IMG/VR virus record: IMGVR_UViG_2802429249_000004
Coordinates: 1 to 15,411 of that record
Strand: one strand, 5' to 3'
DNA from: a virus
Lineage: Duplodnaviria > Heunggongvirae > Uroviricota > Caudoviricetes
Length of the DNA: 15,411 nucleotides
Shown here: piece after piece, positions 1 through 15,411 of the stretch
Layout: each line of letters opens with the position of its first letter
Numbering within the stretch: the stretch's first letter is position 1
The notes under the pieces: generated by a model
What the model saw: only the letters and a program-made list of their open reading frames with translations
The model's database searches: none
What the model was told of the DNA's origin: nothing
Position numbers and translations under genes: made by a program

Positions 1-1215
1 ATGCTGCTTTCAGACCTTGCTATCAGACGCGCGAAGCCGAAAGAAAAGGCTTATACGCTCAATGACGGTAACGGGCTTTCGTTACTCATTGAGCCGAACG
101 GCTCGAAAGGGTGGCGACTACGTTACAGGTTTGCAGGAAAGCCCAAAATGTTGTCATTGGGCGTGTACCCTGATGTGTCTCTGTCTGATGCCAGGGCGGC
201 AAGGGATGAGGCTAAAAGGCTTCTTGCTGGTGGTATAAATCCAAGTGAGGCCAGAAAAGCCCAAAAGCGAGAACAGGCGAGCAAATTTGGCAATACTTTT
301 GAGGGTATCGCTCGCGAATGGTACGAAAAGCGGATCGACAGGTGGTCATCGTCATACGCCGAGGAAATGATCGAGACGTTTGAAAAAGACGTTTTTCCGT
401 ACATTGGCGGTAGGCCGATCGCAGAAATTAAGCCGATGGAATTGCTGGCGGTTCTTTCCCGTCTTAATGACCGTGGTGCGACTGAAAAATTGCGTAAGGT
501 TCGCCAGCGATGTGGCGAGGTGTTCCGGTACGCAATCATCACCGGACGCGCCGAATATAATCCAGCCCCTGACCTGGTGAGCGCATTTGCTCCACATAAA
601 AAAGAGCATTACGCCTATCTGAAGGCCGACGAACTGCCGGAATTTTTCCGCGTTTTTAATACGTACACCGGAAGCCAGATCGTCAAACTGGCAATGCGGC
701 TATTAATTCTGACAGGTGTCAGACCCGGGGAATTACGGCAGGCAGAATGGCGGGAGATCGATTTTGATAATCGTTTGTGGGAAGTGCCTAAAGAACGAAT
801 GAAGATGCGCCGTCCGCATTGTGTGCCATTACCAGAACAGGCGATAAAAATACTGGAGCAGTTAAAAAACATGACAGGCCAGTATCAGTTTATTTTCCCC
901 GGTCGTATTCACCACAGTAAGCCAATGAGTGAAATGGCGATGAATGTACTCATTCGTCGTATTGGCTACGCCGGGCGCGTCACTGGTCATGGATTCCGGC
1001 ACACCATGAGCACCATTTTGCATGAACAGGGCTATAACACTGCGTGGATAGAAACACAGCTTGCGCATGTTGATAAAAACTCAATTCGTGGCACGTACAA
1101 CCATGCGCAATATCTGGATGGTCGCCGGGAAATGCTCCAGTGGTACGCCGACTATATGGATTCGCTTGAGCATGGCGGAAATGTTGTTTACATAAAATCT
1201 GAAAAATTAAATTGA
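1..1215 (+). CDS. int: Site-specific tyrosine recombinase, P4-type integrase
   Basis: 404-aa ORF. N-terminus LSDLAIRRAKPKEKAYTLNDGNGLSLLIEPNGSKGWRLRYRF matches the P4/IntA integrase family arm-binding region. C-terminal catalytic signature GHGFRHT (H-x-x-R box) and RGTYNHAQY (tyrosine nucleophile region). ATG sits exactly at position 1, so the true start could lie upstream. Confidence 0.9.
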   Translation: MLLSDLAIRRAKPKEKAYTLNDGNGLSLLIEPNGSKGWRLRYRFAGKPKMLSLGVYPDVSLSDARAARDEAKRLLAGGINPSEARKAQKREQASKFGNTFEGIAREWYEKRIDRWSSSYAEEMIETFEKDVFPYIGGRPIAEIKPMELLAVLSRLNDRGATEKLRKVRQRCGEVFRYAIITGRAEYNPAPDLVSAFAPHKKEHYAYLKADELPEFFRVFNTYTGSQIVKLAMRLLILTGVRPGELRQAEWREIDFDNRLWEVPKERMKMRRPHCVPLPEQAIKILEQLKNMTGQYQFIFPGRIHHSKPMSEMAMNVLIRRIGYAGRVTGHGFRHTMSTILHEQGYNTAWIETQLAHVDKNSIRGTYNHAQYLDGRREMLQWYADYMDSLEHGGNVVYIKSEKLN

Positions 1216-1245
1216 TTACATTGATATTCTTATATAGGTGATATC

Positions 1246-2154
1246 ATGCTTCCTGAAAGATTGTTTTACACTCTGAATAAAGCAGCTTTTGAGATAAATA
1301 GAGATGTTTATGATTTATTTCACTATATATCAATCGGAATGGTTGATGTAGCAATAAATATAGACTTGTCAGATCTTATTGAAGAAGGAAGGGTCTCTGT
1401 TCGTGGTAAATTTAATAAAGAAATATTTACTAATACAAGAAGTAAAAAATTCAGACATCGCTCTAACTATGCAAAAATAAGTGAAGTTATTAGTTGCGAA
1501 TCTAATGGAAAGTTAAAACATAGAAAAGTCATTAAGGCATGTGGTCTTTTTTCTGTCCGAACATCCAATCTTTTTAAGATGGATGCTGATTTTGATAACG
1601 TGAAAGAATTTGTTGTTGATAGGCTATATCCAGTGAGGCTTCCATCTTTTACGCACTATAACTTGGAGGATTATAACCCACGAGTAATTTTAATTGATGG
1701 TGGTATAAATATTAAAACAAGCGATTTAGTTATAACTAAAAGTGAATTATTTTTGCTTAAAAATGGTGGAGTGACAATAAATTGGAGATTAAACCAAGTC
1801 AAATCATCTATGGATAAGTATCCCGATTTTATTAAAAGTAAAATGGATGGGGGAAATTCACGTAGTTGCGAAACAATTAACAAAATGGTGGGTAAGCCTA
1901 GAAATATCTATCGAAATGTTATTGTTGATGTAGCGAAAGCTACTCGTATTTCTTATCCGTGGAGCCATACGACATTAATTATCAATAAAATACACTCCTT
2001 GCTTTATTCTGTTGATGCTGTTAATACACCTAAAGTAGGTACAATTAGAAATATTCTTTGTTCAGAAGGAATTGGCAAAACAGGAGTGGAAACAAAAGAT
2101 GATTTCCGCTTGGTTATCCCAGAGGAGTACAGAAAATTATTTAAATTGAATTAA
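1246..2154 (+). CDS. Hypothetical protein, AT-rich orphan cargo gene (no recognisable domain)
   Basis: 302-aa ORF with SD-like AGGTGA 5 nt upstream of ATG. Codon composition is strikingly AT-rich (many AAA/AAT/ATT/ATA codons) compared with the flanking integrase and alpA. No competing ORF. Confidence 0.7.
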   Translation: MLPERLFYTLNKAAFEINRDVYDLFHYISIGMVDVAINIDLSDLIEEGRVSVRGKFNKEIFTNTRSKKFRHRSNYAKISEVISCESNGKLKHRKVIKACGLFSVRTSNLFKMDADFDNVKEFVVDRLYPVRLPSFTHYNLEDYNPRVILIDGGINIKTSDLVITKSELFLLKNGGVTINWRLNQVKSSMDKYPDFIKSKMDGGNSRSCETINKMVGKPRNIYRNVIVDVAKATRISYPWSHTTLIINKIHSLLYSVDAVNTPKVGTIRNILCSEGIGKTGVETKDDFRLVIPEEYRKLFKLN

Positions 2155-2252
2155 ATTGTATTTAATTTAAATTTTAATATTTAATTTAAAAAATACATCC
2201 TTCTCTTGTGTATATTCCAGAAACAGACTTTTATATGCATCAGGAGAAGTGT

Positions 2253-2453
2253 ATGGATAAGCAAAATTTAATTCGTATGCCAGAAACCATGCGCCGTACA
2301 GGCTATGGTAGGGCATGGATCTATAAACTCATTGCCCAAGGGCGTTTTCCTAAACCTGTAAAAATTGGCTCGCGAGCGATTGCTTTCGTTGAGAGTGAAA
2401 TTGATGAGTGGATTAATCAGCGTATTGCGGAATCACGCGGAACAGCTACCTGA
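2253..2453 (+). CDS. alpA: AlpA-family phage transcriptional regulator / excisionase-like HTH protein
   Basis: Sequence MPETMRRTGYGRAWIYKLIAQGRFPKPVKIGSRAIAFVESEIDEWINQR matches the AlpA/Vis family pattern (TG-x-x-R-x-TIY..., EIDEW). Start chosen at ATG 2253 because AGGAGA lies 6 nt upstream; the ORF track begins at 2208. Confidence 0.85.
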   Translation: MDKQNLIRMPETMRRTGYGRAWIYKLIAQGRFPKPVKIGSRAIAFVESEIDEWINQRIAESRGTAT

Positions 2454-2531
2454 TTAAATGGCTACGGGGCCAGAAGCCCCAGCTATCCACCAGCAAATAA
2501 AAAGTAACTTAATTCGATAGCAGGAGTTTTT

Positions 2532-3332
2532 ATGAAACTGCGAAAAACGCCCGTACAGGGGCAGGGCTTCGTTCGGCCTGAAAACCAGAATCTGCAAAAT
2601 TTCGGCGAAATTATCCCGATTATTTCCGGCGTTATTGGCGGGAGTGAAACCACTATTGTTAGCGCCAGAGCGTTACATAAGGCGTTAGGTGTAGGGCGCG
2701 TTTTCCGTTCGTGGATCAAGGGGCGCATTGAAGAATACGGGTTCACGGAAGGCGTGGATTATGAGGTTGTTGAATATTTGAGCCGACCCGATCCGGTGAG
2801 CGCAAAATCTCGCCAGCAAACCGCTCTTGAGTACATCATCACAGTGAACATGGCAAAAGAACTGGCGATGGTCGAACGCACCGAACAGGGCCGCGCCGTT
2901 CGTCAGTACTTCATCAAATGCGAGGAGGAGCTACACAAGGTAGCGCCAGTGCGTTCCGCAGCGTTACGCCGGGAACTGAAAGCCCGTATCACAGTTGCCA
3001 GCTACTTTAAGCCAATGTGTGCCGCGTTGGAGGCGTACCGGGCTGAACTGGGTAAAAACACGTTCCAGCACCACTACACCACGGAAGCCAATATGCTGGC
3101 GCGTATCGTGCTGGGTGGCATGACTGCAAAACAGTGGGCGCAGGCGAACGGCATCACAGGCGAACCACGCGACCACATGAGCACGTTGCAGCTTGAGCAC
3201 CTTTCTTACCTTGAGCAGAGCAATATCACGCTGATTGAGTTAGGCCTGGACTACCACCAGCGGAAAGCTGAATTAATTCGTCTTTCGCAGCGTTGGTTAG
3301 CCCGTCGCATGGAGGAAAACAGCCATGTGTAA
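2532..3332 (+). CDS. Phage antirepressor-like protein (AntA/AntB-type N-terminal domain)
   Basis: 266-aa ORF with AGGAG 5 nt upstream of ATG. Segment ARALHKALGVGRVFRSWIKGRIEEYGFTEGVDYEV resembles the AntA antirepressor domain consensus (..F..WIK.RIEEYGF.EG.DY). Assigned from memory of the family pattern, not searched. Confidence 0.55.
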   Translation: MKLRKTPVQGQGFVRPENQNLQNFGEIIPIISGVIGGSETTIVSARALHKALGVGRVFRSWIKGRIEEYGFTEGVDYEVVEYLSRPDPVSAKSRQQTALEYIITVNMAKELAMVERTEQGRAVRQYFIKCEEELHKVAPVRSAALRRELKARITVASYFKPMCAALEAYRAELGKNTFQHHYTTEANMLARIVLGGMTAKQWAQANGITGEPRDHMSTLQLEHLSYLEQSNITLIELGLDYHQRKAELIRLSQRWLARRMEENSHV

Positions 3333-4004
3333 CGCTCTGACCGTTACAAAAAGAGAAAGCGCCCCGTTGCCGGAGCGCCTTTGTGAACGAATAGCCTACT
3401 GCGCCATATTGCTTACTGTCTACGAGGCAGATTATAGCGTTGTGGTCGCACAGAGTGAAGGCGCTGATCACCGTTACTACAGCACGCCAGAAATGCAGAA
3501 TATTTTGCTGCAAAATGTCGTTGGTCACGCTGTCCGGAAAGCAAAAAATTTTGCTGGTAGCGCGACTGATGCGATTTTGTCAGGTCGCCAGGTGATGATC
3601 AATCTGATGTCTAATTTCGTTCTGGATAAAACAAAGGCGACCGCAGAGGGCCACCAGTGGGAAAGCTACACACTTGAACACATCGCCAACAATGCCAGAT
3701 TTGCGGCTGGTGGGCAATGTGATCAGTGTGCTGGCTTGCTGGTGGGCTATTCCTGCTCTTTAACATTGCCATGCCGCGATGTTTTCCAGGTATGCGACCC
3801 CATTTTTGTGCGCCTGTACTCTTTAAGGAATTTCTCAAGGATAAACGCACAGGGCGCGAATCTGTCTGACTCATATTCGTACGCTATCTTTCTGCGCTGT
3901 CTTTTCCGTGCCGGTGATGGTGTATTGGTTGATTCTTTGTTGGTCATTCTGTGTACCTGTAAAGCAATGCGCCGGAGTTCCTCACACCACGGCGATGATA
4001 GTTA
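3325..4004 (+). pseudogene. Stop-free frame beginning at an ATG overlapped with the antirepressor stop (CATGTGTAA); possible degraded or fused gene, 3' end undefined
   Basis: Start motif and first residues (MCNA...) mirror the coupled junction at 4856 (MCNA...). The first ~150 codons have protein-like composition. The frame then runs without a stop through the antisense of gene 4005-4310 and the promoter region into gene 4498-4863 (512 codons), with Cys/Ser-rich low-complexity translation in the middle. Confidence 0.25.
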
Positions 4005-4310
4005 TTATTCTGATTCTTTGGCCTTGCGGCGCTGGAGTTCTTCACGTGCGACGGTGACGAGTTGCCCGATCTCCTCGACAGCTTTGACTCCGATTTTTTC
4101 CACCTGCGCCAGTGCATTGAGCGAAGAAACCAGGGGATTTTCTCCGCTTCCTTCTGCCTGGCGGCGGGCGATCTCACCACGCATGGCGGTTACTATGAAT
4201 CCGGCGTTGCTTTCGCCGTCCAGTTTTACGGATTCCATGCCTTCAAAAGCATCATGTGGGATACGAATTGAAATCTGTTTTGATTTGTCGTTGATAGTGT
4301 TTTTTGCCAT
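4005..4310 (-). CDS. Small putative DNA-binding regulator (possible repressor of the divergent early operon)
   Basis: 101-aa ORF on the minus strand: MAKNTINDKSKQISIRIP...ELQRRKAKESE. AGGAGA lies 6 nt upstream of ATG (start 4310), and there is a double stop TAA TAA. It is divergent from the 4498 operon and shares the operator-bearing intergenic region. The ORF track lists it as 4005-4349 from an earlier ATG. Confidence 0.7.
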   Translation of the reverse strand: MAKNTINDKSKQISIRIPHDAFEGMESVKLDGESNAGFIVTAMRGEIARRQAEGSGENPLVSSLNALAQVEKIGVKAVEEIGQLVTVAREELQRRKAKESE

Positions 4311-4330
4311 GTGCATTCTCCTAAACAAAA

Positions 4331-4410
4331 GATGTGATTCAGTATACACAAAAAAGAATCACAAAAAATACTTGACCTGTGATTCAGTTAAATTTAATTT
4401 AAATCACACC
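4331..4410. promoter_or_regulatory. Divergent promoter/operator region: two dyads TGTGATTC-N14/15-GAATCACA overlapping a sigma70-like promoter (-35 TTGACC 4372-4377, -10 TAATTT 4395-4400)
   Basis: TGTGATTCAGT at 4334-4344 and 4378-4388 (direct copies). Inverted partners GAATCACA at 4357-4364 and AATCACAC at 4402-4409. -35/-10 hexamers with 17-bp spacing upstream of gene 4498. Confidence 0.5.
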
Positions 4411-4497
4411 TCAGTAAGAGGATGTAAACGACAACGCCCCGAACTGTTTGCGGCAGTAGCGGGGCGTCTAACCAAACCGTTAAATGAGGTAACGATT

Positions 4498-4863
4498 ATG
4501 GCTGGGGCACAGCATACCCAAACTCACCCTAAATTTATATACACCTTCCTGGCGGTGCACCGTGATTGCATGGCTGACGGTAAAAACACTGTTCATGTAG
4601 CCGCCGATACGCTGGTTGATGCCTGCGAGATGCTCAATGACATGGGCTATATCTCGGCAACATGGAAAGGGCGCGAAGAAAACACGTTGTTTATTCAGAA
4701 ATGCGAAAACAATTTTATCTGGCGTTTTATCGCCCTGAGTACGGCACAACCGCGCGTGATTCACATCGAGGCCACCAGCGAACAGGAAGCACGCCAGCAA
4801 TCTCCTGATGGCTGCGTGATGGTATTCGCTGCCCATATTCGCCAGGAGGTGGAGCATGTGTAA
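4498..4863 (+). CDS. Hypothetical protein (first gene of early operon)
   Basis: 121 aa. GAGG 8 nt upstream of ATG 4498. Stop overlaps the next start (CATGTGTAA). Confidence 0.65.
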   Translation: MAGAQHTQTHPKFIYTFLAVHRDCMADGKNTVHVAADTLVDACEMLNDMGYISATWKGREENTLFIQKCENNFIWRFIALSTAQPRVIHIEATSEQEARQQSPDGCVMVFAAHIRQEVEHV

Positions 4864-5080
4864 TGCAACATGGCCTGATGCAGCGGTAGACGCTATCAAA
4901 ACGCTGATGGATTCACTTATTGAGATTTCTGCTATCGCTGGTGTGGCGCATAAACACGCAGCCAGAGAATCAGAATGCATCTCCCATTATTTAGCATTTG
5001 TGCAGCTGAAAGCCGATCAGGCACTGGATAAGGCCGGAAAAATTATCATGGCTGATGTGCAGGAGGTGCACCATGCATAA
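4856..5080 (+). CDS. Hypothetical small protein
   Basis: 74 aa. Start overlaps the upstream stop (ATGTGTAA). Stop overlaps the next start (ATGCATAA). Confidence 0.6.
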   Translation: MCNATWPDAAVDAIKTLMDSLIEISAIAGVAHKHAARESECISHYLAFVQLKADQALDKAGKIIMADVQEVHHA

Positions 5081-5438
5081 CCTGTCAATTTCTGACCTTA
5101 ACAGCATTCAGTTTGACGAGAAATTTACCGGGCAGCTACTGGTCAATGTGGAGAATGGACGCGTGGTAAGTAATTATCACCTGCCGGATGGTGCAATTGC
5201 CGGAAGCGTTGAAGCATTGCTGGAGCTGGCAGAACGTGCGCGACTGATTAAGCCGTTAACGTGCCATCACGATGATAATCTGCATTTTACCGGACGCATG
5301 GTGAGTCACTACGAAAACGGCGTTGAAGTATCCTGCGAACGTCTGCGTGATGATTGCTGTTTCGGCACATTGCCGGAATTTATCGAATTGCTGACCAGTT
5401 GCGGTTATCAGGTCATTCAGGGGGGGAAACATGCGTGA
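5073..5438 (+). CDS. Hypothetical protein with internally duplicated ~50-aa FTG-motif domain
   Basis: 121 aa from ATG 5073, with AGGAGG 6 nt upstream; the ORF track starts at 5055. Two internal repeats (FTGQLLVNVENGRVVS...GSVEALLELAERARLIKPL and FTGRMVSHYENGVEVS...GTLPEFIELL) and paralogy with gene 5657-5857. Confidence 0.65.
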   Translation: MHNLSISDLNSIQFDEKFTGQLLVNVENGRVVSNYHLPDGAIAGSVEALLELAERARLIKPLTCHHDDNLHFTGRMVSHYENGVEVSCERLRDDCCFGTLPEFIELLTSCGYQVIQGGKHA

Positions 5439-5664
5439 TGATCGTTTTAATTCCCTGAAACAGGAGTTTGATGGCGCACCGGAAGATACATCGGGCGCAT
5501 TGTTGAACGTTGCTGACATGATGAAAGCTGCATATTTTCTTATCAATACCAATGGCTACAAGTCAGAGGGTGAAATGATTCTTAGTATTGCGTCGGACTA
5601 TGCGGAATATGTGGCAGAGGCGCGTTACAGAAGAAAATTCACGGAGGATATAAGCCATGCATAA
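5431..5664 (+). CDS. Hypothetical small acidic protein
   Basis: 77 aa. Start overlaps the upstream stop (ATGCGTGA). Stop overlaps the next start (ATGCATAA). Confidence 0.6.
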   Translation: MRDDRFNSLKQEFDGAPEDTSGALLNVADMMKAAYFLINTNGYKSEGEMILSIASDYAEYVAEARYRRKFTEDISHA

Positions 5665-5857
5665 TCATGAAGCGCATGTACCCGTAGTGCTTAATGTGCC
5701 AGATGATTTCACCGGACGCGTACTGGTTTACCTGGATAAAGGGAAAGTGAAATCACAACGCCGACTGAAAAGTAATGAAATTTTGGGTTCTCCTGAGTTT
5801 TTTTCTGAACTCTGTATTCGTGCAGAAATAAAACCGGAACTGCTGACAGGAAAATAA
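5657..5857 (+). CDS. Hypothetical small protein, single-copy paralog of the FTG-motif domain
   Basis: 66 aa, MHNHEAHVPVVLNVPDDFTGRVLVYLDKGKVKS...GSPEFFSELCIRAEIKPELLTGK. Aligns by eye with both halves of gene 5073-5438. Confidence 0.6.
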   Translation: MHNHEAHVPVVLNVPDDFTGRVLVYLDKGKVKSQRRLKSNEILGSPEFFSELCIRAEIKPELLTGK

Positions 5858-5861
5858 AACC

Positions 5862-6152
5862 ATGAAAAAGAAAAATTCTGGCTTTACTGCCAGCGGTCTC
5901 TCTCGGCCTGAAATCAGACACGGAGATATTTACCGCGACACCATACGTGGGGGACGAGCGGTTATTTGTCATGTTACGCCAGAAAATATCACCTACCGCC
6001 GTGACGCTTATGAATATGACTGCATAATGCCGTGCCGTCAGTTTGAGCGTGATTTTATTCTGGTGGAGAACAAACAACAGGAAGCGACGAGACGTGCAGC
6101 CATGAATATTAAAAAAATCCGGGCAATGTTGGTTGCGGGAGGTAAGAAGTGA
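5862..6152 (+). CDS. Hypothetical basic protein
   Basis: 96 aa. Stop overlaps the GTG start of the primase (GTGA), consistent with translational coupling. Confidence 0.55.
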   Translation: MKKKNSGFTASGLSRPEIRHGDIYRDTIRGGRAVICHVTPENITYRRDAYEYDCIMPCRQFERDFILVENKQQEATRRAAMNIKKIRAMLVAGGKK

Positions 6153-7954
6153 AAAACGCACCGAGTCTAAAATATCAGCCGAAGGATAAATTCACTGAGG
6201 TAATCATTTTTGCCGGGACGGATGCTTACGCCCATGCTCAACACTGGATTGAAAGTGAAGGACGAAAACACGGCGATAACGTGCCTCCTGTTTACCTGGG
6301 GCCAAAGCAACTGGCAGACCTGGCGAATATCCGCATTATTGACGAGAAACGCCGTTTTGCGCGTGTCTATATCGCGGGGGAGATAGAGCCAATCCAGATC
6401 AATACTATCGCTGAAAAGCTGGCGCTGGCTGGCGTACAGGACGCGAAATTATACAAAGGTATCACCGACCGGGAGCCGGAAAACTGGCGCGACTACCTGC
6501 AACGGATCCGCGAACAGGCAGAGAGTGGGGAAGTTTCAGCGATGAAATTAGCCACAAAAAATATTGACCTACCCAGGCCAGCACTAAATCAGATGGGAGC
6601 CAGCCAGAGAGGGGAAGTGTTACTTGAATATTATGGAAGAGCACTGGCTATAAATGATGATTCTGATGTAGTTCACCATTACAACGGAATTGTCTGGGTG
6701 CCTGTATCTGATAAGGAACTCCAGCGGTCTATGGCGAAGATTTTTATTGATGCTGGAATCAGTTATTCGCAAAACGCCATTAAATTTGCCGTAGACACAA
6801 TGAAATTGAGCCTGCCTGTTATGGGCGGGGCAGACAGGAATCTTATTGGATTCAGTAACGGGGTATTTGATACCCGGACGGGAAATTTTCGGGAGCATAA
6901 CAAAAATGACTGGTTGTTAAATGCCAGTGAATTACCGTTCAGCCCACCAGCAGAGGGGGAAACGCTGGCAACACATGCGCCGAATTTCTGGAAGTGGCTG
7001 CGTCGTTCGGTGGCAGATAATGATCGTAAAGCTGATCGCGTACTGGCGGCATTATTCATGGTACTGGCGAACCGGTACGACTGGCAGTTATTCCTTGAGG
7101 TAACAGGCCCAGGCGGAAGCGGTAAAAGTGTGATGGCTGAGATTTGTACCATGCTGGCGGGTAAGGCCAACACAGTATCGGCAAGCATGAAGGCTCTGGA
7201 AGACGCAAGGGAACGCGCGTTAGTAGTTGGCTTTTCGCTGATTATCATGCCGGATATGACTCGCTACGCTGGCGATGGTGCAGGAATTAAGGCAATTACT
7301 GGCGGCGACAAGGTGGCAATTGATCCGAAACATAAAGCCCCCTACTCCACACGTATTCCGGCAGTAGTGCTTGCGGTAAACAATAACGCCATGTCATTCA
7401 GTGACCGAAGCGGGGGGATCTCGCGTCGTAGGGTGATATTTAATTTCTCTGAGGTCGTACCGGAGAACGAACGCGATCCCATGCTGGCGGAAAAGATAGA
7501 AGGCGAACTGGCGGTAGTGATTCGCCATTTGCTAACACGATTTACCGACCAGGACGAAGCTAAAAGACTACTTTATGAGCAGCAAAAATCAGAAGAAGCG
7601 CTGTTGATAAAGCGCGAAGGTGATTCACTGGTGGACTTTTGCGGCTATCTGATGTCGTTGGTTAAATGTGAAGGAATGATGGTGGGCAATGCGGAAATAG
7701 TGCCATTTAGCCCGAGGCGATACCTGTATCATGCTTATTTAGCCTATATGTCAGCGCATGGCCTGGGAAAACCAGTATCACTGACACGCTTTGGTACTGA
7801 TATGCCAGGAGCTATGGCGGAATACGGAAAGGAGTATAAGCGGGCTAAATGCACTAAAGGCCCGGATAAAGGGCGAGTGATAACAAATGTTCTGTTAGAT
7901 GATGATGCTGATGGCTGGTTGCCAGCAGCTACAGGGATTAACGACAGAACATAA
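6149..7954 (+). CDS. P4 alpha-like primase/helicase (phage/plasmid primase P4-family C-terminal domain, D5-type P-loop NTPase)
   Basis: 601 aa. Walker A GPGGSGKS, with downstream segments typical of P4-family primase C-terminal/D5 NTPase proteins. GTG start with GGGAGG 6 nt upstream. Iteron cluster immediately downstream. Confidence 0.8.
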   Translation: MKNAPSLKYQPKDKFTEVIIFAGTDAYAHAQHWIESEGRKHGDNVPPVYLGPKQLADLANIRIIDEKRRFARVYIAGEIEPIQINTIAEKLALAGVQDAKLYKGITDREPENWRDYLQRIREQAESGEVSAMKLATKNIDLPRPALNQMGASQRGEVLLEYYGRALAINDDSDVVHHYNGIVWVPVSDKELQRSMAKIFIDAGISYSQNAIKFAVDTMKLSLPVMGGADRNLIGFSNGVFDTRTGNFREHNKNDWLLNASELPFSPPAEGETLATHAPNFWKWLRRSVADNDRKADRVLAALFMVLANRYDWQLFLEVTGPGGSGKSVMAEICTMLAGKANTVSASMKALEDARERALVVGFSLIIMPDMTRYAGDGAGIKAITGGDKVAIDPKHKAPYSTRIPAVVLAVNNNAMSFSDRSGGISRRRVIFNFSEVVPENERDPMLAEKIEGELAVVIRHLLTRFTDQDEAKRLLYEQQKSEEALLIKREGDSLVDFCGYLMSLVKCEGMMVGNAEIVPFSPRRYLYHAYLAYMSAHGLGKPVSLTRFGTDMPGAMAEYGKEYKRAKCTKGPDKGRVITNVLLDDDADGWLPAATGINDRT

Positions 7955-7981
7955 TACGAAATTTATAAGCTGAAACGTAAA

Positions 7982-14481: not shown

Positions 14482-15411
14482 ATGCCTATTCCAGCGAAGG
14501 ACAATTTGCTAAAAAGAATCCTGTCTGTAGATAATGCAACTCAACTACCAGCACTTATCGATAAAGATGTTATGCAGGAACAACACAATATCACAGCTAA
14601 TCTTCTGAGAAAAGGCTTAGGTATAGTAGCATTTAATATTCTGGAAGATTTTATAAAATCCAGAACTATAGAAATGTTTGATTTTATATCTAATGCACGT
14701 GTGAGATTCGAGCAGTTACCCGATTCTTTTAGAATTGCAGCAACAAATGGTGCATTAAGAGGATTAGTATATCAGGCTGGATTAGAAAAGAAAAATAATG
14801 GAGATTGGTTGGCACTAATACATTCTGAGGCCAAAAGTATTTTTTCAACGTCGCAATTTCCTTATACATTATCTCGAGTATCACTTCTTTCAGATGGTTC
14901 TAATGTTGGACATGATGATATACCAGAAGTAATGAAGTGTCTTGATATAACTGGTGGGTGGAAGACATTACAAAAAATATCGAACGATATTGGTGGTGGT
15001 ACATTAGATCTGAATGCTGCTTATAAAAATATGTTTTTCGATAGAAATAGATGTGCTCATGAAGCAGGTTTTAATTATCCATATACCTCTCTCGATAATT
15101 CTTTAAATGACATTGTTACTATTGCTTCTGCATTTGACATAGCGTTAACTACTCGTTGCAGGTATATAGAAAAACAACCTAATTTACCGCTTTCAGCTCA
15201 TAAAGAAAAAGATCCGTTTTCATATCGGTTTTTAATCGCTGATGGAGATGTTTTTCGAGAGAAAAAATCATTAGAACCTGGTGCGAAAACAATAAAAAAA
15301 TGGAGTAATATCTCTGATGCACAATCTAATTTAATTCCTAAGCTAAGACTCCGCGATGAGTTTTTGATTTATATAGGAAAACAGAGAAGGCTTAGTGATT
15401 GGTATTTGTGA
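14482..15411 (+). CDS. Hypothetical protein, operon partner of the DUF262 protein; weak HEPN-like R-x4-H motif
   Basis: 309 aa. ATG lies 1 nt after the upstream TAA, so the two are tightly coupled. Same AT-rich composition. Motif RNRCAH at aa 188-193. Stop TGA falls at the window end. Confidence 0.7.
   Translation: MPIPAKDNLLKRILSVDNATQLPALIDKDVMQEQHNITANLLRKGLGIVAFNILEDFIKSRTIEMFDFISNARVRFEQLPDSFRIAATNGALRGLVYQAGLEKKNNGDWLALIHSEAKSIFSTSQFPYTLSRVSLLSDGSNVGHDDIPEVMKCLDITGGWKTLQKISNDIGGGTLDLNAAYKNMFFDRNRCAHEAGFNYPYTSLDNSLNDIVTIASAFDIALTTRCRYIEKQPNLPLSAHKEKDPFSYRFLIADGDVFREKKSLEPGAKTIKKWSNISDAQSNLIPKLRLRDEFLIYIGKQRRLSDWYL

Follow-up and report, generated by a model that had tools for sequence, protein, structure and literature searches.

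The Gram-negative PICIs have no Stl-like repressor, and their induction depends on alpA, which is both necessary and sufficient for it; alpA is the master activator of the satellite and a regulator of its excision, and the control of alpA itself is an acknowledged gap (PMC6092414). In the SaPIs and other Gram-positive PICIs, the switch of the satellite cycle is controlled by the Stl/Rpr proteins, which combine a DNA-binding part with variable parts and of which each allele answers a different helper-phage protein (PMC6092414). In the Vibrio PICMIs, the sections of PMC10803314 consulted describe a gene adjacent to int, iolg/icg, that is present in most subfamilies, falls into 13 unrelated families with no known domain and is reported to be essential for excision while having no known function; deletion of iolg abolishes helper-induced excision, which marks it as a gene of the life cycle rather than cargo. 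Finally, the P4 hotspot, bounded by psu and int and adjacent to cos, holds one to several genes in varied architectures, including many validated or recognisable defence systems (PMC9122126).

The window analyzed here is the whole stretch of 15,411 nucleotides of a Caudoviricetes record (IMGVR_UViG_2802429249_000004), in which a single gene, here called X, lies between int and alpA. A sequence-only reading of this DNA had described X as an AT-rich orphan, recently acquired at a documented hotspot of a P4-like satellite and possibly acting in defence or exclusion. Our comparison of related islands leads to a different proposal, to which we give about an even chance: X is a sequence-specific DNA-binding regulator that acts on the alpA promoter through the repeats next to it, and it is a position-locked part of a PICI-type satellite.

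Gene X and the island that carries it

1 to 1215, plus strand: int, P4-type tyrosine integrase with Arm-DNA-bind_3, Phage_int_M and Phage_integrase domains (Pfam 8.5e-33, 8.5e-28 and 1.9e-26)
1246 to 2154, plus strand: gene X, 302 aa with an ATG start, uncharacterised family, predicted structure with pLDDT 80
2253 to 2453, plus strand: alpA (Pfam Phage_AlpA 9.7e-20)
6149 to 7954: primase-helicase, D5_N/DUF5906/Pox_D5 (alpha-type)

The genes of the window run in the order int, X, alpA, AntA-like, Icd-like, DUF4222, D5-type primase-helicase, ProQ/FinO, PerC and HTH/TerS-like, and an NsnA-like and HEPN pair follows at the 3' end of the island. The integrase, AlpA and the alpha-type primase-helicase are all present, and these three alone also define the 'Type C PICI' (PMC10085698). 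The P4-like label was judged by the SatelliteFinder definition (PMC10085698) and had to be dropped, because the ORFs scanned with Pfam gave no Psu, Sid or Ogr_Delta match and the window gave no Phage_ASH (Ash/epsilon) match; some distant X-bearing islands do carry a Phage_ASH. The island is PICI-like and has the layout of the Gram-negative PICIs (PMC6092414), with int at the left end, a co-directional alpA and pri-rep module, a length of about 10-15 kb and a fixed att site. A near-identical int-X-alpA-antA module adjoins tRNA-Gly in E. coli HNSQ2209, and relatives are found at tRNA-Thr. The HNSQ2209 island (L001 14902-26638) is 97-99% identical to the window over this module and differs downstream, with a RepA-family helicase instead of the D5-type primase and other genes after it; these islands are therefore modular mosaics.

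Several other features of the window were recorded. The two-gene defence-like locus at 13425-15411 encodes the NsnA-like protein (PADLOC 7e-65, also PD-T4-2_A 3.5e-33) and then a HEPN_RiboL-PSP protein whose ORF runs to the window end, and this pair is the recognisable anti-phage cargo of the island. The ProQ/FinO-family RNA chaperone (8326-8868) is followed by the PerC-family regulator (8865-9152); a published report (PMC11773190) has PerC-like genes carried by an E. coli PICI modulating the expression of LEE. A divergent control region at 4311-4440 separates a minus-strand gene that starts near 4311, in the position of the YlcI/YnfO-family gene of related islands, from the Icd-like/primase operon; it contains a strong sigma-70-like promoter (TTGACC at 4372-4377, 17-nt spacer, TAATTT) amid repeated TGTGATTC / GAATCACA operators and is identical in APEC E123. 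The 512-aa ORF at 3325-4863 is probably not a single gene: matches to Icd-like or repressor families are confined to its last ~50 residues, and its interval overlaps the minus-strand gene and the promoter region, where related islands annotate separate small genes. Rfam identified no RNA family in the window, and a weak HOLDH match (24.7 bits against a threshold of 319 bits) is spurious.

Gene X starts 30 nt past the int stop codon (1215) and ends 98 nt ahead of alpA, and int and X are probably co-transcribed. The low GC content and good Shine-Dalgarno sequence ascribed to this ORF from the sequence were both confirmed, with a GC content of 0.32 overall and 0.28-0.33 along the ORF against ~0.50 in both flanks, and with AGGTGA at 1236-1241, 4 nt ahead of the start codon. 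It is a real gene, since its dN/dS against its two close alleles is 0.13 and 0.17. The protein can be divided as follows:

Residues 7 to 46: conserved acidic block, winged-helix-like in the predicted structure
Residues 50 to 175: basic and beta-rich, including the motif DLLITxxELxLLxxGG
Residues 184 to 222: disordered
Residues 223 to 290: three-helix domain (GKPxNxYK...PTxxTIxNWL...DFELVIP)

Searches with X by sequence, profile and predicted structure matched no characterised family. X has no Walker A motif and no TM segment, it matched no Pfam, NCBIfam, PADLOC or PHROGs family, and its comparison with the PDB by sequence and by profile gave empty or spurious matches only; Foldseek of the predicted structure against the PDB gave nothing below E=0.08 and no whole-fold match. 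Defence-type domains (nuclease, NTPase, TIR, Sir2, TM) were found neither by sequence nor by fold, in agreement with the earlier statement that X carries no Walker box, nuclease or TM segment. Compact-fold matches of the model include the recombination directionality factors Pukovnik Xis and RdfS. None of the 18 aligned X-family sequences matches the MerR/excisionase HTH_17 models PF12728, PF13411 and PF05930 at the gathering threshold, and Pfam as a whole gave no match to any of them.

A word-indexed search with X returned near-identical E. coli proteins only, and HMMER, run exhaustively against 1.84 billion cluster representatives, brought up 18 X-family proteins at E<=0.001. Most of them are of 270-344 aa, and they share three conserved blocks: the N-terminal LPERxYYxLxKAAxxLxxxxxDLxHYxxxGxLxL, the central DLLITxxELxLLxxGG and a C-terminal helical block. 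Look-ups of genomic context and scans of sequence collections placed the family in 15 distinct lineages of E. coli, Gilliamella, metagenomes and IMG/VR, with downstream sequence available for 22 loci. The description of X as an orphan is right in that nothing in Pfam, PADLOC, NCBIfam or the PDB matches it, and wrong in that X belongs to this small divergent family. Its synteny is strict. An alpA-like gene lies directly downstream on the same strand in every X locus, a P4-type integrase precedes X wherever upstream sequence exists (with four small ORFs between them in one case), and X had no match in phage or plasmid records. The X homologs have a GC content of 0.27-0.38 in every host, including islands at 0.48-0.52; the low GC is therefore a trait of the family and not the evidence of recent arrival that it had been taken for. 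Tandem X-family copies were also seen: a truncated paralogue with the C-terminal half only (P0015, 181 aa) lies just upstream of the full-length P0011 (L029 97-1653), and two ~160-aa ORFs precede another family member (P0007, L013 4-2183).

The slot between int and alpA

Comparison of the int-alpA interval across related islands, which the sequence-only reading had proposed as a check, revealed a variable slot. The X allele is present in 2 of 5,426 complete E. coli genomes, and at least four unrelated alleles, X included, occupy the slot among E. coli relatives. The other genes found between the same flanks are of a 251-aa type, a 238-aa type and a 265/256-aa type, for which BLASTP and hhalign detected no similarity to X or, mostly, to each other. 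Short in-register patches between X and the other slot alleles were considered and are not significant. All of the 11 islands sampled have exactly one slot gene, of 238-302 aa and on the same strand, so the slot was never empty or multi-gene; the GC content of these genes (0.32-0.42) is below that of the backbone in each case. The three alternative alleles matched nothing in PADLOC-DB 2.0 or in other family models.

The ends of the exchanged segment can be placed within the flanking genes:

1186 to 1245, plus strand: left cassette junction, consisting of the last ~10 int codons (AT-rich tail VVYIKSEKLN and stop), the 30-nt gap and the Shine-Dalgarno sequence AGGTGA

The similarity to the CI5, ECamp52 and APEC islands stops at alignment column ~86, equivalent to ~1186 of the window, inside the last 10 int codons. 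The right junction is at ~2267, within the first ~5 alpA codons, and the window AlpA is 95% identical to that of CI5 except for its first residues. The exchanged segment thus extends from ~1186 to ~2267.

Some observations concern individual alleles and the junctions. The commonest E. coli slot allele is the 55989-type, with 43 clusters in Escherichia, Salmonella, Citrobacter and Yersinia (L021-L027); its protein is a mosaic that combines an N-terminal half that varies, a coiled coil and a C-terminal block of 75 aa that is near-invariant (ERPILL...DPLYLAIEIRNREWANYDP...SIELVACPIKR), and the 238-aa APEC allele shares ~40 residues of this block (E=0.003). The 251-aa slot gene of ECamp52 (L003 3245-4000) is named 'protein kinase' in RefSeq and its CI5 homolog is annotated as hypothetical; the ECamp52 protein matched no NCBIfam kinase model and the 99%-identical CI5 homolog no Pfam kinase model, and 'protein kinase' is probably a wrong annotation. 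A 53-nt imperfect inverted repeat (1177-1229 / 2148-2200, 72% complementary) flanks X at both cassette junctions, and an exact 10-nt direct repeat, AATTAAATTG, occurs at 1205-1214 and 2149-2158. Both may be chance in AT-rich DNA, a composition that makes the 53-nt match likely by chance, or they may be traces of the repeat motif on either side.

The variability of the slot bears on the suggestion that X is cargo of an integrase-proximal hotspot and a one-gene system for phage defence, abortive infection or exclusion, which we consider quite unlikely. Defence cargo would account for a slot that differs between otherwise near-identical islands, for the rarity of the X allele and for slot alleles that are all low-GC orphans without known function; satellites are known to carry defence genes (PMC9122126 and the sections of PMC10803314 consulted), and novel single-gene systems by definition escape PADLOC. 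However, no defence model or domain matches X by sequence or fold, a slot in which every sampled island has a single gene, similar in size and in the same orientation, does not resemble a site of arbitrary cargo, and the X family was never seen outside the int-X-alpA arrangement. The putative cognate repeats of X, described below, face alpA and not X's own promoter, and the recognisable cargo of this island, the NsnA-like and HEPN pair, is at its 3' end. The documented P4 hotspot is psu-int near cos (PMC9122126), which is a different locus from int-alpA. Together with the requirement of the PICMI gene for excision given in the part of PMC10803314 consulted, these points leave the reading as arbitrary cargo without support, and X is probably not random defence cargo.

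Repeats and a predicted hairpin ahead of alpA

2138 to 2190, plus strand: three phased TATTTAATTTAAA repeats, candidate operators of X
2193 to 2254, plus strand: predicted alpA leader hairpin, with its 5' arm at 2193-2215 and its 3' arm at 2233-2254

The spacer downstream of X had been described as rich in repeats, and it is. TATTTAATTTAAA is present twice without a mismatch, at 2159-2171 and at 2178-2190. A further copy at 2138-2150 has two mismatches and overlaps the last X codons, and the spacings are 21 and 19 nt; a direct repeat as long as the exact pair was obtained in 0 of 1000 shuffles. Most cassettes have at least two phased copies of a palindrome or direct repeat of 10-14 nt that begin within a few bases of the slot-gene stop codon, and the motif differs among cassettes:

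Window: TATTTAATTTAAA
L012, L017, L028 and L032-L034: TGGAATATTCC
L019: GTAAATNNCCCCTG
L030 and L031: AATGGAAA
CI5-type allele: ACCGCAATTGCGGT
55989-type allele: ACCCTNAGGGT

The 55989-type loci have three or four ACCCTNAGGGT sites ahead of alpA. To treat all loci alike, a uniform test took the best 11-mer pair that lies no further than 55 nt from the stop codon and is spaced by 18-25 nt, and compared it with shuffles. The window pair has p=0.0025 in this test, and p<0.05 was reached by 10 of the 15 X lineages, for which the Fisher combined value is 5e-14, and by 3 of 4 non-X alleles, compared with 0 of 18 control regions past the int or alpA stop codons of the same loci. The repeats are real, and they track the X subfamily, not AlpA or Int. 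The slot proteins and the repeats differ between the window and CI5, where AlpA is 95% identical, between L012 and L019 (AlpA 90%, Int 96%) and between L009 and L017 (AlpA 89%), and APEC and 55989 have different slot alleles and repeats with Int 100% identical. Conversely, TGGAATATTCC occurs twice in six members of one X subfamily that are 30-40% identical and lie beside four different AlpA types, with a pair spacing of 20-25 nt (20-21 nt in five of the six), and it was found nowhere else in the collected loci. The TGGAATATTCC pair of one family member, P0019, was predicted before its locus was fetched, and the prediction was confirmed. Two further members, P0010 and P0011, have a common post-stop element despite different AlpA types.

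Two other uses of these motifs were considered and set aside. The repeats are not AlpA autoregulatory sites or Int arm sites, as they dissociate from both AlpA and Int. A fourth TATTTAATTTAAA-like copy at 4391-4403, over the -10 of the strong divergent promoter, was rejected as a second target of X because the identical promoter occurs in APEC E123, which has another slot allele, and is absent from HNSQ2209, which has X.

Alternatively, a helper-phage transcription factor, an H-NS-like nucleoid protein of the host or some other factor could bind the repeats, with X as a hitch-hiking accessory of unrelated role. Linkage by itself yields co-variation, the window repeats are extremely AT-rich, and alpA is known to be helper-activated (PMC6092414), yet we regard this explanation as highly improbable: the palindromes TGGAATATTCC, ACCGCAATTGCGGT and ACCCTNAGGGT contain GC and are unlike H-NS sites, and the TGGAATATTCC pair has stayed unchanged beside X proteins that now share 30-40% identity and through three replacements of AlpA, a pattern that speaks for a cognate partner whose gene is part of the cassette.

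X could also be an accessory of excision or integration rather than a regulator of transcription, and join Int and AlpA physically in the recombination complex, as has been suggested for the PICMI IOLG. X is contiguous with int, and the C-terminal tail of int is swapped along with it; recombination directionality factors are among the compact-fold matches noted above, and the acidic winged-helix-like block at the N terminus could serve for contacts with other proteins. The sections of PMC10803314 consulted report that excision is lost when iolg is deleted in PICMI115, and their authors propose an Int-IOLG-AlpA complex. We nevertheless judge this reading unlikely. More than 0.9 kb separates the repeats from the int start, and they are far from the expected att arm sites. 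Int is 96-100% identical across islands with different slot alleles and repeats, a diversity that a specific partner of Int would not require. According to the same part of PMC10803314, the iolg deletion was complemented only by int and iolg together, and the iolg phenotype is equally explained by lost induction of alpA.

Downstream of the repeats, the leader of alpA is predicted to fold. The window hairpin (ViennaRNA; MFE -20.6 kcal/mol, z=-5.2) pairs the alpA Shine-Dalgarno sequence (AGGAG, 2242-2246), with a pairing probability of 0.89, and the first bases of the start codon. When the 70 nt before alpA were folded in 20 non-redundant loci, 16 had a predicted hairpin that pairs the Shine-Dalgarno sequence and abuts the start codon, among all slot families and all AlpA types; pairing probabilities are 0.7-0.93, z is <= -2.5 in 13 loci, and the stem sequences vary by lineage. 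The loci with the hairpin are the window, L002, L004, L009, L012, L014, L018, L019, L021, L023, L028-L030, L032, L034, L038 and L039. A candidate -10 element, TATATT (2211-2216), lies within the 5' arm; a sigma-70 consensus scan before alpA found no site and no -35 consensus, and no intrinsic terminator was found between X and alpA. Judging by this -10 element, alpA transcription would start near 2223, and the three repeats would then be centred at about -39, -58 and -79. The hairpin may be a fold-back insulation of alpA translation from int-X read-through: read-through transcripts would have the Shine-Dalgarno sequence sequestered and leave alpA untranslated, and transcripts starting inside the hairpin, being without the 5' arm, would leave alpA translatable. 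A link between the ProQ/FinO protein of the island and this predicted hairpin is conceivable.

Proposed control of alpA and relation to described systems

From the strict synteny, the cassette boundaries and repeats that co-vary with the slot protein and not with AlpA or Int, we infer that X is the repeat-binding protein, that the alpA promoter is its target and that a phage cue modulates it. X would be made together with the integrase and would recognise the two or three phased repeats that start at its own stop codon. Through them it would gate transcription of alpA, whose expression triggers excision and replication of the island. X and its repeats would move as one cassette, exchanged between islands by recombination in the int 3' end and the alpA 5' end, and unrelated slot alleles have their own, different repeats. 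The slot would then act as a series of regulator-plus-operator modules that can replace one another and that plausibly differ in helper-phage specificity. As a repressor, X would parallel the Stl of the SaPIs; the missing -35 element and, by analogy, the PICMI iolg deletion phenotype are more in keeping with an activator.

A wider reading, which we put forward tentatively and do not favour, is that the int-alpA slot genes, X and its non-homologous alleles alike, are the missing helper-phage sensors of the Gram-negative PICIs. Each would be a sensor and DNA-binding protein with private operators at the alpA promoter, cassette exchange would re-wire the island to a different inducing helper, and the Shine-Dalgarno hairpin would insulate alpA from a constitutive int-X transcript. 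If the sensor reading is true, the slot would be a functional counterpart of SaPI Stl diversity, built from unrelated proteins in a different gene layout. If the model of X as a regulator of alpA is right, helper specificity could be read from the sequence of a slot allele, and the alleles would be a source of orthogonal regulator/operator pairs.

A literature search of limited reach found no description of the X family or of cassette-specific phased repeats ahead of alpA, and both appear to be new here. A position-locked family and its matched repeats in one cassette make the question of alpA control in Gram-negative PICIs directly testable. The case also carries a caution, which is that not every low-GC orphan beside an integrase is defence cargo.

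Among the described systems, the P4 psu-int hotspot resembles the X slot in being an integrase-proximal, variable site of an enterobacterial satellite that is exchanged by recombination (PMC9122126). The X slot differs in that it is bounded by int and alpA, has no psu, always holds one gene, bears no defence signature and includes the alpA repeats in its cassette. X was also compared with the MerR/excisionase (HTH_17) winged-helix proteins AlpA, Xis, RdfS and BldC, of which no family model reaches threshold; unlike in these proteins, the winged-helix-like block predicted in X is acidic, and X is four to five times longer and has two further unmatched domains.

The closest known thing to X is the iolg/icg position class of the Vibrio PICMIs. 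In the sections of PMC10803314 consulted, iolg/icg is, like X, a single same-strand gene that occupies the int-alpA interval and adjoins or overlaps int; the X slot shares its trait of many unrelated families, with at least four families without detectable similarity among E. coli relatives. X starts 30 nt past int and does not overlap it, and the likeness is one of position class. Cognate repeats ahead of alpA are not described in those sections, and the mechanism proposed there is an excision complex, whereas we propose control of a promoter.

The closest functional analogy would be the Stl of the SaPIs. Stl/Rpr has no sequence or fold similarity to X, and both are int-adjacent and hypervariable between otherwise similar islands. 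Stl is divergent from the genes it represses, has its operators in the divergent region and carries a recognisable N-terminal HTH, whereas X matches no HTH model, is co-directional with alpA in all loci and has repeats that begin at its own stop codon. In place of a divergent operator region, the X cassette has its own repeats, putative operators that lie between X and alpA and track the X subfamily.

Follow-up and report, generated by a model that had tools for sequence, protein, structure and literature searches.

In P4, eta and kil are reportedly nested genes, Rho dependence is said to have been shown for this system, and we know of no function assigned to the Eta protein itself. A P4 ORF of 214 codons (8168-8812) has Kil as its terminal part and opens with ATGs that overlap the stop of orf88; at this orf88/eta junction, ATGATGATG overlaps the TGA of orf88, an alpA homologue. 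In the immI region of phages P1 and P7, icd is reportedly a translated leader for ant under the control of the C4 antisense RNA; its translation is said to be needed for downstream transcription, and blocking it to cause premature Rho-dependent termination. As summarized in the part of PMC10111431 that cites Forti et al. 1999, translation of the nested frame of P4 eta/kil lets upstream transcripts continue into the replication genes. Gram-negative PICIs are described as being organized into int, alpA, a Bro zone and a replication zone (PMC10111431; PMC13612085). Published accounts of these islands take the Icd-like gene as accessory, PMC10111431 cites P4 eta as a precedent only, and no account of a conserved long frame that spans an antisense protein-repressor module was found in the literature that was reached.

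The window, i.e., the whole stretch of 15,411 nt that was analysed (IMG/VR virus record IMGVR_UViG_2802429249_000004, positions 1 to 15,411), carries what is by its gene content probably a gram-negative PICI/P4-like satellite island of E. coli. Its genes follow the order int, alpA, antA, the long frame treated below, kil/icd, small genes and a D5-type primase, with the tyrosine integrase, AlpA and the primase all in one direction (Pfam Phage_integrase, Phage_AlpA and D5_N/DUF5906/Pox_D5). An integrase, AlpA, an AntA/Bro-type gene, an Icd-like gene, a D5-type primase and ProQ/FinO, mostly in one direction, are what it has in common with the PICIs. The alpA-type regulator gene (2256..2453, plus strand; Pfam Phage_AlpA, E 1.6e-19), annotated in RefSeq relatives as a 198-nt HTH gene, is likely the first gene of a rightward read-through operon, and is followed by the AntA/AntB antirepressor gene antA (2532..3332, plus strand; Pfam AntA, E 2.5e-23), which is also annotated in relatives. 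Pfam searches of the ten main ORFs, several of which matched no family at all, gave no match to the sid/psu/delta, capsid or packaging families in this window, which may be a partial island. A megablast of 3000-5200 against the phage collection retrieved no match, while tblastn with the Kil core retrieved a single one, an induced prophage-like record, and did not retrieve P4.

On the plus strand, a 512-codon stop-free frame occupies 3325..4863 and is read here as an eta-like leader ORF ending in a kil/Icd-like gene. A sequence-only reading of the window had pointed to this frame, and the ORF listing and translation find it as described, within a stop-to-stop opening from 3301 to 4860 (520 codons) that ranks second in length among the open frames of the window, after the primase. 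Its start can be read directly from the sequence (3311..3327, plus strand): a Shine-Dalgarno GGAGG at 3311-3315 precedes an ATG at 3325-3327 that overlaps the antA stop, TAA at 3330-3332 (ATGTGTAA), an overlap that had also been claimed. By its sequence, the combination of GGAGG, ATG 3325 and the overlap ATGTGTAA constitutes a translational-coupling junction; it is invariant across alignment A1, and the same or analogous start-stop overlaps (ATGA, ATGACTAA, GTGA and TAATGGTG) are present in other clusters. From there the frame crosses two minus-strand genes in antisense, then the promoter/operator region 4311-4497, and enters the Icd-like gene 4498-4863 in frame, amounting to an extension of 391 codons 5' of that gene. 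The earlier reading had seen the antisense overlap with the gene at 4005-4310, the passage through the operator region and the in-frame junction, all of which are confirmed, and a second antisense gene at 3747-3947 is now added to them.

The terminal kil/Icd-like gene (4486..4863, plus strand, with a Shine-Dalgarno GAGG at 4486-4489 and its ATG at 4498) encodes 121 aa, of which residues 73-116 form the Icd-like domain (NF033153 phage_ICD_like, E 3.8e-22). P4 Kil matches the same model with an E-value of 1.6e-21, P4 Kil scoring 76 bits and the window gene 78 where the cut-off is 25, which places both gene products in one NCBIfam family by profile. The Kil homology rests on this shared profile match, because P4 Kil and an Enterobacter Kil were not aligned by BLASTP.

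The two leftward genes consist of a small gene of 66 aa (3747..3947, minus strand), annotated in RefSeq relatives and assigned to PHROG 21027 (E 6e-31), and a YlcI/YnfO-family gene (4005..4310, minus strand; NF041551, E 5e-18; PHROG 6522), the presumed repressor of the internal promoter; the long frame overlaps both of them in the antisense register in which third codon positions coincide. Two intrinsic terminator-like hairpins are predicted on the minus strand, one with an 11-bp stem and the tail CTCTTTTTGT inside the frame at 3346..3381 (hairpin scan and fold), and the other, formed by GGTGGCCCTCTGCGGTCGCC plus TTTGTTTTAT, downstream of the leftward repressor operon at 3626..3655 (hairpin scan). 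In the operator region, a repeat search finds the operator-like repeats TGTGATTCAGT at 4333-4343 and 4378-4388 with an inverted copy at 4402-4413 (span 4333..4413, no strand assigned), amid which a candidate rightward promoter was recognized by eye on the plus strand, with a -35 element TTGACC at 4372-4377 and a -10 element TAATTT at 4395-4400 separated by 17 nt. In a consensus promoter scan this internal promoter stays below the threshold and promoter-like matches overall are at chance level; in alignment A1, the -35 sequence CTTGAC is kept across otherwise unalignable alleles. Further downstream on the plus strand, a predicted kil leader hairpin at 4434-4467 (fold energy -23.6 kcal/mol, z -2.6) is followed by the invariant motif TCTAACCA, the whole feature spanning 4434..4479; among the 71 unique versions of the hairpin in 173 loci, compensatory changes are seen in seven of nine pairs. 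No Rho-dependent terminator is recognizable in the sequence, and C does not markedly outnumber G on the plus strand of 3750-4310, both of which count against the leader explanation given below.

The likeness to P4 eta/kil is as follows: a short terminal gene of the NF033153 family forms the end of a much longer in-frame ORF, the long ORF starts at the stop of an upstream regulator gene through an ATGA-type overlap, and it contains an internal early promoter (in the window, the candidate found by eye) and precedes the primase operon. As for the differences, P4 eta comprises 197-199 codons, compared with 512 for the window frame, and is coupled directly to the alpA homologue, whereas the window frame is coupled to antA, with alpA one gene further upstream. 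Moreover, eta carries the CI RNA and seqA (Rfam C4 and isrK) on its own strand; the window frame lacks these and runs antisense through a divergent two-gene unit that includes the YlcI/YnfO protein gene. Rfam gave no match over the whole window at gathering thresholds and, under permissive settings, nothing beyond chance-level matches in 3200-4900 (E up to 5) or in 2300-3750 of the related locus L026; similarly, C4 and isrK were not found at gathering thresholds in six further loci (L007, L008, L012, L013, L017 and L022), while both were recovered in P4. Since these searches yielded chance-level matches at most, the element has no recognizable C4/CI or isrK RNA. A regulatory logic identical to that of P4 is impossible because the CI RNA and seqA are absent, and the proposed leader ORF is to be regarded as distinct from P4 eta because it crosses a divergent protein-repressor operon in antisense and lacks the P4 CI RNA. 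Rho dependence, shown for P4, is for the window frame what we infer. With P1, the locus shares an Icd-family ORF, which in P1 is short, without a long upstream in-frame extension, and is controlled by the C4 RNA that is absent from the window; the antirepressor gene lies downstream of icd in P1 and upstream of the Icd-like gene here.

Over 3325-4497, no stop occurs in the long frame, as compared with 22 and 26 stops in the other plus frames and 11-17 in the minus frames. In dinucleotide shuffles, the probability of an open frame is 0.0028 for 3333-3746, 0.39 for 3948-4004 and 0.0128 for 4311-4497, and synonymous resampling of the two antisense genes leaves the frame open with probabilities of about 0.26 and about 0.15; the composite null, in which shuffles and synonymous resampling are multiplied, is roughly 5e-7. 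The claim that so long a stop-free run is unlikely by chance is thereby upheld, and on these counts the frame appears to be open by selection, not chance.

The same conclusion is suggested by relatives, which were surveyed in 150 related loci with at least 1500 nt of upstream sequence; the E. coli copies number ~1,400. A plus-strand ORF of at least 150 codons reaches the Icd-like gene in 143 of these loci (median 359 codons), and 136 of the 143 read into that gene in frame; ahead of the Icd core, the in-frame opening extends over a median of 312 codons, and over at least 150 codons in 135 of the 150. For the control frames, stops were counted in a fixed upstream window, and an unconditional survey was anchored on repressor homology. 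Across 51 sequence clusters, the frame has 4.3 stops per 300 codons, compared with 15.6 and 18.2 in the other two plus frames, and 9 of 14 loci from other species (Klebsiella, Enterobacter, Rahnella, Rosenbergiella and others) have 233-367 open codons. The repressor/operator module is mosaic between alleles, and the long frame persists even across alleles that cannot be aligned. A minus-strand repressor homologue lies upstream of kil in 179 of 183 loci; the spacing from the repressor start to the Icd core equals 2 mod 3, with the same register, in 126 of 136 unique sequences, as do 20 of the 27 distinct repressor-kil spacings. Stops are absent antisense to the repressor in 121 of the 136 unique sequences and across the non-coding promoter region in 128, and the indels in 3325-3750, the part that carries no annotated gene, measure 3 and 45 nt. 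Selection against stops antisense to the regulator, one of the two explanations put forward in the sequence-only reading, thus gains support in a wider form: it would concern a single frame, all the way from the antirepressor stop up to the Icd-like gene and through the gene-free stretches as well, and continuity is held in addition by spacings and indels that keep the length constant modulo 3.

Exceptions are of two kinds. In seven loci, the long ORF and kil lie in different frames; in six of them (L007, L184, L174, L155, L146 and L016) it stops 62-79 nt before the core, so close that 20 nt in L184 and 9 nt in L016 separate its end from the kil ATG, and in L011 it ends inside kil. These ORFs ending just before kil suggest that ribosome coverage, not a fusion protein, is conserved. 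In the remaining seven of the 150 loci (L144, L056, L168, L177, Pectobacterium L014, L015 and L020), no ORF of at least 150 codons reaches kil, and the longest have 29-146 codons.

The frame could also be explained by its product, by decay or by composition. A functional long "Eta"-like protein with a Kil C-terminus, in which the polypeptide itself is needed, draws on the forms of 214-500 aa that gene callers and PGAP repeatedly call, and a Kil-containing long product would indeed be made in the 136 of 143 loci with the ORF in frame. The middle of that product, however, translates operator DNA and the antisense of repressor alleles that are unrelated to one another; it shows no homology from allele to allele and is rich in Cys and Ser, and out-of-frame variants that end just before kil exist. 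The N-terminal part fares no better: in the first 142 codons, variable sites by codon position number 27/18/16, i.e., 26% at position 3, without the third-position excess of the coding controls antA (35/37/89) and the kil core (5/9/20), where 55-59% fall there. By this measure the first 142 codons show no protein-level constraint, and neither Pfam nor NCBIfam detects a domain in residues 1-142 or in the whole 512-aa product. A homologue search with residues 1-142 retrieved just 34 matches among 1.84e9 representatives; those whose sequence or name was seen are long-ORF calls from loci of this kind, with which most others agree in length and matched region. The N-terminal part, sought as an independent gene, accordingly has no family of its own in these collections. 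The earlier observation that the first ~150 codons look "protein-like" holds for the appearance of the translation but not for its meaning, as there is no sign of amino-acid selection and the stretch also holds the two minus-strand terminator-like hairpins. A needed polypeptide is, on this evidence, improbable. A degraded gene, or a fusion through loss of a stop or a frameshift, was the other explanation of the sequence-only reading; it draws on that protein-like translation, on the lack of a RefSeq gene annotated in 3333-3746 and on a deletion variant, P0001, that joins the N-terminal part directly to Kil. It is scarcely credible now that the frame has turned up in almost all relatives, as a family rule and not as the accident of one copy, since decay would bring stops and frameshifts, whereas the indels here are multiples of 3, the substitutions are not coding-like and no N-terminal homologues occur outside the long ORFs of this locus type. 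An ancestral stop or frameshift, which alignment of relatives had been expected to locate, gives way to an open arrangement that is the norm across alleles and genera. Nor is this, on the evidence, the genuine long protein, collinear with the frame in relatives, that had been envisaged as contrary evidence; the long frame is conserved in them, but in its openness and continuity and not in its amino-acid sequence.

Long antisense ORFs in the register with coinciding third codon positions are said to be a general phenomenon, and the window frame overlaps its minus-strand genes in exactly that register. The opening might hence be a by-product of chance and composition: the amino acids of the repressor genes leave the antisense frame open with probabilities of 0.08-0.85 (median about 0.25), and the plus strand is poor in A, with an AT skew of -0.3 over 3750-4200. 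The antisense register is permissive because the proteins are low in Tyr, His and Gln; the alternative register is about equally so (median 0.32 versus 0.25), for which reason, and because the flanks share ancestry, the constant antisense register is down-weighted as proof of selection and may in part stem from the shared descent of the flanks and not from selection acting repeatedly. The cleaner argument comes from the mod-3 spacing in the non-coding promoter region. Composition explains neither this 2 mod 3 spacing nor the gene-free stretches (0.0028 and 0.0128 in the shuffles) nor the persistence over 51 sequence clusters and several genera; the opening continues for ~220 codons without an annotated gene on the opposite strand, and its continuity survives variation in length, so that a passive origin is very improbable. 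Alternatively, translation may serve another purpose in cis, either by delivering ribosomes through the leader hairpin for coupling to kil, or by stabilizing a rightward antisense RNA that silences the leftward repressor operon through transcriptional or RNA interference. The conserved, covarying hairpin just 5' of the kil Shine-Dalgarno sequence, the out-of-frame variants whose ends lie 9-20 nt short of the kil ATG, as is typical of re-initiation, and the position of the frame antisense to the entire repressor operon are in keeping with such roles. Neither role, however, needs the initial ~140 codons, upstream of the repressor operon, to be open, yet these are stop-free with a probability of 0.003. 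As the main explanation this is unlikely, and it is compatible with, not exclusive of, the one that follows.

The frame is probably a translated leader ORF of the P4 eta/kil type, whose translation would shield read-through transcripts from Rho. Rightward transcripts would start upstream, presumably at a promoter on the alpA side, and cross antA; ribosomes ending antA would re-initiate at ATG 3325, over the stop and behind GGAGG. Unbroken translation would then proceed over the spacer, the antisense of both leftward genes, the repressor-controlled internal promoter and the leader hairpin into the Kil/Icd-like domain, by which a roughly 1.2-kb RNA, otherwise untranslated and largely antisense, would be spared Rho termination and polarity. 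In this manner kil and the replication genes could be expressed from the upstream promoter without recourse to the internal promoter that the repressor controls, and what counts would be the act of translation, whatever amino acids the first ~390 codons specify. Translation of the frame, read-through from an upstream promoter and Rho as the factor evaded are each taken as parts of this leader model.

The more general proposition is put forward tentatively, with the balance leaning slightly against it: an enterobacterial satellite family would keep a "sequence-free" ORF of 300-500 codons open antisense to its own repressor operon, with both strands of the immunity module read by ribosomes. If this is true, the need for an open frame on the opposite strand would limit the composition of the repressor proteins (Tyr, His and Gln being rare in unfavourable contexts) as well as the lengths of genes and spacers (fixed mod 3), and nature would here offer a clear example of selection that acts for translatability alone on a frame crossing a functional antisense gene. 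An AlpA-activated upstream promoter would override repressor control via Rho-proof read-through, and convergent transcription would possibly silence the repressor at the same time, providing a testable hypothesis for the route from AlpA induction to replication despite the island's own repressor. The leader reading, if right, would also explain why "Icd-like" calls range from 67 to about 500 aa or appear as pseudogenes, and why a 400-nt stretch is left unannotated; it would widen the P4 eta mechanism from one RNA-immunity model phage to a large PICI-type group with a protein repressor. Furthermore, it would offer a system for overlapping constraints in which a frame is selected to stay open, irrespective of what it encodes, and thereby constrains the gene on the opposite strand.

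The second of the two minus-strand hairpins (3626..3655) belongs to a DNA block, 3626-3761, that is repeatedly encountered in E. coli, in many genomes, and whose translation in the long frame is "KTKAT..GRQW".

The long frame (3325-4863, + strand) is an ATG open reading frame of 512 aa with a stop-free translation, and its stop-to-stop opening (3301-4860, 520 codons) is exceeded in the window only by the primase gene. Its start (ATG, 3325-3327) overlaps the stop of antA (TAA, 3330-3332) as ATGTGTAA, with a GGAGG at 3311-3315, 9 nt upstream of the ATG. Across 3325-4497, no stop occurs in the long frame, versus 22 and 26 in the other two + frames. A null was built piecewise, using dinucleotide shuffles for the unannotated stretches and synonymous codon resampling, with proteins fixed, for the two antisense genes; the probability of remaining open was 0.0028 for 3333-3746, 0.39 for 3948-4004, 0.0128 for 4311-4497, and ~0.26 and ~0.15 opposite the two genes, the product of the parts being ~5e-7. 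The sequence-only reading is thereby borne out in its description of a 512-codon stop-free frame that starts over the antirepressor stop and is not expected by chance.

The window is an integrative island, in which a tyrosine integrase gene (1-1215) is followed by a hypothetical gene, an AlpA-type regulator, antA, the long-frame interval, several small genes, DUF4222, a D5-type primase/helicase (6149-7954), a ProQ/FinO-family RNA chaperone gene (8326-8868, +), and GmrSD-like and HEPN genes. This gene order matches that described for gram-negative PICIs (PMC10111431; PMC13612085). At the far end (13425-15411, +), a GmrSD_N-domain gene and then a HEPN (RiboL-PSP) gene lie in low-GC DNA and are probably anti-phage defence cargo. 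RefSeq copies of the element sit in E. coli chromosomes and carry four annotated genes across the interval, namely the AntA/AntB antirepressor gene antA (+), a small gene (3747-3947, −), a YlcI/YnfO gene (4005-4310, −; the presumed repressor of an internal promoter), and a 'host cell division inhibitor Icd-like' gene (4498-4863, +; hereafter kil); no gene is annotated in 3333-3746 in these copies. Across near-identical islands, the Icd-like gene is annotated inconsistently by RefSeq (L001 7709-7864; L003 4691-4912; L006 2929-3333), as a pseudogene 'missing N-terminus' or as forms of 73 aa, 121 aa, or 134 aa, the last overlapping the repressor start, and elsewhere it is called at 214-236 aa; these discrepancies result from the long open frame.

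Eight annotated relatives from E. coli keep the equivalent frame open for 301-536 codons. A five-sequence alignment of related loci (A1) reveals mosaicism between alleles in the YlcI gene and the operator region, parts of which cannot be aligned; two alleles lack 126 nt, and the spacer carries a 45+3-nt indel. The frame is nonetheless open. Loci were also gathered by the Icd-like domain alone (15 from one-genome-per-species contigs, 80 from IMG/VR, and 80 from metagenomes); among the 150 with at least 1500 nt upstream, which form 51 sequence clusters, a median of 312 codons is open in frame before the Icd core, and 135 loci have at least 150. Over the 300 codons 5' of kil, the clusters average 4.3 stops in frame, mostly where this fixed stretch passes beyond the ORF start, versus 15.6 and 18.2 in the other + frames. 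Copies from Klebsiella, Enterobacter, Rahnella, Intestinirhabdus, Superficieibacter, Acerihabitans, Rosenbergiella, and E. ruysiae hold 233-367 open codons.

A second survey, not conditioned on openness, was anchored on the minus-strand repressor homologue, which lies 5' of kil in 179 of 183 loci. Among 136 unique sequences, 121 have no + frame stop antisense to the repressor, 128 have none across the non-coding promoter region, and 126 keep an identical repressor register. Moreover, the distance between the repressor start and the Icd core (136-410 nt) equals 2 modulo 3 in 20 of 27 distinct values, the seven departures being rare ones; because a non-coding spacer by itself needs no fixed length modulo 3, no other result indicates more cleanly that the + frame is kept continuous. 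Selection has almost certainly kept the long frame open.

Of the two explanations offered by the sequence-only reading, that of a degraded gene, or of one fused by loss of its stop or by a frameshift, is rejected, as the open frame is the rule across relatives: kil is reached by a + ORF of 150 codons or more (median 359) in 143 of 150 loci, in frame with kil in 136 of these. The other, selection against stops antisense to the regulator, is supported and can be extended to unannotated DNA, in one frame only. The repressor proteins themselves permit the overlap, since in the observed register, where third codon positions face third codon positions, a + stop arises only where a Tyr codon follows one ending in a pyrimidine, or a His or Gln codon one ending in T, and the median probability of an open frame upon synonymous resampling of 31 repressor proteins is 0.25 (the codon-aligned register gives 0.32, the remaining one about 0). 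The overlap alone is insufficient to account for the open frame. With regard to the small gene (3747-3947, −), its end (..KEQE*) is the usual YlcI/YnfO C-terminus in alleles lacking it, and a 17-nt direct repeat (3969-3985 / 4029-4045) flanks the junction, which suggests that it came by insertion into the repressor gene 3' end, leaving the + frame open.

Nor is a protein product evidently conserved. An exhaustive search with the first 142 codons against 1.84 billion representatives returned only 34 matches, and 5.8 billion clustered proteins were also searched; those of the 34 inspected by sequence or name are long-ORF calls of the same locus type, many of them 'Icd-like', most of the others fit that type in length (up to 500 aa) and in the region matched, and three long proteins (997-1628 aa, 32-34% identity) appear unrelated. 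These codons contain no Pfam or NCBIfam domain. Variable columns at codon positions 1/2/3 number 27/18/16 in 3325-3750 (12 unique homologous sequences), against 35/37/89 in antA and 5/9/20 in the kil core of the same loci. The conserved 'motifs' of the conceptual protein are DNA/RNA elements of the opposite strand: behind 'KTKAT..GRQW' lies a terminator-like hairpin and T-run of the minus strand (3626-3655), read as its reverse complement, and 'SAPLPERLCE' covers a second such hairpin (3346-3381). In the middle of the product, the sequence depends on the repressor allele at the locus, being its antisense translation. Judged by sequence comparison, the conserved property is translatability rather than a protein.

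The second hairpin is strong, with an 11-bp stem and T-run, and ~50 nt upstream of it lies a promoter-like site (3431-3459, −; TTCACT-17-TATAAT, 10/12 positions); together they could specify an ~75-nt RNA antisense to long-frame codons 8-33. Only one column varies across 3325-3520 in A1. The codon position most often variable in 3325-3524 (17/35 sites) is position 1 of the + frame, on which falls the third codon position of a minus-strand ORF of 100 codons that starts with GTG (3226-3528), a weak hint of a further reading frame, given the small sample and junk-like product.

A precedent is found in satellite phage P4. The NCBIfam model NF033153 (phage_ICD_like; cut-off 25) scores P4 Kil (65 aa) at 76 bits and the terminal gene of the window at 78 bits. 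In the P4 record, Kil ends a 214-codon ORF (8168-8812, minus strand), P4 eta, whose three ATGs (ATGATGATG) overlap the TGA of orf88, an alpA/vis homologue. As reportedly described by Forti and colleagues in 1999, eta starts 5' of the constitutive promoter PLE and is translated only on transcripts of the upstream late promoter PLL, and its nonsense mutations are said to cause premature Rho-dependent termination at timm, with read-through restored by suppression. Similarly, the window has a terminal gene of the kil family that carries an SD of its own and is extended far upstream in frame, a coupling junction at the stop of an upstream regulator-zone gene, a candidate internal promoter region inside the frame, and a primase operon downstream; operator-like repeats (two copies of TGTGATTCAGT and an inverted copy) surround the conserved TTGAC of that region. 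However, P4 immunity employs CI RNA and seqA, and Rfam C4 and isrK both match P4, whereas neither was found in the window or, at gathering thresholds, in six relatives; a divergent operon with the YlcI/YnfO protein gene stands instead, and therefore the eta-like frame, 2.5 times longer than P4 eta, must stay open antisense to real genes. The frame is accordingly classed as a variant of the eta/kil arrangement and not as a member of P4 immunity. No description of the variant was found in the searchable literature, an absence that is weak evidence; the principle has been known for P4 since 1999, but its reach across PICI-type islands, and the constraint on both strands of a protein-repressor module, are apparently undescribed.

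Stop avoidance in one frame through unannotated DNA is hard to explain without translation, and the long frame is very probably translated. Transcripts from the alpA side would continue rightward past antA, and ribosomes would re-initiate at 3325 and remain on the RNA until the kil end, shielding ~1.2 kb of largely antisense RNA that no ribosome would otherwise cover. Rho acts preferentially on such untranslated RNA. The upstream promoter could then drive kil and the replication genes irrespective of repressor binding at the internal promoter. Such eta-like protection of read-through transcription from Rho is, by analogy, the somewhat favored purpose of the frame; two additional cis effects would be compatible with it, namely that passing ribosomes melt the conserved leader hairpin and thereby allow kil translation, and that the convergent repressor operon is interfered with.

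In the seven loci whose long ORF is out of frame with kil, six ORFs stop 62-79 nt before the core (L007, L184, L174, L155, L146, and L016), with 20 nt from ORF stop to kil ATG in L184 and 9 nt in L016, and that of L011 terminates inside kil; because out-of-frame ORFs stop just before kil, ribosome coverage, and not the fusion product, would be what is conserved. The minority lacking the in-frame arrangement includes E. albertii and Pectobacterium loci (L011, L014, L015, and L020) and a Shigella locus (L016). No kil-reaching ORF of at least 150 codons occurs in L014, L015, or L020 (longest 29-106), and L011 and L016 have long ORFs of 219 and 267 codons in a frame other than that of kil. A natural deletion variant, P0001 (E. 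coli, 234 aa, one contig), joins residue ~155 of the long frame (..CRDVFQV) straight to the kil leader (TTNDRKIIEVAM..), taking out both minus-strand genes and the promoter, with the junction remaining in frame.

The kil leader hairpin, together with an invariant TCTAACCA(CCAA/AACC) motif 3' of it (4434-4479, +), is kept in 173 loci (71 sequence versions), with compensatory double changes at 7 of 9 predicted pairs and no Rfam family match. Its 3' ACCA-like tail resembles RNase P-type substrates, e.g., C4/CI precursors. In locus L026, a stretch on the minus strand (3428-3500) matches the Rfam SymR antitoxin RNA below threshold (32.9 bits, the gathering score being 61; E 5e-4, from a small search). 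This stretch is antisense to the leader and start of kil in the common allele type, and the window shows no such match. The Icd-like gene of the window encodes 121 aa versus the usual core of 65-67 aa; its first 20 residues (MAGAQHTQTHPKFIYTFLAV) are similar to a Klebsiella/Enterobacter-type N-terminus (MACIQHTQTRPKYQYRFLAL), and a second motif copy (NNFIWRFIAL) occurs 55 residues further on, which suggests either a partial duplication or recombination between two kil types.

Follow-up and report, generated by a model that had tools for sequence, protein, structure and literature searches.

We propose that a 101-aa protein of the YlcI/YnfO family, encoded within a phage satellite, binds four sites located about 22-23 bp apart in front of its own gene, represses the divergent operon of the Icd-like protein and the primase, and autoregulates; we give this reading a probability of roughly 0.7. 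The four sites form two dyads, which are most likely the binding sites of this neighbouring protein, whose predicted fold is of the ribbon-helix-helix (RHH) type. An initial annotation of the same DNA had already named the small protein as the dyad factor, and as far as recognition is concerned this holds at the level of sequence comparison, given the RHH-like predicted fold and repeats that track the beta-strand of the protein in 29 loci.

The window, i.e. the whole stretch of 15,411 nucleotides analysed, is by its gene content a phage-inducible chromosomal island (PICI) of the EcCICFT073 type at tRNA-Thr, the satellite occupying roughly 15 kb. Its gene order matches the organisation published for Gram-negative PICIs (PMC6092414, PMC10111431). 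On the plus strand are found the genes of the integrase (1-1215), AlpA (2208-2453; PF05930) and an AntA/AntB-type protein, AntA (2532-3332), followed on the minus strand by orf66 (3747-3947) and the regulator gene (4005-4310). Divergent from the latter, a rightward operon on the plus strand begins with the Icd-like gene (4498-4863; 121 aa from ATG 4498; NCBIfam NF033153, 3.8e-22), whose Shine-Dalgarno sequence GAGG lies at 4486-4489, and continues (4856-7954) with four small ORFs (4856-5857), DUF4222 (5862-6152) and a D5/P4-type primase-helicase (6149-7954). Further downstream are an iteron array (7966-8320), ProQ/FinO (8326-8868, plus strand), PerC (8865-9152, plus strand) and, after 9152, the late and cargo genes. 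The order of genes in the rightward operon is identical in related loci, and the Icd-like homologue of locus L014 is 97.5% identical starting at residue 1. Positions 3900-4900 are 99.6% identical to a segment of E. coli K56-43-un (NZ_CP053079) located beside tRNA-Thr, after proA. EcCICFT073 shows the same gene order, its own 59-aa YlcI/YnfO gene being divergent from the Icd-like gene and GTGGGCCACAC repeats standing directly after TTGACG and after the -10. No close relative of the region carrying the two dyads was present in the phage collection searched. The iterons comprise more than 10 copies of GGTAGAC[A/C]GTT, which occur in either orientation and surround an AT-rich core immediately behind the primase gene, and positions 7966-8320 are likely the replication origin.

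The first dyad, O1 (4333-4363), consists of TGTGATTC (4333-4340) and GAATCACA (4356-4363) with arms complementary at 8 of 8 positions, and the second, O2 (4378-4408), of TGTGATTC (4378-4385) and AAATCACA (4401-4408) with 7 of 8. Two dyads had been reported at first inspection, and both were recovered: the 31-bp dyad pattern, with three mismatches at most, has 2 matches in the 15.4-kb window for 0.07 expected, a number reached by none of 200 shuffles, and the three exact copies of the octamer in the window all fall inside the 76-bp O1-O2 stretch. Some details had to be amended. The positions first given (4334-4364 and 4378-4409) designate the right sites but are one base high, the spacer announced as N14/15 is N15 in both dyads and N14 in neither, and the right arm of the second dyad reads AAATCACA and not GAATCACA, its first letter being A instead of G. 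O1 and O2 are also direct repeats 45 bp apart, in which TGTGATTCAGT and AATCACA both recur. The centres of the four 8-bp sites (4336.5, 4359.5, 4381.5 and 4404.5) follow each other at steps of 23, 22 and 23 bp, the orientation alternating from site to site; O1 and O2 can equally be described as two dyads or as four phased sites in an array.

Other half-site-like sequences were noted in the vicinity. A degenerate remnant, GATGTAAAC, lies at 4421-4430, where Edwardsiella loci carry a fifth half-site; this is intact (GATGTGATTCAG, ~14 bp downstream of O2) in the Edwardsiella loci L020 and L021, which have the same arms as the window (class A, see below), and an extra site occupies the same position in several other classes (L014, L015). 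Within the Icd-like gene, a perfect 9-bp palindrome, GTGATTCAC (4756-4764), looks like fused half-sites; it may be due to chance, since octamer matches with one mismatch are not enriched in the window (22 for 14.6 expected).

For comparison, a set of 29 distinct related loci from about 10 genera was used, drawing also on metagenome contigs (Edwardsiella, Serratia, Klebsiella, Salmonella and E. coli). The same layout was found in Escherichia, Edwardsiella, Serratia, Klebsiella, Enterobacter, Erwinia, Xenorhabdus, Photorhabdus, Raoultella and Dryocola. In all 29 loci the regulator gene on one strand is followed by a pair of sites flanking a conserved (A/T)TATAC, then by an A-tract, by TTGAC with a site behind it, and by an AT-rich -10 with another site; a structured leader and the Icd-like gene complete the order. 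The module is carried by roughly 1300 E. coli genomes and by other Enterobacterales. Both -10 elements, the -35, the A-tracts and the leader hairpin are common to all repeat classes, and the arms vary by class.

Promoter calls were based on this conservation instead of a simple sigma-70 scan, which reported neither the rightward nor the leftward promoter, the former being missed because its -10 matches TATAAT at 3 of 6 positions. The rightward promoter of the Icd-like/primase operon comprises the -35 TTGACC (4372-4377, plus strand), of which TTGAC is nearly invariant in the 29 loci, and, 17 bp past it, the -10 TAATTT (4395-4400, plus strand), TAnnnT being found at the same spacing in most loci (TTGACN-17/18-TAnnnT). 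Both elements had been correctly read initially, when they were described as bracketed by the dyads. TTGACC abuts the left arm of O2 directly and TAATTT lies inside the O2 spacer, so that the -35 is located between the dyads and the -10 within O2. O2 spans the promoter spacer, the -10 and the expected start site, and its right arm would cover about -7 to +1. Just upstream of the -35, an A-tract (4364-4371, plus strand), kept in all classes of the 29-locus alignment as AAAA..C before TTGAC, is possibly UP-element-like. On the minus strand, TATACT (4346-4341), inside the O1 spacer, is the probable -10 of the regulator's own leftward promoter, a -10-like hexamer (TATACT, TATAAT or TATATT) being present at the aligned position in 24 of the 29 loci whatever the repeat class; this promoter has a T-tract and no recognisable -35. 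The regulator gene starts at ATG 4310, 22 bp from O1 and in agreement with the distance of about 20 bp previously noted, with a Shine-Dalgarno sequence AGGAGA (4317-4322, minus strand; read from the sequence) 6 nt before the ATG. The sites are so placed, as had been suggested, that a protein occupying them would obstruct the two back-to-back promoters.

The best surviving alternative, in itself improbable, is that the protein binds the dyads but serves the leftward unit, for instance as an RHH antitoxin-like protein, any effect on the replication operon being incidental. Downstream of the regulator gene and co-directional with it, orf66 is probably the second gene of the leftward unit, and its homologues occupy this position in every E. 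coli locus examined, including EcCICFT073 (L035, 8243-8416), with any repeat class. Against this stands the fact that the best-conserved dyad, O2, sits on the -35, -10 and +1 of the rightward promoter and not on the leftward one. Moreover, no orf66 homologue was detected at E<=1e-3 within 1.5-3 kb of flanking sequence in the loci of five genera that keep the operators (Edwardsiella, Serratia, Klebsiella, Xenorhabdus and Photorhabdus), and orf66 has no toxin-family match (phrog_21027, function unknown).

Marginally less probable still, the protein might bind the sites but activate the rightward promoter or play an architectural role instead of repressing. Some small phage and satellite DNA-binding proteins both activate and repress, the -10 of this promoter is weak (3/6), and the 22-23 bp phasing with conserved A-tracts suggests DNA wrapping. 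The -35 is nevertheless near-consensus and its distance from the -10 normal; sites that occupy the 17-bp spacer and cover -10/+1 of such a promoter have the geometry of classical occlusion, and no site lies only upstream, as a class I or class II activator would need.

Recognition of the dyads by the neighbouring protein is supported by the association between arm sequences and the N-terminal beta-strand of the regulator. The strands KQISIRIP/RQISIRIP are found with the arm TGTGATTC (class A) in E. coli, Edwardsiella, Serratia and Klebsiella; QLTTVRVP with TGTGTTTC (class B) in E. coli, Xenorhabdus and Photorhabdus; QSLTARIP with TGTAAGAC (class D) or TGTAAGCC in E. coli, Enterobacter, Edwardsiella and Klebsiella; QQLNARFP with TGGTATTC in E. 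coli (L028) and a metagenome contig (L027); and QMKNIRFP with GTGTACAC-type palindromes in E. coli and Salmonella loci. Half-site identity was 96% for locus pairs with identical beta-strand 9-mers, as against 50% for pairs with different ones. The Mantel correlation between the repeats and the N-terminal beta-strand (r = 0.45), in which relatedness is ignored, was reached in 0 of 5000 permutations, and no correlation was obtained with the C-terminal half of the regulator (r -0.05). Two Edwardsiella regulators, those of L020 and L022, have near-identical C-termini and different N-termini, with sites TGTGATTC and TGTAAGAC respectively, a pair which reads as a natural domain swap. The repeats and the N-terminal codons of the regulator are within about 25-70 bp of each other, so that their joint inheritance as one recombination block contributes to the association; linkage alone does not explain why the sites within any one locus share one sequence, all four changing in concert between classes.

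Conservation was highest for O2, identical at 31 of 31 positions in E. coli, Edwardsiella and Serratia, as compared with 69% for the regulator gene (nucleotide) and 41-50% for its 5'UTR. O1 is 87-94% conserved in class-A loci of Edwardsiella, Serratia and Klebsiella, and the leftmost site is degenerate in some classes, e.g. class C and CFT073. Additionally, when L011, L012 and L015 were compared with L004-L010 and L017, the equivalent of residue 12 was found to vary with base 4 of the half-site, Leu going with TGTG... and Met with TGTA... (L009 being a partial exception), a co-variation that would fit base contact by a beta-strand residue.

Binding of the dyads by another factor, i.e. AlpA, the Icd-like protein, AntA, the replication initiator or a host protein such as CRP, is very unlikely. 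AlpA is the known regulator of these islands (PMC6092414), the Icd-like protein matches PHROG families labelled 'transcriptional repressor', and TGTGA...TCACA resembles CRP half-sites; the repeats differ, however, between loci whose AlpA, AntA, Icd-like and orf66 proteins are near-identical. AlpA, initially put forward as the alternative binder, is disfavoured by proteins 92-97% identical in three repeat classes (L016, L018 and CFT073) and by the pair formed by the window and L019, in which AlpA is 97% identical and the repeats differ. The latter comparison also led us to reject AntA and orf66 (97% identical), as did that of the window with L014 for the Icd-like protein (97.5% identical, different repeats). 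The spacing TGTGA-N21-TCACA is not the N6 of CRP, and a host factor fails to explain class-specific sites: within the same host species, islands related to this one have TGTAAGAC, TGGTATTC, GTGGGCCAC and further sequences as arms. Nor do the dyads correspond to origin iterons, since the ori repeats GGTAGACAGTT (7966-8320, downstream of the primase gene) differ in sequence and lie elsewhere. Finally, the idea that the repeats arose by chance or are a non-functional remnant of this AT-rich intergenic region, short repeats being common at its 25-30% GC, is effectively refuted by the identity of O2 in three genera, the concerted change of the four sites and the excess of dyad matches over expectation.

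The regulator matched the NCBIfam model NF041551 (YlcI_YnfO_N) with 64.9 bits (cutoff 30, E 5e-18), its residues 9-50 covering model positions 1-42 of 42, and belongs to this family; accordingly named, the identical RefSeq protein is labelled YlcI/YnfO family protein, and PHROGs place the regulator in phrog_6522 and phrog_949, both of 'unknown function'. The AlphaFold2 model (22 homologues, pLDDT 79.7) displays an extended N-terminus, helices at 19-28 and 35-55 and a long helix at 59-100. Its N-terminal ~55 residues, which precede this long C-terminal helix, are likely best matched to RHH domains. No significant sequence-profile match to the RHH superfamily was obtained with Pfam, PDB profiles or hhalign: the Pfam scan returned nothing at E<=0.01 and no RHH or Arc family past threshold, the sequence-profile search of the PDB found no RHH chain, and hhalign aligned QISIRIPHDAFEGM weakly to the beta-strand/helix-A segment of Mnt, with a probability of about 1%. 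Under relaxed settings, PF07704 reached E 0.026 with a sub-threshold 15.9 bits (cutoff 28.3), and at E<=5 it was matched by 13 of the 22 regulator homologues. The motif QISIRIPHDAF fits R-x-P-x-[DE], which is the pattern of Arc and Mnt, and some sources label homologues of the regulator CopG or Arc-like. Residues 45-86, with the conserved LxSSLDALxxVExIGxKAxEEI, showed a weak helix-hairpin-helix-like resemblance to Hef, a nuclease (E 0.0097), which was not relied on; the structure model, however, has one continuous helix. Short forms of the regulator (59-63 aa), devoid of the C-terminal helix, occur in L011, L012, L019 and L035 (EcCICFT073), and the sites of these loci are self-palindromic 10-11-mers, e.g. 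GTGTTCAACAC, not widely spaced arm pairs, which suggests a different oligomeric binding mode.

According to the repression model that we favour, RHH dimers would dock on the four 8-bp sites with their paired N-terminal beta-strands (around residues 11-17, KQISIRI) in the major groove, and the long C-terminal helix would probably join dimers into higher oligomers, as in Mnt; because this helix would link dimers, we propose that the four sites are filled cooperatively. With O2 occupied, the Icd-like/DUF4222/primase operon would be silenced and the island would stay quiescent, and O1, which encloses the probable leftward -10, would confer negative autoregulation on the regulator. Induction would have to overcome this block, probably downstream of the helper-induced activator AlpA, the candidate routes of derepression being direct antagonism exerted at the promoter, the action of some alpA-antA unit product, or transcription that runs convergently into the regulator gene. 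A dedicated AntA-regulator pair is weakly disfavoured, because AntA does not co-vary with the form of the regulator.

In this element family, AlpA is an essential activator of induction that is switched on by the helper (PMC6092414, PMC11773190), and the genetics of EcCICFT073 and EcCIMP1 were accounted for by induction via this activator, a repressor not being invoked (PMC6092414, PMC11773190). PICI papers call AlpA the master regulator, and whether Gram-negative PICIs possess a repressor is stated to be unclear (PMC6092414). The regulator is notable because, in the papers found, no repressor is described for Gram-negative PICIs and their control is presented only through AlpA. The designation 'immunity switch', given to the system in the initial annotation, goes beyond the evidence, AlpA being an essential activator in published work (PMC6092414). 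A broader view, to which we grant slightly less than an even chance, is that YlcI/YnfO RHH proteins are the master repressors of EcCICFT073-type PICIs and the counterparts of Stl/Rpr, that they have diversified into 'immunity classes' in which beta-strand and operators change together, as in lambdoid phages, and that they are overcome by helper-induced AlpA, either directly or via genes that it switches on. We found no description of a YlcI/YnfO protein as a PICI repressor in the literature; subscription journals were mostly outside this search and a prior description is possible.

In kind, the proposed system would be a classical RHH repressor-operator switch, by analogy closest to Mnt/Arc in logic and domain layout, and then to CopG/omega. 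Mnt and Arc (phage P22 immI) are small RHH proteins whose gene is divergent from the controlled operon and whose operators overlap back-to-back promoters, and Mnt combines an N-terminal RHH domain with a C-terminal helical tetramerisation domain. The regulator shares with them a gene divergent from the operon that it would control and sites on back-to-back promoters, and with Mnt an RHH-like N-terminus followed by a predicted C-terminal helix (59-100) and the strand motif x-R-x-P-x-[ED]-[hydrophobic] (IRIPHDA here, FRMPMEV in Mnt). It differs from Mnt/Arc in that there is no significant sequence similarity (hhalign at about 1%, no Pfam Arc/RHH match), in having four 8-bp sites over roughly 76 bp where they have one 17-21-bp operator, and in its presumed target, a satellite replication module led by the Icd-like gene instead of ant. 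CopG (pMV158) and omega (pSM19035) are RHH repressors acting at replication-operon promoters, omega covering promoters cooperatively and binding arrays of short repeats in direct or inverted orientation. As with these, an RHH-like protein is here proposed to repress the promoter of a replication operon; it belongs to a different sequence family from both, its gene is divergent whereas copG is co-transcribed with rep, and its sites are 22-23 bp apart whereas the heptads of omega are contiguous.

Within the YlcI/YnfO family, E. coli K-12 YlcI (DLP12) and YnfO (Qin) have in common with the regulator the N-terminal 42-residue domain matching NF041551, but not the C-terminal helix; short YlcI/YnfO-like forms of 59-63 aa also occur in PICIs, including EcCICFT073. 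Unlike the regulator gene, K-12 ylcI has no Icd-like/primase operon as its neighbour but lies by nohD, in the late part of a lambdoid prophage, and no comparable repeat array was found upstream of it. Its annotation is limited to DUF3950 domain protein, and in the papers found YlcI/YnfO appears only as a prophage-associated protein, no function having been found.

In genetic role, the closest analogues would be Stl/Rpr, the master repressors of SaPIs and other Gram-positive PICIs (PMC6092414), which are likewise divergent from a replication/packaging operon presumed to be silenced until a helper phage is active. The regulator is predicted RHH-like and had no Pfam helix-turn-helix match. In Gram-positive PICIs int lies on the repressor's side, whereas int-alpA-antA converge here on the regulator gene; Stl is derepressed by a helper protein that binds the repressor, whereas the known input here is helper-induced AlpA. 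Like P1 immI (c4 RNA-icd-ant) and the P4 CI RNA system, the window has an Icd-like gene as the first of the early operon, after a conserved structured leader, and matches to C4/isrK have been reported in some Gram-negative PICIs (PMC10111431). Unlike in those systems, no C4 or isrK match was obtained here even at E<=10, and control appears to be of the protein-operator type.

Gram-negative PICIs, a widespread kind of satellite, mobilise genes for virulence and defence. If the proposed repression holds, the regulator is a candidate for what keeps these islands silent and for what AlpA must overcome. The conserved candidate repressor-operator pair on the replication promoter also appears in the model element EcCICFT073, where it is testable. 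Sequence-specific DNA binding would moreover be a likely function for the uncharacterised YlcI/YnfO family, and the natural specificity classes could serve as orthogonal repressor-operator parts.

Between the rightward promoter and the Icd-like gene, the leader carries a hairpin, ACGCCCCG...CGGGGCGT (4434-4467, plus strand), and an invariant CTAACCA (4468-4474), the whole feature spanning 4434-4474; RNAalifold yielded 8 pairs in the hairpin, 4 of them with compensatory changes. The leader (4407-4497) is structured and kept in all repeat classes, with a GC-rich hairpin, and a small hairpin, CGTTA/TAACG (4478-4494), has the Shine-Dalgarno sequence in its loop. This structured leader, for which no Rfam family passed threshold, could be a second, RNA-level control layer. 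No C4, isrK or CI RNA was found by Rfam at gathering level in the whole window; in permissive searches, C4 and isrK were absent at E<=10 in 4250-4950 and at E<=5 in 3250-4010, and the sub-threshold matches were at chance level (R1162 antisense-like, 19 bits, E 1.1; ctRNA_p42d, 15 bits).

On the left-hand side, orf66 encodes a small basic protein and is followed by terminator-like sites (3655-3636 and 3381-3356, minus strand), the second of which is a strong hairpin with an 11-bp stem and a T-run. Just after the antA stop, the segment 3346-3459 (minus strand) contains a promoter-like TTCACT-17-TATAAT (3459-3431) ~50 nt upstream of this hairpin; the feature, which had no Rfam match, could be a small RNA of ~75 nt or a bidirectional terminator between convergent units. 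On the plus strand, an open frame of 512 codons (3325-4863) runs antisense through the regulator gene, across the operators and into the Icd-like gene. Extended Icd-like proteins in RefSeq also read through the operators (L014, 2882-3454; L019, 2784-3188), and in L001 RefSeq calls the Icd-like gene a truncated pseudogene. The N-terminal extension looks like an annotation artefact, because conservation starts only at ATG 4498.

Follow-up and report, generated by a model that had tools for sequence, protein, structure and literature searches.

Within the window, i.e. the whole 15.4 kb stretch of DNA that was analysed, a series of plus-strand genes extends from alpA (2253..2453), which encodes an AlpA/Vis-type regulator (Pfam Phage_AlpA, E 9.7e-20) and is the counterpart of phage P4 ORF88, to g7 (6149..7954), which encodes a P4 alpha-type replication protein with D5_N, DUF5906 and Pox_D5 regions recognised by Pfam and PHROG. 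Between these lie antA (2532..3332), specifying an AntA/Bro-network antirepressor-like protein (Pfam AntA, E 2.5e-23; PHROG anti-repressor); an eta-like open reading frame of 512 codons (3325..4863), whose terminal part is the nested, Kil/Icd-like g1 (4498..4863; 121 aa; NCBIfam Icd-like, E 3.8e-22); the small genes g2 (4856..5080; 74 aa; PHROG 5146), g3 (5073..5438; 121 aa; PHROG 340, E 5.6e-30), g4 (5431..5664; 77 aa; PHROG 24341) and g5 (5657..5857; 66 aa; PHROG 340, E 1.3e-19); and g6 (5862..6152), coding for a DUF4222 protein (Pfam, E 7.7e-18). The lengths of the g1 to g5 products given in a preliminary description of this DNA check out. g6 begins 4 nt past the stop codon of g5 and overlaps g7 by 4 nt (GTGA).

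Two genes are encoded on the minus strand opposite the long frame. The first (4005..4310) belongs to the YlcI/YnfO family (NCBIfam YlcI_YnfO_N, E 6.6e-18; PHROG 6522, E 8e-57) and, to judge from its position divergent from the early operon, is a putative repressor gene. Downstream of it lies a gene for a 66-aa protein (3747..3947) that is annotated by PGAP in locus L001 and gave no match in a family search. Two palindromes of the form TGTGATTC-N15-GAATCACA, 45 bp apart (4333..4408), are operator-like, and the second overlaps a -35-like hexamer, TTGACC; they are candidate operators.

The element as a whole carries features by which Gram-negative PICIs are recognised: within 15.4 kb there are an end-located integrase gene beside a specific att site, alpA and a primase/replication gene, and the window contains no phage structural or lysis genes. 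Copies with 98% identity adjoin tRNA-Thr/proBA (thrW) along with int, AlpA, AntA, primase and PerC genes, a site and gene set equal to those of the PICI EcCIMP1 (PMC11773190). EcCICFT073 and EcCIEDL933, like EcCIMP1, are integrated beside proA at tRNA-Thr, and these E. coli PICIs share with the window the integrase, AlpA, antirepressor, primase and PerC-family regulator, the lack of structural genes and defence-like cargo, placed at the far end. None of the E. coli PICI papers examined mentions the overlapping junctions, the long frame or the PHROG 340 genes described below. A 3.1 kb region of the window was matched in 1661 of 5426 complete genomes. Our comparisons draw on 64 distinct related operons with 325 gene junctions, mostly from close relatives, so that junction counts are not independent of each other. 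Searches with g3 confirmed 0 loci in a scan of genome contigs and found nothing by tblastn in 50,697 phage records, while g1 matched a single phage record.

The 512-codon frame is open from the end of g1 back to 3325, with no stop codons, whereas the remaining plus-strand frames have 23 and 32, and runs antisense to both minus-strand genes and crosses the divergent promoter. It is open in every related locus, including those with heterologous repressor modules; the null probabilities for the open frame are 0.17 x 0.08 x 0.42 x 0.012. PGAP does not call it and annotates g1 as a pseudo Icd-like fragment. An internal duplication within g1 was not significant (p 0.14), and a C/G-ratio scan for C-rich, G-poor tracts of the rut type found nothing clear.

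A recurring overlap of stop and start codons, pointed out in the preliminary description, is seen at all five of the junctions beginning with the start codons at 3325, 4856, 5073, 5431 and 5657. All share the form SD-N6-9-C-ATG-NN-TRA with an 8-nt overlap: a GGAGG-like or G-rich Shine-Dalgarno sequence lies 6-9 nt 5' of the ATG, such that the ribosome-binding site and start of the next gene fall within the final seven or eight codons of the upstream gene, whose stop follows 5 nt past the ATG. The core is CATGTGTAA at 3324-3332 and 4855-4863, ATGCATAA at 5073-5080 and 5657-5664, and ATGCGTGA at 5431-5438. In order of position, the C-termini of the upstream proteins are HV, HV, HA, HA and HA, and the downstream proteins begin with MC, MC, MH, MR and MH. 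In their extended form, all on the plus strand, the junctions fall into two classes. Class I comprises junction 1 (4843..4863, CAGGAGGTGGAGCATGTGTAA), a member of direct-repeat family D1, its crossover partner junction 2 (5060..5080, CAGGAGGTGCACCATGCATAA) and junction 3 (5418..5438, CAGGGGGGGAAACATGCGTGA), which contains a run of seven G at 5420-5426. Class II comprises junction 0 (3311..3332, GGAGGAAAACAGCCATGTGTAA), where the final codons of antA (…ENSHV) house the Shine-Dalgarno sequence and start of the 512-codon frame, and junction 4 (5643..5664, GGAGGATATAAGCCATGCATAA) between g4 and g5; the two are identical at 17 of 22 positions. That the five are consecutive, as had been stated, holds only if 3325-4863 is counted as one gene, and PGAP annotates just its last part.

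Taken by itself, CATGNNTRA is no more frequent in the window than chance would give (9 occurrences against 5.8 expected). The sites are nevertheless not randomly placed: the 21-nt junction heads the direct-repeat families of the 3.1 kb region, and a non-random architecture is supported. Part of the similarity, however, is forced by the constraints of Shine-Dalgarno sequence, ATG and stop codon by themselves. Thus, the MCNA start shared by the frames at 3325 and 4856 is present as described, but beyond MCN, which the ATG-TGT-AAy overlap imposes, the two are unrelated (p 0.6); the MHN common to g3 and g5 likewise stems from the ATG-CAT-AAy overlap, in addition to the paralogy of their domains.

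With regard to translation, all five stop/start distances lie within the range of -8 to +6 nt found to be predictive of coupling by termination-reinitiation (PMC10666635; Huber et al. 2019, 2023). Across the E. coli genome overlaps of -8 rank behind those of -4 and -1, and this rarer class is reported to be less efficient in coupling (PMC10666635); whereas the coupled pairs of Huber et al. typically have overlaps of -4 and -1, in this operon -8 is the rule. The predicted folding of the junction RNAs is unexceptional (z-scores of -1.2 to +1.2). As each downstream gene has a good Shine-Dalgarno sequence of its own, independent initiation is possible, and with no occluding structure the sequence does not imply that downstream genes depend on upstream translation, as the obligate coupling that had been proposed would require.

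Might the small frames be products of chance or of gene calling? The near-chance count of the bare motif and the lack of a Pfam family for the small proteins would point that way: g2-g5 found nothing in NCBIfam, PADLOC, fold matching or the copy of Pfam used, which was without PF27490, an entry recorded for two homologues. Yet all four genes fall in PHROG families (E 1e-19 to 1e-48), RefSeq/PGAP annotates the same four in a 98% identical genome, and they are conserved at the protein level in hundreds of genomes. This conservation makes an origin by artefact exceedingly improbable, and we reject it.

Further evidence of this kind comes from the structure model of g5 (see below) and from the domain family of g3 and g5, which comprises 98 clusters at 50% identity among 1.84 billion representatives. 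The triplication of a small domain proposed from the first inspection of the DNA is well founded: the PHROG 340 profile matches g3 twice (at about 5073-5258 and 5259-5435) and g5 once, hhalign relates g3 to g5 at 95.6%, and Smith-Waterman scores against 2000 shuffles are significant for all pairs (N-terminal g3 copy with g5, p~1e-8; the two g3 copies with each other, p~4e-6; C-terminal g3 copy with g5, p~1e-4). Of the three copies, two agree exactly with the motif strings by which the domain was originally defined. Sequence comparison thus supports a paralogous relationship of the three copies. The AlphaFold model of g5 (pLDDT 90) displays a beta-hairpin plus a helix, and the PHROG 340 module is a roughly 50-aa beta-hairpin/helix unit that is duplicated in tandem within g3 and has a paralogue in g5. 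In 32 of 45 distant members of the family residue 3 is N, K, D or E, a bias that arises because the stop/start overlap leaves its imprint on the downstream protein.

The shared domain of g3 and g5 is also the starting point for the reading first put forward, namely that a two-gene cassette of g2 and g3 (74 and 121 aa) was duplicated to give g4 and g5 (77 and 66 aa), with the overlaps enforcing obligate coupling of a complex of fixed stoichiometry. In E. coli, subunits of heteromeric complexes are indeed enriched in short overlaps (30.4% against 6.8%; PMC10666635), and in many sequences from relatives g3 and g4, or g2 and g4 (the PHROG 2512 type), are fused in frame, the pattern expected of interacting partners, which hints faintly at a physical partnership. 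At these junctions, however, a one-base insertion or deletion is sufficient for fusion, so that the fusions may simply be tolerated. As to a duplication, g2 shows no relationship to g4 (p 0.7; hhalign probability 0.9%), and hhalign found no profile similarity between any other pair of the small families. Moreover, the same type of junction joins unrelated genes, including antA and the long frame, and across the 64 related operons each small gene assorts independently of the others: arrangements such as g1-g3-g5, g1-g3-g6, g1-g3-g2::g4 and g1-g2-g3-g5 occur, losses of g2, g4 or g5 are found in every combination, and g2 may be placed after g3. Such variable content makes a fixed complex of all four proteins unlikely. 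The cassette duplication as described is accordingly not supported, and we consider this reading as a whole improbable; by analogy with P4 eta/kil, protection from premature transcription termination would account for the operon no less well than stoichiometry.

The comparison of relatives directs attention instead to the junctions themselves. Overlaps of 8 nt make up 173 of the 325 junctions and occur across 15 different neighbour pairs. Loci without g2 join g1 to g3 by an exact hybrid, in which the g1/g2 junction passes into the g2/g3 junction within the 9-nt repeat CAGGAGGTG; in one relative (L051) the deletion of g4 extends from junction to junction; and the junctions are islands at which identity reaches 98-100%, as against 35-50% in the gene bodies on either side. 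The G-run of junction 3 varies from 5 to 10 G in relatives, and its length sets the outcome, i.e. an overlap, an adjacent stop or an in-frame g3::g4 fusion. These sequence patterns suggest that the 8-nt junction is also a joint at which genes are swapped by recombination. One could object that the junctions resemble each other by convergence, with Shine-Dalgarno sequence, ATG and overlapping stop packed into about 20 nt for the sake of translation only, while changes in gene content come from the usual illegitimate or homologous exchange at other sites. GGAGG, ATG and TRA do account for most of the shared letters, distant prophage early operons have many 8-nt overlaps between unrelated genes (7 of 13 junctions in L069), and some of the mosaic breakpoints are intragenic. 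Against convergence stand the exact hybrid junction, the junction-to-junction loss of g4 and the islands of near-identity, and the likeness reaches past the constrained letters (ATTCGCCAGGAGGTG, and AGCC before the ATG). We therefore regard purely translational convergence as unlikely, though a little less so than the duplicated cassette, and retain the junction as a putative joint.

The closest parallel to the arrangement is the left operon of P4 (NC_001609), in which ORF88 (vis/alpA), eta/kil, epsilon, orf151, orf106 and alpha follow each other in the order and direction seen in the window. The AlpA protein of the window, encoded upstream in the same orientation, is 37% identical to ORF88 (E 5e-15); the N-terminus of g1 matches that of P4 Kil (p~5e-6); and g7 is 49.6% identical over 448 aa to residues 327-769 of P4 alpha (E 2e-155), although it has no similarity to the N-terminal third, the primase part, of that protein. 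In both, a long frame starts upstream of an internal promoter and has a Kil/Icd-like protein nested at its end, and the last product of the operon is a replication protein of the alpha type. P4 likewise has 8-nt overlaps, between kil/eta and epsilon (8168-8175) and between epsilon and orf151 (7888-7895), as compared with four after g1 in the window. The P4 junctions read GGAGGTGTCCCGTGCGTAA and CATGTTTGA, with upstream proteins ending in ...SRA and ...THV, so that proteins upstream of 8-nt overlaps end in (H/R)-(V/A)-stop in both elements.

The two also differ in several respects. Unlike P4, the window has a divergent YlcI/YnfO gene with its operators antisense within the long frame, and an AntA gene between alpA and that frame. 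None of P4 epsilon, orf151 and orf106 showed similarity to g2-g6, g2-g5 being unrelated to the first two, and g6 has DUF4222 where P4 has DUF5375. The P4 genes sid, delta and psu were not seen among the ORFs scanned in the 15.4 kb. An Rfam search for the immunity RNA (CI/C4, with seqA/seqB targets) gave no match at E<=1 in the window; the same search, as a positive control, finds C4, isrK and a1b1 in P4, and P4-type C4/isrK/a1b1 immunity RNAs are present in one relative (L065).

Two further systems offer partial precedents. In the immI operon of P1/P7 (c4 RNA - icd - ant) a small gene of the Icd type precedes the next gene and is translationally linked to it, as g1 would be, and translation of icd is reportedly needed for continued transcription there; unlike immI, the window has no c4 RNA, its downstream genes are others and its antirepressor lies upstream rather than downstream. 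Lambdoid phages, in turn, carry boundary or linker sequences connected with their modular evolution, these being short conserved sequences at gene boundaries between diverged modules, at which mosaic joints are frequent. The junctions of the window are alike, except that here the linker would double as a translational coupling signal in fixed phase, and because of this fixed reading phase an exchange leaves the chain of frames unbroken.

Taken together, the preliminary assignment to the early operon of a satellite is borne out, and more specifically the window probably holds a P4-type left (early) operon of an E. coli phage satellite of the PICI/P4-like kind, integrated at tRNA-Thr, in which a chain of frames is joined by a single type of junction that may also act as a recombination joint. 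The chain would lead from antA through the 512-codon frame, with g1 as its tail, to g2, g3, g4 and g5, the junction passing ribosomes from one frame to the next, so that between antA (2532) and g7 (7954) no stretch of mRNA longer than 4 nt would go untranslated. According to the account of Forti 1999 in PMC10111431, translation of eta/kil prevents premature transcription termination in P4. Ribosome cover of the long transcript should, by inference from that case, allow it to escape Rho-dependent polarity. Selection for the open frame would suggest, indirectly, that translation of the long frame itself suppresses Rho-dependent termination in the manner of eta/kil. Continuous ribosome coverage thus likely combines coupling and protection from polarity with in-phase cassette exchange: a junction of about 21 nt in constant phase to the upstream frame is usable as a portable joint, recombination between junctions would insert, delete or swap whole small genes with the chain unbroken, and one-base indels in the G-rich Shine-Dalgarno sequence would turn two genes into one fusion.

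A more far-reaching version, which we hold to be somewhat short of an even chance, makes the 512-codon frame (3325-4863) a translated bridge that silences the repressor. Transcription would come from the alpA/antA side, and ribosomes coupled at the antA stop would cross the antisense strand of the repressor gene, the operators and the early promoter, at once keeping Rho off the transcript and colliding with, and thereby shutting down, repressor expression. The in-phase junction would then hand the ribosomes on through g2-g5, the junctions being maintained as joints for the reshuffling of small helper-directed proteins. As to the targets of these proteins, the position of g2-g5, which is that of epsilon, the gene by which P4 derepresses its helper, and their variable presence among relatives suggest, as the weakest of our inferences, that they may act on the helper phage or the host.

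At the probable reading's own level, these observations connect E. coli islands of a very common class with a regulatory logic known from phage P4, and offer a concrete sequence-level account of how satellites might shuffle small early genes while keeping expression intact. The PHROG 340 domain, a small uncharacterised family, is present three times where P4 has its helper-derepression gene and is thus a reasonable candidate for functional work. The long frame, kept open over a repressor gene on the opposite strand, may be what connects derepression with anti-termination and repressor shut-off; should the more far-reaching version be right as a whole, the operon would amount to a hitherto undescribed form of the P4 eta/kil switch built on a protein repressor.

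The small early genes g1 (Kil/Icd-like, 4498-4863), g2 (4856-5080), g3 (5073-5438), g4 (5431-5664) and g5 (5657-5857), together with the upstream AntA gene (antA, 2532-3332), show a characteristic junctional pattern: the ATGs at 3325, 4856, 5073, 5431 and 5657 each lie 5 nt ahead of the stop codon of the upstream ORF, generating at all five junctions an 8-nt overlap of the form ATGNNTRA. Every one of these ATGs directly follows a C, and 6-9 nt ahead of it is an SD that is GGAGG-like or G-rich. The C-termini of the upstream products (in junction order HV, HV, HA, HA, HA) and the N-termini of the downstream products (MC, MC, MH, MR, MH) recur because they are two readings of C-ATG-NN-TRA. Reading of the window confirms the five overlaps reported in the preliminary description, and these are literally consecutive provided that the long + strand ORF (3325-4863), of which g1 forms the tail, is counted as a gene. 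The next two junctions are unlike them: g6, a DUF4222 gene (5862-6152), starts 4 nt past the g5 stop, and the overlap between g6 and g7, the P4 alpha-type replication gene (6149-7954), is GTGA. The same small genes are annotated by RefSeq/PGAP in a 98% identical E. coli chromosome. The bare motif occurs 9 times in the window against 5.8 expected, i.e. without over-representation; placement, not frequency, is its non-random property. The top-ranking family of direct repeats in the 3.1 kb region is formed by the 21-nt junction CAGGAGGTGGAGCATGTGTAA and its copies at 5060 and 5418. Genome-wide in E. coli, -8 overlaps rank third, behind -4 and -1, and pairs from -8 to +6 together account for 707 of the 2,987 unidirectional pairs (PMC10666635).

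The same description had taken this order for a cassette duplication (74+121 versus 77+66 aa). While its observations stand and its interpretation is supported in part, this element of it is not borne out: g2 and g4 are unrelated both in sequence (p 0.7) and by profile (probability 0.9%), and the genes occur in many combinations across 64 distinct operons, obtained by walking the operons of 66 related loci from IMG/VR. These include g1-g2-g3-g4-g5, g1-g3-g5, g1-g3-g4-g5, g1-g3-g6, g1-g2-g3-g5, g1-g3 followed by a g2::g4 fusion and X77, and variants with the added genes Y76 and X77. The small genes are independent cassettes rather than a duplicated pair.

In these operons the 8-nt overlap accounts for 173 of 325 junctions and is retained whatever the neighbors, over 15 neighbor pairs; 11-nt variants (ATGTGCAATAA) are seen at a few junctions, and the 4-nt form is limited to g6/g7 and g1/Y76. 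Two junction classes are apparent: class I, CAGGRGGTGnnnCATGnnTRA, with the CAG always in frame with the upstream gene, is found at g1/g2, g2/g3 and g3/g4, and class II, GGAGGAwAwAmAGCCATGyrTAA, at antA/long ORF, g4/g5 and g4/X77. In loci without g2, the g1-to-g3 junction (cccgtattcgccaggaggtg/caccATGcataacc) is an exact hybrid of the left half of the g1/g2 junction and the right half of the g2/g3 junction, with the crossover falling within a 9-nt repeat, CAGGAGGTG (spacing of its copies in the window, 217 nt). One related locus (L051) lacks exactly the segment bounded by the g3/g4 and g4/g5 junctions. Further, identity profiles against mosaic relatives reveal the junctions as islands of 98-100% identity (e.g. 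5600-5640) between gene bodies of 35-50% identity. We infer that recombination uses the in-phase junction as a joint. Some breakpoints fall inside genes, e.g. at the conserved FTG motif, where they give rise to g3N::g5 chimeras such as the related protein P0070.

At the g3/g4 junction a run of G residues serves as the SD (G7 in the window, 5420-5426; 5 to 10 G in relatives), and its length sets the outcome: the 8-nt overlap, termination of g3 2 nt ahead of g4, or in-frame fusion of g3 to g4, with g3::g4 products of 196-197 aa seen in many sequences. This variation could reflect ordinary indels or a slippage-prone site. An exact 11-nt repeat, TGCGTGATGAT, is present inside g3 (5344-5354) and at the g4 start (5432-5442), and an 88-nt deletion between its copies accounts for a further g3::g4 fusion, the related protein P0029. 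Other fusions in relatives are g2::g4 (the PHROG 2512 architecture), Y76::g2 and Icd::domain, and the two domain copies of g3 have recombined in several registers to yield single-domain chimeras of 67-91 aa. The fusions hint that g3 and g4, and likewise g2 and g4, may act together.

The proposed triplication of a ~50-aa domain holds up in both pairwise shuffle tests and profile alignment. The three copies, namely g3 residues 1-62, g3 residues 63-121 and g5, are significantly similar to one another (p~1e-8, 4e-6 and 1e-4; Smith-Waterman versus 2000 shuffles); PHROG 340 matches two stretches in g3 and one in g5, and hhalign relates the g3 and g5 families with 95.6% probability (E 1e-8). Searching 1.84 billion representative proteins with a profile recovered a family of 98 clusters, mostly single-domain proteins of 60-90 aa. 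The AlphaFold model of g5 (45 family sequences as input; pLDDT 90) predicts a β-hairpin followed by a helix, with no usable match in PDB or BFVD, and no Pfam or PADLOC family applies to the domain. Distant members are found in prophage early operons adjoining cI-type repressors, where 8-nt overlaps are also frequent. One such operon with a PHROG 340 family member lies in a distant genome (locus L069, GCA_002591785.1, 3389-7769); the 8-nt overlap occurs at 7 of its 13 junctions, and the overlap style is therefore not confined to satellites. Of 45 distant members, 32 have N, K, D or E as their third residue; this bias is the imprint that ATG-NNT-AAn or ATG-NNT-GAn overlaps leave on the protein.

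The element is a PICI-like satellite with a P4-type early operon. Close copies adjoin tRNA-Thr and proBA and encode an integrase, AlpA, AntA, YlcI/YnfO, Icd-like, the small genes, DUF4222, primase, ProQ/FinO and PerC, the same integration site and gene set as those of PICI EcCIMP1 (PMC11773190); the 3.1 kb region is matched in 1661 of 5426 complete E. coli genomes. The P4 left operon has the same build: in P4 (NC_001609) 8-nt overlaps occur at kil/eta ORF-epsilon and epsilon-orf151 (GGAGGTGTCCCGTGCGTAA and CATGTTTGA), the upstream products ending in ...SRA and ...THV. AlpA of the window is 37% identical to P4 ORF88, and the g1 N-terminus (TQTHPKFIYTFLAVHR) matches that of the 65-aa P4 Kil (TPSHPEFVFVFAAVRR; p~5e-6). 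The g7 product shows 49.6% identity to P4 alpha residues 327-769; the alignment begins only at alpha residue 327, and for the first ~145 residues of g7 no match was obtained to the alpha primase domain or to any Pfam family. The g7 counterpart is frameshifted in the 98% identical genome (L001). Related locus L065 carries P4-type RNA immunity at 2801-3467 (two C4 RNAs, isrK and a1b1 targets), which, along with two Icd-like domains, replaces the YlcI module; immunity modules have evidently been swapped within the family. C4, isrK and a1b1 RNAs are absent from the window at E<=1 in a search that was positive for P4. Downstream of the primase lie ProQ/FinO-family and PerC-family genes that overlap each other by 4 nt (8326-9152); in the related PICI EcCIMP1, a PerC-like gene reportedly silences LEE expression (PMC11773190). 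Defense-like cargo occupies the island's far end (13425-15411): an NsnA/GmrSD_N (DUF262) protein (PADLOC E 7e-65) followed by a HEPN RiboL-PSP protein extending to the window edge.

According to the summary in PMC10111431 of Forti et al. 1999, P4 has a long ORF, eta, that begins where the gene homologous to alpA ends and has kil as its tail, and translation of eta prevents premature termination. The window has a larger version of this arrangement, in which the g1 frame extends upstream without interruption through 3325-4497 to the antA junction, 512 codons in all, with 0 stops versus 23 and 32 in the other + frames. PGAP leaves 3325-4497 unannotated. The long ORF runs antisense to a 66-aa gene, the YlcI/YnfO gene (4005-4310, minus strand; a putative repressor) and a divergent promoter with two operator-like palindromes. 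These palindromes, TGTGATTC-N15-GAATCACA, 45 bp apart within 4333-4408, are likely operators, and the second overlaps a TTGACC hexamer. A GC-rich hairpin lacking a T-run (ACGCCCCG...CGGGGCGT, 4434-4467) lies in the leader immediately upstream of the g1 SD, and three minus-strand terminator-like hairpins (3356-3381, 3636-3655 and 3846-3858) lie downstream of the YlcI operon, all within the long ORF. Under null models built on the window sequence, the probability of no stop is 0.17 for the YlcI gene and 0.08 for the small minus-strand gene (codon-order shuffles), and 0.42 for the spacer 3948-4004, 0.012 for the promoter region 4311-4497 and 6e-4 for 3325-3746 (shuffles). None of the related loci has a stop in this frame either, over 233-598 codons as far as the contigs reach, even where the repressor module is only 29-54% identical and where an AntA N-terminus is fused directly to the long ORF. 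We take these results as indicating selection for an open, translated frame.

In what is the most likely working of the operon, ribosomes would be handed from ORF to ORF, leaving no untranslated stretch longer than 4 nt in the 5.4 kb spanning antA to g7. Such continuous cover would, as in P4, shield the transcript from Rho, and the hand-over would give a roughly proportional output of the genes. Obligate coupling finds no support in the sequence, because an SD of its own precedes every gene and no RNA structure is conspicuous at the junctions; nor does a defined rut site. The position of g2-g5, equivalent to that of P4 epsilon, which acts in helper derepression, and their variable content among relatives suggest helper- or host-directed functions. 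The unexpected element of the system is an eta-like ORF that has stayed open where it crosses a putative protein-repressor gene in antisense orientation.
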